Below, piece after piece: positions 1 to 64,000 of a stretch of DNA of 64,000 nucleotides. The notes under the pieces are model-generated. The model searched no databases and had not been told where the DNA came from. It saw nothing but the letters and a program-made list of their open reading frames with translations. Where the stretch lies: contig CANEYR010000004.1 of the NCBI GenBank assembly GCA_947444055.1, positions 39,820 to 103,819 on the forward strand, read 5' to 3'. Made by a program: the position numbers and the translations under genes. The first letter of the stretch is position 1. Each line of letters begins with the position of its first letter. The DNA comes from Planctomycetota bacterium (lineage in GTDB: Bacteria; Planctomycetota; UBA1135; UBA2386).

Positions 1-1971
1 GGCGGGCGCGTGAATGGCTTTCTACACGTCAGCGACGTGCTGCCAGCCTACGGGCGGCCTGAGTTCATGCTCGATGACGTGATCGAAGGCCGGGCGCGAG
101 TGGACGTCGACGACGGTCCGGAGTCGATGCAGCAGGCTCTTTCCGACGACGACGACGACGACGACGTTGTCGGCGGGCCAAACGATGCGGTACGCGCCGG
201 AGGTGCTGCTGCCGAGCCGGTGGCAGAAGAGTCGAACGTGACGGTCGAAGCGGTCGGCAGCGACGGGGACGTGCAGCCCGTCGACCCCGCCGCGGAGGAA
301 GGCGTGCTGGCTGAGGGTGGCGATGCGGACGAAGACGAAGCGGATGGCGAACTGCCAGACGAGCCGCCCACATCTCCCGAAGGGGTCGATGAACCAGGCG
401 ACGACGGTCCACCAACGCCCGGCAGCGAAGACGATGGCTTTGGCGATGGCATTCATGAGCGGCCGCTCAACATGGCGGCAGCCGGGGGCGACAGCGCGGG
501 TGAAGACCAACCGACCGGGGGCCAAGGTCCTGCTGGCCCAGGAGCAGAGTTGCCGACGGCCGCTCCGGTTGGGCAGCCAGGCCAGCTCAGCCCCGTCGCC
601 CCGGCGGGGGACGGGCAGGGTGGGCCAGGTGGCGACCAGCCCGACCGTCGGCGCAACCGGCGAGGGGCGCCCAATCGCAACGACCGTCGACCGCGCGGGC
701 CGCGCCCGACGATCGACCAACTGTTGCGCAAGGGGCAAGAGGTCGTGGTGCAGATCACGAAGGAGGGCATTGGCAGCAAGGGGCCGACGCTGACCACCTA
801 CGTGTCGCTGCCGGGGCGATGTTTGGTGCTGATGCCGAGCTTGCCGAAGTGTGGCGTGTCCCGGAAAATCGAAGACGGGCGCGAGCGCAAACGGCTGAAG
901 TGCATCGTGCGCGAGCTGGACGAAACGGGCAGCGGTGGCATCGGTTTCATCGTGCGCACGGCGGGCGTCAACAAGAGCCTCGGTGATCTGCAGCGCGATC
1001 GCGACTACCTAAAGAAGATCTGGGAGATGGTGGCGCAGCGCCTGAAGATCACTCGGGCGCCTGCCCTGCTCTATCAAGAGTCTGATCTCGTGCTGAAGGC
1101 GATGCGGGATCAGTTCACCCCGGACATTGCCGACGTCGTGGTTGACTGCGAAGACGTGTTCCTTCGTATCCGCGACTTCGCCGAAAAGCTGATGCCGCAT
1201 ATGGCGGAGCGCATCAAGCAGCACACGATGACGACCCCGCTGTTTCATCACTTCGGTATCGAGAAGGAAGTGGAGGCGCTCTACCAGCCGAAGGTAGATC
1301 TTCAGAACGGCGCTTCGATCGTGATCGATCAGGCCGAGGCTTTGGTCGCCATCGACGTCAACTCTGGCAAGTACAAGGCTGGGGGCGACACCGACGAGAT
1401 GGCCTACCGCACCAATCTCGACGCGATTCCCGAGATCGTGCGGCATCTGCGGCTGCGCGACTTGGGCGGCCTCATCATCATCGACTTCATTGACATGACG
1501 ATCGAGAAGCAGCGGCGAGGCGTTGAGAAGCGCCTGATCGACTCTTTGCGAGGCGATCGAGCCCGCATCAAAGTCGGTCGCATATCCCCGTTCGGCATGC
1601 TTGAGATCACTCGCCAGCGTGTCGGCCCCGGTCTTAAGCGCACGGTGTTCATGCAGTGCCCACACTGCAAGGGTGCCGGTTGGTCGCGCACGGTGCAGAG
1701 CAAGGCCCTCTCCGTGTTGCGCGAGTCGCGGGCGCTGGTCAATTTGAAGGGCTACTCGGTGCTACAGGTGTTCGTGGCGCCGCCAGTTGCCGACTACCTC
1801 ACGAACTACAAGCGGCGCGCTGTGCTCGAACTTGAGGACGCGGTCGGCAAGTCGATCGTGTTCAAGCCCGAGCCGAGCTACCCGATCGACGTGGTGCACT
1901 ACCGTTTCTTGACCGGTGACGGGCAAGAGGCGCGTATCGCGATCCCTGCAGGACTCGGCGTCAAAGCCTGA
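1..1971 (+). CDS. Ribonuclease E/G family protein, 5' end outside the window
   Basis: The frame is open to base 1. S1-domain motif GFLHVSD; catalytic-core motifs QITKEGIGSKGPTLTTYVSLPGRCLVLMP and AIDVNSGKY; Zn-link CPHCKGAG. A long acidic/Pro-rich insert lies between GFLH and LLRKGQ. Confidence 0.9.
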   Translation, partial: GGRVNGFLHVSDVLPAYGRPEFMLDDVIEGRARVDVDDGPESMQQALSDDDDDDDVVGGPNDAVRAGGAAAEPVAEESNVTVEAVGSDGDVQPVDPAAEEGVLAEGGDADEDEADGELPDEPPTSPEGVDEPGDDGPPTPGSEDDGFGDGIHERPLNMAAAGGDSAGEDQPTGGQGPAGPGAELPTAAPVGQPGQLSPVAPAGDGQGGPGGDQPDRRRNRRGAPNRNDRRPRGPRPTIDQLLRKGQEVVVQITKEGIGSKGPTLTTYVSLPGRCLVLMPSLPKCGVSRKIEDGRERKRLKCIVRELDETGSGGIGFIVRTAGVNKSLGDLQRDRDYLKKIWEMVAQRLKITRAPALLYQESDLVLKAMRDQFTPDIADVVVDCEDVFLRIRDFAEKLMPHMAERIKQHTMTTPLFHHFGIEKEVEALYQPKVDLQNGASIVIDQAEALVAIDVNSGKYKAGGDTDEMAYRTNLDAIPEIVRHLRLRDLGGLIIIDFIDMTIEKQRRGVEKRLIDSLRGDRARIKVGRISPFGMLEITRQRVGPGLKRTVFMQCPHCKGAGWSRTVQSKALSVLRESRALVNLKGYSVLQVFVAPPVADYLTNYKRRAVLELEDAVGKSIVFKPEPSYPIDVVHYRFLTGDGQEARIAIPAGLGVKA

Positions 1972-2104
1972 TGCCGGCCCGATTCTGACGGCGCGATGTC
2001 GGCGGGCGGATGGCTCGCTGGTCGTCATCGCGCGAAAGTGCTGCTTGAATTGCTGCGACCCGCAGCTATCGTCCCCGCCCCTAACTTCCGCCTTGAGTGC
2101 TGCT

Positions 2105-2419
2105 ATGTACGCCGTTCTCGACGATCGCAACCAGCAGTACCGGGTTCAACCCGGTGACCGCATCCAAATCCACCTCCGCCATGACGCCGCTGAAGGCGAC
2201 ACGGTCACTTTCGACAAGGTCTGCCTCGTGGGAGGTGAGGGTGTCGGCAAAGTCGGCACGCCTTTCGTCTCTGGCGCTTCGGTGACCGGCAAGGTCGTCC
2301 GGCAGCTCAAGGGGCCGAAGATCACGATTGGCAAGTACCGTCGGCGCAAGAACAGTCGTCGGCGCACTGGCTTCCGCGCCCAGTTCACGGTTGTGCAAAT
2401 CGAAGCGATCAACGGCTGA
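2105..2419 (+). CDS. rplU: 50S ribosomal protein L21
   Basis: MYAVLDDRNQQYRVQPGD...KYRRRKNSRRRTGFRAQFT is a typical L21. ATG at 2105 lies inside the longer track ORF 1916..2419. Confidence 0.95.
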   Translation: MYAVLDDRNQQYRVQPGDRIQIHLRHDAAEGDTVTFDKVCLVGGEGVGKVGTPFVSGASVTGKVVRQLKGPKITIGKYRRRKNSRRRTGFRAQFTVVQIEAING

Positions 2420-2424
2420 GAGCT

Positions 2425-2454
2425 AGCAAGCCAACTCGCAGCAAGCCAACTCGC
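2425..2454 (+). repeat. Perfect 15-bp tandem duplication (agcaagccaactcgc x2) in the rplU-rpmA spacer
   Basis: Read directly: 2425-2439 is identical to 2440-2454. A partial echo, caactcgca, follows downstream. Confidence 0.9.
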
Positions 2455-2504
2455 TGCAACCACACCTTCGCACTCAACTCGCATCAGGACATTAGGAGCA
2501 TCCC

Positions 2505-2759
2505 ATGGCACATAAGATGGGTCAGGGCTCGACGCAGAACGGTCGAGACAGCAATCCCCAATACCGCGGCGTCAAGGCCTATGGCGGCCAGCGCGTGAAG
2601 TCGGGGTCGATCATCGTTCGTCAAGTCGGCACCAAGTTTCGTGCTGGCCTCAATGTTCGTCGCGGTGGCGACGACACATTGTTCGCAGTGGCGCCGGGCA
2701 TCGTGCGGTTCCAGAGCAACGGTAAGGTTCACGTCGATCCGGCCGAAGCGACCAGCTGA
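2505..2759 (+). CDS. rpmA: 50S ribosomal protein L27
   Basis: [24 protein letters not shown]...GTKFRAG is the L27 signature. rplU-rpmA-obg synteny. Confidence 0.97.
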
Positions 2760-2848
2760 TCAAAGCGGTTGACGCGGATTCGGGCAGGTGGCCCTCAACT
2801 TGGTGGCCCCTTTGAGTCCAGCTTTGGCTGAGTTCTCAACCCTTTTCC

Positions 2849-3856
2849 ATGTTTGTCGACGAACTTGAGATCCACGTAGCGGCCGGCAAGGGCGGCAGTG
2901 GCATTATTTGCTTTCTCCGCGACGCGAAGACGTTGCGGGGTGGTCCCAATGGCGGTGACGGCGGCGATGGCGGCGACATCGTGTTGTTGCCGACGACGCA
3001 CTGCAACACGCTGTTCAATCTGACCGGGAGAGGCACCTTCGCCGCCCCCAACGGCGGCCAAGGGCTGCCGCAGAACTGCGGCGGCAAGGATGCCGAAGAC
3101 ATGGTCATTGAAGTGCCTGTTGGCACGCAGGTCTTGGACGCCAGTCGGGGCAACCTGCTGCAAGACCTGGACACCGCGGATCGACCGTGGGTGCTGGCAC
3201 GCGGTGGCCATGGCGGTCGCGGGAATACGCACTTCGCAACTTCCACTCGTCGCACGCCGCGCATTGCGGAGCCGGGCAAACTCGGCGAAGAGCGCCGAGT
3301 CTTGCTCAGCCTGAAGCTGATCGCGGATGTCGGTTTGTTGGGGCTGCCCAACGCGGGCAAGTCGACGCTGCTGGCCACGCTCACCAAGGCGCGGCCAAAG
3401 ATCGCTGGCTACCCCTTCACTACGCTTGAGCCAATCCTTGGCATCGCCCAGGGGCCCGGCGAAGGCACGTTTGTCATTGCGGATATCCCGGGACTCATCG
3501 AAGGTGCTAGCCAGGGCAAGGGGCTCGGCGACAAGTTCCTGAAGCATGTCGAACGCACGCGGCTCTTGCTGCATCTCGTCGACTGCGGCGACTTGCCGTT
3601 GGCCGAGCCGGCTGAGGCGTGGCAGGTGGTTAGGCGAGAGTTGGCGGAGCACTCGCAGGCGCTTGCCGAGCGGCCGACAATGGTGGTGGCGACCAAGATC
3701 GAAGACCAAGCCGGCAAGGCCCGCGCGCAAGCTCTAGCGACTGCGATTGGTCACCCTGTGTTAGCGATTTCGAGTGCAACCGGGGCTGGCTTGCGTGACT
3801 TGACACTGGCCGTGTGGTCGATGTTGTCGCAGCTTCCGCCGCCTTTCCGCGGCTGA
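2849..3856 (+). CDS. obg: GTPase Obg/CgtA
   Basis: MFVDELEIHVAAGKGGSG...GGPNGGDGGDGGDI is the Obg fold. G motifs GLPNAGKST and DIPGLIEGA. Confidence 0.95.
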   Translation: MFVDELEIHVAAGKGGSGIICFLRDAKTLRGGPNGGDGGDGGDIVLLPTTHCNTLFNLTGRGTFAAPNGGQGLPQNCGGKDAEDMVIEVPVGTQVLDASRGNLLQDLDTADRPWVLARGGHGGRGNTHFATSTRRTPRIAEPGKLGEERRVLLSLKLIADVGLLGLPNAGKSTLLATLTKARPKIAGYPFTTLEPILGIAQGPGEGTFVIADIPGLIEGASQGKGLGDKFLKHVERTRLLLHLVDCGDLPLAEPAEAWQVVRRELAEHSQALAERPTMVVATKIEDQAGKARAQALATAIGHPVLAISSATGAGLRDLTLAVWSMLSQLPPPFRG

Positions 3857-3919
3857 GATCCGATTCGAGCCGGGCGTTGTTGAAGGGCACTCGTGGGCGA
3901 TCGTCAGCGCTGCCGATAG

Positions 3920-5110
3920 GTGCTGCGGAGGACACCCGTGACGAGTCCGAATCTGCCACCTAGCCCTGCTCCTATCGCGACGACGCCATCAGGCGTCTTG
4001 CAGACCAACCGCCTGCCCAAACTGCGCGACTTCTTGCGCATCATGGTCAAGGAGAACGCGTCGGACTTGGTGCTCAAGACCAATGGCTGTCCAGCGGTTC
4101 GAGTTGCCGGGGTCATTCGGTTCCTTGGGGACCAACCGTTGCCCCCAGAATTGATGCGCTCGTTCCTCGACGAGGTGCTGAGCGAGCGCCTGCGCGGCGA
4201 GTTTGAGAAGGCGGGTGCCGCCGATACTGCTGTGGCGATGCCTGGTGTTGGCCGCTTCCGCTGCAATGCGTTCCACCAGTGCGGCGAACTTGGGTTGGTG
4301 TTCCGTGCGATCAAGAGCGAGATCCCGTCGTTCAAGGACCTCAACTTGCCGGTGGATCCGCTGAAGCGGCTGGCTTCACTCAAGCGCGGACTCGTGCTCG
4401 CGACCGGTATCGCTGGCTCAGGTAAGTCGACCACGCTCGCATCGATGGTGGAGTACGTCAACCGGACGATGAACAAGCACATCGTCACCATCGAGGATCC
4501 GATCGAGTTCCGCTTCGAGGACAAACGATCGATCGTCAACCAACGCGAAGTCGGCGTTGACGTCTCCAGCTTTGCTTCGGCGCTGCGCCAAGCGCTGCGT
4601 CAATCCCCTGATGTCATCCTGATCGGCGAGATGCGAGATGCCGAGACTGTTTCCGCTGCCATCTCCGCTGCCGAGACCGGCCACTTGGTGTTCTCGACGT
4701 TGCATACGGTGAATGCCGTGCAGACTGTGGAGCGCATCATCACGTTCTTCCCGCCGCACCAGCACGAACTCGTTCGACTGCAGTTGGCGTTGAATCTTGC
4801 GGGTGTGTGTTCACTGCGCTTGGTGAAAAACAAGGATGGCACCGCGATGGTGCCTGCGGTTGAGCTGCTCATCAACACCCCGACCGTGCGCGAGTTGCTC
4901 GAGCAAGGGCACACGCGGTTGTTGCCGAAGGCGCTGGCCGAGGGCAGCTACTACGGCACCATGACGTTCAACCAATCGCTGATCCGCCTCTTCCAAGCTG
5001 GCAACATCAGCCTGGAAGACGCTCTTGCCGCGTCCGACAACCCAGACGATCTGAAGATGCAGATGCGCGGCATCACGCAGGGATCGATGGCGCGCCCCGG
5101 CGCGCAGTAG
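3920..5110 (+). CDS. pilT: PilT-family type IV pilus retraction ATPase; start uncertain (GTG 3920 or 3938)
   Basis: ASDLVLKTNGCPAVRV, Walker A GIAGSGKSTT, IVTIEDPIEF, ALRQSPDVILIGEMRD and GHLVFSTLHT. Confidence 0.85.
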   Translation: MLRRTPVTSPNLPPSPAPIATTPSGVLQTNRLPKLRDFLRIMVKENASDLVLKTNGCPAVRVAGVIRFLGDQPLPPELMRSFLDEVLSERLRGEFEKAGAADTAVAMPGVGRFRCNAFHQCGELGLVFRAIKSEIPSFKDLNLPVDPLKRLASLKRGLVLATGIAGSGKSTTLASMVEYVNRTMNKHIVTIEDPIEFRFEDKRSIVNQREVGVDVSSFASALRQALRQSPDVILIGEMRDAETVSAAISAAETGHLVFSTLHTVNAVQTVERIITFFPPHQHELVRLQLALNLAGVCSLRLVKNKDGTAMVPAVELLINTPTVRELLEQGHTRLLPKALAEGSYYGTMTFNQSLIRLFQAGNISLEDALAASDNPDDLKMQMRGITQGSMARPGAQ

Positions 5111-5167
5111 TCACGCGTTCGCGCCCGCGTGGTGTTTCCAAATGGTGCCAGCTAGGCTGTGCGCGCC

Positions 5168-7129
5168 ATGGATCGCCTGCGTACGTTCGGCATCGTGGCC
5201 CACATTGACGCGGGGAAGACCACGCTCACGGAGCGGATCCTGTTCGATACGGGAACGCAGAGCTGGATCGGCAACGTCGACGACGGCACGGCGGCTATGG
5301 ATTGGCTGCCAGCGGAACGCAGTCGTGGGATCTCGATCACGGCCGCGGCTACGCGGGTGCTGTGGGGGGATCATGTGTTGCAGCTGGTCGATACCCCCGG
5401 CCACATCGACTTTGTCGCCGAGGTCGAGCGTTGCCTGCACGTCCTGGATGGCGTGGTGGTGGTAGTCGATGCGGTGCGCGGCGTGGAATCGCAGACAGAA
5501 GCTGTGTGGCAGCAGGCCGCGGGTCGAGGCCTGCCGCGGTTGGTGTTCGTCAACAAGCTCGACCGACCTGGTGCTGACTTCCACGCGGTGGTGGCCGAGT
5601 TGGCCGAGAGCCTCGATTGCAATGCCGTGCCGATCGTAGTGCCATTGGTCGATGCCGAGCGCGGGTTTGTGGGCCTCTGCCATGCATTGACTGGTGCCGT
5701 GCAGTGGTTCCAGGGCACGCCATCAGAGGAGCAGGGGCGGTGGATCGCCGTCGAGGTCGCCGCGGCCCACGACCGGGTGCTTGAGGTCGCTGTCGACGTT
5801 GACGATGCGATCATGGCCGATGCCCTAGCTGGCCGACGGGTGAGTGAGGAACGTCTCGTCCAAGCGTTGCGACCGGAATTTCTGGCGAGTCGTCTGGTTC
5901 CGGTTCTGGCCGGAGCGGCGCTTTGGAATCAGGGTGTTGATTGGCTGCTCGATGCGGTAGTCGCCTGGTTTCCAGGGCTGCCGGAGTTGTCGCGTCAGGG
6001 CCTCTGGGCAGTTGATCGTGCAGGTGACGACGCCGCGCCGTTTTGCGGGTTGGTGTTCAAAGTGCAGCACGTCGACAGCGTTTGGAACTTCGTTCGCGTC
6101 GTGCGCGGCATGGTGCACCTTGGGTCGAAGTGGACGCGAGGCCGCCAGCCAGGTGAGGTTCACGTGGTGGCTGACCTTTGGCACGTTCGTGCCGACCGAC
6201 ACCATTCCGTAGAGCGGGCCGGACCTGGTGAAATCGTAGTCGTGCCGGGGGAGCTTGGGCTGCGCACGGGCGACACGCTTTGCGACCCCGGTGCCGTCGT
6301 TGTGCTCAATGCGCCAAGGTTTCCGGCGCCTGTGCTGGCAGTGGCCTTCGAGCCAGAGTTCGCGGTGGACATTGGCAGGTTGGTCGTCGTTCTGCGGCAG
6401 TTGGCTGTCGACGACCCGACTTTGCGCGTCGATCGGGACACAAACCGCGTACTCGTGCGGGGCATGGGTGAGTTGCACCTGGACGTGGTCGCCGATCTTG
6501 TGCGCGCGCGCACAGGGGTGGCGTTCCAGTGCTCGCGGCCCCAAGTGAATCGGCGGGAGTCGGTCGCGTTGGCAGGGTCGGGAAGTGCCGAGGTGCGCGC
6601 AGTGGTCGCTGGCCAGGAGAGATTTGCCCGGTGCGAGGTCGCGATCGAGCCAACCGACGATCCCGGGCCGGCGCACTTGCGAACGGACCTGCCCCCACAT
6701 GTAGCAAGCGCGGCAGTCGAGGAGTTGCAGTCGCGACTCGCGTGCGGCGTGCAAGTGGGTGCCATGCACGGCTGCCGCGTGACCTTGCGTTCGTGTGCGC
6801 ACGACGGTGGGGTGATCGGCGAACCCTTGCTCCAACAGGCCGCGGGCAAGGCGTTGGCACTGGCGATCGTGCAGGCCGGGCTTGTGGTCTTAGAGCCCTG
6901 GGTAGCCGTGGAGGTGCTCTGTCCCCAGGACAGCACCGCACCTGTCATCGCGGATCTGGGTGCCCGTGGCGCTGACATCGGTGGCGTTGCCGCGGGGAGA
7001 TTGGGGGCGCGCGTGTTGGCGAGGGCGCCGCTGGCGCGCATGCTAGGCTATGTGACGAAGTTGCGCTCGATGACCAAGGGGCGCGGCCAGGTCTTCCTGC
7101 GACCTACGGGCTACCGTCCCTCGCCGTGA
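5168..7129 (+). CDS. Elongation factor G-like GTPase (EF-G paralog, about 653 aa)
   Basis: AHIDAGKTTLTERILF, DGTAAMDWLPAERSRGISIT, DTPGHIDFVAEVERCLHVLDG and VNKLDRPGADF. Shorter and more divergent than canonical FusA. Confidence 0.85.
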   Translation: MDRLRTFGIVAHIDAGKTTLTERILFDTGTQSWIGNVDDGTAAMDWLPAERSRGISITAAATRVLWGDHVLQLVDTPGHIDFVAEVERCLHVLDGVVVVVDAVRGVESQTEAVWQQAAGRGLPRLVFVNKLDRPGADFHAVVAELAESLDCNAVPIVVPLVDAERGFVGLCHALTGAVQWFQGTPSEEQGRWIAVEVAAAHDRVLEVAVDVDDAIMADALAGRRVSEERLVQALRPEFLASRLVPVLAGAALWNQGVDWLLDAVVAWFPGLPELSRQGLWAVDRAGDDAAPFCGLVFKVQHVDSVWNFVRVVRGMVHLGSKWTRGRQPGEVHVVADLWHVRADRHHSVERAGPGEIVVVPGELGLRTGDTLCDPGAVVVLNAPRFPAPVLAVAFEPEFAVDIGRLVVVLRQLAVDDPTLRVDRDTNRVLVRGMGELHLDVVADLVRARTGVAFQCSRPQVNRRESVALAGSGSAEVRAVVAGQERFARCEVAIEPTDDPGPAHLRTDLPPHVASAAVEELQSRLACGVQVGAMHGCRVTLRSCAHDGGVIGEPLLQQAAGKALALAIVQAGLVVLEPWVAVEVLCPQDSTAPVIADLGARGADIGGVAAGRLGARVLARAPLARMLGYVTKLRSMTKGRGQVFLRPTGYRPSP

Positions 7130-7188
7130 CGGACCCAGCGAAGGCTTGGTTTTCAGCACGAATCGTAGGATTTTAGCCAGCTGCGAGC

Positions 7189-7217
7189 TTGACGATGGCG
7201 GCACAGATCGCTACCTT
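7189..7217 (+). promoter_or_regulatory. Candidate sigma70-type promoter upstream of rpsJ
   Basis: TTGACG (7189-7194), a 17-nt spacer, then TACCTT (7212-7217), about 145 nt upstream of the rpsJ ATG. Sequence pattern only. Confidence 0.3.
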
Positions 7218-7362
7218 GCCACCCCGCTTGCGCTCCAGGGAGCACATCATTTGATGTAACCCCTAGCCGCGCAGAAGCTTACGCAGAAGCACTGCCGCGT
7301 TGGTGGGGCTGATGCGATGACTCGCCAAAACGAACACCGCCGACACAACCGGCTTGACTGAC

Positions 7363-7668
7363 ATGCAAGAGCGAATCCAGATCCGGATGGAGGCCTACGA
7401 CCACGAGGCTCTCGATCAAGCTGCGCTCGACATTGTTGAGACCAGCAAGCGAACGGGCGCGCGTGTTGCCGGGCCAGTGCCCTTGCCGACGCGAATCGAG
7501 CGCTACACGGTGCTTCGTTCGCCTCACATCGACAAGAAGAGTCGCGAGCAGTTCGAGATTCGCACGCACAAGCGCTTGATCTACATCTCGGAGCCGACGA
7601 CCAAGACGGTTGACGCTCTCAGTAAGTTGAACATGCCGGCTGGCGTGGACATTCGCATCAAGGCCTGA
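7363..7668 (+). CDS. rpsJ: 30S ribosomal protein S10
   Basis: [18 protein letters not shown]...[33 protein letters not shown]. Confidence 0.97.
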
Positions 7669-7721
7669 TCTGCGCCATTGCCGCAGCGCGCCACCCACAC
7701 ACTGCTATCAGTCAGCTGAAC

Positions 7722-8351
7722 ATGGTCGACGTCAAAGTCTTGCACAGTGGAGCCATCGCGACCAAGAGGGTCGACGAGGCCACCTTTGGCACGAAGGTTC
7801 TTGGGCGCACGCTCAAGGATGCCATCGTCATGTATGAGGCGAATGCGCGGCAAGGAACCGTGCAGGCTCGCACTCGTGCAATGGTTAGGGGGCCTAACAA
7901 GAAGCTTTGGCCGCAGAAGCACACTGGTCGCGCCCGTATGGGCACGCCCAAGTCGCCCCTGTGGCGCGGCGGTGGTCGAATTCACCCGCCAGAGCCGCGC
8001 GATCATGGCTATGCGATGCCCAAGCAGGCGCGCCGGGTCGCCTTGCGTAATGCGCTGTTCACCAAATTCAGAGATAGCGAAGTCGCTATCGCGGATGGTT
8101 GGCCAGTCGGCAAGCCCAATACCAAGTCGGCGGTTGGCGTTTTGGCGCAGCTTGGCATGGGCGGTAGCGCCACGGTTGTGACCGTTGACGTGGACCGCAA
8201 CCTCTGTCTCTCGCTGCGCAACGTTCCGCTCGTGGATGTTTGCACGGTGGCTGACCTGAATACGCGTCAGGTCTTGCTGCGCCGCTACTTGGTTCTGACC
8301 CCGGCCGCTTTCGCTTCGCTTGAGCAGCGCTTCGCGAAGAAGGAATCGTGA
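7722..8351 (+). CDS. rplD: 50S ribosomal protein L4
   Basis: KLWPQKHTGRARMGTPKSPLWRGGGRIHPPEPRD is the L4 signature. It directly follows rpsJ, with no rplC between them. Confidence 0.95.
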   Translation: MVDVKVLHSGAIATKRVDEATFGTKVLGRTLKDAIVMYEANARQGTVQARTRAMVRGPNKKLWPQKHTGRARMGTPKSPLWRGGGRIHPPEPRDHGYAMPKQARRVALRNALFTKFRDSEVAIADGWPVGKPNTKSAVGVLAQLGMGGSATVVTVDVDRNLCLSLRNVPLVDVCTVADLNTRQVLLRRYLVLTPAAFASLEQRFAKKES

Positions 8352-8352
8352 G

Positions 8353-8643
8353 ATGGCAAACCCAGCCCAGTACTACAATGTCGTGCGCCGCCCAGTCATC
8401 ACCGAGAAGTCGGCCTCGATGCAGGCGATGCGCAACCAGTTCACCTTCGAAGTTGCGGGCAGTTCCAACAAGGTCGAGGTGAAGAAGGCGATCGAGACGC
8501 TGTTCTCGGTCAAGGTCGTCAAGGTCAATATGGTTGGGGTTCCCGGTAAGGCGCGGCGCACATTGGGTCGCCCTGGCGAAACCAAGCCATGGAAGAAGGC
8601 GGTTGTCACCCTGCGTAAGGGCGACTCGATCGACGTTTCCTAG
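8353..8643 (+). CDS. rplW: 50S ribosomal protein L23
   Basis: VVRRPVITEKSA...FEVAGSSNKVEVKKAIETLFSVKV. ATG at 8353 follows AAGGAA. Confidence 0.95.
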   Translation: MANPAQYYNVVRRPVITEKSASMQAMRNQFTFEVAGSSNKVEVKKAIETLFSVKVVKVNMVGVPGKARRTLGRPGETKPWKKAVVTLRKGDSIDVS

Positions 8644-8684
8644 TCGCACTGATCGTCACCGACGCACTCCTCCTAGAGATCGCA

Positions 8685-9545
8685 ATGCCTGTCAAGATCT
8701 ACCAACCAACGTCTGCCGGCCGACGCAACTCGTCCGTGCTGGACTTCAGCCACCTGACGAAGGGTAAGCGCCCTGAAAAAGCGCTGACGGAGCGAATCGC
8801 GGATCGTGCCGGTCGTGACGCCCTGGGGCACATTACTAGCCGCTTCCGTGGTGGTGGAGCTCGGCGCATCTATCGCAAAGTGGACTTCCTTCGTACGAGG
8901 GATGGTGTACCGGCGGTTGTCAACGCAATTGAATACGACCCGAATCGCACCGCCGACCTCGCCCTGCTTTTTTACGCCGACGGCGACAAGCGCTACATTC
9001 TGGCTCCCAAGGGGCTGACTGTAGGGATGAAGGTTGTGTCCGGCGATCGCTGTGATCCCGAAGTTGGCAACTGCATGCGCCTTGACGCCATTCCGCTTGG
9101 TCTGCAGGTTCACAACGTGGAGTTGCAGCCGGGGCGTGGTGGTCAGATTGCCCGGTCGGCCGGAAACTCATGTCAGTTGATGGCTCGGGACGGGGAGTAT
9201 GCCGTTCTGGTCATGCCGTCGGGCGAGATGCGCAAGGTTCACAGCAATTGCCGCGCGACGATCGGTGAGATCGGAAACGTCGATTGGCAAAACATTCGTT
9301 GGGGCAAGGCTGGCCGCGTTCGGCACATGGGTCGTCGCCCGCACAATCGTGGCACGGCTCAGAATCCAGTTTCGCACCCGATGGGTGGCGGTGAAGGCCG
9401 AACCGGCGGCGGTCGCCATCCTTGCTCCCCAACCGGTCTGTTGGCCAAGGGCGGCAAGACCCGTCGTGGCAAGGCCCGCAGTAATCAATTCATCCTCCGG
9501 CGCCGTCCGCCGGGCAAGCACGTCGCCGTGGGTAGCGGTTCGTGA
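8685..9545 (+). CDS. rplB: 50S ribosomal protein L2
   Basis: RNSSVLDF...[13 protein letters not shown]...[17 protein letters not shown]. Confidence 0.97.
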
Positions 9546-9588
9546 TGACTCCCATGGCAAGCAAGCACCAGGCGGTAGGAGATTCGCG

Positions 9589-9867
9589 ATGAGCCGAAGT
9601 ATCAAGAAAGGCCCGTTCGTCCACCCGAAACTGATGAAGAAGGTGGCAACGATGAACCAGAAGGGTGTCAAGGAGCCCATTCAGACATGGTCCCGACCGA
9701 GCGTGATCCTGCCTGAGTTTGTTGGGCACACCTTCAACGTGCACAACGGTCGTGCCTTCCTCAAGGTGTACGTGACCGAGGACATGGTCGGACACCGGCT
9801 TGGCGAGTTCGCTCCCACGCGCACGTTCCGAGGGCACTCAACGAAGAGGGTGGAGGAAGCGAAATGA
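9589..9867 (+). CDS. rpsS: 30S ribosomal protein S19
   Basis: [15 protein letters not shown]...[37 protein letters not shown]. Internal ATG of track ORF 9199..9867. Confidence 0.96.
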
Positions 9868-10247
9868 GCTTCGAAGTTCGAGCTGTGCATCGCGGCGCCC
9901 GGATGGGCGTCTACAAGGCACGCATCATTCTGGCCCTGATTCGAGGACGTTCCGTCAATGCGGCACTCGATGAGTTGCGCAACGACCGCCACCGTGCTTC
10001 GCGGGCGATCTACAAAGTGCTCGCTTCGGCACTTGCCAACGCCTTGCAGAATCCGGCTGTTCGCGCCAATCGGTTGGTCATCTCCCGGACATTTGCGCAC
10101 GATGGACCGCTGTTGGCCGGTGGGATGCGAATGCGCCCAGGGCCCCAAGGTCGTGCGATGCCTATCAAGCGGCGCACCTGCCACATTCACATTCACGTCG
10201 CTGATCCACAGGTCGCCGAAGCTGGCGCCGTTGGCGGAGAGGAATAA
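9864..10247 (+). CDS. rplV: 50S ribosomal protein L22
   Basis: [25 protein letters not shown] overlap with rpsS. Confidence 0.93.
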
Positions 10248-10250
10248 GCA

Positions 10251-10937
10251 ATGGGTCAGAAGATTCATCCGACCGGCTTTCGTATCGCCGTGACTGAGCA
10301 GTGGCGATCGCGCTGGTATGCGAGCAAGAAGGACTTTTCAAAGAACCTGATCGAAGACCAGAAGATTCGTAGGTTCATTCGCAAGGAGTGGCAATTTGCT
10401 GCCATTCCGAAGGTCGAGATCGAGCGCACGGGCGAGTTGGTGACTGTATTCGTGCACACCGCCCGGCCAGGCGTCCTGATCGGCAAGAAGGGAACCAAGG
10501 TCGATGAGTTCCGGCAAGAGCTTGAGAAGCTTACCGGCAAGCCAGTGCGCATGAAGATCATCGAGATCCATCGTCCTGAGCTCGAGTCGAACTTGGTTGC
10601 CGAGGCCGTAGCGGAACAGCTTGGCAAGCGCATCAATTATCGCCGCGCCCTAAAGAAGGTCGCCGATGCTTCGATGGCCGCAGGCGCCAAGGGCATCAAG
10701 ATTCGCGTCGCCGGACGGTTGGGCGGTGCCGAAATGTCGCGCGTTGGCAACTATCGCAAGGGCCGTGTGCCATGCGGCACCCTGCGTGCTCAGGTTGACT
10801 ACGGCTTCGCGATTTGTGCAACTAAGTATGGCACCCTTGGTTGCAAAGTCTGGATCTTCAAGGGTGAGTACGGACCTGGAGAAACCACCAATGGTCTGTT
10901 GCCCGTCCGTCCCGCCGCTGAACGACCAGCCAGCTGA
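10251..10937 (+). CDS. rpsC: 30S ribosomal protein S3
   Basis: MGQKIHPTGFRIAVTEQWRSRWYA...GRLGGAEMSR. Confidence 0.97.
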   Translation: MGQKIHPTGFRIAVTEQWRSRWYASKKDFSKNLIEDQKIRRFIRKEWQFAAIPKVEIERTGELVTVFVHTARPGVLIGKKGTKVDEFRQELEKLTGKPVRMKIIEIHRPELESNLVAEAVAEQLGKRINYRRALKKVADASMAAGAKGIKIRVAGRLGGAEMSRVGNYRKGRVPCGTLRAQVDYGFAICATKYGTLGCKVWIFKGEYGPGETTNGLLPVRPAAERPAS

Positions 10938-10955
10938 TCCCGCAGGAGAACACCC

Positions 10956-11366
10956 ATGTTGATGCCTAAGAGAACCAAGTGGCGCAAGCAGATGCGTGGT
11001 CGCATCCGCGGTGAAGCGTCGTGTGGCAACGAAGTATCGTTTGGTGAGTACGGCTTGCAGTCCTTGGAGCCAGGCTGGATTTCGGCCCGTGTGATTGAAG
11101 CTGGGCGCGTCGCCGCATCGCGCAGCGCACCAGAAGGCAAGCTTTGGATTCGTATCTTCCCGCACAAGTCAGTGAGCAAGAAGGCAGCCGAAACTCGAAT
11201 GGGCACCGGAAAGGGTGACGTCGAGTATTGGGCCGCCGTTGTCAAGCCAGGCACCATCCTGTTCGAGTTGGATGGAGTGACCGAAGAGACCGCCAAGCGT
11301 GCATTCAGTCGAGTCGCCCACAAACTGCCATTGCGCGTTCGGCTCGTCCGTCGCCGACACGCCTGA
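10956..11366 (+). CDS. rplP: 50S ribosomal protein L16
   Basis: [19 protein letters not shown]...[19 protein letters not shown]. Confidence 0.97.
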
Positions 11367-11380
11367 AATCGAGACTACTC

Positions 11381-11593
11381 ATGAATAAGGCAATCACTGA
11401 GATCCGCGGCGACAGCAGCGCGGAACTGAAGGCGAAGTTGAGCGATCTCCGCAAGGAGCAGTTCAAGTTGCGCTTCCGTGGGGCGGCTGATTCCGGTGCA
11501 AAGACCACCCGCAATCGCGAAGTGCGTCGTACCATTGCCCGAATCATGATGGTGCTTGGCGATCGAGCCCGGGTTGGAGACAAGAAGCAATGA
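11381..11593 (+). CDS. rpmC: 50S ribosomal protein L29
   Basis: ELKAKLSDLRKEQFKLRFR. ATG at 11381 lies inside track ORF 11228..11593. Confidence 0.92.
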   Translation: MNKAITEIRGDSSAELKAKLSDLRKEQFKLRFRGAADSGAKTTRNREVRRTIARIMMVLGDRARVGDKKQ

Positions 11594-11886
11594 CCACGAG
11601 TAACACAGCCGCAGTGACCACTGGCACTCCAGAGCGAAATGATCGCAAGGTGATGCGTGGCACGGTCACGTCTAACAAGATGCAGAAGACGATCGTGGTG
11701 CAAGTGGATCGCAAGGTCCGGCACCCGCTGTATGAGAAGTTCATCTCTCGCCGAACAAAGCTATACGCTCACGATGAGAAGAGCGAAGCCAAGGTCGGCG
11801 ATATCGTCGAAGTGACACAGACGCGCCCTCTTAGCAAGATGAAGTGCTGGCGTTTGCTCCGCATTGTTCAGAAGACCGCCGAGTAG
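11590..11886 (+). CDS. rpsQ: 30S ribosomal protein S17
   Basis: GTVTSNKMQKTIVVQVDRKVRHPLYEKFISRRTKLYAHDE. ATGA overlap with rpmC. Confidence 0.95.
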   Translation: MTTSNTAAVTTGTPERNDRKVMRGTVTSNKMQKTIVVQVDRKVRHPLYEKFISRRTKLYAHDEKSEAKVGDIVEVTQTRPLSKMKCWRLLRIVQKTAE

Positions 11887-11962
11887 ACGGACGGACCTAA
11901 TCCGCCCTTGAACGTTCGTAGGCAATAGCTCAGATTCGCGAGCGACGCAGTAGGAGTTTCCA

Positions 11963-12331
11963 ATGATCCAAGAAATGTCGATGCTCGACGTTGCTGACAA
12001 CACCGGAGCCAAACGTGCCATGTGCGTGAAGGTTCTAGGCGGCAGCGGTCGCCGGTACGCGTCGGTCGGCGATGTGGTCATTGCCGTCGTCAAGAAAGCT
12101 CTACCGACCGGCGAGGTCAAGGAGCACGAAGTCGTGAAGGGAGTCGTCGTGCGCACCGCTAAGGCGGTTCGTCGCTCTGACGGTTCCTACATTCGATTTG
12201 ACCGCAACGCCCTGGTGGTCATCGACAAGGAAGGCAATCCGCGTGGTACGCGCATTTTCGGCGCCGTTGCTCGTGAACTTCGCGATCGCAACTTCATGAA
12301 GATCGTGTCGTTGGCGGAGGAAGTCGTCTGA
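11963..12331 (+). CDS. rplN: 50S ribosomal protein L14
   Basis: [27 protein letters not shown]. Confidence 0.97.
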
Positions 12332-12687
12332 TGTTGACCAACAAGCCTAAGATCGAAGTTAGCGTCCACGTAAAGAAGGGCGACAAGGTAGTGGTCCACG
12401 CGGGCCAGTACAAGTCGAACGAAGTGCGTGAGGTCCTGAAGGTTGGCGCGGATGGCCGCGTCATTGTTCAGGGCGTCAACCTGCGGTGGAAGCACCACAA
12501 GCGGTCACAGCAGAATCCCAAAGGGGGTCGCGTTCAACTTGAACAGCCCATGTCTGCCAGCAAGGTACTCCTGTTCAGCGAGAAGCTCGGCAAGGGGACG
12601 CGGACCAAGATTCAGATCGTGAATGGCAAGAAGGCCCGCATTGGTATTCGGTGTGGCACCAACTTTGACCTCGTACCGGCCAAGTGA
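12331..12687 (+). CDS. rplX: 50S ribosomal protein L24
   Basis: KOW motif [16 protein letters not shown]. Position between rplN and rplE. Confidence 0.9.
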
Positions 12688-12717
12688 TCTAGAGAGCGAA
12701 CTGTTCGGATAATCCAG

Positions 12718-13290
12718 ATGACTACCACGACAACCAAAGCCGCGCCGAAGCAGCCGCCTCGTCGCCAACAGATGTATCGCGAGCAGGTCGTTGCTGCTTT
12801 GCGAAAGGAGTTTGGGTATCCAAACCCGATGATGGTGCCGCGTCTTAACAAGATCGTCATCAACATGGGTGTTGGGCGCGCGGTCGAGAACAAGAACCGC
12901 ATCGAGGCGGCGAACAAAGACTTGACTGCGATTGCCGGTCAACGCCCGATGATTCGCAAGTCACGAGGTGCCGTATCGGGTTTCAAACTCCGCGAGGGCT
13001 ATGCAATCGGTGTCGCAGTGACCCTGCGTGGAGCCCGCATGTGGGAGTTCCTTGACCGCCTAATTGCACTGGCGATCCCACGCATTCGCGACTTCCGTGG
13101 GCTGCCAACCAAGCTCGACGGGCGCGGCAACTACACGATGGGATTGTCCGAACAGAGTGTGTTCCCGGAAATCCAGCTCGACAAGGTTGAGTTCGTCCAG
13201 GGTATGGACGTTACGTTCGTCACGACGGCCCCGACCGATAAGGAAGGGCTCGCATTGTTGACGCATCTCGGAATGCCCTTTCGCAAGTGA
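12718..13290 (+). CDS. rplE: 50S ribosomal protein L5
   Basis: MVPRLNKIVINMGVG...IPRIRDFRGL...DGRGNYTMGL. Confidence 0.96.
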   Translation: MTTTTTKAAPKQPPRRQQMYREQVVAALRKEFGYPNPMMVPRLNKIVINMGVGRAVENKNRIEAANKDLTAIAGQRPMIRKSRGAVSGFKLREGYAIGVAVTLRGARMWEFLDRLIALAIPRIRDFRGLPTKLDGRGNYTMGLSEQSVFPEIQLDKVEFVQGMDVTFVTTAPTDKEGLALLTHLGMPFRK

Positions 13291-13366
13291 TATTCGCGCA
13301 ACCTGAATTCCGCACCAGTCAGGTGACTTGCACCAGTCCAGTGGCAGAAACCAGTAGCTGACAAAC

Positions 13367-13552
13367 ATGGCCAAGAAGTGCTTAAGAGTAAAGCAGCAGC
13401 AAAAGCCGAAGTTCTCGACTCGGCGATACAACCGCTGCCAACTGTGTGGTCGTGCGCGTGCGTACTACCGCAAGTTCGGTGTTTGCCGGTGCTGCTTCCG
13501 TCAACTAGCACATCTGGGAGAAATCCCCGGTGTGCGCAAGGCTTCGTGGTAG
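13367..13552 (+). CDS. rpsN: 30S ribosomal protein S14, short zinc-binding type Z
   Basis: 61 aa. [22 protein letters not shown] carries the four Cys. It ends in VRKASW. Confidence 0.95.
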
Positions 13553-13565
13553 GAGCTGTATCACC

Positions 13566-13961
13566 ATGATGACCGATCCGATTGCTGACATGCTCACCCG
13601 CATGCGTAACGCTCTGATGAGCGGCGCGCTGACTTGCGTGGTGCCGGGCAGCCGCCTCAAGGTTGCCATCTTGGATGCGATGAAGCGTGAAGGCTTCATC
13701 CAAGGCTACGAAGTAGCTGCCGACGGGCCGCGCTCCGCAGTTCGCATCGATTTCCGATTCGGCCCCGATGGCGAGAAGGTGATCTCGTCCCTGGCTCGCT
13801 TTAGCAAGCCAGGGTGTCGTCGGTATCGAACCTGTAAGGATCTGCCCCAGGTACGTGGCGGTCTCGGCATCGCAGTGGTGTCGACCAATCAAGGTGTATT
13901 GTCGGATCGTGAATGCCGACAACGACGTGTAGGTGGCGAAGTCATCTGCACGGTGGACTGA
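13566..13961 (+). CDS. rpsH: 30S ribosomal protein S8
   Basis: MMTDPIADMLTRMRNA. ATG at 13566 lies inside track ORF 13530..13961. Confidence 0.95.
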   Translation: MMTDPIADMLTRMRNALMSGALTCVVPGSRLKVAILDAMKREGFIQGYEVAADGPRSAVRIDFRFGPDGEKVISSLARFSKPGCRRYRTCKDLPQVRGGLGIAVVSTNQGVLSDRECRQRRVGGEVICTVD

Positions 13962-13970
13962 GAGGTTGCC

Positions 13971-14522
13971 ATGTCCAGAATCGGCAAGAAACCAATTGAA
14001 GTCCCCAAAGGTGTTACCGTTGTGGTCACCGGAGGTCACGTGTCAGTCACAGGTCCCAAGGGCGAGCTAAAGTTCCCCCTGCGCCCAGAGGTTGACGTCA
14101 AGCTTGTAGGTGCGACGCTGACAATCGGTTGTCGAAGCGAAGATCGCGTGGCTCGTGCCTTGCAAGGCACCGCCCGAGCGGTTCTCGCCAACATGATTGT
14201 GGGTGTGTCGAAGGGCTACGAAAAGAAGTTGGAGATCAACGGCGTCGGTTTTGAAGCCGCGCTTGAGGGTAAGACCCTTGTGCTCAAGCTAGGCTTCAAC
14301 CGTCCGGTTCGGTTCCCCGTGCCGACAACTGTAACGGTTGAGACTCCTATCCCTACGGTACTCCTGATTAAGGGCATTGACAACCAACAGGTCGGAGCCG
14401 TAGCCGCTGCCATCCGCAAGCTGCGGAAACCCGAGCCATACAAAGGCAAGGGCATCAAGTACGCTGAAGAAGTGATCAAGCGCAAGGCCGGCAAGGCCTT
14501 CGCGTCAGGTGGCGGCGCCTAA
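13971..14522 (+). CDS. rplF: 50S ribosomal protein L6
   Basis: [17 protein letters not shown]...[11 protein letters not shown]. Confidence 0.96.
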
Positions 14523-14551
14523 GCCGCGCGCCTACGCAGGAGCAAAGTAGC

Positions 14552-14920
14552 ATGACGTCCACGTTTCAAAAGCATCAGCGCCGCATCGGCAAGAGCACCT
14601 CGGTGCGCAACAAGTTGCGCAGTGTGGGTGGTCGGCCCCGTCTGTCGGTGTTCCGCAGTTTGGGCAACATCTCGGCTCAGGTGATCGACGATGTGCGCGG
14701 CCACACTGTGGTGTCGGCTTCGTCCCTCGAGAAAGACCTGCGTACGACAACCAAAGGCATGCGTAAGACCGACATTGCCAAAAGGATTGGCACGCTGGTT
14801 GCCGAGCGTGCGAAGCGTGCCGGCGTCGGCAAAGTGTGCTTCGATCGAGGTGCGTACAAGTACCACGGCCGAATCAAGGCGTTGGCCGATGCGGCGCGCG
14901 AAGCAGGGCTTGAGTTCTGA
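14552..14920 (+). CDS. rplR: 50S ribosomal protein L18
   Basis: [20 protein letters not shown]...[26 protein letters not shown]. Confidence 0.95.
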
Positions 14921-14994
14921 TCCCGGTTGCTAAGACATTCAACGCATCCACTTCTCGAAAACGTTTGAACCGGCGCAGCCGGTGAGACTGAGAC

Positions 14995-15507
14995 ATGGCG
15001 AAGGGCAAGATTCCACTGATTCCGATCGACGAAGCGCTGTCGGCTGATGTTGAAGACGACGTCGTCGCGATCAATCGATCTGCGGCAGTCGTCAAGGGCG
15101 GTCGTCGATTCTCATTCAGCGCGCTGTCGGTTGTAGGTAACCGCAACGGGTTGGTGGGTATTGGCTACGGCAAGGGGCGTGAAGTTCCGAATGCGATCGA
15201 GAAGTCTGTCAAGGACGCGCGCAAGCAGATCATGCGTGTCTGTCGCCAAGGCTCCACGATTCCACACGCTACGGAAGGTCAGTATTGCGCGACGAAAGTC
15301 CGGTTGCTGCCGGCAGCACCGGGGACGGGCATCATCGCCGGCAAGGCTGTGCGAAAGATTCTCGAACGCGCTGGTATTGCTGACATTCTGACCAAAAACT
15401 ATGGCTCGACGAATGCCATTAACGTCGTCAAAGCCACCATGATCGCTTTGAGCAAGCTGCGCAATCGTGAGCAAACGATTGCGCTGCGCGGAGTGAACCT
15501 CGAATGA
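14995..15507 (+). CDS. rpsE: 30S ribosomal protein S5
   Basis: INRSAAVVKGGRRFSFSALSVVGNRNGLVGIGYGKGREVPNAI. Confidence 0.96.
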   Translation: MAKGKIPLIPIDEALSADVEDDVVAINRSAAVVKGGRRFSFSALSVVGNRNGLVGIGYGKGREVPNAIEKSVKDARKQIMRVCRQGSTIPHATEGQYCATKVRLLPAAPGTGIIAGKAVRKILERAGIADILTKNYGSTNAINVVKATMIALSKLRNREQTIALRGVNLE

Positions 15508-16046
15508 ACCTCGCCGAAGCCAAAGCCCTTGGCATTAAGTTTACGGAACGGAAGCGCATTGGTCGTGGCGTCGGGTCGGGTCTAGGTAAGACCTCGGGAC
15601 GCGGTCACAAAGGTGCCAAGTCACGCGCGGGTTGGTCGCGGCGCATCGGCTGGGAGGGCGGCCAAATGCCGATCTACCGGCGCTTGCCGAAGCGTGGGTT
15701 CAACAACAAGAACTTCGAAAAGGTCTTCACGGTCATTAACGTCGGCGATCTGGACGTTTTTGACACGGGCGCTGTTGTCGATCTGCAGGCGGTGCTTGCA
15801 CGCGGCCTCACGTCGAAAGAGAAGCACTCCGAACTCTTCAAGGTTCTCGGCCAAGGCGAGGTCAAGAAGACTTTGACTTTGCGAGTAGACGCGATCACTC
15901 AATCGGCCCGAGAGAAGGTTGAGAAGGCGGGCGGCAAAGTCGAGATCATTGAAAAGCGTGTGCACCGTGAGAAGTTTGTTGCCAAGGACGGGGCCAAGCG
16001 GAAGCCCGGCTCGCCTCGGATCCGGCGTAGCAGTTCGAAGAAATAG
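15504..16046 (+). CDS. rplO: 50S ribosomal protein L15
   Basis: GRGVGSGLGKTSGRGHKG...GGQMPIYRRLPKRGF. It directly follows rpsE, with no rpmD. Confidence 0.95.
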   Translation: MNLAEAKALGIKFTERKRIGRGVGSGLGKTSGRGHKGAKSRAGWSRRIGWEGGQMPIYRRLPKRGFNNKNFEKVFTVINVGDLDVFDTGAVVDLQAVLARGLTSKEKHSELFKVLGQGEVKKTLTLRVDAITQSAREKVEKAGGKVEIIEKRVHREKFVAKDGAKRKPGSPRIRRSSSKK

Positions 16047-16092
16047 CCCCGAGCTGGTCCCCCGAATTGCTGCTTAGCGCCACTGGAACACG

Positions 16093-17442
16093 ATGAACCT
16101 GACGATCACCAACCTGTTCAAGATCCCTGAGATCCGGAACAAGATCCTGATCACCCTGGGTCTCCTGTTGGTTTACCGGATTGGATTCTTTATCCCCTTG
16201 CCTGGTGTCAACTTCGACGCTGCGTTGGAGCAGATGCGGAATCTGGGCGGAGTCGGCAAGTTGCTGGGGATGATGAATGTGCTGACGGGCGGCTCGTTGC
16301 AGAGCGCCACGATCTTCTCGCTGGGCGTGATGCCGTACATTTCCGCGAGTATTATCTTCAGCTTGCTGAGCAAAGCGGTTCCAGCATTGGAGAAGATCGC
16401 CAAGGAGGGGCAAAGTGGCCAACGCAAGATCAACCAGTACACTCGCTTGGCCACCGTTGGCATCTGCATTGTGCAGAGTTCCTTCGTGATCTTTGGGTCA
16501 CTTGGCGCCGGCAAGGACCTCTTGCACGTTGGCGTCAAAGATTGGTTTGGCCTCTATTGCGTCGTTGTCATTGTGGCCTTGACTGCAGGCACGATGTTCA
16601 TCATGTGGCTGGGTGAGCAGATCACTGAGCACGGAGTCGGTAACGGCATATCGCTGATCATCATGGCGGGGATTGTGTCCAACCTTTACCCGTCGATGGG
16701 CCTCTACTTCGAGCAGGGGATGGATCGCTCTGCCTGGCAGAGCCTGTTGCTGTTTATGGGTGCATGGGGAGTGGCAGTTGTAGCGGTCGTCTACATGACC
16801 AAGGCGCAGCGTCGGATCCCAATTCAGAACGCCAAGCACACACGTGGCAAAGCGGTCTATGGCGGCGAACGCAGTTTCCTCCCGTTCAAGCTGAACCAGG
16901 CTAACGTGATGCCGATCATTTTTGGCTCCGCGTTGCTGATGATTCCGGCAATCTTGGGCACGGCGATCGGCAGCACGTGGATGGAACAGGCGTTTGGCGG
17001 CCAGCGTGGCTTCTGGTTCGTGCTCTCGTTCACCGGTCTCATTTACTTCTTCGCGTTCTTCTGGACGTCGATGATGTTCCAGCCAAACGAGATCGCCAAG
17101 AACTTGCAAGAAAGCGGATCCTTCGTGCCGGGCATTCGACCAGGTCGTCAAACGGCGGAGTTCCTCGAGCACACCATGGTGCGAATCACTTTGGCGGGTG
17201 CGACCTTCTTGGCACTTGTCGCGGTGTTGCCGTCCCTCTTTGGCTCATCAGGCGGTGGGTCGATGGACAGTGTCCTCATCTACTTCATGTCCGGCACTTC
17301 GATCCTGATCGTGGTCGGCGTGGCGTTGGACATGGTTGAGAAGATCAACGCCCTGCTGGTAATGCGCAACTACGAAGGCACCATGGAGGCCGGCAACGAG
17401 AAGGCCGACACAGGTAGCGGGTGGGGCCGCAGGTCGAGCTGA
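16093..17442 (+). CDS. secY: Preprotein translocase subunit SecY
   Basis: Polytopic, 449 aa. IFSLGVMPYISASII, GEQITEHGVGNGISLII. Position after rplO. Confidence 0.96.
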   Translation: MNLTITNLFKIPEIRNKILITLGLLLVYRIGFFIPLPGVNFDAALEQMRNLGGVGKLLGMMNVLTGGSLQSATIFSLGVMPYISASIIFSLLSKAVPALEKIAKEGQSGQRKINQYTRLATVGICIVQSSFVIFGSLGAGKDLLHVGVKDWFGLYCVVVIVALTAGTMFIMWLGEQITEHGVGNGISLIIMAGIVSNLYPSMGLYFEQGMDRSAWQSLLLFMGAWGVAVVAVVYMTKAQRRIPIQNAKHTRGKAVYGGERSFLPFKLNQANVMPIIFGSALLMIPAILGTAIGSTWMEQAFGGQRGFWFVLSFTGLIYFFAFFWTSMMFQPNEIAKNLQESGSFVPGIRPGRQTAEFLEHTMVRITLAGATFLALVAVLPSLFGSSGGGSMDSVLIYFMSGTSILIVVGVALDMVEKINALLVMRNYEGTMEAGNEKADTGSGWGRRSS

Positions 17443-18101
17443 TGCCCATGGCAATAGCACTGAAGGCGCGATGTGTCTTCCTTGGCGCTCCTGGCGCCGG
17501 CAAGGGCACGCAAGCGAAGAAGGTCTCGGAGACAGCTTCGCTTGCGCACATCTCGACTGGCGACATGCTTCGGCAAGAGGTTGCTTCTGGGAGTGCCCTG
17601 GGTGAGACAGCGCGTTCGTTCATGGACGGGGGCAAATTGGTGCCAGACGATGTCATCATCGGCATGGTGCAGGCTCGCATTCAGCTGCCGGATGCAAAGT
17701 CAGCCTGGATCCTAGACGGCTTTCCCCGTACACTTATGCAGGCCGAGGCTCTCGACCGCAGTTTGGGATCGAGCGCCTTAACACACGTGGTCTACTTTGC
17801 TGTGCCCGAAGATGTTCTCATCGGGCGGCTTGCCGGTCGTCGTTCCTGTTCGAAATGTGGTGCCATCTGGCATGTCGAACACCAACCGACGAAGAGCAAG
17901 GGTATCTGCGATCACTGCAGCGGCAAGCTGGTCCAACGTTCTGACGATAGCCCAGAAGCGGTAGTTGAACGTCTTAAAGTCTATAGGTCGCAAACGTCGC
18001 CTTTGTTGGCGTACTACCGTGACCGCAAGGTTCTGCGGGAGCTCGATGCCAATCGTGCGCCCGCTGTCGTTTTCACGGAGTTGCTGAAGCTGATGCAATG
18101 A
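17442..18101 (+). CDS. adk: Adenylate kinase with a Zn-type lid
   Basis: FLGAPGAGKGTQ, GFPRT and lid CSKCG...CDHCSG. The ATG overlaps the secY TGA (17440-17444). Confidence 0.95.
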   Translation: MPMAIALKARCVFLGAPGAGKGTQAKKVSETASLAHISTGDMLRQEVASGSALGETARSFMDGGKLVPDDVIIGMVQARIQLPDAKSAWILDGFPRTLMQAEALDRSLGSSALTHVVYFAVPEDVLIGRLAGRRSCSKCGAIWHVEHQPTKSKGICDHCSGKLVQRSDDSPEAVVERLKVYRSQTSPLLAYYRDRKVLRELDANRAPAVVFTELLKLMQ

Positions 18102-18394
18102 CACCAGGCGATGGAACGTTCCCACGCACCGTAGGCCAGCGCGCAACCGTGCTAGCCTGTCTGCCGAATGGAATGGTTCATCTGCAAATGAGCGATGGCA
18201 GTGAGGTGCGGGCCCACGCGGCCCGTGACCTACGGATGGCGTTGAGCCGCCTTCTGCTTGGCGATCAAGTGATCGTTGAGCTGTCTCCATTCGACCCGCA
18301 CAAGGGGCGTATTTGCAATCTCCTGCGATCGATGCAACCCAGTCAGCAGTCCGAGCTTTCTTCGAATCCACCCCAACAACGAGAACTGTCGTGA
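18098..18394 (+). CDS. infA: Translation initiation factor IF-1-like protein, divergent, with a C-terminal Q/S-rich tail
   Basis: [31 protein letters not shown]...[18 protein letters not shown] aligns to IF-1 (about 40% identity to E. coli IF-1 by eye). Canonical position between adk and rpmJ. Confidence 0.75.
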
Positions 18395-18507
18395 AGGTCA
18401 GAGCCAGCGTTCGGCGAATTTGCGAGCACTGCAAGGTCGTGAGGCGCCGCGGCGTCGTGCGCGTCATCTGCAGCAATTCTCGGCACAAGCAGCGTCAAGG
18501 TAAGTAA
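18391..18507 (+). CDS. rpmJ: 50S ribosomal protein L36
   Basis: (V)[37 protein letters not shown]. The GTG start overlaps the infA stop (GTGA). Confidence 0.93.
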
Positions 18508-18525
18508 CCGTCAAGGTAAGCAACT

Positions 18526-18903
18526 ATGCCTCGTCTCCTCGGCGTTGATATCCCCAGTGAGAAGCGCATCGAGATCGCGCTTCAGTACATCTACGGTGTC
18601 GGTGCGTTCCTCGCCCGCAAGGTCCTGAAGGAGCTCGCCATTAGCCCCAGTGTGCGCGCCAAGGATCTCAAGGACGACGAGGTAGCCAACATCGCTACCT
18701 ACCTCGAAAAGAACTTCCCTGTGGAGGGTGCTTTGCGGCGTCAGACGCTGCAGAACATCAACCGCTTGAAGGAGATCTACTGCTATCGCGGTTTGCGTCA
18801 CCGCCGTGGACTGCCAGTGCGCGGCCAGCGTACCCGTAGCAACTCCCGCACGCGCAAGGGTCCGCGTAAGACCGTTGCCAACAAGAAGATTCTGAGGAAG
18901 TGA
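18526..18903 (+). CDS. rpsM: 30S ribosomal protein S13
   Basis: [26 protein letters not shown]...[17 protein letters not shown]. Confidence 0.97.
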
Positions 18904-18907
18904 TTCG

Positions 18908-19315
18908 ATGAGCACGCAGACACCCAACAGCCAATCGCCCGAAAAGAAGAAGGCCAAGCTCCGCAAGAATGTGGGCAAGGCCGTGGCGCACGTGAAGGCA
19001 TCCTTCAACAACACCATCATCACGATCGTCGACAGCGCCGGACAGGTTATCGCCTGGGACTCGGCCGGAACGATTGGCTACAAGGGCTCGCGCAAGAGCA
19101 CTCCTTACGCCGCGCAGCGAGCTGCCGAAAAGGTAGCTGACAAGATCAAGAAGATGGGTGTGCACGAGATCGAAGTTCTCGTTCGTGGTCCGGGTTCGGG
19201 CCGCGAGTCAGCGATCCGCGCGCTTGCCAACTCCGGCATTGAGGTTAAGTCCATCGAGGACGTGACCCCGCTGCCCCACAACGGGTGCCGGCCCCGCAAG
19301 CGCCGTCGCGTTTGA
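18908..19315 (+). CDS. rpsK: 30S ribosomal protein S11
   Basis: [16 protein letters not shown]...[11 protein letters not shown]...[12 protein letters not shown]. Confidence 0.97.
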
Positions 19316-19360
19316 TCTTTTTGCTGCCGACTATCCCCACGCGAACTACTCTGGACTGAA

Positions 19361-19984
19361 ATGGCCCGCATCGACAACAACGTCTGCAAGCTCTGCCGCC
19401 GGGAAGGCGTCAAGCTGTTCCTCAAGGGGCAGCGATGCTTCTCAGAGAAGTGTGGCGTCAATCGCCGCAACTACCCACCGGGTCAACACGTTCGCCCGAA
19501 GAAGGGAACGGACTATGGCACCCAGCTTCGAGAAAAGCAGAAGTGCAAGCGCATCTATGGAGTGATGGAACGTCAATTCCAGCGCTACTTTGGCGTGGCC
19601 CAACGCCAGAAGGGTAATACCGGTGAGAACCTTCTGGTCCTCATGGAGCGACGCTTAGACAATGTGGTGCTAAGCCTCGGTCTCGCGTTCTCGCGCTTCG
19701 ATGCCCGCCAAATGGTGGGGCATGGCCATATCTTTGTGAACCAGAAGCGCGTCGACATCGCCGGCTACCTTGTTCGCTCGGGTGATGAGATCGAGGTTCG
19801 TGGTACGGACAAGATCAAGAAGAAGGCGGGCGACGCGATCGAGATGAACAAGGGTAGGGCACTGCCGGCTTGGCTCGAAGCGATTCCAGCCGATCTCAAA
19901 GGTCGCGTGATTCAGTTGCCGAAGCGCGAAGACGTCAGTGTCGAAATCCACGAGCAGCTCATCATCGAGCTTTGCTCGAAGTAA
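19361..19984 (+). CDS. rpsD: 30S ribosomal protein S4
   Basis: CKLCRREGVKLFLKGQRC...LERRLDNVV... Confidence 0.96.
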   Translation: MARIDNNVCKLCRREGVKLFLKGQRCFSEKCGVNRRNYPPGQHVRPKKGTDYGTQLREKQKCKRIYGVMERQFQRYFGVAQRQKGNTGENLLVLMERRLDNVVLSLGLAFSRFDARQMVGHGHIFVNQKRVDIAGYLVRSGDEIEVRGTDKIKKKAGDAIEMNKGRALPAWLEAIPADLKGRVIQLPKREDVSVEIHEQLIIELCSK

Positions 19985-20020
19985 TAGCCCACAGTAATAG
20001 CTCACAAGGGAGCCCGTCCT

Positions 20021-21025
20021 ATGCGCATTCGTTGGCGTAACTTCGAGTTGCCTTCCCAGGTCCGCCTGGAGCGTGAGTCGGCAACGACTCAGTATGGCCG
20101 TTTCATTGTCGAACCGTTTGAGAAGGGTTTCGGCACTACGATTGGCAACGGCCTGCGCCGCGTGTTGCTGTCCTCTATCGAGGGCACTGCCGTGACGTGG
20201 GTGCGTGTCGATGGCGTGGTTCACGAGTTTTCAACGATTCAGGGCGTCCTCGAAGACGTCGCTCAGATCGTGCTCAACATCAAAAGGCTGCGGGTCAAGC
20301 TGCACACGGATGCCCCGACCACGCTGCGCATTGACGTCAACCAAAAGGGTGAGGTTCGCGCCGAGAAAATCGAGGGCGACCACAACGTCGAGATCGCCAA
20401 TCCTGAACTGAAGATCTGCACGTTGACCGAAGACGTACGGTTCTTCTGCGAGATGCAGGTTCGCAAGGGTCGTGGCTACGTGACAGCGGAAGAGAACATC
20501 GCCGAAGAGACCGAAATCGGAACCATCCCGGTCGATTCGATCTTCAGCCCGGTTCACCGCGTTCGCTACGCCATCGAGAACACCCGCGTTGGCAAGTCAA
20601 CGGACTATGACCGGCTTGTTCTTGAGATCTGGACCGATGGCACGGTGACTCCGGAGATGGCGCTCGTCGAAGCGAGCAAGATCTACCGCAAGCACCTCAA
20701 TCCGTTCGTGCAATACTTCGACATGAAGGAAGACCTTGCTGTTGAAGGCGGTGCATTGGCACCCGAGGGCGACGAAGGTGCGCGTCGGCGCGAGATGGTC
20801 GACTTGCTCAACAAGAGCATCGACATGCTGGAGCTCTCGGTCCGCGCCAAGAACTGCTTGGACAGCGAGAATGTCGCGACGTTGCGTGATCTTGTGCAAC
20901 TTGCGGAGCCTGAGTTGCTGAAGGTTCGCAACTTCGGCAAGACGTCACTCAAGGAAGTGAAGAGCAAACTGGCCGCCCTGGGCCTGTCGCTCGGAATGAA
21001 CATCGAAGAGTTCAAGCAAGGCTAG
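20021..21025 (+). CDS. rpoA: DNA-directed RNA polymerase alpha subunit
   Basis: GRFIVEPFEKGFGTTIGNGLRRVLLSSIEG. C-terminal domain ELSVRAKNCL...VRNFGKTSL. Confidence 0.97.
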   Translation: MRIRWRNFELPSQVRLERESATTQYGRFIVEPFEKGFGTTIGNGLRRVLLSSIEGTAVTWVRVDGVVHEFSTIQGVLEDVAQIVLNIKRLRVKLHTDAPTTLRIDVNQKGEVRAEKIEGDHNVEIANPELKICTLTEDVRFFCEMQVRKGRGYVTAEENIAEETEIGTIPVDSIFSPVHRVRYAIENTRVGKSTDYDRLVLEIWTDGTVTPEMALVEASKIYRKHLNPFVQYFDMKEDLAVEGGALAPEGDEGARRREMVDLLNKSIDMLELSVRAKNCLDSENVATLRDLVQLAEPELLKVRNFGKTSLKEVKSKLAALGLSLGMNIEEFKQG

Positions 21026-21047
21026 ACCAGAAAGTTGAGATTGGGCC

Positions 21048-21503
21048 ATGAAGCATAATGTTGCTGGTAAGAGGTTGGGGCGAAACACGGCGCACCGCGC
21101 CGCTTTGCGCAAGAACTTCACTGTTTCCGTGATCAAGCACGAGCGCGTCATTACGACTCTGGCGAAGGCCAAGGCGTTGCGTCCCTTCGTGGAAAAGATG
21201 ATCACGCTCGCGCGCAGCTCCGACCAGAAGACGAAACTGCATCGCATCCGGCGCGCAGTTTCGTTCCTGCAGGACAAGGACGCGGTGCGCAAGCTGTTTG
21301 AAGTGATTGGTCCTCGGTTCGCCAACCGAGCGGGCGGTTACACGCGCATCATGCGAATGGCCGACTATCGCATCGGTGACGGCGGTACGAAGGTGGTGTT
21401 CGAGTTGCTCGAAAACACCGTGCTTGAGCAGAAGATCAAGTCGGCGGAAGCCGCTGCCTTGACGAAGGATGCTGAAGAAGTTGCGTCGGCCGGTAAGGCC
21501 TGA
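21048..21503 (+). CDS. rplQ: 50S ribosomal protein L17
   Basis: MKHNVAGKRLGRNTAHRAALRKN...GGYTRI. Confidence 0.96.
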   Translation: MKHNVAGKRLGRNTAHRAALRKNFTVSVIKHERVITTLAKAKALRPFVEKMITLARSSDQKTKLHRIRRAVSFLQDKDAVRKLFEVIGPRFANRAGGYTRIMRMADYRIGDGGTKVVFELLENTVLEQKIKSAEAAALTKDAEEVASAGKA

Positions 21504-21548
21504 TCGCGACGCGCATTCCCAGCCCGGTCAATACGACTTGTGGTGATG

Positions 21549-21584
21549 AGGCGCTCCGGTTGCCGGAGCGCCTTTGTCGTTTGT
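21549..21584 (+). terminator. Rho-independent terminator after rplQ
   Basis: Stem AGGCGCTCCGG / CCGGAGCGCCT with loop TTG, followed by TTGTCGTTTG. Confidence 0.8.
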
Positions 21585-23068
21585 GGCGTAAGCGCCCGGT
21601 CTACCCACGGAGGCGGTTACAGCCGATGAGGTTCGTGGCGGGGCGACGTGCGATCAGCCGACGACGGCAACGCGCGCGGCCTTCCACAGCCGCGGCGTAA
21701 GCGCGGCCGGTGCCTCGCCAGCCGCCAAGCGCTGGAGCACGTCCTTGAGGTACGCCCATGGCTCGATGCCAAGCAGACCGCAGGTGCCGACGAGCGAGTA
21801 GATCACCGCTGCGCGCTGGCCGCCTGCCTTGGAGCCAGCGAACATCCAGTTCTTGCGGCCCACGGCGACGCCGCGCATCTGACGCTCAACGCGGTTGTTG
21901 TCGATCGCGAGGCAGCCGTCTTCGAGGTACCGGTTCAGTGGGTCCCACTGGCGGAGCGTGTAGCCGATGGCATCACCCATCGGACTCTTGGGTAGCACGG
22001 TCTGCTTGAGCGCGACGAGCCACGGCTTCATCGACTCGAGTAGAGGCTTGGCCTCGTTTTGGCGCAGGTCGCGACGCTCCGAGAAGTCGAGACCAAGCTC
22101 CTTCGCCTGGCGCTCGATCTCGTAGAGCCGGCGAATCGCGGTCATCGAGTATTCGGCGTTCACCTTGTCGGCACTCAGCGCCTTGAAGAAGCGACGACGC
22201 GCGTGCGCCCAGCAACCGACCTCGACAATGCGACCGGTAGTGAAGAGGACTTCGTAGCCCGAGTAGGCATCCGCCTGCAGGTAGCCGCGGTAGTCGCCGA
22301 GGAAAGACCGCGGACCTTCGCGTCCGCGTCCGACCGTGAAGTCGAACACGACTTCGTCGCGGTCGCCGACATAGGCCCACAAGAAGCTGCGTCGGCTGCC
22401 GCCTGGGACATCACCATCGATCATCGTGATGCCGGTGTCGTCGCCCTGCACGACTTTGGACTCGAGGATCGACGTCTTCGACGCCATCACCACTGCTAAC
22501 AGCATTCCGGCGGAGTCCTTGACCCAGTCACACATCGTCGACTCGGCGATCTCCACGCCGTGTCGCGCGAAGATGCAGCTCTGGCGGTAGAGCGGCAGGT
22601 GGTCTTTGTATTTGCCAACCAACACGTGGGCGAGCAGCCCCGCAGTGGCCATGCCTTTCTCGATCGGGTGGGGCGGCAACGCAGCCGTCGCCACGCCGGC
22701 TTCCTCGTGCTTCTTGCACGCATACTTCACGCGCACGGTCTCCAGCACCTTGAGCACAGCAGGCGCATAGTCGATGCGCTCGCTGACTTCTTCGCCGATC
22801 GGCTGCATGACTTCGTTGCAGCACGGGCAGCGGCGCTGGTCCTCGGGCAACTCGATCTTGGTGGTCTCGCGCGGCATCTCCTTCGAGATCCGTGTGGCAC
22901 CGCGCTTCTTCCGCTTGAAGGTGACGGTTTCGAGTTCGTCGTCCGGCGCCTCGTCGACGTACGGCGGCTTTGGCATCTCTGGCTCGATGCCAGGGAATGG
23001 CAGCTGCGGGTGCTTGTCATCGCCGCCACGCTCGCTCTTCCGGCCGAACAGTTGGTGCAGCAGATGCT

Positions 23069-24528
23069 GGCGCTTCAGGAAGTCGTGTGGGTCGCTGACG
23101 CATTGGCGGGGTAGAGGTCGAGGCCACCAAGATGGAACAGGATCGCATTGCGGAACCTGTCGCGGTTGCGGAAGCCACAGGCGTTGGACTTGATCTTCTG
23201 GATGCGCGCGTTGACGGACTCGGCGCCGGCATTCGTCGCCCGCAGCGCCATGCCGTTGACGATGCCGGGCAGATGTTCGCGGATGATGCGGGCGACGCGC
23301 TTGAGCGGATCGAGTCTGGAACGCATCGCCGCCGACGCCCATGCGAGCCACGCCGATGTTGCGACCGACCGCCGGACGTAGCGCCAGATGTTCGCCGCGG
23401 CTTCCTTGAGACCCCACGCGCGAACGGTCTTGAGGCTCATGCTGCGCAGCACGTCGAGCGTGTGGACCTGCGTTGGCGAGAGGTTGCGCGTGTTCGTCAG
23501 GAACACGAACCTGGCGCCGGTCAGCGAGAGGTCGCCTTCGGCAAGCAGCGCGCGGTGTTCGGTACGGCGGACCTTGTCGACGGCGTCGACAAGGTGCTTA
23601 ACGACGTGGAACTTGTCGAACGAGAGCTTGCGGTCGGCATCGGGGACGAACTGTCGCACCGAAGCGATGTAGGGCTTCCACATGTCCATGGACACGGCCT
23701 CGATCGTCGCCAAGTGCTCGGGGCGCTGGGCGACGAAGAACGCGTCGATGCTCTCTCGCTTGCGATCGTCAGCGACGTACAGGACTCGCGATCCCTCGTG
23801 GTTGGTCACCACGGTCACGTACTCGTGCCGGCGCTGGAAGGATGTCTCGTCGATGCCGAGGCGACGCAGGGCCTCAGGCTTGCGACGGGCAAGGCCACGC
23901 GCGACAGCGCGCTGTTGGATGCCATCGACTTCGTCCCACGACAGCCGCATCTGTTTCGCCACGGCCCTGATGGTCGCAAGGGACCGCAACCAGTCGATGA
24001 CGAATGCCTCCATCAGCGCCGTGAAGTTCGAGCCTGGCGCCGCCCACGGGACATTGATCTGCAGCACGCCGTGATCCGCGCAGCGAACCCGCGGGACGGG
24101 CGCGGTCAGGATGGTCTTGAATTGGCAGGTATCCAGATGGCGCCAGCTCCGCTCACGTGCGTCGTAACCCGCGCACCGCTTGCCGCACTCGGGGCACGCA
24201 AACTGAGCATCGGCCCTCGGCTCGACCTTCACGCGGATCTCGCCTCCGCCTGAGTCCAGTTGCACATCGACGACGCGCCATGGGTCCGTGAGGCCGAGGA
24301 TGCGGGCATAGAGGTCGCGGTCTTGCATCCCGCCAAGCTACTCCGCGTGCCCACGCAGGGCCCGTCGTCGCCGCCCCGTAGTTCCGTCGCCATCAGCGTC
24401 GGCCACACCCAAGTGGCGCAGCGAATGGCCGACGCTGATGGCGACGGAACGGAGGGGTGGCGTGCTGCCCCCGCTAGTTCCCGAGTCAGAGGCCGAGGTC
24501 GCCTACCCACACGACTTCCTGAAGACCC
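23069..24528 (-). mobile_element. ISL3-family insertion sequence (1460 bp) nested in IS66 tnpC
   Basis: Imperfect terminal IRs: ggcgcttcaggaagtcgtgtgggt at 23069, against the reverse complement of the right end, gggtcttcaggaagtcgtgtgggt. The 20-bp core is perfect. Perfect 8-bp target duplication cagatgct at 23061-23068 and 24529-24536. Confidence 0.9.
23075..24328 (-). CDS. ISL3-family transposase
   Basis: 417 aa. N-terminal zinc ribbon CPECG...C, GIDETSFQRRHEYVTVV, MDMWKPY and GAESVNARIQKIKSNACGFRNRDRFRNAILF are typical ISL3 DDE transposase motifs. Confidence 0.9.
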   Translation of the reverse strand: MQDRDLYARILGLTDPWRVVDVQLDSGGGEIRVKVEPRADAQFACPECGKRCAGYDARERSWRHLDTCQFKTILTAPVPRVRCADHGVLQINVPWAAPGSNFTALMEAFVIDWLRSLATIRAVAKQMRLSWDEVDGIQQRAVARGLARRKPEALRRLGIDETSFQRRHEYVTVVTNHEGSRVLYVADDRKRESIDAFFVAQRPEHLATIEAVSMDMWKPYIASVRQFVPDADRKLSFDKFHVVKHLVDAVDKVRRTEHRALLAEGDLSLTGARFVFLTNTRNLSPTQVHTLDVLRSMSLKTVRAWGLKEAAANIWRYVRRSVATSAWLAWASAAMRSRLDPLKRVARIIREHLPGIVNGMALRATNAGAESVNARIQKIKSNACGFRNRDRFRNAILFHLGGLDLYPANASATHTTS

Positions 24529-24675
24529 CAGATGCTTTACCTGCTTCTCAAGCTCGACGTTCTTCGCGGCGAGATCGACGACGCGAGACCGCAGCGTTGC
24601 CATCTCGTCGTTGTTGTCTGCGATCACCGTCACATTGCTCCATACGCACGAACAGTGCGCAGAGGGTTTTCTCTC

Positions 24676-25032
24676 TCACAAAATGCGCGAATACCAGCGT
24701 CGGCGTTTCGCGGTGCTCAAGTCGAGGCCGCCGAGCAGTGCTGCGAGATCGGATGCGTGCAGTTCGAGCTGCTTTGCATCGCTGCCTTCGGGCAATGGCC
24801 AGGCGAACGTGCCTTGCTTGAGTCGCTTGTGCAGCAGCCAGAAGCCCGTCCGTTCCCAATAGAGAATCTTGATCCGATCGCGGCGCCCGTTGCAGAACAC
24901 GAACAGGTGCCCGCTCAGAGGATCGTGTTCGAGCACCTGTTTGGTGATCGCCGAGAGACCATCGAGCGACTTGCGCATGTCGGTCGCGCCGCGCGCGAGA
25001 TAGATGCGTACCGATGTCGGCAGGCTCAGCAT
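24676..25032 (-). CDS. tnpB: IS66 Orf2 (TnpB)
   Basis: MLSLPTSVRIYLARGATDMRKSLDGLSAI...LFVFCNGRRDRIKILYWERTGFWLLHKRL. Confidence 0.9.
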   Translation of the reverse strand: MLSLPTSVRIYLARGATDMRKSLDGLSAITKQVLEHDPLSGHLFVFCNGRRDRIKILYWERTGFWLLHKRLKQGTFAWPLPEGSDAKQLELHASDLAALLGGLDLSTAKRRRWYSRIL

Positions 25033-25346
25033 CGCAGTGCACGGAGCAAACGGCAAAGCTCGGCCTCGTCGAAGCCTGACTGGATCTGCAACGTCATCGA
25101 GTCGTCGAGGCGCAGCTCAAATGGCGCAGTCGGTCCCGCGGCGCGAGAAGCGACCACTTGGTGCGCCACGACTTCGACCGGCACGAGGTCGGTTGAGCGC
25201 GTTGAGCCACGCCGCAACCGACTGCGCCACCAGTAAAGCGTTGTCAGCATGATCCCGTGCAACTCGGCGAACTCCAGCGCCGACAACCCACTCTTCTCCT
25301 GCGCCCAGATCACTGCTCGCCACTTCGCTTCGGTTGTCTTCGTCAT
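25026..25346 (-). CDS. tnpA: IS66 Orf1 (TnpA, HTH protein)
   Basis: 106 aa. SALEFAELHGIMLTTLYWWRSRL. Overlaps the tnpB start (ATGCTGA). Confidence 0.8.
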   Translation of the reverse strand: MTKTTEAKWRAVIWAQEKSGLSALEFAELHGIMLTTLYWWRSRLRRGSTRSTDLVPVEVVAHQVVASRAAGPTAPFELRLDDSMTLQIQSGFDEAELCRLLRALRC

Positions 25347-25415
25347 GCCAGTCAGGGTGCCGACGGCGCGAGGTCCAACCAGATGGGTCTACCGGTTGCT
25401 TACTTTGTGACCACC

Positions 25416-28400
25416 TCAGGTGCGCGTGAACGACATGTTGTCGGGGCCGACGAGCAACGCAAGCTCGTCTAGTAGTTCATCGGTGACGCGCACGCCCTCG
25501 TCCGCCCGTACTCGATAACAGTCGGAGCCGTCCTCCACATCGAGGAGCAAGTGTTGCTGCCCTTTGTAGCGTTTGACGACCTCAGCGATGCGGAGGAGGT
25601 TGCTTTCGACTGCGAGTGCACCCCGCAGATTGAGCACCAGCCCAGCGACCTCGCGGCGGACGACTTCGTTGGCTGGATCGAGCTGATCTAGCAACAAGGC
25701 CTTCTCTTCGCTGTTGGCATCGAGTCGCCCAGTCAGGAACACAATGGCGTCGTCGACGATGCGGTCCTTCATCGTGGCATACGCCCGAGCAAAGCAAGTC
25801 ACGGCTACCTGGCCATGTCGGTCTTCGAGTTGGAACCTGGCCATCTTCTGACCAGCGTTCTTGCCTTGCTTGATCTGCAGCACGCGCACCGAGCTGATCA
25901 TGCCGGCCAGCCTGACCGAGTTGCCCGGTTCGACCTTGCCGATCGAGGAGGTCGTCTGCCCCGCAATCCTCGCCAAGAAGGCACCGCGCTTCTCGAACGG
26001 GTGACCAGACAAGTAGAAGCCCAGGGACTCCTTTTCGCGGGCGAGCCGATCTGCTTCGGGCCATTCGCCGACGCTCGCCCCCGTAGTGGGACGGGCCGAT
26101 CCAAACGAAGGCGCAGCAAACAGCATCTTCTGTCCTCGACGCCGATCTTCGCGCGCCGTCACCGAGGCACGCAACGCACCTTCCACGGCGGCGAAGTCAC
26201 CCGCGCGCGTCCGGCCCAATCCATCGAAGGCGCCGGCTTGGACCATCGCTTCTAGTGCCGTCTTGTTGAGGATGTTGGCGTCGAGCCGTTCGCAAACGTC
26301 TTCTAGGTTTGAGAACCCTGCACCGCGCCGCCGCTCTGCTGCGACGGCATCCGCTGCCTTGGTGCCCACACCCTTGATGGCGCCGAGGCCATAGCGAATC
26401 GCTTTGTTCTCGACACCAAAGTACCGCTGCGAATGGTTGACGCTTGGCGGGAGGATCGACACGCCAGCTCGACGAGCCTCGTCGACAAACTCTTTGATCT
26501 TGTCGCTATTGCTCGACTCAACGGTCAGATTCGCCGCGGTGAACTCGATCGCGTAGTGGGTCTTCAACCACGCCGTGTGGTAGGTGACCAGGGCGTAGGC
26601 GGTCGAGTGCGACTTGTTGAAGCCGTAACCGGCGAAGTATTCCATCGTCTCGAACAGATCCTTTGCGAACTTCTCTCCGTAGCTCTGTGCCTTCGCACCG
26701 GCGACGAACTGGTCCTTGAACTTCGCCATCACCTCAGGCTTCTTCTTGCCCATCGCCTTGCGCAAGTTGTCGGCTTCTGCCATCGAGAACCCGCCGATGA
26801 TGTTGCTGATCTGCATCACCTGCTCTTGGTAGACGATGACGCCGTACGTTGGCTCCAGGACCGGTTTGGTTGCTTCGTGCGGGTACACCACCGGCTCCTT
26901 ACCGTGCTTGCGATCGACGAACATGTCCACCATGCCCGATCCCAGCGGCCCCGGTCGATACAGCGCCAACACGGCGATGATGTCTTCGAATGTGTCCGGC
27001 TTGAGCCGCGTAAGCAATTCACGCATGCCGCCAGATTCGAGTTGGAAGATGCCTTGGGTCTCGCCTCGCGTCATCAGCGCGTAGGTTGGCTTGTCGTCGA
27101 GCGGCAATTTGGTGAGGTCGACTTGCACGCCATGCACCTCATGCACCAACCGGACGGCTTCCTGCAGGATCGTCAGAGTCTTCAACCCAAGGAAGTCCAT
27201 CTTCAGCAGGCCGACCTCCTCCAAGTCCGTCATCTGCCACTGCGTGATGACATCCTCACCGTTCTTCGCGAGCGGGACATAGTCGCGAAGTGGGCGGTCG
27301 GCGATCACGACACCGGCAGCGTGGATTGAGCTGTGTCGCGCCAACCCTTCTAGCTTCAGGGACAGATCGAACAGCCGTTTGTGCTGCGGAGTGCTCTCGC
27401 GGATCTGCTTCAACTCGGCGTCGCTGTCGAGGGCTGCCTGCAAGGAAGCCCCCGGTCCCTGCGGCACCTTCTTGCACAACTTGTCGACATCCGCGATCGG
27501 GAAGTCGAGTACGCGGCCGACGTCGCGCAGCACGCCGCGGCTCGCCATCGTTCCGAATGTGATGATCTGGCAGACACAGTCGCTGCCGTACTTCTGGCGC
27601 ACGTACTGAATCACTTCATCGCGGCGGTTGCCGCAGAAGTCGATGTCGATATCCGGCATCGACACGCGGCCCGGGTTCAGGAAGCGTTCGAACAACAGCG
27701 CATATCGCAACGGGCACACATCCGTGATGCCAAGGCAATAGGCGACGATTGACCCCGCTGCTGAGCCACGTCCCGGCCCGACGGGAATGCCCATCGACTT
27801 CGCCTTATCGATGAAGTCTTGCACGATCAGGAAGTAGCTGACGAAGCCGAGTTTCTTGACAACGCGGATCTCGTAATCGAGTCGCTTCTGCACAACGTCG
27901 TTGATGGCGCCGTAGCGACGGATTGCGCCTTCTTTGCAGATGCGATCGAACCACACGTCCGGCGCGCTGCCGTCATCAGGCTTGAACACCGGCAAGTGGT
28001 AGACACCGAACTCGATGCTGACGTTGCACCGATCGGCGATGGCAACGGTCTGCTGCAGCGCCTCCGGCCAATCGGAGAATGCCTGTGCCATCTGTGCCCG
28101 CGACTTCAAGAACAGCTCGTGCGAGCCCATGCGGAAGCGCTGCTGATCGGCAACAGTCTTGCCGCTGCGAATGCACAGCATGATGTCCTGTGCCAGCCAA
28201 TCATCCGCCTTCAGGTAGTGCACGTCGTTGGTGGCAACGCAGGGAATCGCCAGTGCGGCCCCTAGTTCTCGTAGCGCGAGGCTGACCTTTCGTTGTTGTT
28301 CGTAGCCCGTCTCAGCAACCTCGAGGAAGAAGTTGTCCTTGCCGAAGGTCTCGCGCAGCTGCAGCGCCGTCTTGCGAGCGCCCTGCAAGTCACCCTGCAA

Positions 28401-28847
28401 GATCGCTGTGGCGATCTGTGACGAGACGGTGCCCGACAGCGCGATGATGCCCGCGTGGTGTTCTCTCAGCAGGTCAAGGTCGGCGCGTGGGCGGTAACTG
28501 AAACCCTCAAGCCAGGCACGCCCCGACAACTTCTTGAGGTTGTCGAGGCCCTTGTTGTTCTCTGCCAGCAGCGTCAGGTCGTAGGTCGGGTTGTCGGCCC
28601 CAGCGGATTCTTTGTTGGTCTTGCCCGCGACGTACGTGGTCTGGCCGACAATCGCCTTGAGCTTGTTCTCTTTGCACGCCTTGTAGAACTCAACCGCGCC
28701 AAACAGGTTGCCGTTGTCGGTGAGAGCCAATGCCGTCTGGCCGTCTTCAGCGGCGGCCGCGACGAGGCCGCCAACTTCCGACGGTGCCGCAAGCAGGCTG
28801 TAGTGCGAGCGCACATGCAAGTGGACAAAGGGTGGTGCGTCGCTCAT
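25416..28847 (-). CDS. dnaE: DNA polymerase III alpha subunit
   Basis: 1143 aa. PHP domain FVHLHVRSHYSLL, GSAAGSIVAYCLGITDVCPL, PDIDIDF, FNKSHSTAYA. Confidence 0.97.
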   Translation of the reverse strand: MSDAPPFVHLHVRSHYSLLAAPSEVGGLVAAAAEDGQTALALTDNGNLFGAVEFYKACKENKLKAIVGQTTYVAGKTNKESAGADNPTYDLTLLAENNKGLDNLKKLSGRAWLEGFSYRPRADLDLLREHHAGIIALSGTVSSQIATAILQGDLQGARKTALQLRETFGKDNFFLEVAETGYEQQRKVSLALRELGAALAIPCVATNDVHYLKADDWLAQDIMLCIRSGKTVADQQRFRMGSHELFLKSRAQMAQAFSDWPEALQQTVAIADRCNVSIEFGVYHLPVFKPDDGSAPDVWFDRICKEGAIRRYGAINDVVQKRLDYEIRVVKKLGFVSYFLIVQDFIDKAKSMGIPVGPGRGSAAGSIVAYCLGITDVCPLRYALLFERFLNPGRVSMPDIDIDFCGNRRDEVIQYVRQKYGSDCVCQIITFGTMASRGVLRDVGRVLDFPIADVDKLCKKVPQGPGASLQAALDSDAELKQIRESTPQHKRLFDLSLKLEGLARHSSIHAAGVVIADRPLRDYVPLAKNGEDVITQWQMTDLEEVGLLKMDFLGLKTLTILQEAVRLVHEVHGVQVDLTKLPLDDKPTYALMTRGETQGIFQLESGGMRELLTRLKPDTFEDIIAVLALYRPGPLGSGMVDMFVDRKHGKEPVVYPHEATKPVLEPTYGVIVYQEQVMQISNIIGGFSMAEADNLRKAMGKKKPEVMAKFKDQFVAGAKAQSYGEKFAKDLFETMEYFAGYGFNKSHSTAYALVTYHTAWLKTHYAIEFTAANLTVESSNSDKIKEFVDEARRAGVSILPPSVNHSQRYFGVENKAIRYGLGAIKGVGTKAADAVAAERRRGAGFSNLEDVCERLDANILNKTALEAMVQAGAFDGLGRTRAGDFAAVEGALRASVTAREDRRRGQKMLFAAPSFGSARPTTGASVGEWPEADRLAREKESLGFYLSGHPFEKRGAFLARIAGQTTSSIGKVEPGNSVRLAGMISSVRVLQIKQGKNAGQKMARFQLEDRHGQVAVTCFARAYATMKDRIVDDAIVFLTGRLDANSEEKALLLDQLDPANEVVRREVAGLVLNLRGALAVESNLLRIAEVVKRYKGQQHLLLDVEDGSDCYRVRADEGVRVTDELLDELALLVGPDNMSFTRT

Positions 28848-28986
28848 CGCCGCGACAGGCTACGCGACGTTTGGTCCTGAACCAGTTCTTGTCTGCGACG
28901 GCGGTGTGTTCTTCATCGTCGTGGGAAGAACGGCCACAGTGCGCTAGGTGAACGCTGGGCAGTGCGGCGGCTACAGACGATCGCGC

Positions 28987-29664
28987 TCAGTCGTTGCCGT
29001 CGTTGCCGGTGACGATGTAGACGACGCGACGGGCGATGTTGACGGCGTGGTCGCCAACGCGCTCGAGGTCGCGCATCGATAGCAATACCGGGAGAGACTC
29101 GTCGGCGTGGCGGCGAGCGGTGGCGTCGTCCCACGCGCGGCGGCCCGCGTGGTGCAACGCTTGCAGGAACGCCTTGATGGTGTCCCACGTCAGCGTGTCG
29201 AGATGGTCATCGCGGCGGATCACCGCATGTGCGAGCACGACATTGCTGTCTGCGTACGCGCGCATTGCATCGGTGACCATGGCGATGCTGGCGCGGCCGA
29301 CTTCTTCGATGCGGCTTGGCGGCACCATTTCGAGGGTTTCGCTGTCGTTGCCGTAGTCGGCGAGATTGACGGCCAAATCGCCGATGCGTTCAAGGTCGGT
29401 GACGATGCGGAACGCAGCGGTAATCAATCGGATGTCGCCGGCGACGGGCTGCTGCAGCGTCAGTAGATCGATGCAGGCGCGCTCGATCGCCGTCGAGTTG
29501 CGGTCGACGTCGTCGTCACCTTCTTGGACCAGCGTGCCGATCGCAGGGTCGTGACGAACCAACGCACTGAGGCCCAGCTCGAGCCGCCGCAGAACGAGGG
29601 CGCCGAGGTCGGTGATGTTCTGGCGCAGTCTGTCGAGTGCGTTTTGGTAGGCGATACGGGTCAT
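28987..29664 (-). CDS. phoU: Phosphate signalling regulator PhoU
   Basis: The duplicated PhoU repeat motifs RIVTDLERIGDLAVNLA and MRDLERVGDHAVNIA. ATG at 29664 lies inside track ORF 28987..29916. Confidence 0.92.
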   Translation of the reverse strand: MTRIAYQNALDRLRQNITDLGALVLRRLELGLSALVRHDPAIGTLVQEGDDDVDRNSTAIERACIDLLTLQQPVAGDIRLITAAFRIVTDLERIGDLAVNLADYGNDSETLEMVPPSRIEEVGRASIAMVTDAMRAYADSNVVLAHAVIRRDDHLDTLTWDTIKAFLQALHHAGRRAWDDATARRHADESLPVLLSMRDLERVGDHAVNIARRVVYIVTGNDGND

Positions 29665-29681
29665 GGCCGGTGCATCCAGTC

Positions 29682-30503
29682 TCAGCCGAATCGGCCGGTG
29701 ATGTAGTCTTCGGTGCGCTTGTTGGTGGGCTTGGTGAAGATCTCGCGCGTGGGCCCGAACTCTTCGAGTCTCCCGACATAGAAGAATGCCGTGTGTTGCG
29801 ACACGCGCGCGGCTTGCTGCATGTTGTGGGTCACGATGACAACTGTGTATCGCTGCCGAAGTTCTTGGATCAGATCCTCGATACGCGCGGTCGACCCCGG
29901 ATCGAGAGCGGAGCACGGCTCATCCATCAGCAGCACTTCCGGCTCCGTCACGAGGGCGCGCGCGATGCAGAGGCGCTGCTGTTGGCCGCCGGACAGTTCG
30001 AGCGCGCTGCGTGCCAAGCGGTCCTTCACTTCGTCCCACAACGCCGCACGCCGCAAGGCTGTCTCGATGCGTTGCTCGACGCCGACGCGGATGCCGTTGA
30101 TGCGCAGTGGGAACGCGAGGTTGTCGCGGATCGACTTCGGGAACGGATTGGGCTTTTGGAAGACCATGCCAATGCGGCGGCGCACTTCCACCGCGTCGAC
30201 GTGCCGTTCGTAGATGTCCGTGCCGCGGTACGAGATCGAACCTTCGGTGCGCACGATGCCGAGCAGGTCGTTCATGCGGTTGAGGCTGCGCAACCACGTG
30301 CTCTTGCCGCAGCCGCTCGGACCGATGACCGCAGTGACTTGGTGTTCGGGCACGTCGAACGTGATGTCGAACAGCGCTTGGTGGCTGCCGTACCAGAGGC
30401 TGAAGTCGCGGGTCGCGAGCACCGTTGGAGTGGCGATGGCGGTGCCGACGTGACCTTCCTCTGCGTGATACGGTGACGTCGGGGCGGGAGCTGGAAGGGA
30501 CAT
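29682..30503 (-). CDS. pstB: Phosphate ABC transporter ATP-binding protein PstB
   Basis: Walker [10 protein letters not shown], signature [14 protein letters not shown], Walker B LLMDEP. ATG at 30503. Confidence 0.95.
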
Positions 30504-30505
30504 GA

Positions 30506-31954
30506 CTACCACCTCAGTTGGTAACGGTTTCGGAGCACGATGGCGGTGCCGTTCAGCACCAGCAGGATGACGAGCAGCACGACAATCGCGACCGCTGCGA
30601 TGGTCTCGTAGCCAGCTTGCGGACGGGTTGCCCAGGTGAAGATCTGGATCGGTACGACCGTGAACGTGTCCATCAGGCCATTCGGCAAGTAGGTCACGAA
30701 CAGGAACGCGCCGAGCATGATCAGCGGTGCGGCTTCGCCGATGGCGCGCGAAACCGCGAGGATCATCGTCGTCAACATGCCTGGCAGCGCGTACGGCAGG
30801 ACTTGGTACCAGACGACCTGGCTCGGGGTGGCGCCGACGGCGAACGCGGCTTGCCGCACCCACGGCGGCACGGTGCGCAACGCTTCGCGGCAACCGAGGA
30901 TCATCACCGGCAGGATCAGCAGTCCGAGGGTGATACCACCAGTCAGGATGCTGCGACCGAGCCCTAGTGTGCGATCGATGATCTCGAGGCCGATGATGCC
31001 GTAGACCACCGACGGGATGCCGGCGAGGTTGGCGATCAGCACCTGCAGCACCGACGTGATGCGCGTTCGCTTGGCGTACTCTTCGAGATAGACGGCGGCG
31101 GCGATGCCGAGCGGGAACGAAAAGAGGATGGTGACGAGGACCACCAGCAGCGAACCGAGGATCGCACTGGCGAGGCCGGCGTGCTCGGGGTAGCGAGGCT
31201 CATCCAGCGAGGTCACGAAGCGCCACAGGGCGGCAATCAGGTTGCGATCGAGCGGCAGTTCGCCTTCGCGTTGCACGCGGAACGGCAGCTCTTTGCGCTT
31301 GCCGTCGCGCTCAAGCACAACCGCCAACGGGGCGTTGTTGGTGCGGGCGGCGGTGACCATCGCCTGCCACGTCTGTTGGCTACCGTGCAGGGCCAGGCCG
31401 TTGGCCGACAGCAGCACGTCGCCATCGCGCAGCCCCTGCTTGGCGGCGACCGTCTCGGTGCCGACATAGGCAAGGCGCACGCGGAAGGTACCAGCTTGCT
31501 CCGCCACCGGGACGAGCTCAAGTTCGCCGAGCAGCGCTTCGAGGTTGGGCACCCACGCAATCGTCGCCGTCGACTTGTTGGCGGGCAGCGCCGCGACCGT
31601 CGCCCACACTTCGCGAACGTCGCGCACGATGTTGCCGCCGATCGCCAAGAGCGCGTCGCCCTGTGCCAAGCCGAGCGTCTCAGCTGGTGACGTGGGCGTG
31701 ACCTGGGCGATCGAGACATAGGGGGTGCTCTCGGTGCCGTTCGTCGCCGCGCGCTGCGACAAGGCCAACCCCGCGGTGGCCGTTGCGTGCATGCTCGACA
31801 AGGCGCCACTTTCGCGCATGGTCGCGAAGATCAACAGCACGACGACCAACACGCCAACACCCAGTGAACCAGCGGCGAGCACCGCGAACAGGCCGCTCTT
31901 GCGATGGCGATGGCGCAGTCGCGGCGGCGCTGCCAGTTGGGAGGACGCACTCAT
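30506..31954 (-). CDS. pstA: Phosphate ABC transporter permease PstA with a large periplasmic insert (two PDZ-like segments)
   Basis: The C-terminal 230 aa are a typical PstA permease (LEEYAK...[12 protein letters not shown]...[11 protein letters not shown]...). ATG at 31954 overlaps the pstC stop (ATGA). The insert is described in findings. Confidence 0.9.
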
Positions 31955-32883
31955 TCGTAGAGCTCGCGGAAGCGTTTCACAATGAAGTGGCTGGCGATGT
32001 TGAGCGACAGCGTGACTACGAATAGCAGGGCGCCGATGGCGAACAGCGCGGCCCAGATGAACGCGGTCGCTTCGTGGTCGCCGGTGGCGATGTTCACGAT
32101 GGTCGTCGTCAGCGTCATCATTGGCTGCGTTGGGTCGGGTGGCCACGCGGGCGTGCGACCGGCAGCGAGCGCGACGATCATCGTCTCGCCGATCGCGCGC
32201 GACAGCGCGAGGATGAACGCCGCGCCGATGCCCGACATGGCCGCCGGCAGCACGACGCGCAGGATCACTTCGCCGCGGGTGGCGCCGAGCGCGTAGGCGG
32301 CTTCGCGCAGCGAGCGAGGAACGGCATAGAGCACGTCTTCACTCAGGCTCGCGACCAGCGGCAGGATCATGAAGCCCATCACGATTCCAGCCGACAACCC
32401 GTTCCAGAAGCCGATGCTGGGAAACATCTCTTGCAGCCATGGCGTCACGGTGCGCAGCGCGAAGAACCCGTAGACGACGGTCGGGATGCCGCCAAGGATC
32501 TCCAGCACGGGCTTCAAGAACGAGCGCAGACGTGGCGAGCAGTACTCACTGAGAAAGACCGCCGCGAGCACACCGAGTGGCACTGCGACCAAGAGGGAGA
32601 TGCCGGTGATGACCGCGGTGTCGGCGATCAGCGCCAACGTGCCATAGCCTTCTGGCACAGTGATCGGTGCCCAGCGGATCGAACCGAGGAACTCGCCGAG
32701 GCTGACCTTCTCGAAGAACGGCAAGCTGCCGGCGAAGAACGTCCACGCCGTCAGTCCCGCGACGAGGACCGCGATCAGGCCGCACCCAAGCAGCGTGTAA
32801 CGCACCGCCGCTTCAAAGAGGCGACGGTGGCGGGGAGCCGCAAGCGAAGGGGTCCGCGGCAGCACGGTCAGTGTGGCCTGCAC
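31951..32883 (-). CDS. pstC: Phosphate ABC transporter permease PstC
   Basis: ILGGIPTVVYGFF...REAAYALGATRGEV. Confidence 0.93.
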   Translation of the reverse strand: MQATLTVLPRTPSLAAPRHRRLFEAAVRYTLLGCGLIAVLVAGLTAWTFFAGSLPFFEKVSLGEFLGSIRWAPITVPEGYGTLALIADTAVITGISLLVAVPLGVLAAVFLSEYCSPRLRSFLKPVLEILGGIPTVVYGFFALRTVTPWLQEMFPSIGFWNGLSAGIVMGFMILPLVASLSEDVLYAVPRSLREAAYALGATRGEVILRVVLPAAMSGIGAAFILALSRAIGETMIVALAAGRTPAWPPDPTQPMMTLTTTIVNIATGDHEATAFIWAALFAIGALLFVVTLSLNIASHFIVKRFRELYE

Positions 32884-32924
32884 GATTCGAGAGGGTGGGG
32901 TGAGTCCGAGCGACGGCGCGAGGC

Positions 32925-34073
32925 CTACTTGCCCTTGCTGCCCGTGGCGTTCGTGGGCGCTGGCAGCAACTTGGCGTGCATCTGGTACTTCTCCGCAATG
33001 GCGGCCGCCGTCAGGCCACCGAACTCACCACCGAAGGCGCTGCCGACGATCTTGCTGGTCAGGATGGCACGCGACGCGTCGCGCAGACGACGCTGGGCTG
33101 GCACGTAGCCGACGTCGAGCATGAACTCGCGATTGCCGATGCGCTTCTCGTCGAGATAGAACTCCATCAGGGCCTGCACTTCGGGGCGGTCGACAGCCTT
33201 GCGATTGACATAGACGAACAGCGGCCGCGTCATCGGCTGGTAGCTGTTGGAGCCAATGGTGTCGACGTCCGGCAGCACACCGTGGATTTGCCCAGGCGTG
33301 TTGGTGATCGGCTTCTTGCCGTTGGCGACGCGCTTTTCGTTCACCTTGGCCAGGATGTCGGCTGGGGCGTCGACGGTGACGCGGCGCGGGTCGATGGCGA
33401 CTGGCTGCACGCGCTCTTGGTTGTGCAGGTAGAACGCGTAGCCGAAGTACGTCAGTGCGTGCACGCTCTTGCTGGTCTGCTCGGCGAGCAATTGGTCTTC
33501 TTCGGTCGCGAAGTAGTCGCCGCGCGTGTCGCCTTCCTTCTTGTTCACCGCGTCGGTGAAGAAGTCGAACGTGCCCGAAGTGGACGCGGCGCCCGACAGC
33601 GTGATCTTGGCGTCAGCGAAGCGACTGCCCAGATGGCTCCAGTTGGTGACGATGCCTTCCGCTTCGCGGCACCACAGCAGTTCGAGTTCGCCGATCGTCA
33701 TCATCGGCTTCTCCTTGCCGAAGATCGCCGTCGTCTTGGCGACCGCGATCGTCAGGCCATCGAATGCGACTAGGGCTTCGAGGTACTCAACCTTGCCGGC
33801 GGCCTTCTCGATCTCGGCCTTCTTGATGGCTCGCGAGGCATTCGACAGATCGGTCTCACCGACCCAGAACCGGCGGAAGCCGCCGCTGGTGCCGCTGACG
33901 CCGACCGAGACACGGACATCCGGGCGGGCCTTCACGAACTCAGCAACGACGGCAGACGTGATCGGCTCGACCGTGCTGGAGCCGTCGGCGGTGATCGCCT
34001 TCTCCTGAGCGAGGCCGGTGGGGGCGAAGGAAAGCATTGCCGCGGCGGCGACGGACAGATGGGAGCACTTCAT
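32925..34073 (-). CDS. pstS: Phosphate-binding protein PstS (periplasmic, signal peptide)
   Basis: Signal peptide, then ITADGSSTVEPI...GVSGTSGGF, a PBP-like-2 phosphate binder. Heads the pst operon. Confidence 0.88.
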   Translation of the reverse strand: MKCSHLSVAAAAMLSFAPTGLAQEKAITADGSSTVEPITSAVVAEFVKARPDVRVSVGVSGTSGGFRRFWVGETDLSNASRAIKKAEIEKAAGKVEYLEALVAFDGLTIAVAKTTAIFGKEKPMMTIGELELLWCREAEGIVTNWSHLGSRFADAKITLSGAASTSGTFDFFTDAVNKKEGDTRGDYFATEEDQLLAEQTSKSVHALTYFGYAFYLHNQERVQPVAIDPRRVTVDAPADILAKVNEKRVANGKKPITNTPGQIHGVLPDVDTIGSNSYQPMTRPLFVYVNRKAVDRPEVQALMEFYLDEKRIGNREFMLDVGYVPAQRRLRDASRAILTSKIVGSAFGGEFGGLTAAAIAEKYQMHAKLLPAPTNATGSKGK

Positions 34074-34170
34074 CGGGGATACCTAGGTTGGCTTCGGTGG
34101 GAACGGCCCGCAGCAGCGGGTGAAGTGCCAACCAAGCTAGGAGCCCCGATGAAGAAGGGCGTGTGCGCTT

Positions 34171-34188
34171 GATGAAGGTGCGATGAAG
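34171..34188 (-). promoter_or_regulatory. Pho-box-like direct repeat upstream of pstS
   Basis: The minus strand reads CTTCATC-gcac-CTTCATC: 7-bp repeats at 11-bp periodicity, about 100 nt upstream of the pstS ATG. A third CTTCATC copy lies at 34148-34154. Confidence 0.45.
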
Positions 34189-34231
34189 ACCAGGGCGACC
34201 TAGCGCCGGTCCCGACCCGCGAGACCAAACC

Positions 34232-35497
34232 CTAGCGCCCGGCTGCCTGCGATGCCGGATTCGGCGGCGTCGACTGCAGGATGCCGCTGCGGCGGCCAGC
34301 TTCGGCGAAGCGCTCAAGCACCTGATCGATCTGTGCGTCGGTGTGGCTGGCGATGAACGACGTGCGGATCAGGTCCTGGCCGACGGGCACCGCCGGTTGC
34401 GTCACCGCGTTGGTGAACAAGCCGCAGTCGAACAGCGTGCACCACAGGCGCAGCATGAGTTCTTGGTCACCGACGATCACCGGCACGATCGGGCTAGCTA
34501 GGGTGCCGGCGGTCTGGTAGCCCATCTCCGCGAGGCCGCGCCGCACCCGGTCCGCGATGCGTAAAACCCGCAGGCGCATCTCCGGCTGCGTTTCGATCAG
34601 GTCGAGCGCTGCCAAGGCGGCCGCGGCCGAAGCCGGGGTGATCGACGCCGAGAACATCATCGCCCGCGCCTGGTGGCGCATGAAGTGGATGACGCGCGCC
34701 GGGCCAGCGATGAAGCCTCCGAGGCTGGCAAAACTCTTGCTGAACGTGCCCATCACCAAGTCTGGATGGATGCCGCAGTGTTCGGCGGCGCCGCGGCCGT
34801 GGGTGCCGAGCACGCCCACTGCGTGCGCCTCGTCGACCATCAGACGCGCGCCGTAGCGATCGGCGAGCACCCGGATCTCCTTCAACGGGGCCAGATCGCC
34901 CATCATCGAATAGAGGCCATCGACGACGATCAGCATGCCCTTGCCCTGCGCCTGGCCGCGCTGCAAGTGGGTCTCCAAGTCGGCGAGGTCGCTGTGCTTC
35001 CACTTGCGGGTGTCGGCGAAGCTCAGCCGGCAGCCGTCGATGATCGAGGCGTGGTTTTCGCGATCGCAGAGGATGAGGTCGCCCTTGCCACAGATCGACG
35101 AGATCGCGCCGAGGTTGGTTTGGAAGCCGGTCGAGAAGCAGAGCGCGCCTTCCTGGCCCATGAACAGGGCGAGACGGCGCTCAAGTTCTTCATGCAATTC
35201 CAGCGTGCCATTGAGGAAGCGTGAACCTGAGCAAGACGTCCCGTACTGAGCAATGGCCTGCTGCGCCGCTTCGCGCACCTTCGGGTGATGGGTCAAACCG
35301 AGGTAGTTGTTGCTACCGATCATGATCAGCCGCTTGCCGCCGATCTCGACCTCCGTGCCTTCACTGCCATGCAGTGGAATGAAGTACGGGTAGATGCCCA
35401 TCGCTTGCAATTCGCGGGCACGGCTGAATCCATCACACTTCTGGAAGATGTCCAAGGCTGAAGCCGGGGATGGTAGATTCCGCGCGAACCCTGACAA
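34232..35497 (-). CDS. Alpha-oxoamine synthase, serine palmitoyltransferase-like (PLP-dependent)
   Basis: GSNNYLGL, GSRFLNGT..HEELE, DEAHAVG and the PLP-lysine motif GTFSKSFASLGGF, which is the SPT-type FSKS rather than the GKA of BioF/Kbl. Proposed TTG start at 35497 after AGGAAAAGAGG. The long track ORF to 35980 is rejected. Confidence 0.8.
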   Translation of the reverse strand: MSGFARNLPSPASALDIFQKCDGFSRARELQAMGIYPYFIPLHGSEGTEVEIGGKRLIMIGSNNYLGLTHHPKVREAAQQAIAQYGTSCSGSRFLNGTLELHEELERRLALFMGQEGALCFSTGFQTNLGAISSICGKGDLILCDRENHASIIDGCRLSFADTRKWKHSDLADLETHLQRGQAQGKGMLIVVDGLYSMMGDLAPLKEIRVLADRYGARLMVDEAHAVGVLGTHGRGAAEHCGIHPDLVMGTFSKSFASLGGFIAGPARVIHFMRHQARAMMFSASITPASAAAALAALDLIETQPEMRLRVLRIADRVRRGLAEMGYQTAGTLASPIVPVIVGDQELMLRLWCTLFDCGLFTNAVTQPAVPVGQDLIRTSFIASHTDAQIDQVLERFAEAGRRSGILQSTPPNPASQAAGR

Positions 35498-35512
35498 ACC
35501 TCTTTTCCTGCC

Positions 35513-36541
35513 TTGGCGCAGACAGAATTGCCTGAACTTTCCGCGGACGCACTGTTGATCACCGGGGCCACTGGCTTCGTGGGGGGCGCGTTCGTGCGGC
35601 GGCTGCTGCGTTCTGGGGCGGCCGCGGGGAGCTTGCGTTGCTTGGTGCGCGATCCCAAACGAGCGGCAGTGGCCTTGCCCGGCGTGTCGCTGTGCCATGG
35701 GGATCTTGGTGACGCTGGTGGTGCGCCGAGCCTTTTGGCTGCGGCGGCGGGTGTGCGCACGGTGGTGCATTTGGCGGGAACGCTGACTGGTGTGCGGTCG
35801 GCAGACTTTGACGAAGTCAACGCGGCGGGCACGGCGCGCTTGGTGGCGGCGGTCGAGGCCGCCGCACCGGCGGCGCACTTCGTCCTGCTGTCGTCGTTGG
35901 CGGCGGCTGGGCCGAGCTGCGATGGTGTTGCATCGAGCCTGCCGCCAGACCGCGCGCAGCCAGTTTCGTTCTACGGTCACAGCAAGCGGCGCGGGGAACT
36001 AGCCGTCGTGCAGAGCCGTCTGCGTTGGACCATTGTGCGGCCGCCGGTCGTCTACGGGGAAGGCGATGCCGCGACTCGGTTGCTGTTTCGCCAGGCGTGC
36101 GCGCCGGTGACGGCGGTGCCAAAACGTGCGCGCCCGTTGTCGGTGATCCATGTCGATGACGTGGTCGCGGCCTTGCTGGCGGTGTTGCGAGTGCGTCCGC
36201 ACGGAGCGATCCTGCCACTGGACGGGATCGAACGCACCGACACCCATGCTTTGCTACGCGCCATCGCGCAGGCCTGTGGTCGTCGCTCGCGCTTGCTGAG
36301 CGTGCCCATGTTCGTCGCCAGTGCAGCGGCCTTGGTGTGTGATCTGGTGGCGCGGCTACGCGGCAAGGCCGGGTTCTTCAATCGCGACAAAGTGCGTGAG
36401 ATCGCTGCCAGTGGGTGGGTCGCCGATGGCGGGCCAGCGTTTGCGAGTGTTCGGTTCACGCCGCTGGTGTCGTTGGCAGAAGGCCTCGCTGCCGTGGCCC
36501 GCGCCGAGGGGTTTCTGACCAGCGAGCCAGGTGCTCGCTGA
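35513..36541 (+). CDS. NAD(P)-dependent epimerase/dehydratase-family extended SDR; start uncertain
   Basis: LLITGATGFVGGAFV Rossmann motif and catalytic YGHSK. Divergent from the SPT-like gene. Confidence 0.8.
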   Translation: MAQTELPELSADALLITGATGFVGGAFVRRLLRSGAAAGSLRCLVRDPKRAAVALPGVSLCHGDLGDAGGAPSLLAAAAGVRTVVHLAGTLTGVRSADFDEVNAAGTARLVAAVEAAAPAAHFVLLSSLAAAGPSCDGVASSLPPDRAQPVSFYGHSKRRGELAVVQSRLRWTIVRPPVVYGEGDAATRLLFRQACAPVTAVPKRARPLSVIHVDDVVAALLAVLRVRPHGAILPLDGIERTDTHALLRAIAQACGRRSRLLSVPMFVASAAALVCDLVARLRGKAGFFNRDKVREIAASGWVADGGPAFASVRFTPLVSLAEGLAAVARAEGFLTSEPGAR

Positions 36542-36556
36542 TCACTTGCTCGCTGA

Positions 36557-37555
36557 TTACTTCAGCAGCTGCATCAGCAGCGCCTTTTGCACGTGGGCGC
36601 GATTGGCGGCTTGTTCGTAGATCACCGATTGCTTGCCGTCGAGCACGGCGTCGGTCGCCGCGACGTTGCGCCGTACGGGCAGCGGGTGCATCAGCAGGGC
36701 GTTGTTGGTGGTTTCCATCAGGGGCTCATCGACGCGCCAAGCCTGTAGGGACCGCTTGACCATGCCTTCGCGTTCGCTGTCGTGCCAGTGTTTGGTCGAG
36801 CCCCACGAGCGCGCATAGAGAACTTCGGCGCCGCGGGTCGCCGATTGCATGTCGTTACTCACTTGCAGCGACCCGCCCGCATCCAGGGCCACGGCACGAC
36901 TCTTCGTCAGCACCTCTTCGTCGACCTCGAAGCCGAGCGGGTGGGCGAGCGTGATCTGCATGCCCGACAGGGCGGCGAGTTGCAGCACGCTGTGGGTTGG
37001 GCCGAGCGACTTCGGTTCGGGATGGTTGCACCACAGCAACGTCAGCTTGCGGCCGCGCAGCGACACCAGGTTCTCGCGCATCGTCATGACGTCCGCCAAG
37101 GCCTGGCATGGATGCGCGAACGACGTCTCCAGGTTGATTACCGGCACCGAAGCGAACTTTGCGTAGCTGCGCAGCAGCAGTTCTTGGCGATCGCGTTCCC
37201 AGGTACCGGTGCGGGCGGCGGCGCGAATGCCCAGCGCATCGACGTAACGCGACAGCGTGCGGGCGGCGTCCTTGACGTGTTCTTCGGCCGCACCATCCAT
37301 GATCGCTTGCTCGCGCGGCTCCAACTCGTAGAGGTCGTCGCTCGACAGGTTGATGCAGTGCCCGCCAAGCTGCACCATCGCCACTTCGAACGACACCCGG
37401 GTGCGCAAGCTCGGTTGGAAGAACAGCAGGCCGAGCGTCTTGCCCGCGAGCACTTGGCCGGGGCGCTTGCCCTTGACGCGAGTGGCGAGGTCGAGCAGGT
37501 CGTCGAGCTCGGCACGGGAAAGGTCGGCGGTAGAGAGAAAGTCGCGCTTGCTCAC
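36557..37555 (-). CDS. Ornithine-type carbamoyltransferase, N-acyl-ornithine (ArgF')-like subgroup
   Basis: FFQPSLRTRVSFE replaces the canonical STRTR, as in the acetyl/succinyl-ornithine transcarbamylases. HPCQALAD, HPLP. GTG start at 37555. Confidence 0.8.
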   Translation of the reverse strand: MSKRDFLSTADLSRAELDDLLDLATRVKGKRPGQVLAGKTLGLLFFQPSLRTRVSFEVAMVQLGGHCINLSSDDLYELEPREQAIMDGAAEEHVKDAARTLSRYVDALGIRAAARTGTWERDRQELLLRSYAKFASVPVINLETSFAHPCQALADVMTMRENLVSLRGRKLTLLWCNHPEPKSLGPTHSVLQLAALSGMQITLAHPLGFEVDEEVLTKSRAVALDAGGSLQVSNDMQSATRGAEVLYARSWGSTKHWHDSEREGMVKRSLQAWRVDEPLMETTNNALLMHPLPVRRNVAATDAVLDGKQSVIYEQAANRAHVQKALLMQLLK

Positions 37556-37589
37556 AGGTTCTTTGGGCGGAAGAGTGGAAGGACCATAG

Positions 37590-38069
37590 ATGAGCCCGCT
37601 ACCACCGACAAGCGAAGACGCGCGCTGGATGCAGCGTTGCCTGCAGTTGGCGCGCGACGCTGCGTTGGCGGATGAAGTGCCAGTCGGCGCCTTGGTCGTG
37701 ATCGATGGTGTGGTGGTGGGGGAAGGCCACAATCGCGTCGAGCAGAAGCAGTCGCCGCTCGCGCACGCCGAAATGGAAGCGCTGCACGCTGCGTTCGCTG
37801 CCGTCGGCAGCAAGCGCATTCCGGAAGCCGTGCTCTACTGCACGCTGGAGCCGTGCTTCTTGTGTGCCGGTGCCATCCTGCACGCGCGCGTGCGGCGGGT
37901 CGTGTTCGGTGCGCGCGATGGCAAGTTCGGCGCCGTGCGTTCCCTGGCGACCTTGCTCGAAGATCCGCGGCTGAACCACCGGTGCGACGTGCTGGAAGGT
38001 GTCGAGGCCGAGGCGAGTGCTTCGATGTTGCGGGCGTTCTTTCGCAGCAAACGCAGCGCGGGCGGCTAA
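37590..38069 (+). CDS. tadA: tRNA-specific adenosine deaminase
   Basis: HAEMEAL...TLEPCFLCAGAI is the CDA zinc motif. 159 aa. Confidence 0.92.
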   Translation: MSPLPPTSEDARWMQRCLQLARDAALADEVPVGALVVIDGVVVGEGHNRVEQKQSPLAHAEMEALHAAFAAVGSKRIPEAVLYCTLEPCFLCAGAILHARVRRVVFGARDGKFGAVRSLATLLEDPRLNHRCDVLEGVEAEASASMLRAFFRSKRSAGG

Positions 38070-38184
38070 CTGTCGCCACGTCACCGATCGTGGTCGCGTC
38101 GGACAAGCCAGTTGAAAAGCCAGACGGGGCTCGGCAAGATGCCGCCCCTCAATCGGCGCCCCGTGCAGCGTGGCGATACCTCGC

Positions 38185-38275
<91 letters not shown>

Positions 38276-38279
38276 TTCG

Positions 38280-38299
38280 CGCGCCTGCGGCGCGTTGTT
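38280..38299 (+). terminator. Possible weak terminator after tRNA-Ser
   Basis: CGCGCC-TGC-GGCGCG hairpin followed by TTGTTGG. Confidence 0.35.
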
Positions 38300-38368
38300 G
38301 GTGCGGTGCGTCAGGGGCGCTTCAGGGGCGCTTCGCGGCGCCCGATGCGGACGGCCCGAACCCGACCG

Positions 38369-40504
38369 TCAGAAGTGATTGACGAAGCTGCGCACGCCGT
38401 TGCTGGTGCTGGCGCCGAACGCGTTCAGCAGCCCAGGTGCTGTGAAGGCGGCGGCGGTGGCGAAGACTTCGGTGCCAGAGCCGACGCCGGCCGGAATCTG
38501 AAAGCTCGTGGTCTGGGTCGCGCTGGTGCCGACGAACGCATAGGTGACGTCGAGGGTGCCGACGTAGAACGAGCACAGCGGCATGCCGAGGTACGCGAGC
38601 GAGGTGCCGGCCAAGTCAGGGGTCAGACTGACGATGGTGACACCAAAGTAGGTGCCGCTGCTTGGGCTCGCCTCTGGGATGTTGTCGATCGTGTAGGTGA
38701 CCAGCGTGCCGTTGCTCGGCGTCGACACGGGTGCGGGCGAAGCGCTCAACAGCAAGGAATCGCAACCAGCGCCGTAGCTGGTGTGGGCGGCGGCTGGCAG
38801 GCATTCGGTCGCGAACGCACCTTGGCTTAGGTTCCAATAGGTTCCGGTCGGCGTCGTCTCGAGGCGCAGGGCGCGCACCATGTAGGTGGCAAAGCCAACC
38901 AATGGGGCCGGATCGGTGAAGGCGGTAGCCGCCACCGCCGACGGCGTGAGTCGGGTGAACGGGCCGGTTGGCGAAGCGCTGCGATAGACGTGGTAGCCCG
39001 CGACCGCATCCAAGGATGGCATCCAGGTGATGTTCGCTTGTGGCCAGACATCGACGATCGCGACCGCCGTCGCCGGCGCGATCACATGTTGGCGCAGGGT
39101 CGGATCGCCCATCAACGCCACGTGGATGAAGCGCCCGCCGTAGCCACCCATGCTGGTGTCGTTCTGGCTCAGCTTGGCACAGGCGCCGATCGATTCACCA
39201 AACGCCATCGAGTGGAACGACCAGTGCGGGCGACCGGCCCAGGCGTTGGCCAGGGTCCAGCCCGAGCACAGGGGCGCTCGCAGGAAGCTGTTGCCGACGT
39301 CCCAGTCGCCGAAGTAACTGCCGAACAACATCGTGAACACGCTGCGATTGCTGCTCGTTGCGAAGTCCGTGGTCGAGCCGATGCCGCCAGCGCTCGTGTA
39401 GCTGCCGCCGCCACATCCGTACGACCAGACGTAGCCGTTGCCGGTCGGCGTGTTGAGCGTCGTGAAGTAGTCCGCGGCGGTGACGTTGGTTGGTCCGACC
39501 AGCGAAGAGAAGTTGCGCCACCCCGACGCCGCGAAGGCCTCGCCCGAAAACCAGCCGAAGTTGTCGTCGATGACGGCGCGCTGGTCGGCCGCGAACACCT
39601 TCTGGCGGTAGTCGTGATTCTTGTCGAGGTACTGCTGCAGCAAGACGTCTTCACTGGCGGCGAAGGCCGACATGTTGGCGAGGTCGACGCGGCCGACGGC
39701 GAGATCGACGTCGCTCGGGATGATCGTCTGGTCGAACTTGCCATCGCCGGGAATGTTCCGGTTCTCTGGGCGCGACGCGGAGGTGGTGTTGACCGAGGTG
39801 TCGGTCCACGGGCCGTTGAGTTCGCCGTAGTAGAGGTCGGCGGGCCAAGCGCCTTGGTGATCGGGGTGGCCATCGGGTGCCAGCTGGCCCGAATACGGAA
39901 CCGGCACGTGTCCGAGCAAGAACACGGCGCGCGCTTGCAGCGGATTGGCGGCGACGTCGGCCGCGATCAGCGCCTTCACGCTGACGACGCTGGCGCTTGG
40001 CAGCACGTCGTGACGGAGCACGCGCCAGCCATCCCCGGTCATGTCGGTGATCAGGCGATCGAGGCGGCTGCCGAGCCCCGCGACTTTGGTGGCGTCGACG
40101 ATCAGGATCAGCGTGCCGCGGCTCTCGAAGGGCACGGCGTCGATGGCCGCGGTGAGCACGTTGCGACCGGCCACCGTGCCGAGCTTGTTGAACCAGTACT
40201 CGTAGCGCAGGCCAAGCAGCACGTTGTTGTCAGTCCACGTCGTCGCCGCCCCGCCGCCCGGCACCGTCACTGGCGTGCTCCACGCGGGGCTGCCAGGAAG
40301 TCGGCGATAGACCGAGTAGCTGGTGGCGGTGGGATCACTCGGCCAAGTGAATGTGATCGCGGGTGGGCTGCTGGCGACGGTGGCGCTCACCAGTACCGAG
40401 GCCTGTTGTGAGGTCTGCGCAAGCAGTTGGCCAGCCAGTGCAGCGAGCACAGCGATCGCAGTGGTGGTGCGCGCTGACGAGAGGAATCGTGACAAGTGGA
40501 GCAT
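38369..40504 (-). CDS. Large secreted hypothetical protein (signal peptide, FN3-like domain, shared C-terminal module)
   Basis: Signal peptide MLHLSRFL...ALAGQLLAQ. FN3-like segment PPAITFTWPSDPTATSYSVYRR...RYEYWF. The C-terminal 140 aa resemble the C-termini of the proteins at 54197..56140 and 56342..59119. Confidence 0.75.
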   Translation of the reverse strand: MLHLSRFLSSARTTTAIAVLAALAGQLLAQTSQQASVLVSATVASSPPAITFTWPSDPTATSYSVYRRLPGSPAWSTPVTVPGGGAATTWTDNNVLLGLRYEYWFNKLGTVAGRNVLTAAIDAVPFESRGTLILIVDATKVAGLGSRLDRLITDMTGDGWRVLRHDVLPSASVVSVKALIAADVAANPLQARAVFLLGHVPVPYSGQLAPDGHPDHQGAWPADLYYGELNGPWTDTSVNTTSASRPENRNIPGDGKFDQTIIPSDVDLAVGRVDLANMSAFAASEDVLLQQYLDKNHDYRQKVFAADQRAVIDDNFGWFSGEAFAASGWRNFSSLVGPTNVTAADYFTTLNTPTGNGYVWSYGCGGGSYTSAGGIGSTTDFATSSNRSVFTMLFGSYFGDWDVGNSFLRAPLCSGWTLANAWAGRPHWSFHSMAFGESIGACAKLSQNDTSMGGYGGRFIHVALMGDPTLRQHVIAPATAVAIVDVWPQANITWMPSLDAVAGYHVYRSASPTGPFTRLTPSAVAATAFTDPAPLVGFATYMVRALRLETTPTGTYWNLSQGAFATECLPAAAHTSYGAGCDSLLLSASPAPVSTPSNGTLVTYTIDNIPEASPSSGTYFGVTIVSLTPDLAGTSLAYLGMPLCSFYVGTLDVTYAFVGTSATQTTSFQIPAGVGSGTEVFATAAAFTAPGLLNAFGASTSNGVRSFVNHF

Positions 40505-40548
40505 GGTGCAGTCGGGGTGTGGGAGCGACGAAAGTACTCAGGGGTGGT

Positions 40549-41598
40549 TCATGCAAACACGTCCGCGAGTGACTTGGCGTCGAGCACACGATCGATCCAG
40601 GTGTCGAGTTGTGGTTGGCCCGCGGACTGCACGCGCTCGGCGATCTCCTTGGGCAATGGACCAAACCGCTTCGTCAGTTGGCGCAAGAGAACGTGCAACT
40701 GCCCTTCGCTACGCCCTTCGCGGCGTCCTTCGCTACGCCCTTCGCTACGCCCTTCGCGGCGTCCTTCGCTACGCCCTTCGCTACGCCCAAGGTCGCGACT
40801 CTCCAGTCGAATGCGTTGTCCAGTCGTCATCTTGAGGCCTTCTGGGTGATTGAGGTTCTTCGACAAAGCCATGTGTACTTGGTCCTCGGTGAGGTCGCTG
40901 TTGTCGACAAGATACCAGCCGATTGCGTCCAGCGAGACTTCAGGCAGAGGCGGTCCTTCGGATCGTTCTACCGCTTGCACTAGTTCGCCCCAGGAGTCGA
41001 TGGCTTCGAGCAGTTGGGCTGCATCGCAGTGCGTGACGGCGAACAGCGCGCGAATGGTCAGTCGTACCAGCGGCGAGACCTTCGCCTGTGCCCGCGTCGA
41101 TGGCTGCTGGCCGAGGTCGACGAGGATGGCCGGCAGCCGCGGGGCAAAGCGATCGAAGGGGGTCGTGGTCTCGCTGTGTTGGTGGTGGGTCAGGGGCGCC
41201 TGCCCGTGGTACGCGATGATCGGGACAACTGACGGCAGCGGTCCCTTGCGGCTGCGTTGCAACACATGCCGAAGGTGAACGACGTAGCGCAGCGTCTGGG
41301 CCAGCGCGTAACGCAACTGACCGCTCTTGTGCTCGATGATGAACCAGACCAGCTCGTCGGAATCGACGCGCTTGGCCACAAACACTAGGTCCGCGAAGTG
41401 CGACCGCAGGCGCACTCCGGGGATGCGTTCTTGCGCCGCGGCGAAGGTGCTCCAGTCGATCGCGTTGCGCACGCGCTTTGGCAGTACAGACTTGATCCAG
41501 GTGGCAGTGTGAATGGCGTGGCGGAAGGTGAAGTGAAACAGTTGGTCATGGTTGCTCGGCAAGCAGTGCCTCCACTGCCTGTGGAATTTCGAGGCCAA
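40549..41598 (-). CDS. Rpn/YhgA-like (PD-(D/E)XK) recombination-promoting nuclease family protein
   Basis: N-terminal HDQLFHFTF...LP, core ADLVF...IIEHKS...YHG. C-terminal part EGRxEG...LLRQLTKRFGPLPKEIAERVQSAG.PQLDTWIDRVLDAKSLADVF, as in Rpn C-terminal domains. TTG start uncertain. Confidence 0.8.
   Translation of the reverse strand: MASKFHRQWRHCLPSNHDQLFHFTFRHAIHTATWIKSVLPKRVRNAIDWSTFAAAQERIPGVRLRSHFADLVFVAKRVDSDELVWFIIEHKSGQLRYALAQTLRYVVHLRHVLQRSRKGPLPSVVPIIAYHGQAPLTHHQHSETTTPFDRFAPRLPAILVDLGQQPSTRAQAKVSPLVRLTIRALFAVTHCDAAQLLEAIDSWGELVQAVERSEGPPLPEVSLDAIGWYLVDNSDLTEDQVHMALSKNLNHPEGLKMTTGQRIRLESRDLGRSEGRSEGRREGRSEGRSEGRREGRSEGQLHVLLRQLTKRFGPLPKEIAERVQSAGQPQLDTWIDRVLDAKSLADVFA
40703..40786 (-). 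repeat. In-frame 12-bp tandem repeat x7 (two 36-bp super-units) inside the Rpn-like gene
   Basis: Units ccttcgctacgc / ccttcgcggcgt, read directly. They encode (GRSEGRSEGRRE)x2. Confidence 0.95.
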
Positions 41599-41635
41599 CT
41601 AACGATCAAGAATCCGGACTTTCGGCGCCGCCCGC

Positions 41636-42202
41636 TCAGCCGCGTCCTAATTCCACCCGCGGCACCACCCGTTCGTTGGCGTCGTCCAGTTCGAAGAAGG
41701 TCGGTTCTTCGATGCCCATCACACCGCCGACGAGGCTGGTCGGGAACGACTCGCGCAGGTTGCGTAGCTCGCGCACGTTGCCATTGAAGAAACGCCGCGC
41801 TGCCGCGATGCGGTCTTCGGTCGTCGCCAACTCGTCCTGCAAGGCGCGGAAGTTCGCATCGCTCTGCAACTGCGGGTAGCTCTCGACGACCGCGAACAGC
41901 GACTTCATGCCGAGCAGCAGCGCGTTCTCGTCTTTGCCTTGGCTGGCCGCCGAGCCGTGGTTGGCCATGGCGGTGTTGCGCAGGGTGACGACGCGCTCGA
42001 GCACTTCGGCTTCGTGCTTGGCGTAGCCCTTCACGGTGGCGACCAAGTTGGGGATCAGCTCGTAGCGGCGCTTGAGTTCGACGTCGATGTCGGACCAACT
42101 CTCCTTGAGGGCGTGCTTGCAGCGCACGAAGCGATTGTAGGTGGCGATCCACCACACGATCGGCAGCAGCGCCACGACGACCACGACGATCAGGATCTCC
42201 AT
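41636..42202 (-). CDS. lemA: LemA family protein
   Basis: N-terminal TM, then YNRFVRCKHALKESWSDIDVELKRRYELIPNLV...ELATTEDRIAAARRFFN. Confidence 0.9.
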   Translation of the reverse strand: MEILIVVVVVALLPIVWWIATYNRFVRCKHALKESWSDIDVELKRRYELIPNLVATVKGYAKHEAEVLERVVTLRNTAMANHGSAASQGKDENALLLGMKSLFAVVESYPQLQSDANFRALQDELATTEDRIAAARRFFNGNVRELRNLRESFPTSLVGGVMGIEEPTFFELDDANERVVPRVELGRG

Positions 42203-42891
42203 CAGGTCTCCATGTCAGAGATGAGGTGGCGTGGCCACAGTTCGCAGAAGCGGCGCAAGAACGTGATCTGCTCGCGGTAGCGGGCAGGATCCCAGCGACG
42301 CTGGCCGTCGCTGATGCACAAGGCGCCGCCTTCGAGGTCGAGCATGGGCGGCTTCTGTTCCAGCAGGAACTCCATCATGCGCGGGTGCAGCACGTCGTAG
42401 GCGAAGCGCTTGTCGTCGGACTGCACGTAGAACTTGCGGCTGAACTCAACGGACTCGAAGTCGATGTCGTCGAAGCCAAGCGCGCCCTTGACCTTGTCGA
42501 ACAGTCCCTCAGGGCGCACCAGCAAGGTCGGCGATGGCCATGGTGGGTGCACGATGAGGTAGCTGAAGCGATACGTCGTCGTGGTCGTGGACTTGCCGGT
42601 GCTGCGCGTCACCCGGTAACGGAAGTCGCCGAGTTGCAGTCGGCACGGCCGTCCGAACAACTCGCAGCTGCCGCGCATCGTGTTCTGGGCGACGCGGGAG
42701 TGGCCGCGGCGGAAGATCTCGAACTGCGCATAGTCGTCGTCGTGGCTGCTGTCGTCACCCGGCTGGTACTGCAAGCTGAGCTCGCTCGCCAGGGCTTGCA
42801 TCGCCGCGCGCCGCGCCTGTTCCGCCTTCCAGCTGAAGTAGACGGCGATGCCGACGATGGCGACGATGGCGACGATGACGAGCACTTCCAC
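42202..42891 (-). CDS. Membrane protein, DUF3137-like, translationally coupled to lemA
   Basis: A single TM, VLVIVAIVAIVGIAVYF, then a soluble domain ending ...DIDFESVEFSRKFYVQSDDKRFAYDVLHPRMMEFLL. The family assignment is from memory. The stop overlaps the lemA ATG (TGATG). GTG start at 42891 is proposed. Confidence 0.6.
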   Translation of the reverse strand: MEVLVIVAIVAIVGIAVYFSWKAEQARRAAMQALASELSLQYQPGDDSSHDDDYAQFEIFRRGHSRVAQNTMRGSCELFGRPCRLQLGDFRYRVTRSTGKSTTTTTYRFSYLIVHPPWPSPTLLVRPEGLFDKVKGALGFDDIDFESVEFSRKFYVQSDDKRFAYDVLHPRMMEFLLEQKPPMLDLEGGALCISDGQRRWDPARYREQITFLRRFCELWPRHLISDMET

Positions 42892-42978
42892 CAGGGCACG
42901 GTAATGCTGCGGGTTCGTGGTCGCGATGAGGAAGGTGGGCGCGGCGCCATCGACGCGACTCCCGGGCAGAACTTCTTC

Positions 42979-43173
42979 TTCAAAGTGCCGACGCTGTTCA
43001 ACGTGACGGCGACCGGACCGTACTACCACGACGGCAGCATGCCGACGTTGGCGGCAGCGGTGCAGAACATGGCGTTGATTCAGCTCGGACGCGAACTCAC
43101 CGCCGAGCAGGTCGCGTCGATCGTGACGTTCCTGCAGGCGTTGACTGGCAAGCGACCGCCGATCCTCGACTGA
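42979..43173 (+). pseudogene. Orphan 3' fragment of a di-haem cytochrome c peroxidase (CCP/MauG family) gene
   Basis: FKVPTLFNVTATGPYYHDGSMPTLAAAVQNMALIQLGRELTAEQVASIVTFLQALTG matches only the last roughly 64 aa of CCPs. No haem motifs or N-terminal part lie upstream. Confidence 0.7.
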
Positions 43174-43212
43174 TCCCCGAGTGACGATCGGCGGCGCGGC
43201 GTTGCGGCGACG

Positions 43213-44229
43213 CTACGCCAGGTCGGTGTCACCGAGGGTGAACCACCACGACTGCTGCAGAAACTCAGGCGTCATGCTGGCCAGGTGGATGGTGTGCACG
43301 AGGCGGCGTTGCAGCCACGTTGCCGAGGGCACCAGCAGGAAGCCCCGTTGCGTGAAGGCGCGCCATTCACTCGACCACTGCGGAAACACCGCCAACAGCC
43401 GCAGCCGTCCAAGCTCGTGTTGTCGGCGCGTCGCCACAGCGAGCAAGGCATCGATGGCGTCGCCATCGTGTTCGGGCACCAGCCAGTCGACGATCGTCGC
43501 CGCGTCGGGGGCGAGGCCTTGTGCGGGTCGCAACACGAGCAAGCCGCAGAGCTGTTCGCCGCGGCGCGCTGCCCACAGTTCGTACTCAGAGTGAGCGGGG
43601 TTTTGCTGGTAGCGCCACTGCAGGTAGCGCCGGTCGCGGCGCAGCAGGCAGCGTTTGTCTTTCGCGACTACGGCGTAGAGCGCATCGACCTCGGCTGGCA
43701 CGTCGTGAACCTGCTGGACGGTGATGCCACTTGGCATCGGCAGCGGCGGCAGCGCGCGGTCGCGGATCAGGTAGTCGATGACGCACAGCATCGTGTACTG
43801 CAGGTAGCGCTGGCCGATGCGGAACGCGTTGTCGATCGGCAGCCCGTAGCAGACGGCTTCGCCGGTCAGCAGGCACTGTTCGCCGAACTTGCCGCCGGTC
43901 TGCATGAACAGTCCCTGTCGCTGCAGCCCTTGCCGCCAACGCGGATGCGTCATCGAGTCGACGCAATGCACGAAGCGATGGGTACCCCACGGCGTGTCGG
44001 CGAGCATCGGCACGCCGGCGTATTGCGAGGCGACTGTGCCATCGCTGGCGACCGCGATCGTGATGCGATGGCCGACCGGGTTGGCCAGATATTGCCAAGC
44101 CCACTGCGCCATCGTGCGATCGACGAAGTCAGGGCCGCAGGTCTCGCGGAACACCAGATTGAAGGTGTCGAGGATGCGATGCTCGTCGCCGGGAAGGTAG
44201 CCGCGGATTTCGATGCCGTCCGTGCTCAT
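43213..44229 (-). CDS. GNAT-family acyltransferase (338 aa, two-lobed)
   Basis: IRGYLPGDEHRILDTFNLVF...IAVASDGTVASQY... is GNAT-like. The C-terminal half looks like a second acyltransferase-like lobe. Motif-level call only. Confidence 0.6.
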   Translation of the reverse strand: MSTDGIEIRGYLPGDEHRILDTFNLVFRETCGPDFVDRTMAQWAWQYLANPVGHRITIAVASDGTVASQYAGVPMLADTPWGTHRFVHCVDSMTHPRWRQGLQRQGLFMQTGGKFGEQCLLTGEAVCYGLPIDNAFRIGQRYLQYTMLCVIDYLIRDRALPPLPMPSGITVQQVHDVPAEVDALYAVVAKDKRCLLRRDRRYLQWRYQQNPAHSEYELWAARRGEQLCGLLVLRPAQGLAPDAATIVDWLVPEHDGDAIDALLAVATRRQHELGRLRLLAVFPQWSSEWRAFTQRGFLLVPSATWLQRRLVHTIHLASMTPEFLQQSWWFTLGDTDLA

Positions 44230-44259
44230 GGTTTCAGGCCAGCACGCGGGCGGCGTGTG

Positions 44260-44973
44260 TCAGGATGTTCGGCAAGTGGCCGCGCAGGGCGTGACCAGCT
44301 GCGGGCAAGAGCCAGAAGTCCTTGCGTGCGTGAGGTTGGCAAAGAAGCGCTGGCTCAGCGCCGCGGGAACGATCTCGTCGGCGGCACCATGCACGACCAT
44401 CACCGGCATCGGCAAGCGCTGCGGCAGGGTCGCTTCGTCGTGCTGCGCGGCGTCGGCCAAGACGTTCTCTTCGACCAAGAACGCTTCGCCGGTGATGGTG
44501 CGCAAGCAGCCGGCTGCATCCATGTGTTGGCGCATGTGCGCGACGTAACCAAACGCCGGTGCCAGCAGCAGCAGACCACGAACGAGGGCCGGCCGCTCGG
44601 CGGCGGCGAACGCGCCGATCAGCGCGCCGAGGCTCCAACCCACCAACAGCGCTGGGCCCGTGCGTTCGAGCACGGTGATCGTGTCCGCAACCAAGTCCGA
44701 TGTGGTGACGACGCCGAGCGTGCCGCTGCTGGCGCCGTGGCCGCGAAAATCAAAGCGGGCGGCGGCGCGGCCACCGGCCTGCGCGTGTTCGAACACCACA
44801 CTGCTTTGCTCGCCATTGCGGGACGCCCCAAAGCCATGCAAGTACACGTAGGCGGGGGCACAGCCGGGCAGCAGGTCGGTGACCAAGCGATGTCCGGGGG
44901 CTGGCTCGAGCATCACGGTCGGGATCGAGGCCATGCGCGCGCCGCATGGTAGGTGCGGCCGCAAGACGGTCAA
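44260..44973 (-). CDS. Alpha/beta hydrolase
   Basis: YLHGFGAS, nucleophile elbow GWSLGA, VMVVHGAADEIVP. Confidence 0.8.
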   Translation of the reverse strand: MTVLRPHLPCGARMASIPTVMLEPAPGHRLVTDLLPGCAPAYVYLHGFGASRNGEQSSVVFEHAQAGGRAAARFDFRGHGASSGTLGVVTTSDLVADTITVLERTGPALLVGWSLGALIGAFAAAERPALVRGLLLLAPAFGYVAHMRQHMDAAGCLRTITGEAFLVEENVLADAAQHDEATLPQRLPMPVMVVHGAADEIVPAALSQRFFANLTHARTSGSCPQLVTPCAATCRTS

Positions 44974-45038
44974 GGCGCGCCGCGAAGTGCACCAAGTGCA
45001 CGCTGGCCTCCGTGCCGTCGATCGCCGATACCACGCGC

Positions 45039-45293
45039 ATGGACATTACGATCTTCCACTGAACTTCCTGAGGCTTCGGCCCACGCGCAGCGGGTCTCGC
45101 TGCGCACATCGAAGACGCCCTCGGCGTCACCGTGAAGCGAGTCGCCGGCAAGTCCGGACAATTCGACGTCGTGGTCGACGGCAAGGTCATTGCCAGCCGC
45201 GGCGGCAGCATGCTGAAACGCATTCTCGGCGGTGGCTGGCCTGATCCCGAGGAAGTGATCCGCCTGCTCGAGCAGTTGCCGAAGTCGAAGTGA
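45039..45293 (+). CDS. Rdx (SelW/SelT/SelH)-family selenoprotein candidate with a U-x-x-U motif (two in-frame TGA)
   Basis: MDITIFH[TGA]TS[TGA]GFGPRAAGLAAHIEDALGVTVKRVAGKSGQFDVVVDGKVIASRGG...WPDPEEVIRLLEQL. The TGA codons are at 45060-62 and 45069-71, otherwise the frame is open to the TGA at 45291-93. A SECIS-like hairpin lies downstream. Confidence 0.7.
45074..45114 (+). promoter_or_regulatory. Bacterial SECIS-like stem-loop
   Basis: Upper stem GCGCAGCG (45085-92) / CGCTGCGC (45098-105), loop GGTCT. Lower stem CTTCG (45074-78) / CGAAG (45110-114). It starts 3 nt after the second TGA. Confidence 0.65.
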
Positions 45294-45323
45294 GCGCCGT
45301 TCCCCATTCGTGACCCGACGTCC

Positions 45324-45959
45324 GTGCCGCTCGTTCCGCTCGAACTGCTGCTCGATGCCTCCCCGCTGCCGCCCAAGGTGACGGCGCTGCTCGCCGACGC
45401 CGCCGTGCGCATCGATGCGTACTTTGCCAACCGGGCGGCTGGCACCGACGGCTTTGTGCCGTGCGACCACGAATTGGTCTACCGGGCTCTGCAGTCGCTG
45501 CGCGCCGATGCCTCCGTGGGGCGGCGATGGTGTGAGTGGGGCAGCGGCTTTGGCGTGGTCGCCGGCCTCGCCGCGTTGTTGGGCTTCGACGCCTGCGGCA
45601 TCGAAGTGGACGGGACGCTGGTCACTGCCTCGCGCGAGCTGCTGGCGGCCCACGCCTTGCGCGTCGAGATCTGGCCCGGCAGTTTCGTGCCCGATGCGTA
45701 TGCGGCGAGCGAACGGCTGTCGGATCTGGAGACGCGCACCGTGTTGTCGCAGGGTGATGCCTATGGCGACATGGAACGCGACATCGACGACTTCGACGTC
45801 ATCTATGCCTATCCGTGGCCGACTGAGGAGGAGCAGTACTGCGACTTGTTCCGTCGCCATGCCGATGTCGGCTCGGTGTTGTTGACGTTCTCGCGGACCG
45901 AAGGCGTGCGCGCCTATCGCAAGGTGGCGGGCCCTGGTCGCCGCCACCGATGCCCGTGA
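45324..45959 (+). CDS. Putative class I SAM-dependent methyltransferase
   Basis: WCEWGSGFGVVAGLAALLGFDACGIEVD is a motif I-like glycine-rich loop followed by an acidic residue. GTG start. Confidence 0.55.
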   Translation: MPLVPLELLLDASPLPPKVTALLADAAVRIDAYFANRAAGTDGFVPCDHELVYRALQSLRADASVGRRWCEWGSGFGVVAGLAALLGFDACGIEVDGTLVTASRELLAAHALRVEIWPGSFVPDAYAASERLSDLETRTVLSQGDAYGDMERDIDDFDVIYAYPWPTEEEQYCDLFRRHADVGSVLLTFSRTEGVRAYRKVAGPGRRHRCP

Positions 45960-46021
45960 TGCGCAGCCCGCCCTGACACGTTGCTGACGCGGCGCTCATG
46001 CCCCGGGCACATGCTGAGAGC

Positions 46022-47077
46022 ATGAACATCCACCCACGAGTCTCCATCGCCCTACCGTTGCTCGCCGCCCTCTGCACGGCTGGCGTCGCATCGACGCAAA
46101 GTCTGTCTGGCGAACAGAAGCCCGCGGCGCCCGTCCCGCACCACGATCCCTACTTTCAGCAACCCGGGGGCAAGTCGACTGCGCAAATGCCGCGGGTGAT
46201 CATCCGCAACATCCGTGAGGATCGCGCTGGCGCGATCTGGTTCGCGACGTTCGGTGGCCCGATCCGATATGACGGTAAGACCTTCACCAACTTCGCAGCC
46301 GAAGTGGGTCTGGCGAACACGCGCGTGTTCTCCCTGTTGGAAGATCGAACTGGCGCGCTCTGGTTCGGGTCCATCACCGACGGCGTCTCGCGCTACGACG
46401 GCAAGTCCTTCACCAAGTTCACCACCAAAGAGGGCCTGGCCAACAACGACGTGCTTTGGATCTTCGAAGACCGCGATGCGAGGATCTGGTTTGGCACCAA
46501 CAAGGGAGTCAGTCGTTACGACGGGAAGTCGATGGTGAACTTCACCACCAAGGATGGGCTCATCCACGACTCGGTCTATGCGATTGCGCAGGACGTTTCG
46601 GGACGGATCTGGTTTGGAACGCAGGGCGGCATCTGCTCGTACGACGGGAAGTCGTTCGTCGATTTCGCCGCCCAGGCCGGCCGATCGTTCGTGAACATCC
46701 GAGCGATCGGCGTGGGCCAGTCCGGGGACCTTTGGTTCGGCGGCCAAGAGGGGGCCTACCGTTTTGACGGCAAGACGCTGACGATGTTCACGGCCAAGAA
46801 CGGGCTGCTGGCGGACTTCGTCGGTTCGATTCTGGTCGATCGGGCGGGCAACGTCTGGATGGGGCATCCCGATATGGCCGGCGGCGGCGCGAGCCACTAT
46901 TCCGGCAAGACCTTCAAGCACTTCACCCAGAAGGACGGTCTCAACAGCACCAACGTCTACTGCATCTTCGAAGACAAGGCCGGTGGCATTTGGTTCGGCA
47001 GTGTCGACGCGGGCGCATGTCGCTACGACGGCAAGACCTTCACCAACTTCTCCGCCAACGCGTCGACCGGGAAGTGA
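46022..47077 (+). CDS. Secreted beta-propeller protein with two-component-regulator-propeller type repeats
   Basis: Signal peptide MNIHPRVSIALPLLAALCTAGVAS. At least 7 repeats of the form IWFGT..G(V/I)SRYDGK(S/T)FTNFT.KDGL. Confidence 0.8.
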   Translation: MNIHPRVSIALPLLAALCTAGVASTQSLSGEQKPAAPVPHHDPYFQQPGGKSTAQMPRVIIRNIREDRAGAIWFATFGGPIRYDGKTFTNFAAEVGLANTRVFSLLEDRTGALWFGSITDGVSRYDGKSFTKFTTKEGLANNDVLWIFEDRDARIWFGTNKGVSRYDGKSMVNFTTKDGLIHDSVYAIAQDVSGRIWFGTQGGICSYDGKSFVDFAAQAGRSFVNIRAIGVGQSGDLWFGGQEGAYRFDGKTLTMFTAKNGLLADFVGSILVDRAGNVWMGHPDMAGGGASHYSGKTFKHFTQKDGLNSTNVYCIFEDKAGGIWFGSVDAGACRYDGKTFTNFSANASTGK

Positions 47078-47146
47078 ACCGCGCCCTCGCGACGGAAACG
47101 GGCACGACGTCGGACACGATCCGCGGCGAGTTCGTGGTGCTGTTGC

Positions 47147-48460
47147 CTACGCGTCGCGCAGCAAGCGCACCGAGGTCGCTTGGAAGCGCGTCTCGGGCGG
47201 CCAGAAGTTGCGGTAGGCGAGGCGTGCTTGCGATCGTGGCGTCGCGAACGAACCACCGCGCAGGACGCGCTGGTTGTCCATGAACTTGCCGTTGTACTCC
47301 ATCAAGGCGCCCGGGAACGGCCGGTAGCCTGGGTACGGCTCGTAGTGGCTCTGCGTCCATTCCCACGCATCGCCCAGCATCTGCCGCAGACCGCGCCGGT
47401 CGCTCGTCGGCAAGACGTCGAGCGCGTTCGCACCGAGTTCGCCGTTGGTTCCGTCATCGAGCAAGTTGGCCGGCTCGCGCTCGGCACCGCTGTGTCGCGC
47501 CGCGTGCTCCCACTCACTCTCGCGCGGCAAGCGAGCGTGCTGCCAGGCCGAGAACTGCTCCCCATACCAGCGCGCGAAGGCGTCGGCTTCGTAGAACGAC
47601 ACATGGCACACGGGGTCGTCAGGGTGCACCGCGACGAGGCCGCGCAGGGTGAAGCGATGCCAGTGCTCGTCGATGCGTTGCCAGTACAGCGGCGCTTGCC
47701 AACCGCGTTGCTGCACTGCTTGCCAACCGTTCGAGAGCCACAACAAGGGTCGCTGGTAACCGCCGTCGTCGACGAACGCCTGCCACTCCGCGTTGGTGAT
47801 GAGGCGATCGCCGAGGGCGAAATCGCCGACGAGCGTCGCATGCGCGGGCAGTTCGTTATCCCAGCAAAAGCCTTCACCCTGGTGACCTAGCTGGCTCGAA
47901 GCCTTGGCGAACGCAATCGGCCGCAGCGCTGCGGGCGAAGGCTCGTGGGTTCGCTTGGCTGATGCCGCCGCATAGGCTTGCCGCAGTTCCGTTGGTGCCG
48001 ACCAGCGAATGTGCAGGATCTCGGTCAAGAACAGTTCCTGGTGCTGCTGCTCGTGCTCGATGCCGATCGTCACGATCTTCGCAATTTCGGCGAGGTCGTG
48101 GTCGGTGGCGACAGCGAGCAGTTCGAGCATCGCTGCGTCGATCGTGCGTCGGTACGACCACACGGAGTCCGTCGATGGCTGCGCCACGAGCAGACGCTGG
48201 GCGCGCGGCAGGCGCGGACCGAGGCCTTCGTAGTAGCTGTTGAAGGTGAAGTCGAAGCCAGCAAAACCGTCGACGTCGAGGCGCTGGGGGCGCAGCACGT
48301 TGGCGAGGAAGAACCAACTGGTGTGACCGAGGGTCCAGTACGGCGGGCTGACGTCGGGCATCGACTGGCAGCGGAAGTCCTCGGGCAGCAGCGCTCGCAT
48401 CAGCCGTTCGGTCGTGCTGCGCACGGTGCGAAAGCGGGCGATCAGGTCCTCGCGGTTCAT
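47147..48460 (-). CDS. egtB: EgtB-like sulfoxide synthase (DinB_2 plus FGE-sulfatase domains)
   Basis: YWTLGHTSWFF, IGIEHEQQHQELFLTEILH, GDAWEWTQSHYEPYPGYRP...RVLRGGSFATP. Confidence 0.85.
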   Translation of the reverse strand: MNREDLIARFRTVRSTTERLMRALLPEDFRCQSMPDVSPPYWTLGHTSWFFLANVLRPQRLDVDGFAGFDFTFNSYYEGLGPRLPRAQRLLVAQPSTDSVWSYRRTIDAAMLELLAVATDHDLAEIAKIVTIGIEHEQQHQELFLTEILHIRWSAPTELRQAYAAASAKRTHEPSPAALRPIAFAKASSQLGHQGEGFCWDNELPAHATLVGDFALGDRLITNAEWQAFVDDGGYQRPLLWLSNGWQAVQQRGWQAPLYWQRIDEHWHRFTLRGLVAVHPDDPVCHVSFYEADAFARWYGEQFSAWQHARLPRESEWEHAARHSGAEREPANLLDDGTNGELGANALDVLPTSDRRGLRQMLGDAWEWTQSHYEPYPGYRPFPGALMEYNGKFMDNQRVLRGGSFATPRSQARLAYRNFWPPETRFQATSVRLLRDA

Positions 48461-48531
48461 CGGAGGACTCTACTCAGGGGCGCTTGGGCGAGCCCCGCAA
48501 TTGCTGCGCGGCGGCGGCCAGGATGCGCATC

Positions 48532-50637
48532 TCACTTCAACGTCTGCCACAAGAACGCGTAGGCCAGCGCCGCCATGAACGCCGCCTGCTTGTTGTCCGC
48601 CGCACCACCGTGCCCGCCCTCGATGTTCTCGTAGTAGAGGACGTCGTGCTTCTGCTCGACCATGCGCGCCATCATTTTGCGAGCGTGGCCAGGATGGACG
48701 CGGTCATCGCGCGTCGAAGTCGTGAACAGCACCTTTGGATAGAACGTGTCGGAGTGCAGGTTGTGGTACGGCGAGAACTTCTGCAGCCACGTCCACTCCG
48801 TGGCATTGTCGGGGTCGCCGTACTCTCCCATCCACGACGCGCCGGCCAGCAACTTGTGGTAGCGCTGCATGTCGAGCAGCGGCACCTGGCAGACGACCGC
48901 GCCGAACAGGCCTGGGTAGCGCGTGAACATGTTGCCCATCAACAAGCCGCCGTTGCTGCCGCCTTGAATGCCGAGGTGTTTCGTCGTGGTGATTTTCTGC
49001 GCGATCAAGTCCTCGGCGACCGCCGCGAAGTCTTCGTAGCACTTGTGGCGATTCTGCTTCAGCGCCGCTTGGTGCCACTTCGGGCCGAACTCGCCGCCGC
49101 CGCGAATGTTGGCGACGGCATAGACGCCGCCCTTCTGCAACCAGGAGGTGCCGACGGTGGCGCTGTAGCTCGGCGTCAGGGACACCTCGAAACCGCCGTA
49201 GCCGTAGAGCAGCGTCGGGTTCTTGCCGGTGCGCTCGATGCCCTTCTTCATCACCAGGAAGTACGGAATGCGCGCGCCGTCCTTCGACAGCGCTTGGCGC
49301 TGTTCGACCGCGAGCCCGGCGGTGTCGAAGAAGGCGGGCAGACTCTTCAGCGTCTCGGCCGGACCCTTGCCGATGGTGCCGCGCTGCAGACTAGTCGGCG
49401 TCAGGTAATCGGTGATGGTGAGGAAGTAGTCATCGCCCTCTTCGTCATCGATGGCGCTCGCACTGATCGTGCCGAACTCCGGCAGTCCAGCCAAGGCTTC
49501 GCGCTGCCAGACACCGTCCTTGTGCGTCAGCACGAACACGCGGCTCTTCACCTCGTCGAGCACTGTCAGCAGGATGTGGTTCTTGGTGCCTGAGTAGCCG
49601 CTCAAGGAGGAGCGCTCGGTGGGTGCGAACAACACGTCGAACGTGCGTTCTCCCGCGAGATACGACTCCAGCTTGCACGCGAGCAGCGAACCACCAGCGA
49701 AGGTCTTGCCGCCGACTTGCCATGGCTCGCGCAGTTCGAGCAGCAGCCACTCGCGATGGGCACCGGCGTTGGCGCTGTCGGGCTTGTCGAGTTTGACCGG
49801 CTTGCCATCGCGCAGCAGGAACACTTCGTTGGTGTAGAAGGTGACGCCGCGGTAGACGAAGTCGCGTTCGAAGCCCTTGGTCTGATCGCGGTAGGCGTGC
49901 ACGAACACGTCTTCGGTCTTGCCTTCGGCGACCGTGGTCGCCGACGACAGCGGGGTGCCGCGCTGCCACAGCTTGACGACGCGCGGATAGCCCGACGCCG
50001 TCATCGACCCTTCGCCGAAGTTGGTCGCCACGTAGATCGAATCGCGATCGCGCCACGAGACTTGGCCCTTGGCCTCGGGCAGGGCGAAGCCGTTCGCGAC
50101 GAACTGCTTCGTCGTCATGTCGAACTCGCGCACGACCGACGCATCGGCGCCGCCGCGCGACAACGACAGCAACACGCGCGTGCGATCGGGCAACAACCAC
50201 GAGGCGCCGTGCCATACCCAGTTCTCTTTCTCCTGCTTGCCTAGCGCGTCGAGATCGAGCACCAGGTCCCACTGCGGCTCGGCCTTGCGGTATTCGGCGA
50301 GTGTGGTGCGGCGCCATAGGCCGCGTGGGTTCTTGGCATCCTGCCAGAAGTTGTAGAGATGCTCGCCGTGCTTGCCGACGTAGGGAATGCGCGCGTCGCT
50401 GTCGAGAATGGCCAGGATGCCAGCCTGTAGCTGCTGGAATTGCTCGCTGCCGGTGAGCGCCTTCTGGCTCTCAGCATTGCGCGCGCGCACCCAGTCGAGC
50501 GCCTTGTCGCCGGTGACGTCTTCGAGCCAGAGGTATGGATCGGTCGGGGCGGCCTTGGGCTCTTGCGGCATCGTGGATCGGGCGGGCAGAGAAACAACGA
50601 CGGCGAACGTGGCCATCGCCAGGGTAGTGAGTGGCAT
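48532..50637 (-). CDS. Prolyl oligopeptidase family (S9A) serine peptidase, secreted
   Basis: DPYLWLEDV...ALDWV, GGSNGGLLMG (catalytic Ser), DDRVHPGHARK. Signal-peptide-like start MPLTTLAMATFAVVVSLPA at 50637. Confidence 0.9.
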   Translation of the reverse strand: MPLTTLAMATFAVVVSLPARSTMPQEPKAAPTDPYLWLEDVTGDKALDWVRARNAESQKALTGSEQFQQLQAGILAILDSDARIPYVGKHGEHLYNFWQDAKNPRGLWRRTTLAEYRKAEPQWDLVLDLDALGKQEKENWVWHGASWLLPDRTRVLLSLSRGGADASVVREFDMTTKQFVANGFALPEAKGQVSWRDRDSIYVATNFGEGSMTASGYPRVVKLWQRGTPLSSATTVAEGKTEDVFVHAYRDQTKGFERDFVYRGVTFYTNEVFLLRDGKPVKLDKPDSANAGAHREWLLLELREPWQVGGKTFAGGSLLACKLESYLAGERTFDVLFAPTERSSLSGYSGTKNHILLTVLDEVKSRVFVLTHKDGVWQREALAGLPEFGTISASAIDDEEGDDYFLTITDYLTPTSLQRGTIGKGPAETLKSLPAFFDTAGLAVEQRQALSKDGARIPYFLVMKKGIERTGKNPTLLYGYGGFEVSLTPSYSATVGTSWLQKGGVYAVANIRGGGEFGPKWHQAALKQNRHKCYEDFAAVAEDLIAQKITTTKHLGIQGGSNGGLLMGNMFTRYPGLFGAVVCQVPLLDMQRYHKLLAGASWMGEYGDPDNATEWTWLQKFSPYHNLHSDTFYPKVLFTTSTRDDRVHPGHARKMMARMVEQKHDVLYYENIEGGHGGAADNKQAAFMAALAYAFLWQTLK

Positions 50638-50785
50638 TCGGGGCTCCAGCCAGGAAGGTAGCGGTGGGCGGCTGCGCCGACCATCGCTCGCCATACGGGC
50701 AACCTGCAAGAACGGCTGGCGCAACTTGTCTTGGCGCGTGCAAGCGAGGCCGGTGCATGGCTACGCTCCGCGCTGCGGTCAGGGC

Positions 50786-51940
50786 ATGCTGCGAATACCA
50801 CTCGAAGCAGCGCCAGCGCTTGCGGCGCCGGCGTGGATCGATATCGATCTCGATGCGATTGCGCACAACGTGCGCGCGTTTCGTCGTCTGCTGGCGCCGT
50901 CCTGCCGTCTGGTTGCGGTGGTCAAAGCCAATGCCTATGGCCACGGCATGGTGCGAGTGGCGCGCACCGCCCTGGCCCATGGTGCGGTCGAACTGGCGGT
51001 GGCGAACGTGCACGAAGGGGCGCACCTGCGTGACGCCGGCATCACCCAGCCGATCCTCATCGCCGGACCCGTGGCGCCGAGCGAAGCCTCGGCGGTGGTG
51101 CAGCATGCCTTGGTGCCGAGCCTTGGCAGCGTCGAGTTGGCGCGGGCCTTGGCGAACGCATCGCGGCGCTACTTGCCCGTGCACATCGAAGTCGACACCG
51201 GCATGGCGCGGCACGGTGTGCCGGCGACCTCGTTGGCACCGTTCGTCGACAGCATCGGGCGGCGAGGGCGGCTGGCAATCGCCGGTGTGTTCACCCATTT
51301 CGCGGCGAGCTCCCTTGCCGAGGAAGCGAGCATGCGCGACCAGTTGGCGACGTTCACCGCCGCGGTCGATGGCGTGCGCGAGTTGCGTTCGGTGCCTCGG
51401 CACGCGTGCAACACTCTCGGTGCGCTGGTGCTGACGAAGGCTCACCTCGATGCCGTGCGCGTCGGCGGCGGCCTCTACGGCTTCGATCCCTTGCTCGGGC
51501 GCGGTGCCGTCGATCTGCGCCCGGCGCTGTCACTGAAGGCGCGGCTGTTGAGTGTGCGCGAGGTGCCGGCGGGTGCGCCGGTCGGTTACGGCGGCACCTT
51601 CGTCTGCACGCGCCCTTCACGGCTCGGCCTCGTGCCACTCGGTTACGCCGACGGGCTCGTGCGCGAACTGTGGAACGGCGGCTCGGTCCTGGTGCGTGGT
51701 GTGCGCGCGCCGATCGTCGGTGTCGTCAGCATGAACCAAACCGTGGTCGACGTGACGGACGTGCCCGCCGCCATGCATGGTGACGAGGTGGTCCTGCTCG
51801 GTGCGCAGGGCGATCAATGTGTGCGGGCCGAGGAGCGCGTGCGGGCCGGTGGGTCGGTCTACGAAGTGACGGCGTTGCTGCGCTCGAGTCTGCCGCGGCG
51901 GTATCTCAGCAGCTCGGTGCTGGCGGGGCGTATCAGCTGA
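50786..51940 (+). CDS. alr: Alanine racemase
   Basis: AWIDIDLDAIAHNVR...AVVKANAYGHG (PLP lysine)...PLGYADG. ATG at 50786 lies inside track ORF 50387..51940. Confidence 0.93.
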   Translation: MLRIPLEAAPALAAPAWIDIDLDAIAHNVRAFRRLLAPSCRLVAVVKANAYGHGMVRVARTALAHGAVELAVANVHEGAHLRDAGITQPILIAGPVAPSEASAVVQHALVPSLGSVELARALANASRRYLPVHIEVDTGMARHGVPATSLAPFVDSIGRRGRLAIAGVFTHFAASSLAEEASMRDQLATFTAAVDGVRELRSVPRHACNTLGALVLTKAHLDAVRVGGGLYGFDPLLGRGAVDLRPALSLKARLLSVREVPAGAPVGYGGTFVCTRPSRLGLVPLGYADGLVRELWNGGSVLVRGVRAPIVGVVSMNQTVVDVTDVPAAMHGDEVVLLGAQGDQCVRAEERVRAGGSVYEVTALLRSSLPRRYLSSSVLAGRIS

Positions 51941-51989
51941 TCGCCACGTGGGGCCGGGCCCCGCTCGCGAAGAAAAACACACGGCCCGC

Positions 51990-52106
51990 AAAGGTGAGAT
52001 CCACCAGGCACCCCGGGCACAAGAAGCCGCACGCTTATGGCTGCTTCCTTCCGGACCTGACCAGGTTCACGCCGCCCCCTTGCTCGGGACCCGGCAGACC
52101 CCACCT
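51990..52106 (-). ncRNA. ffs: Signal recognition particle RNA (small 4.5S type); ends approximate
   Basis: The minus strand contains CCUGGUCAGGUCCGGAAGGAAGCAGCCA (52039-52065 on the plus strand). This is the conserved domain IV with its GGAA tetraloop. Flanking arms can pair (AGGTG/CACCT, CCGGG/CCCGG, CAAG/CTTG). A T-run follows at about 51973. Confidence 0.75.
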
Positions 52107-52124
52107 TCGCGAGCCGTGCGAAAC

Positions 52125-52215
52125 TGGCGGAGAGGGGGGGATTCGAACCCCCGGCAACCTTGTGGGCTGCACTCGCTTTCCAAGCGAGCTCCTTGAGCCG
52201 CTCGGTCACCTCTCC
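52125..52215 (-). tRNA. tRNA-Ser (anticodon GGA), CCA encoded
   Basis: The reverse complement reads GGAGAGGTGACCGAGCGGCTCAAGGAGCTCGC-TTGGAAA-GCGAG..., with a long variable arm, then GGGGGTTCGAATCCCCCCCTCTCCGCCA. Confidence 0.92.
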
Positions 52216-52372
52216 ACGCAGCCGCTTGCTCGCCCGAAGGCGCCTGGGCGGATGAATGGGACGAGCCTTGTAGCCGCGCTGCGCAGCCGGTGCAACGGGT
52301 TCGTTGCGCGGCTCGCGGGTTCCGGGACCACCGGTCTTTCGCGCGTCCGCCGCAGTCGGCACACTGGCTGGC

Positions 52373-54133
52373 ATGGCGGCAGCAAGCGACAGGACGGAGG
52401 ACGGTTCCTACCAGGTCGTGGCCCGGCGGTTTCGACCGATCACCTTCCAAGAATTGGTTGGCCAGGATGAGGTGCTGCAGTCCCTGCGGGCGGCCTTGCA
52501 GCAAGGGCGCGTGCCGCATGCCTTCTTGTTCTCGGGCAGCCGCGGCGTCGGCAAGACGACCTCGGCGCGCATCCTGGCGCGCTGCCTGAACTGCGAGCAG
52601 GGGCCGACGCCCGAACCGTGCGGCGCCTGTGTCCAGTGCAAGTCGATCTTGGCGGGCAGCAACCCCGATGTGATGGAGATCGATGCCGCCTCCAACAATT
52701 TAGTCGACGACGTCCGGCGGCTGCGGGAGAGCGTTGGCTTTGCGACGATGACGTCCCGCTACCGCGTCGTCATTCTCGACGAAGCGCACATGATGACGAA
52801 GAGCGCGTTCAACGCGTTCTTGAAGACCCTCGAAGAGCCGCCGCCGCGGGTCGTCTTCGTGCTGGCGACGACCGAACTGCACAAGGTGCCGGAGACGATC
52901 CGCTCGCGCTGCCAGGTGCTGCTGTTTCGCCGGGTCGGCGAACAGGACCTGCACAAGCGTCTGCGCATGATCGCTGACCGCGAGCAGGTGCTGATCCCCG
53001 ACGAGGTGCTGATGGAGATTGCGGCGTCCGTGCGCGGTGGTGTGCGCGATGCCGAGACCGCCCTCGAGCGGGTGCTGCCGTTGGCGCGCAATCTCGGCAA
53101 GGCGTTCGATCTCGCGGCGTACCGCTCGCTGGTGGCGCGCGTTGGTCTGGATGCGACCGTGGCGGTGGTGGAGCAGTTGGTGGCCGGCGATGCGAAAGCG
53201 GGGCTGCACTTCGCGCGCGAAATGCAGCAGCAAGGCACGGACGAACGGGAAGCGCTCGGCGAACTGGTCGAAGTGCTGCGGTGGTGCATGCTGCTCAAGG
53301 TCGATGGCGCCGAGTCCAGCTTGGTGCCGGTGATGGGCACGTTGCGTGAGCGCATGCAGCAGCTGGCGACGGCGGTCGAGCCGCATCGCTTGGATGCGAT
53401 GATCAGTGCGGGTCTGTTGGGACGGGAACGGTTGCGTCGCCTCGAAGACCGCGGCGTCGTGTTCGAAGTGTCGCTCGTGCGCATGGCGCAAGCGGGCCTG
53501 CTGCCGACCCTGGCGGATCTGTTGGCCGAAGTGCGCGCTGGTGGTGGCGTGGCACCGGTTGCAACGGGGCGAAGGCCGAGTGGGGCGCCGAGTGGGGCGC
53601 CGTCACGGGCCACGGCGCCGTCGATGGGTTCACCGGCAGCGAGTCCCGCGAGCAGGCCGATGGCTGCCGTCGCCGCGCCGACGGATTTGCGTGGGCGCAC
53701 TATGGTCGCGCTGAAAGACCGCGGACTGCTGCGGGCCACGATGGAGTTCTGCCGCGTCGATGGCCCCGACCAGAACAACGTTGTCGTCGTCACCTTGATG
53801 ACCGACAGCAAGATGCATCGCGACCGCTTGGTGTCGAACGAAGTGAAGAACGATCTAGCGAGAACGATCCGCGAAGCGGCTGGCCGTGACGTGAAGGTCG
53901 AATGGCGGCTGCCGGAGTTGGGTGCGAGTAACGCTGCGGCGGCGGCGCCGCCGCCACCCAAGCACGATCCTGGGGTCGCGACCAAGCGCGTGTTGGAAAC
54001 CTTTGGCGGCCGCGTCGTTCAGGTCAATCCGGAAGACCGCGCCAAGCCTGAGGCGGCGCCGAGTCAGCCCGTCGATAGCGACGCCGAGGCGCCGCCGCCT
54101 GACGAGCCGCCGTTGCCGAACATGCAGGAGTGA
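52373..54133 (+). CDS. dnaX: DNA polymerase III subunit gamma/tau
   Basis: RFRPITFQELVGQDEV, GSRGVGKTT, zinc module CGACVQC, ILDEAHM, SRCQ. Confidence 0.95.
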   Translation: MAAASDRTEDGSYQVVARRFRPITFQELVGQDEVLQSLRAALQQGRVPHAFLFSGSRGVGKTTSARILARCLNCEQGPTPEPCGACVQCKSILAGSNPDVMEIDAASNNLVDDVRRLRESVGFATMTSRYRVVILDEAHMMTKSAFNAFLKTLEEPPPRVVFVLATTELHKVPETIRSRCQVLLFRRVGEQDLHKRLRMIADREQVLIPDEVLMEIAASVRGGVRDAETALERVLPLARNLGKAFDLAAYRSLVARVGLDATVAVVEQLVAGDAKAGLHFAREMQQQGTDEREALGELVEVLRWCMLLKVDGAESSLVPVMGTLRERMQQLATAVEPHRLDAMISAGLLGRERLRRLEDRGVVFEVSLVRMAQAGLLPTLADLLAEVRAGGGVAPVATGRRPSGAPSGAPSRATAPSMGSPAASPASRPMAAVAAPTDLRGRTMVALKDRGLLRATMEFCRVDGPDQNNVVVVTLMTDSKMHRDRLVSNEVKNDLARTIREAAGRDVKVEWRLPELGASNAAAAAPPPPKHDPGVATKRVLETFGGRVVQVNPEDRAKPEAAPSQPVDSDAEAPPPDEPPLPNMQE

Positions 54134-54196
54134 GGTCGGCGGCGTGTGTGGGCGCGCGGCTGCCCAGCGCGAACTGGGCTGCGAGCCGCCGGCGAA

Positions 54197-56140
54197 TCAA
54201 TTCAAGCCGACGGTGTGCTTGATCGCGTTGCTCGAGACCGTGATCAGGTCCGGCCCACCGAACAATCCATCGAGCGCCACGAACTGGGCGAAGAACTGCG
54301 AGCCTTCGAAGCCGTGCGGGACGACGAACGGCACCGTGCCGACCGCGGTCGAGGCCGGCAGGATGAACACCTGCCACAGCAGGGCGCCGGTGGTCGTGCT
54401 CAGCATGCAGCCGGGGGCGGTGATGGTCGGGAACTGCAGACCAGGTTGGGTGCCGCCGACGTCGAGCAGTTGGGCGCCGAGGATCGTGCCCACTGGCACG
54501 TTGGTCGCGTTCCACGTCATCGTTTGGCCGCCATACATGCGACCGCCATATTGCAGGCCGCCGAGGTTGGGGGTGGCGAGGGCGACTTGGCCAACATTGC
54601 CTTGACCACCTTCAGGCTTGGTCGAGAACGGCACTTCGATGGACAGGTCGCGGCTTTGCGGGTTGGCGGCGTTGGGGCCGACGCCAGCGAGCGTGCGACC
54701 TGGCGAGAAGCCGACAATCGTCGAAAAGCATTCGGCGGTTACCGTCGACGCGGTCGCAAAGGCTGGCACGTTGCCGTAGCGGAACTGCACGATGCCGGTG
54801 CCTTCATGCAGCACCATCTGGAAGGTCCAGTTGGCGTGCCCTTGCACACCGCCACCGGTGACGACGTTGAACTCACTGACATCCCACCAGGTGACGTAGC
54901 ACACGGCGTTGCCGGCCCCGCCGGACGTGTCGGTCTTGACGTGCATGCCACACAGCGAGTTGAGGCCGAAGTTGCGCAGCATGTTGAGGTCCTTCCAGAA
55001 GATCGCCAACCGGGCGCCGCTGTAGGTGGGCAACGCGCTGGCCGGGTCGCCGAGCAGACGGGCCGCCAAGGCTGCGAACGCGCTATTGGTCATCGTCGCG
55101 TCGAGCCAAACGAAGCCATTCGTGCTGGCCACGATGGTCGAGGTGGTGCCGCCTGGATAGTTGAACGGGAAGCCCAGTGCGTGAGTGAAGATCCCATCGT
55201 CGGCGGTTGCATCCGGCGTCGCGTTGACCTTGGTCAGGTCGACTGGTGGTGCGCCACCGGTGACGGTGTAGAGGGTCGGCGCGCTGGGGCTATTGGGCGT
55301 CATCGTCAAGCCGCCGCCGAGGTCGAACGCCTGGCCGTTGAGGAACCCTTGGTAGAAGCTCGAAGCCGAGCCACCGCACGCACCGCCGTAGAACTCATTG
55401 CGGGCTGGGATGATGGTGGCATGGCCACCGGCGCCGAGGAACTCGACGCCGACAAGTGGCGGGAGCACATTCAGGGTGCCGAGCGTGGCTGCCGACGCGC
55501 TCGCCGTGTTGCCCATGCCGCGGATCTGGGCGGTGGTGCCGGTGGTATTCGAAAACCCAGCCAGCCCAAGTGGTGCGGAGTTGGCCGGCGCCAATGGCAT
55601 GTCGATGTCGATCAGCAGGTTCGGTTGCGGTCCCGTCGGGTCGTAGAGCACCGCCAAGTTGAGCGCGATGACGTCGATCTCGATGGTCCAATTGTTGGGC
55701 ACGCTGCCCGCAGCGGGAGCAACGGTGACGGTCGTCGTGCCGAGCGTGCTCATCGTCGTGGAGTTGGGCAGCGCCGGCGTGCGATTGTCCTGGAAGGTCG
55801 CGCTCATCGAAGCGGCCGTCAGTGTTGTCGTGCCGATCTCGACCGTGACGCCGGTGTAGACCTGACCACCCAGGTTAATCTCACCATCTTCGGTGCGGAA
55901 CTTGATCTTCGAGATCAACACGGGGCCCGCGACGTTGCCCTTGCCCGTGAAGTGGCTGCCTTCATAGAGAACCTGGAAGCGGCCGGGGCCATTGCGCCAC
56001 CACAGCGTCGAGCCACTGTTGCCGGTCTGTGCTGGGTTCTCAGAGAGATGGTGGTAGTCGGGCAGCGTGATTTGCTGGGCGACGAGGCCGCTCGCGAAGA
56101 GCGCGAGTGACAGGAGGGTACGGGTCGTTTGCGAGGCCAT
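54197..56140 (-). CDS. Large secreted hypothetical protein with a NIDO-like domain and the shared C-terminal module
   Basis: Signal peptide MASQTTRTLLSLALFASGLVAQ. LAIFWKDLN...VCYVTWWDV...NWTFQMVLHEGTGIVQFRYGNV resembles the NIDO pattern (PFW.D...TW..V...NTFQ.VL). ATG at 56140 lies inside track ORF 54197..56434. Confidence 0.7.
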   Translation of the reverse strand: MASQTTRTLLSLALFASGLVAQQITLPDYHHLSENPAQTGNSGSTLWWRNGPGRFQVLYEGSHFTGKGNVAGPVLISKIKFRTEDGEINLGGQVYTGVTVEIGTTTLTAASMSATFQDNRTPALPNSTTMSTLGTTTVTVAPAAGSVPNNWTIEIDVIALNLAVLYDPTGPQPNLLIDIDMPLAPANSAPLGLAGFSNTTGTTAQIRGMGNTASASAATLGTLNVLPPLVGVEFLGAGGHATIIPARNEFYGGACGGSASSFYQGFLNGQAFDLGGGLTMTPNSPSAPTLYTVTGGAPPVDLTKVNATPDATADDGIFTHALGFPFNYPGGTTSTIVASTNGFVWLDATMTNSAFAALAARLLGDPASALPTYSGARLAIFWKDLNMLRNFGLNSLCGMHVKTDTSGGAGNAVCYVTWWDVSEFNVVTGGGVQGHANWTFQMVLHEGTGIVQFRYGNVPAFATASTVTAECFSTIVGFSPGRTLAGVGPNAANPQSRDLSIEVPFSTKPEGGQGNVGQVALATPNLGGLQYGGRMYGGQTMTWNATNVPVGTILGAQLLDVGGTQPGLQFPTITAPGCMLSTTTGALLWQVFILPASTAVGTVPFVVPHGFEGSQFFAQFVALDGLFGGPDLITVSSNAIKHTVGLN

Positions 56141-56341
56141 GGTGGAGCAACGAGGGAAGGTCTGACGGCACGAACGTCGTGAAGCCAGACGAGGCAGGCT
56201 ACCCGAAGTGATCGCGCTGACTAGGGTGCCCACATACCCAATCGCCGGGTCTGCGGGCGAACGCATTCGCGATCGGTTTGACAGCCCGTCGCCTGGGTGC
56301 CAACGTGCCCCCCTCCTCGTCCCTGATTGCGGGTTGCTCCC

Positions 56342-59119
56342 ATGGCTTTGATTCATTGCACGGCAGTCGCCAGTGTTTTGGCGTCTGTTCTCTCGGCCCA
56401 ATCGTTCGTCAACTTCGAGAGCGGGCCGGTGCATCCGCTGCGGTTGTCACCCGATGGCACACGATTGTTTGTCGCCGATACCACAGGCGGGCGGCTGTGC
56501 GTGTTCGACCTCGGCAATCCCTCGGCGCCATTCTTGATCGCTGAGATTCCGGTCGGGCTGGACCCGGTCTCGGTGCAACCGCGAACGCGCGACGAAGTTT
56601 GGGTGACCAACTTGTTGTCCGACAGCGTCAGCATCGTCAGCGTCGCCGCTGGTCGCGTCATCGATACGTTGCGTGTCGTCGATGAACCGAGCGACGTGGT
56701 GTTCGCTGGCGGCAAGGCGTTTGTGACCGCGGCCACGGTGGATGCCGTGAAGGTGTTTGACGCCACGACGCGCGCCTCGCTCGGCTCGGTCGCGATCTTC
56801 GGCAAGGATCCGCGCGCCTTGGCGGTGAGCCCCGATGGCTCGCGCGTGTACGCCGTCGTGCAGCGTTCGGGCAATGGCACGACGATTCTGCCGTCGAACG
56901 TGGCGCCGCCACAGCCGCCGCCAACCAACATCACCTTGCCCGCGGCACCGGATGCCGGCTTGATCGTGCGCGCCGATGACCCGACGTGGGCCGCGAACAT
57001 CCCCTACACGCTGCCCGATCACGATGTCGTGCAGATCGATGTCGCCACGTTGGCGGTGACCCGCTCCTTCGTGGCGGTTGGCACCACCAACACGTGCCTC
57101 GCGGTGCATCCGACGAGCGGTGATCTCTGGGTGGCGAACACCGAGGCGCGCAATCTCATTCGCTTCGAGCCAGTGTTGCGCGGCCATGCGATCGACAGCC
57201 GACTGACGCGCATCACCACCGGCGTCGTGCCGTCGGTGACGCCGTTCGATCTCAACGTGGGCGTGAACTACAACGTGTTGCCGAACACGGCGGCGCTGGC
57301 CACGGCCCTGAGTGAACCGTTCGGTGTTGCCATCGATGCGGCGGCGGGCCGCGTCTACGTCGCCGCCCATGGCTCGGATCGCGTCGGCGTCGTCGACTTG
57401 GCTGGCGTCGTGCAAGCTCGCATCGAGATCGGGGTGACGCCGGGGGCCTTGGTCAACACGCGGCAGAAGCGCGGCCCGCGCGCGCTGGCGTTGCACCCGA
57501 CGGCGGGTCGGCTCTACGTGCAGAATCGTCTCAGCGACACGCTGTGCGTGGTCGACACGGCAACCAACGCGGTGCTCAGCGAGCAGCCGATTGCGAGCTG
57601 GGACCCGATGCCGACGACCATGCGCCAGGGCCGAAAGTTTCTCTACGACGCGAAGTTGTCTGGCAACGGCACCATGTCGTGTGCCGCGTGCCACATCGAC
57701 GGCGACCTCGACGGCATCGCGTGGGACCTCGGCGATCCGGCGGGCAGCTTGCAGAACCCGCCGTCGCAGCCCTTCCCGTTCAACATCGGCTTGGTGCCGT
57801 TCCATCCGATGAAGGGACCGATGACGACGCAGACGCTGCGTGGTCTGCAAGGCACCGGCAACCTGCACTGGCGCGGCGATCGCGCGACGTTCGCGGCGTT
57901 CAATGGCGCCTTCGCGTCGTTGTTGGGTGGCGCGCTGTTGTCGACGCCGGACATGACCGACTACGCGGCCTTCGCCAACGCGATCGTGTATCCGCCAAAC
58001 CCCATCCAACAGCTCAATCGCACCTACCGCTCGACGCCGGCGGCCAACAACGAAGCGGCGGGTCTGGTGCAGTTCAACCAGAACATCGTCACGTTCCCGA
58101 TCCCTGGCGGCGCCTCCTGTGCGACCTGCCACACGCTGCCGAGCGGCACCAATGGCTTCGCGATCCTGGCATCGGTGATCCAAGAACCGCAGCAGATGAA
58201 GGTGCCGCAGGTTCGCAACATGTACCGCAAGGGCGGTTTCGCCCGCACCGCCGCGCCGCAGAAGGCGGGCTTTGGGTTCACCCACGATGGCGCCCTGGAC
58301 ACGTTGGCTTCGTTCCTTGCCCAGCCGGTGTTTGGTAGCTGGCCAGCGGGCACGAAGGACGACTTGGTGTCGCTGTTGAATGCGTTCGACACGGGCACGG
58401 CACCGGCGGTCGGCTACCAGATTGCGCTGTCGCAGGGCAACGCGAGCAGCCCGCAGTTTGGCACTGACATGACGTTGGTGACGACGCGGGCGGTGGCCGG
58501 CGATCTCGACCTGACTGCGCACGGCCGGATCGATGGGCAGCTGCGCTTCCTGCTTTTCCAAACGGGCACCGCGACGTTCACCAGCGACCAGACCGGCGTT
58601 GGGCCGTTCTCGCAGGCGCAGCTGGTGAGCCGCGCTCTGGCTGGCAATGCCAACTTGACGTTCACCGCGGTGCCGCCGGGCAGTGGCAATCGCACCGCCC
58701 TCGATCGCGACCTCGATGGCACCAAGAACGGTGATGAGGCCGCGGTTGTCTATGGGGCGGCGACCCCCGGGTGCACTGGCGCGCCGCTGCTCGCTGCCAA
58801 CTCCGAGCCGCGGGTCGGCAATGCGCAGTTTGGGTTTGTGCTGACGGGCGCGCAGGCGAACACGTTCGGCCTCCTTGCCCTAGCACTCGGCCAGGCGTCG
58901 ATTCCAGTGCTCGGGGTCACGGTGTTGATCGACCCGCTGACGGCGGTGCCAATTGGGCTCGCCAGCGATGCCTTTGGCGGTGCCGTGCATGCCTTCGCCT
59001 TGCCGCCAAGTCCGGCGAACATTGGGCTTGGCATCACGTCGCAAGCCCTGTGGCTCGACCTGTGTGGCAGCGAGTGGTGGAGCAGCAGTGCGGGGCTGCA
59101 GTTCTTGGTCCGACCGTGA
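56342..59119 (+). CDS. Secreted beta-propeller / di-haem cytochrome c peroxidase-like fusion protein
   Basis: Signal peptide MALIHCTAVASVLASVLSAQS. YVTN-like repeats (LSPDGTRLFVAD, VSPDGSRVYAV, LHPTAGRLYVQN). Two haem motifs, CAACH (57680-94) and CATCH (58118-32), lie 146 aa apart. KVPQVRNM...FTHDGA. Ca-binding-like DRDLDGTKNGDE. Shared C-terminal module. Confidence 0.8.
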   Translation: MALIHCTAVASVLASVLSAQSFVNFESGPVHPLRLSPDGTRLFVADTTGGRLCVFDLGNPSAPFLIAEIPVGLDPVSVQPRTRDEVWVTNLLSDSVSIVSVAAGRVIDTLRVVDEPSDVVFAGGKAFVTAATVDAVKVFDATTRASLGSVAIFGKDPRALAVSPDGSRVYAVVQRSGNGTTILPSNVAPPQPPPTNITLPAAPDAGLIVRADDPTWAANIPYTLPDHDVVQIDVATLAVTRSFVAVGTTNTCLAVHPTSGDLWVANTEARNLIRFEPVLRGHAIDSRLTRITTGVVPSVTPFDLNVGVNYNVLPNTAALATALSEPFGVAIDAAAGRVYVAAHGSDRVGVVDLAGVVQARIEIGVTPGALVNTRQKRGPRALALHPTAGRLYVQNRLSDTLCVVDTATNAVLSEQPIASWDPMPTTMRQGRKFLYDAKLSGNGTMSCAACHIDGDLDGIAWDLGDPAGSLQNPPSQPFPFNIGLVPFHPMKGPMTTQTLRGLQGTGNLHWRGDRATFAAFNGAFASLLGGALLSTPDMTDYAAFANAIVYPPNPIQQLNRTYRSTPAANNEAAGLVQFNQNIVTFPIPGGASCATCHTLPSGTNGFAILASVIQEPQQMKVPQVRNMYRKGGFARTAAPQKAGFGFTHDGALDTLASFLAQPVFGSWPAGTKDDLVSLLNAFDTGTAPAVGYQIALSQGNASSPQFGTDMTLVTTRAVAGDLDLTAHGRIDGQLRFLLFQTGTATFTSDQTGVGPFSQAQLVSRALAGNANLTFTAVPPGSGNRTALDRDLDGTKNGDEAAVVYGAATPGCTGAPLLAANSEPRVGNAQFGFVLTGAQANTFGLLALALGQASIPVLGVTVLIDPLTAVPIGLASDAFGGAVHAFALPPSPANIGLGITSQALWLDLCGSEWWSSSAGLQFLVRP

Positions 59120-59173
59120 TGGTGGCGGGCGCTTCGCGCCGGCGGCATGATGGCCGCACAAGGAGCACACTCG

Positions 59174-59500
59174 ATGGCCAGCGGATTCGGTGACATGCAG
59201 AGTCTTTTGAAGCAGGCGCAGGACATGCAGCGGCGCATGCAGGACACCACGCGTTCGCTGGGCGAGCGCATCCTCGAAGGCTCGGCCGGTGGTGGCGTCG
59301 TGAAGGCCTACGTCAACGGCAACTTGGAACTGCAGGCGGTCAAGATCCAGAAGGCCGCCGTCGATCCGAGCGAGGTCGAGACGCTGGAAGACTTGGTGCT
59401 GGTGGCCGTGCGGCAGGCGCTGCAAGCGGCGAAGGACTTGAAGGACCGCGAGATGGCGAAGGTCACCGGCGGCATGAACTTGCCGGGAATGGGCTTCTGA
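59174..59500 (+). CDS. ybaB: Nucleoid-associated protein YbaB/EbfC
   Basis: MQSLLKQAQDMQRRMQ...GGGVVKAYVNGNLELQAVKI. AAGGAG Shine-Dalgarno sequence before ATG 59174. Confidence 0.92.
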   Translation: MASGFGDMQSLLKQAQDMQRRMQDTTRSLGERILEGSAGGGVVKAYVNGNLELQAVKIQKAAVDPSEVETLEDLVLVAVRQALQAAKDLKDREMAKVTGGMNLPGMGF

Positions 59501-59728
59501 GGCGAGGGTTGTTGAGCCGGTTGCTGCGCCGGTTATTGAGCCAGCGCGCCCCCGGCTGAGTCGGGCTGAACACGTCGGCGGATCGCCGCGGCCGCGGCGG
59601 CTTCCGGCCGATTGCAATCTGCGTGTTGCTGCCGGGCGTTGCGTGGCTAGGTCCGTAGTGGCCCGACCTTCACGCCACCACGTGCCTTGATCCTGCGCGC
59701 GATCCTTGGAAGCTAGCGAGTGCTGCGC

Positions 59729-60328
59729 ATGGCGACCCGCGACCGCACGATCGAGAACCTGATCACACGGCTGACCCGTTTGCCGGGCATTGGGCCAAAG
59801 ACCGCGGAGCGCTTGGCGTTCCACCTGTTGCGCGTCGATGCGGACGAAGCGCTGCAGTTGGCGAAGGCCATCGAAGAGGTGCGGGCGGCGGTCAAGTCGT
59901 GTTCGCAGTGCTTTCAGCTCGATGCGGCGGATCCTTGCGGCATCTGCACCGATGCGACGCGCGATCGAACGATGCTGCTCGTGGTCGAGGATCCGCGCGA
60001 GGTCATTCGCTTCGAGGAGGTTGGCTACAAAGGCCTCTACCACGTGTTGCAGGGGCGCCTGTCGCAACTCGAAGGCATTCGGCCAGAGGATCTGACGACC
60101 GCCCAGTTGGTTCTGCGCGTGCGCCGCGAGCAGTTCGCGGAGGTGTGTCTGGCGACCAATCCGGATCTTGAAGGCGAAGGCACCGCGCGAGTCTTGGCCG
60201 AACAGTTGGCGCCGCTCGGCGTCAAGGTCACGCGCTTGGCGCGCGGATTGCCCGCAGGTTCATCGATCGCGCAAGTCAGCGCCTCGATCCTGGCCGATGC
60301 AATCGAAGGGCGGCGGCCGCTGTCGTGA
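59729..60328 (+). CDS. recR: Recombination protein RecR
   Basis: LPGIGPKTAERLAFHLL, zinc finger CSQC...CGIC, Toprim LLVVEDP. Confidence 0.95.
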   Translation: MATRDRTIENLITRLTRLPGIGPKTAERLAFHLLRVDADEALQLAKAIEEVRAAVKSCSQCFQLDAADPCGICTDATRDRTMLLVVEDPREVIRFEEVGYKGLYHVLQGRLSQLEGIRPEDLTTAQLVLRVRREQFAEVCLATNPDLEGEGTARVLAEQLAPLGVKVTRLARGLPAGSSIAQVSASILADAIEGRRPLS

Positions 60329-62841
60329 GCCAAGCCCGTTTGAGCCTGCCGATCGACGATGTGATTCCCGCCGTGCAGCAAGCGCTGCGAGTGGGCACGT
60401 CGCTGCTGTTGTTGGCGCCACCAGGTTCTGGCAAGACGACGCGCGTGCCGCCGGCGTTGTTGCCGCTGCTCGGTGAGCGTGGTGGTGAAGTGGTGGTGTT
60501 GGAGCCACGGCGGTTGGCGGCGCGCGCGGCGGCGGCGAGAGTGGCGCAGGAACTCGGCTGTGAACTCGGCGGCCTGGTTGGTTACCAAGTGCGCGGTGAT
60601 GCCCGCACGTCGGCGGCGACGCGCATTCGGTTCGTCACCGAGGGCGTGTTGGTGCGGCAGCTCGTGCGTGACCCGTTCCTCGAAGGCGTCGGCGCCGTTT
60701 GCCTTGATGAGTTTCACGAACGCCATCTCGAGGGCGATCTGGCCTTGGCGATGTTGGCGGAGACGCGCGCCACGGTGCGGCCGGAGCTGCGGCTGTGCGT
60801 GATGTCGGCGACGCTCGATCCAACCCCGCTGCGCGCGTTCTTGCCGGGGGCGGCGACGATCGAGGCGGATGGCCGTCTGCACCCCGTGCAGGTCGTGCAC
60901 TTGGATCGCGCCGCCGATGGACCGCTCGAAGTCACCGTGCGCACCGCGGTGGAACGCGCCCTCACGGAGACCAGCGGCGACGTGTTGGTGTTCTTGCCAG
61001 GCACCGGCGAGATCATGCGCGGTCAGGATGCGTTGGCGAATCTGGCGCGGCGCCTCGGGGTCTTGGTGTTGCCGTTGCACGGTCGCCTCGAATTGACGGA
61101 ACAAGTTCGAGCGATCGCGCCGCAGGAACGGCGCAAGGTCGTGCTGTCGACCAACGTCGCCGAGAGTTCGCTGACGATCGCGGGCGTCACCGCCGTCGTC
61201 GATGCGGGCCTCGCGCGCGAGCTGCGCTTCGATCGTGGTCGCGGCGTCGACGTGCTGCAGCTCGAACGCATCAGCGTGGCGTCCGCGACGCAGCGCGCTG
61301 GTCGCGCCGGCCGCACGGGGCCGGGTCGCTGCTATCGCTTGTGGACGATGGCGGAAGAACGCGGCATGCCAGCGCGCGCGTTGCCCGAAGTGCAACGCAT
61401 CGACCTGTGTGGCCCGACCTTGTTGGTGCGCGCGTTCGCTGGTCGCGATCCGCGCGAGTTCGGTTGGTTCGAAGCGCCGCCGGCGGAGGCGTTGCTCGCG
61501 GCGGACCGACTGCTCGTCGACCTTGGTGCGATCGATGCCAAAGGTGGCATGACGCGCCTTGGGCAAACGCTGTTGACCTTGCCGATGCATCCGCGCATGG
61601 CCGCGGTTGTGCAGGCCGGGCGGGCGCTCGGTTGCGCGGCCGCCGCGGCGACGGCGGCGACCTTGTTGGCGGACGTCGAACAACTTGGCCGCGGCGATGG
61701 GGCGGATTTGCACGCGGCCGTGGATGCGTTCTTGTTGGCTGAGGAACGTGGATTCCCGGACCACTTGTGCCGCGAGTTTGGGGTCGGTAGCGGGCAGGCG
61801 CGGGCTCTGCAGGCGAGCCGCGATCGATTGCTCGGCAGTGGCGAACGTCGTGGCGACAGTTCACGCGACACGACGTTGCTTGGCCGCTGCTTGCTGGCTG
61901 GGTTCTCGGATCGGGTGGCACTGCGCACGAACGGCGGCGAGCCGCGCACGGCCGTGATGGTGGGGGGACGTGGGCTCGTCTTGCCGGCCGCCGCGGACGG
62001 CCACGATTTGTTCGTCGCGTTGCGCTTGCTGGAGACCGGTCGCCAACAGCGTTCGCGCGCCATCCTGACGGCGGCAATCGACGTCGCGGACCTGCAAGCG
62101 GTGGCGGCGAACGAGTTGCGCCAGGTCGTCACCGCCGTGCTCGAGCCAGAGGAAGGCCGGGTGGTCGCGGTGCGCGAACATCGGTTTCGCGACCTGCCGC
62201 TGCGTTCGGCGCGCGGCGGTGAGTTGCCGGAAGGGGCGGCGGCGCAGTTGCTGCTGCCGGTGCTGGCGACGGATCCGTGGCGTTGGCTTGGCGAACAGAA
62301 AGAACTGCGGCGGGTGCTGGCGCGCGTGCGTTGGCTGGCGCTGCGTTCACCGGATCTCGGCATGCCGACGTGGGACGATCGCGCGGTGGCGGCAGCCGCC
62401 TTGCAGCTGCTGGGTGCGCGCAGTGACCTGCGGGCGTTGCGCGATGCGGCGGTGACGGAGTTGTTGATGGCTGAGCTGTCGTCCGCCCAACGTCGGGCTC
62501 TGCAGCAAGGGGCTCCCGATCGCATCGACCTGCCGTCGGGAAGGGCCGCCATCGTCGATTACGACGCGCCGGCGGGGCCGACGATCTCGGCTCGACTGCA
62601 GGAGTTCTTCGGTCTGCGGGCGGTCGGCGCACTGGCGGGCGGCCGCGTTCCGGTCGTGCTGCAGCTGCTGGGGCCCAACCACCAGCCGGTGCAAGTGACG
62701 ACGGACTTGCCGAGCTTCTGGGTGAACGTCTATCCGCTGGTGCGCCGCGAGTTGAGTCGCCGTTATCCGCGCCACAGCTGGCCGGAAGACCCTCTAGCGG
62801 CCAATCCCGAAGCCAAGCCGCGGCGCCGTCGCCCGCAGTGA
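60325..62841 (+). CDS. hrpB: ATP-dependent RNA helicase HrpB (DEAH-box)
   Basis: APPGSGKTT, DEFHER, SATL, TNVAESSLTI, QRAGRAGR. 838 aa. The GTG overlaps the recR stop. Confidence 0.92.
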   Translation: MSQARLSLPIDDVIPAVQQALRVGTSLLLLAPPGSGKTTRVPPALLPLLGERGGEVVVLEPRRLAARAAAARVAQELGCELGGLVGYQVRGDARTSAATRIRFVTEGVLVRQLVRDPFLEGVGAVCLDEFHERHLEGDLALAMLAETRATVRPELRLCVMSATLDPTPLRAFLPGAATIEADGRLHPVQVVHLDRAADGPLEVTVRTAVERALTETSGDVLVFLPGTGEIMRGQDALANLARRLGVLVLPLHGRLELTEQVRAIAPQERRKVVLSTNVAESSLTIAGVTAVVDAGLARELRFDRGRGVDVLQLERISVASATQRAGRAGRTGPGRCYRLWTMAEERGMPARALPEVQRIDLCGPTLLVRAFAGRDPREFGWFEAPPAEALLAADRLLVDLGAIDAKGGMTRLGQTLLTLPMHPRMAAVVQAGRALGCAAAAATAATLLADVEQLGRGDGADLHAAVDAFLLAEERGFPDHLCREFGVGSGQARALQASRDRLLGSGERRGDSSRDTTLLGRCLLAGFSDRVALRTNGGEPRTAVMVGGRGLVLPAAADGHDLFVALRLLETGRQQRSRAILTAAIDVADLQAVAANELRQVVTAVLEPEEGRVVAVREHRFRDLPLRSARGGELPEGAAAQLLLPVLATDPWRWLGEQKELRRVLARVRWLALRSPDLGMPTWDDRAVAAAALQLLGARSDLRALRDAAVTELLMAELSSAQRRALQQGAPDRIDLPSGRAAIVDYDAPAGPTISARLQEFFGLRAVGALAGGRVPVVLQLLGPNHQPVQVTTDLPSFWVNVYPLVRRELSRRYPRHSWPEDPLAANPEAKPRRRRPQ

Positions 62842-62973
62842 TTGCGTTCACGAACGGCTGGGTGCGTGGGGGTGGTCTCAGATTAGTGATGCGTTTTCAG
62901 ACGGTCCATCGACCGACCGCTCAAGGTTTGGGCGGAGTGCGTCGAAAGTCGTTCCTGGAGCGACCTTCCGCAC

Positions 62974-64000
62974 ATGAGCCTCGAACTACGACTTGGCCAA
63001 CGTCAAGAGCAGCGGCTAGCACTGCTGCCGCAGATGTTGCAGTCCATCGAGGTGCTGCAGTTGGCGACTACGGACTTGCTGTTGTTCCTCGACCAGGAGC
63101 TGCAACAGAACGAGACGCTCGAAGCGCGGCCGGTGGTCGCGGCGGAGCCGGCTGAGGCGCCGCCGCTGCGCGTTGCCGAACGCGAAGACACGGGCTGGGA
63201 AGAATGGCGGCGCGGTCCAGCTGGCGATGGCGACGACCACAAGTCGATCTTCTTGGCGAACGTGCCAGCGCGCGGTGATTCGCTCGTAGAGTTCGTGCGG
63301 CATCAGTTGGCGTTCCGCGCCGTGCCGGACCTGTTGGCCGATGCGGTGATCACGCTGGTTGAGCACCTCGATGAGCGCGGCTTGTTGCCGTTCGCCGTCG
63401 AGGACTTGGCGGAGCAGCTCGATGCGCCGATGGAGTTGTTGGCAAAAGCGCGGGCGCTGTTGTGCACGCTCGAGCCGCGCGGCATCGGCGCCATGGACTC
63501 GATCGAAGCGATGCTCCTGCAGGCCGAAGGCGATCCCGATCTGTGCACGATCGAGAGCTTGCTGCGCGAGCACCTGGAGGCGCTCGGACGCAACCGGTTG
63601 CCCGATGTCGCCCGCGAGTTGGCGCTGTCGATCGACGAATTGCAGAGCCTGCTCGAACGCATGCGGTGGCTGAATCCGCGGCCGGCGTCCTCGTTTGACG
63701 TGCGCGAAGAGCCGTCGCTGCGCCCCGATGCGTTCGTGTGGTTGCACGATGGCTCGGTGCACGTGACCTTGGACGATGCGTCGCTGCCCGATCTGCAAGT
63801 GAACGCGGAGTACGCAGCGCTGGCGGGCAATCGAACGACGACCCGCGAAGTGCGCGACTACCTGCGGCCGAAGCTGCGTTCGGCGCGCGATCTGATTGAT
63901 GCCGTTCACCTTCGCCAAGCGACTCTGCTGCGCGTCGTCGAAGCGGTGATGAAGGAGCAGCAGCCGTTCCTCGCCAAGGGTCGCACGGCGATTCGGCCGC
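62974..64000 (+). CDS. rpoN: RNA polymerase sigma-54 factor, 3' end outside the window
   Basis: MSLELRLGQRQEQRLALLPQMLQSIEVLQLATTDLLLFLDQELQQNETLE is the sigma-54 region I. The frame is open to base 64000. It is absent from the ORF track because it is incomplete. Confidence 0.9.
   Translation, partial: MSLELRLGQRQEQRLALLPQMLQSIEVLQLATTDLLLFLDQELQQNETLEARPVVAAEPAEAPPLRVAEREDTGWEEWRRGPAGDGDDHKSIFLANVPARGDSLVEFVRHQLAFRAVPDLLADAVITLVEHLDERGLLPFAVEDLAEQLDAPMELLAKARALLCTLEPRGIGAMDSIEAMLLQAEGDPDLCTIESLLREHLEALGRNRLPDVARELALSIDELQSLLERMRWLNPRPASSFDVREEPSLRPDAFVWLHDGSVHVTLDDASLPDLQVNAEYAALAGNRTTTREVRDYLRPKLRSARDLIDAVHLRQATLLRVVEAVMKEQQPFLAKGRTAIRP

Follow-up and report, generated by a model that had tools for sequence, protein, structure and literature searches.

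The locus and its reading frame

The DNA analysed here is a single stretch of 64 kb, referred to below as the window, and the region of interest within it is a short stretch of the + strand that is predicted to encode a protein of the Rdx/SelW-like type through a frame interrupted by two TGA codons. The features recognised at this locus are as follows.

45024..45030, + strand: GCCGATA motif, 8 nt 5' of the ATG, conserved among orthologues
45039..45293, + strand: complete coding sequence of the Rdx/SelW-like gene, 84 codons and a TGA stop, interrupted by two UGAs in frame
45060..45062, + strand: first in-frame UGA, redox position 1, residue 8
45068..45124, + strand: larger hairpin in which the core is extended by two lower stems (45068-73 pairing with 45119-24; 45074-79 pairing with 45109-14)
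45069..45071, + strand: second in-frame UGA, redox position 2, residue 11, the predicted conserved Sec codon of the family
45085..45105, + strand: putative SECIS core, an 8-bp upper stem and apical loop, recognised by folding, covariation, RNAalifold and synonymous-site conservation
45132..45293, + strand: short 53-aa ORF from a GTG, the gene-finder call, identical to database protein P0003

When translated from the ATG at 45039, the frame reads MDITIFH-TGA-TS-TGA-GFGPRAAGLAAHIEDALGVTVKRVAGKSGQFDVVVDGKVIASRGGSMLKRILGGGWPDPEEVIRLLEQLPKSK and then closes with a TGA stop at 45291-93, in agreement with a preliminary description of this DNA, which had placed an 84-codon frame at 45039 with TGAs at 45060-62 and 45069-71. 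The Rdx frame carries a coding composition signature on the + strand (GC3 0.79, GC2 0.47), and long antisense ORFs across the locus were dropped by the GC3/GC2 gene caller. In the ORF listing, the + frame at this locus is represented by the 53-aa tail from GTG 45132 and by nothing longer. Public annotation records the locus in the same manner, the entry P0003 being a tail fragment without the redox motif.

TGA is the main stop codon of the window and ends 39 of its 54 predicted genes, as the same description had anticipated in treating it as a normal stop elsewhere in the window, and a local recoding rather than a genome-wide change of the code is therefore indicated. The next ORF shares its frame with the stop codon of the Rdx gene itself (45291), and recoding of this stop as a third UGA was considered; it was rejected, since the orthologues end at the equivalent site with differing stop codons and are followed by unrelated 3' genes. 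Upstream of the gene, the GCCGATA motif was found 5' of about 21 of 27 orthologous genes, the flanks of which are otherwise unrelated, and it showed no general enrichment across the window. A role as a -10-like promoter element, or a connection with a leaderless start, is possible.

Family assignment and predicted fold

For the family searches, the window protein was used with U replaced by C. It matched the Pfam profile for Rdx (PF10262) with 40.8 bits against a gathering score of 22.6 (E = 2.6e-10), the alignment spanning residues 3-78 of 84. NCBIfam model TIGR02174 (CXXU_selWTH) was missed marginally, at 33.2 against a cutoff of 34.2, and NF041051 (SelTWH_Campy), an equivalog of the Campylobacter type, was missed by far (50.1 against 88), so that the protein is better placed in a divergent subfamily than with the Campylobacter-type equivalog. 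Sequence matches in the PDB were weak but fell in the expected family, namely MIEN1 (2ljk), Atu0228 (2fa8) and SAV_2001 (3dex), and their CxxC motifs align with the query. In the alignments, residues 8 and 11, both specified by UGA, match the CxxC of 2fa8 and MIEN1 and the CxxU of 80 orthologues described below; the earlier proposal that the TGAs fall on the two redox positions of the family is thus borne out by orthologue and PDB alignments alike.

The structure was modelled on P0001, a homologue 72% identical to the window protein, in place of the window protein itself. The AlphaFold model (pLDDT 83, pTM 0.74) consists of the elements E3-7, H13-28, E32-36, E42-46, E49-53 and H70-81, which form a thioredoxin-like beta-alpha-beta-beta-beta-alpha arrangement with the redox motif located between beta1 (residues 3-7) and alpha1 (13-28). 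The best 23 PDB matches of the model are all SelW-related or Rdx structures with TM 0.7-0.8, and include 3dex, 2ojl, 2oka, 2fa8, 2obk, 2p0g, MIEN1 and mouse SelW. The Rdx/SelW-like assignment of the preliminary description is supported both by the Pfam match above threshold and by the fold of the 72%-identical P0001, and 45039-45293 is shown by these to encode an Rdx/SelW-like gene with a predicted thioredoxin fold.

Orthologues and the conserved second UGA

The set of orthologues comprises about 88 distinct sequences, mostly from Planctomycetota MAGs. A protein search yielded 52 clusters, nearly all of them fragments of 52-60 aa that start past the redox motif, because the conserved in-frame stop yields such starts. 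A scan of genomes yielded 80 loci, mainly in Planctomycetota MAGs, with distant ones in Acidobacteriota, Myxococcota and others. All 80 loci were found to carry TGA at redox position 2 within a frame that otherwise runs uninterrupted from the ATG to an ordinary stop, and 79 of them have TGC or TGT at position 1; 15 further metagenomic loci are likewise CxxU without exception. At position 2 of the codon alignment TGA is present in 41 of 43 sequences, the exceptions being CGA and GGA. In orthologue L001 the Sec codon is now CGA (Arg) and in L002-L004 it is GGA (Gly), which accounts for the existence of two full-length database proteins, and the hairpin is retained in both types.

Premature stops elsewhere in the frame and frameshifts are absent among the approximately 88 distinct orthologues, and the locus hence does not present the signs of decay against which the preliminary description had cautioned. 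By this comparison the UGA at position 2 is shown to be the conserved, predicted Sec codon of the family. Standard annotation misses the family as a whole, nearly every database entry being a fragment of 52-60 aa.

The hairpin downstream of the UGA codons

In the upper stem of the hairpin, GCGCAGCG (45085-92) pairs with CGCTGCGC (45098-105) around the loop GGTCT (45093-97). In the MFE structure a lower stem, CUUCGG/UCGAAG, is formed by 45074-79 with 45109-14, and the lowest stem (45068-73 with 45119-24) takes in the second UGA. As a single sequence, the 71-nt fold (-28.5 kcal/mol, z = -1.9) is thermodynamically unremarkable, a property which the preliminary description had counted as evidence against its own reading; on the other side, conservation and covariation are strong.

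Covariation was examined in an alignment (A2) of 42 sequences, gap-free and in codon register. Across these orthologues, 95.7% of the cells of the upper stem are paired, and four of its eight pairs show double compensatory changes, all of which lie at synonymous third positions. The covariation score of 0.186 compares with at most 0.071 in slid registers and was reached by none of 500 shuffles, and RNAalifold, run unguided, recovers the identical upper stem. Pair 30-48 is CG in 25 sequences and GC in 11, pair 33-45 is GC, AU or CG, and pair 36-42 is GC or AU. Seen as codons, one compensatory example, in 11 sequences, is CGC…GCG versus CGG/AGG…GCC, and another is GCG…GCC versus GCA…GCT or GCC…GCG; the window sequence has a private compensatory A-U pair of its own (GCA…GCT versus GCG…GCC). 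At the apex, codon usage is nearly fixed, Ala18 being GCG in 41 of 43 sequences, Gly19 GGT in 28 of 28 and Leu20 CTC in 41 of 43, while the third-base entropy (H3) of other invariant four-fold codons (G37, G40, V44, A52) is 1.3-1.7 bits. For a GC-rich genome, GGT is an unusual codon choice for Gly19.

Of the CTTCG/CGAAG lower stem in the preliminary description, the presence in the window stands; across the family the lower stems are 72-81% paired, with few compensatory changes. Comparative evidence identifies the hairpin 3' of the TGA as a genuine RNA element under selection, and the conserved SECIS-type hairpin that had been suggested at this site is corroborated by covariation, by RNAalifold and by suppressed synonymous variation. 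Rfam, searched over the whole window with its gathering threshold and over 44900-45400 with E values up to 10, returned no SECIS family, and the matches to Prion_pknot, ncS037 and isrD were at chance level.

Agreement with the bacterial SECIS model

The hairpin was compared with the consensus model for bacterial SECIS elements by Zhang & Gladyshev, in the version presented in PMC13188914. This model allows an apical loop of 3-9 nt, an upper stem of 4-16 bp, a distance from UGA to loop of 16-37 nt and an MFE of -7.5 kcal/mol or lower, and has a G at loop position 1 or 2, usually followed by G or U (PMC13188914). With 5 nt (GGUCU) and 8 bp respectively, the loop and the upper stem both lie within these limits. 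Loop position 2 is an invariant G, the next base is U in 40 of 42 sequences, and position 1 is G or A, giving the consensus (G/A)GUCU. The apical loop is 21 nt from the UGA at 45069-71 and 30 nt from that at 45060-62, and both codons are thus located within the range of 16-37 nt, as had been stated earlier. The MFE of the 30-nt core is -16.5 kcal/mol in the window and -12.5 and -16.1 kcal/mol in the orthologues L013 and L087 described below, in keeping with the limit of the model. In all these features the hairpin agrees with the model for both UGAs.

In E. coli, a distance of 11 nt separates the UGA from the minimal SECIS (PMC8659212). In the window gene the upper stem begins 13 nt after the second UGA and 22 nt after the first, and decoding of the first UGA may be inefficient, since the stem base is 22 nt away as against 11 nt in E. 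coli. Judged from sequence comparison, the locus is very probably a gene for an Rdx selenoprotein and its SECIS a genuine one, for which binding of SelB is predicted.

Selenocysteine machinery and other scans of the window

Neither selA, selB nor selD was encountered in the fetched flanks of the orthologous loci or among the approximately 30 window genes that were searched against Pfam and NCBIfam, and ARAGORN reported no tRNA-Sec or ReC-type tRNA in the 64-kb window and no tRNA-Sec in 60 loci. The capacity of the source genome for Sec decoding (presence of selABCD) is one that we infer from the UGA and the SECIS, which are conserved family-wide. Scans of the window for in-frame TGA with coding signal on either side and for SECIS-like hairpins preceded by TGA revealed no second selenoprotein gene: the candidates from the in-frame TGA scan were ordinary adjacent genes, and the hairpin scan recovered the Rdx hairpin together with one at 39492, which is a chance occurrence, antisense to a solid 711-aa gene. 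A gene with DinB_2 and FGE-sulfatase domains, 2 kb away, was considered as a selenoneine synthase (SenA) and rejected, as it scored 474 bits with EgtB (cutoff 360) against 302 with SenA (cutoff 420).

Recurrence of UGA at redox position 1

Position 1 is a Cys codon (TGC or TGT) in about 85 of 88 orthologues, and UGA in 3 of approximately 88. These three are the window gene, L013 (DASVAL010000139.1, a Planctomycetota MAG), which reads MDITIQH-U-TA-U-GFGPRAAS…, and L087 (PVBE010794278.1, from a targeted metagenome scan), which reads MQIKILH-U-TS-U-GYGQRAAS…. The scan of metagenomes for the pattern of UxxU plus hairpin gave three hits, of which L085 and L086 are not Rdx genes and were discarded. 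For L013, public annotation has a 54-aa fragment alone (HEX6813777.1).

None of the three genes shows damage to its ORF or its hairpin. Identity between the window and L013 is 74%, and both lie among CxxU sequences; L087 belongs to a distant clade and is 49-51% identical to the window or L013. Since L087 is distant from this pair and both sit amid CxxU relatives, at least two independent TGC-to-TGA events are indicated. The four window genes that flank the Rdx gene adjoin an Rdx gene in none of 84 loci, and with no shared neighbours the flanks are of no use for placing the window relative to L013. The gene offers 18 other one-step paths to a nonsense codon, and under random nonsense mutation the probability of two or three events all striking the position-1 codon is about 3e-3 to 1.5e-4.

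The recurrence, the intact ORFs and the absence of other stops, all seen at the level of sequence, argue that UGA at position 1 is tolerated because it is decoded. It is fairly likely, in our assessment, that the first UGA is translated; that both UGAs are read as Sec is a more tentative proposition, to which we would give somewhat less than an even chance. The rarity of UxxU (3 of about 88) is what would be expected of a tolerated or slightly deleterious variant.

Possible readings of the two UGA codons

We propose that the locus encodes an 84-residue Rdx/SelW-like selenoprotein in which a single hairpin probably permits read-through of both UGAs. The UGA of the family, at position 2, would be recoded to selenocysteine by SelB·Sec-tRNASec, with SelB tethered to the SECIS hairpin within the coding sequence, and a one-base change of the position-1 Cys codon from TGC to TGA would have converted C-x-x-U to U-x-x-U. 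SelB bound to the apical stem-loop would deliver its tRNA first with UGA 45060 in the A site, at which point the hairpin would be 25 nt 3' of the first base of the codon and its lower stems would be melted by the ribosome, and a second delivery by SelB would take place three codons on, at UGA 45069, with the hairpin now 16 nt ahead. The linker, longer by 9 nt for the first UGA, could loop out, and a longer spacing should for this reason be physically more forgiving than a shorter one; as the 30-nt spacing lies within the bacterial SECIS range, the unchanged hairpin would most likely serve both UGAs. Translation would then yield a full-length protein whose selenium redox pair could form a diselenide. 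At the first UGA, where we infer the identity of the inserted residue, Cys instead of Sec would result in a selenenylsulfide and in a protein functionally equivalent to the usual C-x-x-U of the family.

A stronger form of this proposal is that one bacterial SECIS directs SelB-dependent Sec insertion at two UGAs 9 nt apart, so that recoding would operate over a window of positions and not at a single one, and that the gene would yield the first SelW-like protein of bacteria in which a U-x-x-U centre could form a diselenide, a variant that would have arisen at least twice. The repeated origin would then be accounted for, because a Cys codon inside the recoding window can become UGA and still be decoded. 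We advance this form with reserve, as a possibility that falls a little short of even.

Alternatively, the first UGA could be read as Cys, either by a SelB-dependent selC*/tRNA-ReC or through near-cognate read-through by tRNA-Cys or tRNA-Trp, in which case the TGA would be a silent-like variant and the mature product an ordinary SelW-like protein with C-x-x-U (or W-x-x-U). The study of group-4 hydrogenases found selC*/tRNA-ReC-like tRNAs, by which Cys is inserted at SECIS-associated UGAs, to be enriched in genomes with UxxU motifs (PMC13582414); among the genomes that have UxxU hydrogenases about 56% carry genes of this type, compared with about 2% of the other genomes of the Sec type, and where they occur one or both UGAs may encode Cys (PMC13582414). 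Cys is moreover the ancestral residue at position 1, and the first UGA lies 9 nt further from the hairpin than the proven position of the family. The window, however, is without any Sec- or ReC-type tRNA and so contributes nothing positive on this point for the source genome, and a spacing of 30 nt is normal for a SECIS of the Sec type. We consider this reading of the first UGA unlikely.

It is also improbable that the first TGA is a plain nonsense mutation, leaving a null allele or pseudogene with a 7-residue peptide, or an assembly or sequencing error in a true CxxU gene. The occurrence of TGA in merely three orthologues, the metagenome-type assembly, the single-base nature of the change (C/A at 45062) and the strict spacing rule of E. 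coli (PMC8659212) would agree with such an origin, and the loss of the Sec codon in L001 and L002 (CGA, GGA) indicates that the active site of this family is open to mutation. Against this, it is the position-1 codon that was struck in at least two distant lineages while the family shows no other stop or frameshift, and in the window the invariant residues, the position of the stop and the hairpin with its private compensatory pair are all intact.

That there is no recoded gene at all, the product being the 53-aa ORF that starts at GTG 45132, with a hairpin and a similarity upstream of it that are incidental, is highly improbable, for although gene callers and NCBI annotate the short ORF alone, the upstream 31 codons are conserved as protein in 80+ loci, with beta1, the redox motif and alpha1, the Pfam alignment spans residues 3-78, and the hairpin covaries.

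Significance

In the textbook view, bacterial Sec insertion is strictly position-dependent, each hairpin serving a single UGA from a fixed distance, a rule that natural UxxU genes call into question. The question whether one SECIS can serve two UGAs was posed in a 2026 paper for hydrogenases, that is for large enzymes and without means of testing it; the 84-codon Rdx gene, with a well-defined and covarying SECIS and with natural CxxU sister genes, is a much simpler test case and may be the smallest natural system for this question. An Rdx protein with UxxU would also extend the catalogue of prokaryotic selenoproteins by one variant of the motif.

Comparison with known selenoproteins

The U-x-x-U motif itself is already known, and what is new here is its combination with a bacterial SelW-like protein; no description of a bacterial Rdx with two Sec was found in the literature searched. 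Eukaryotic SECIS elements are located in the 3'UTR and serve any in-frame UGA, whereas the bacterial SECIS is position-dependent. The problem of spacing therefore does not arise in eukaryotic UxxU proteins. Amongst these, the SELENOW of amphioxus and Ostreococcus is a UxxU protein of the same family as the window gene, with which it would also share the U-x-x-U and the change from Cys to Sec at position 1 of CxxU (PMC7539508), and SelL (Shchedrina et al. 2007), as it is cited in PMC2398784, would share the U-x-x-U redox motif. The preliminary description had taken UxxU to be characterised solely in eukaryotic SelL, which is contradicted by eukaryotic SELENOW as well as by several bacterial families.

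In bacteria, UxxU is predicted or reported in Prx-like proteins (GOS; PMC2398784), in putative mercuric-reductase and FmdB-family selenoproteins (PMC13188914, PMC9312934) and in 16 group-4 [NiFeSe] hydrogenases (PMC13582414). The Prx-like (UxxC/UxxU), mercuric-reductase and FmdB-family proteins resemble the window gene in being predicted bacterial proteins with two Sec in UxxU; they differ in belonging to other protein families, and all are predictions from metagenomes for which the sources state no biochemical test.

The closest relatives by family are the bacterial SELENOW-like proteins (PF10262), which reviews of 2022 and 2026 catalogue as CxxU with one Sec (PMC13188914, PMC9312934). They share with the window gene the Pfam family, the fold, the location of the motif between beta1 and alpha1, the Sec at the second position and the in-frame SECIS downstream, but the window gene has a UGA at position 1 as well and would thus require two recoding events, 9 nt apart, from one hairpin. 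With respect to the RNA element, the SECIS of E. coli fdhF is similar in that the hairpin lies directly 3' of the UGA within the ORF, the UGA is contained in the lower stem and the loop holds GGUC; in contrast to it, the 8-bp upper stem of the window has no bulged U and starts 13 nt, not 11 nt, after the Sec codon.

For group-4 [NiFeSe] hydrogenases, it has been proposed independently that a single SECIS serves both UGAs of UxxU (PMC13582414). Like the window gene, these are bacterial, have two UGAs two codons apart and a sporadic, repeated origin of the motif, and retain a SECIS of the CxxU type that is unchanged between the CxxU and UxxU forms. They are, however, unrelated and large multi-subunit enzymes in which the two residues are metal ligands, whereas in the 84-codon gene of the window the corresponding residues would constitute a redox pair.

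Upstream motif of the Rdx gene

A short motif is shared immediately 5' of the SelW-like Rdx gene and its orthologues, at the following position.

45024-45030: GCCGATA(C/A/G) motif, in the same position in orthologous loci L002, L005-L020, L023, L024 and L027

The motif lies 6-9 nt 5' of the Rdx ATG in approximately 21 of the 27 Planctomycetota loci, the flanking genes of which are otherwise unrelated, and it is often accompanied by TTG or CTGG about 17 nt farther 5'. No Shine-Dalgarno sequence was found upstream of the ATG at these loci, and the rest of the window shows no enrichment of the motif (4 matches, with 3.7 expected). Judged from sequence, GCCGATA and the upstream TTG/CTGG look like either a -35/-10 promoter or a gene-specific regulatory site. 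If they constitute a promoter, transcription would start at or adjoining the ATG, giving a putative leaderless mRNA.

Genomic neighbourhood

The window also contains the following features.

21654-25388, minus strand: IS66 transposase, the accompanying TnpB (Orf2), and one more small ORF
38369-40504, minus strand: large gene, 711 aa
40549-41598, minus strand: YhgA-like (Transposase_31) gene, at 40.5 kb
45291-45959, plus strand, interval counted from the Rdx stop: next ORF, 211-aa protein
47147-48460, minus strand: ergothioneine biosynthesis EgtB gene (TIGR03440)
54197-56446, minus strand: large gene, 745 aa

The 211-aa protein shows weak similarity to PrmA-like methyltransferases and nothing more. 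Its ORF shares the frame of the Rdx stop TGA (45291) across a gap of 30 nt, which we judged to be a coincidence, because orthologues stop at the same point and their downstream genes are unrelated. EgtB, scoring 474 bits with TIGR03440 (cutoff 360) and below the cutoff of the SenA model, provides a second low-molecular-weight thiol/redox function 2 kb from Rdx; this synteny is absent in other genomes. The IS66 group and the YhgA-like gene are mobile elements, the former directly following the ribosomal-protein region. Both large genes carry a strong coding signature, with no match in Pfam or NCBIfam.

Sec-less orthologues and annotation of the subfamily

Two forms of Rdx orthologue have Arg or Gly, not Cys, substituted at the Sec codon.

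L001, 281-544: Sec codon replaced by CGA (Arg)
L002, 1681-1929, also L003 and L004: Sec codon replaced by GGA (Gly)

The Gly form was found in three separate samples, and both forms keep the GGTCT-loop hairpin. They represent either recent inactivations or single-Cys variants. Among database homologues (P0003-P0052), essentially all public entries of the Planctomycetota Rdx subfamily are fragments of 52-68 aa whose predicted start lies 3' of the Sec codon. Their usual label is 'hypothetical protein', and the mis-annotation of this subfamily is systematic.
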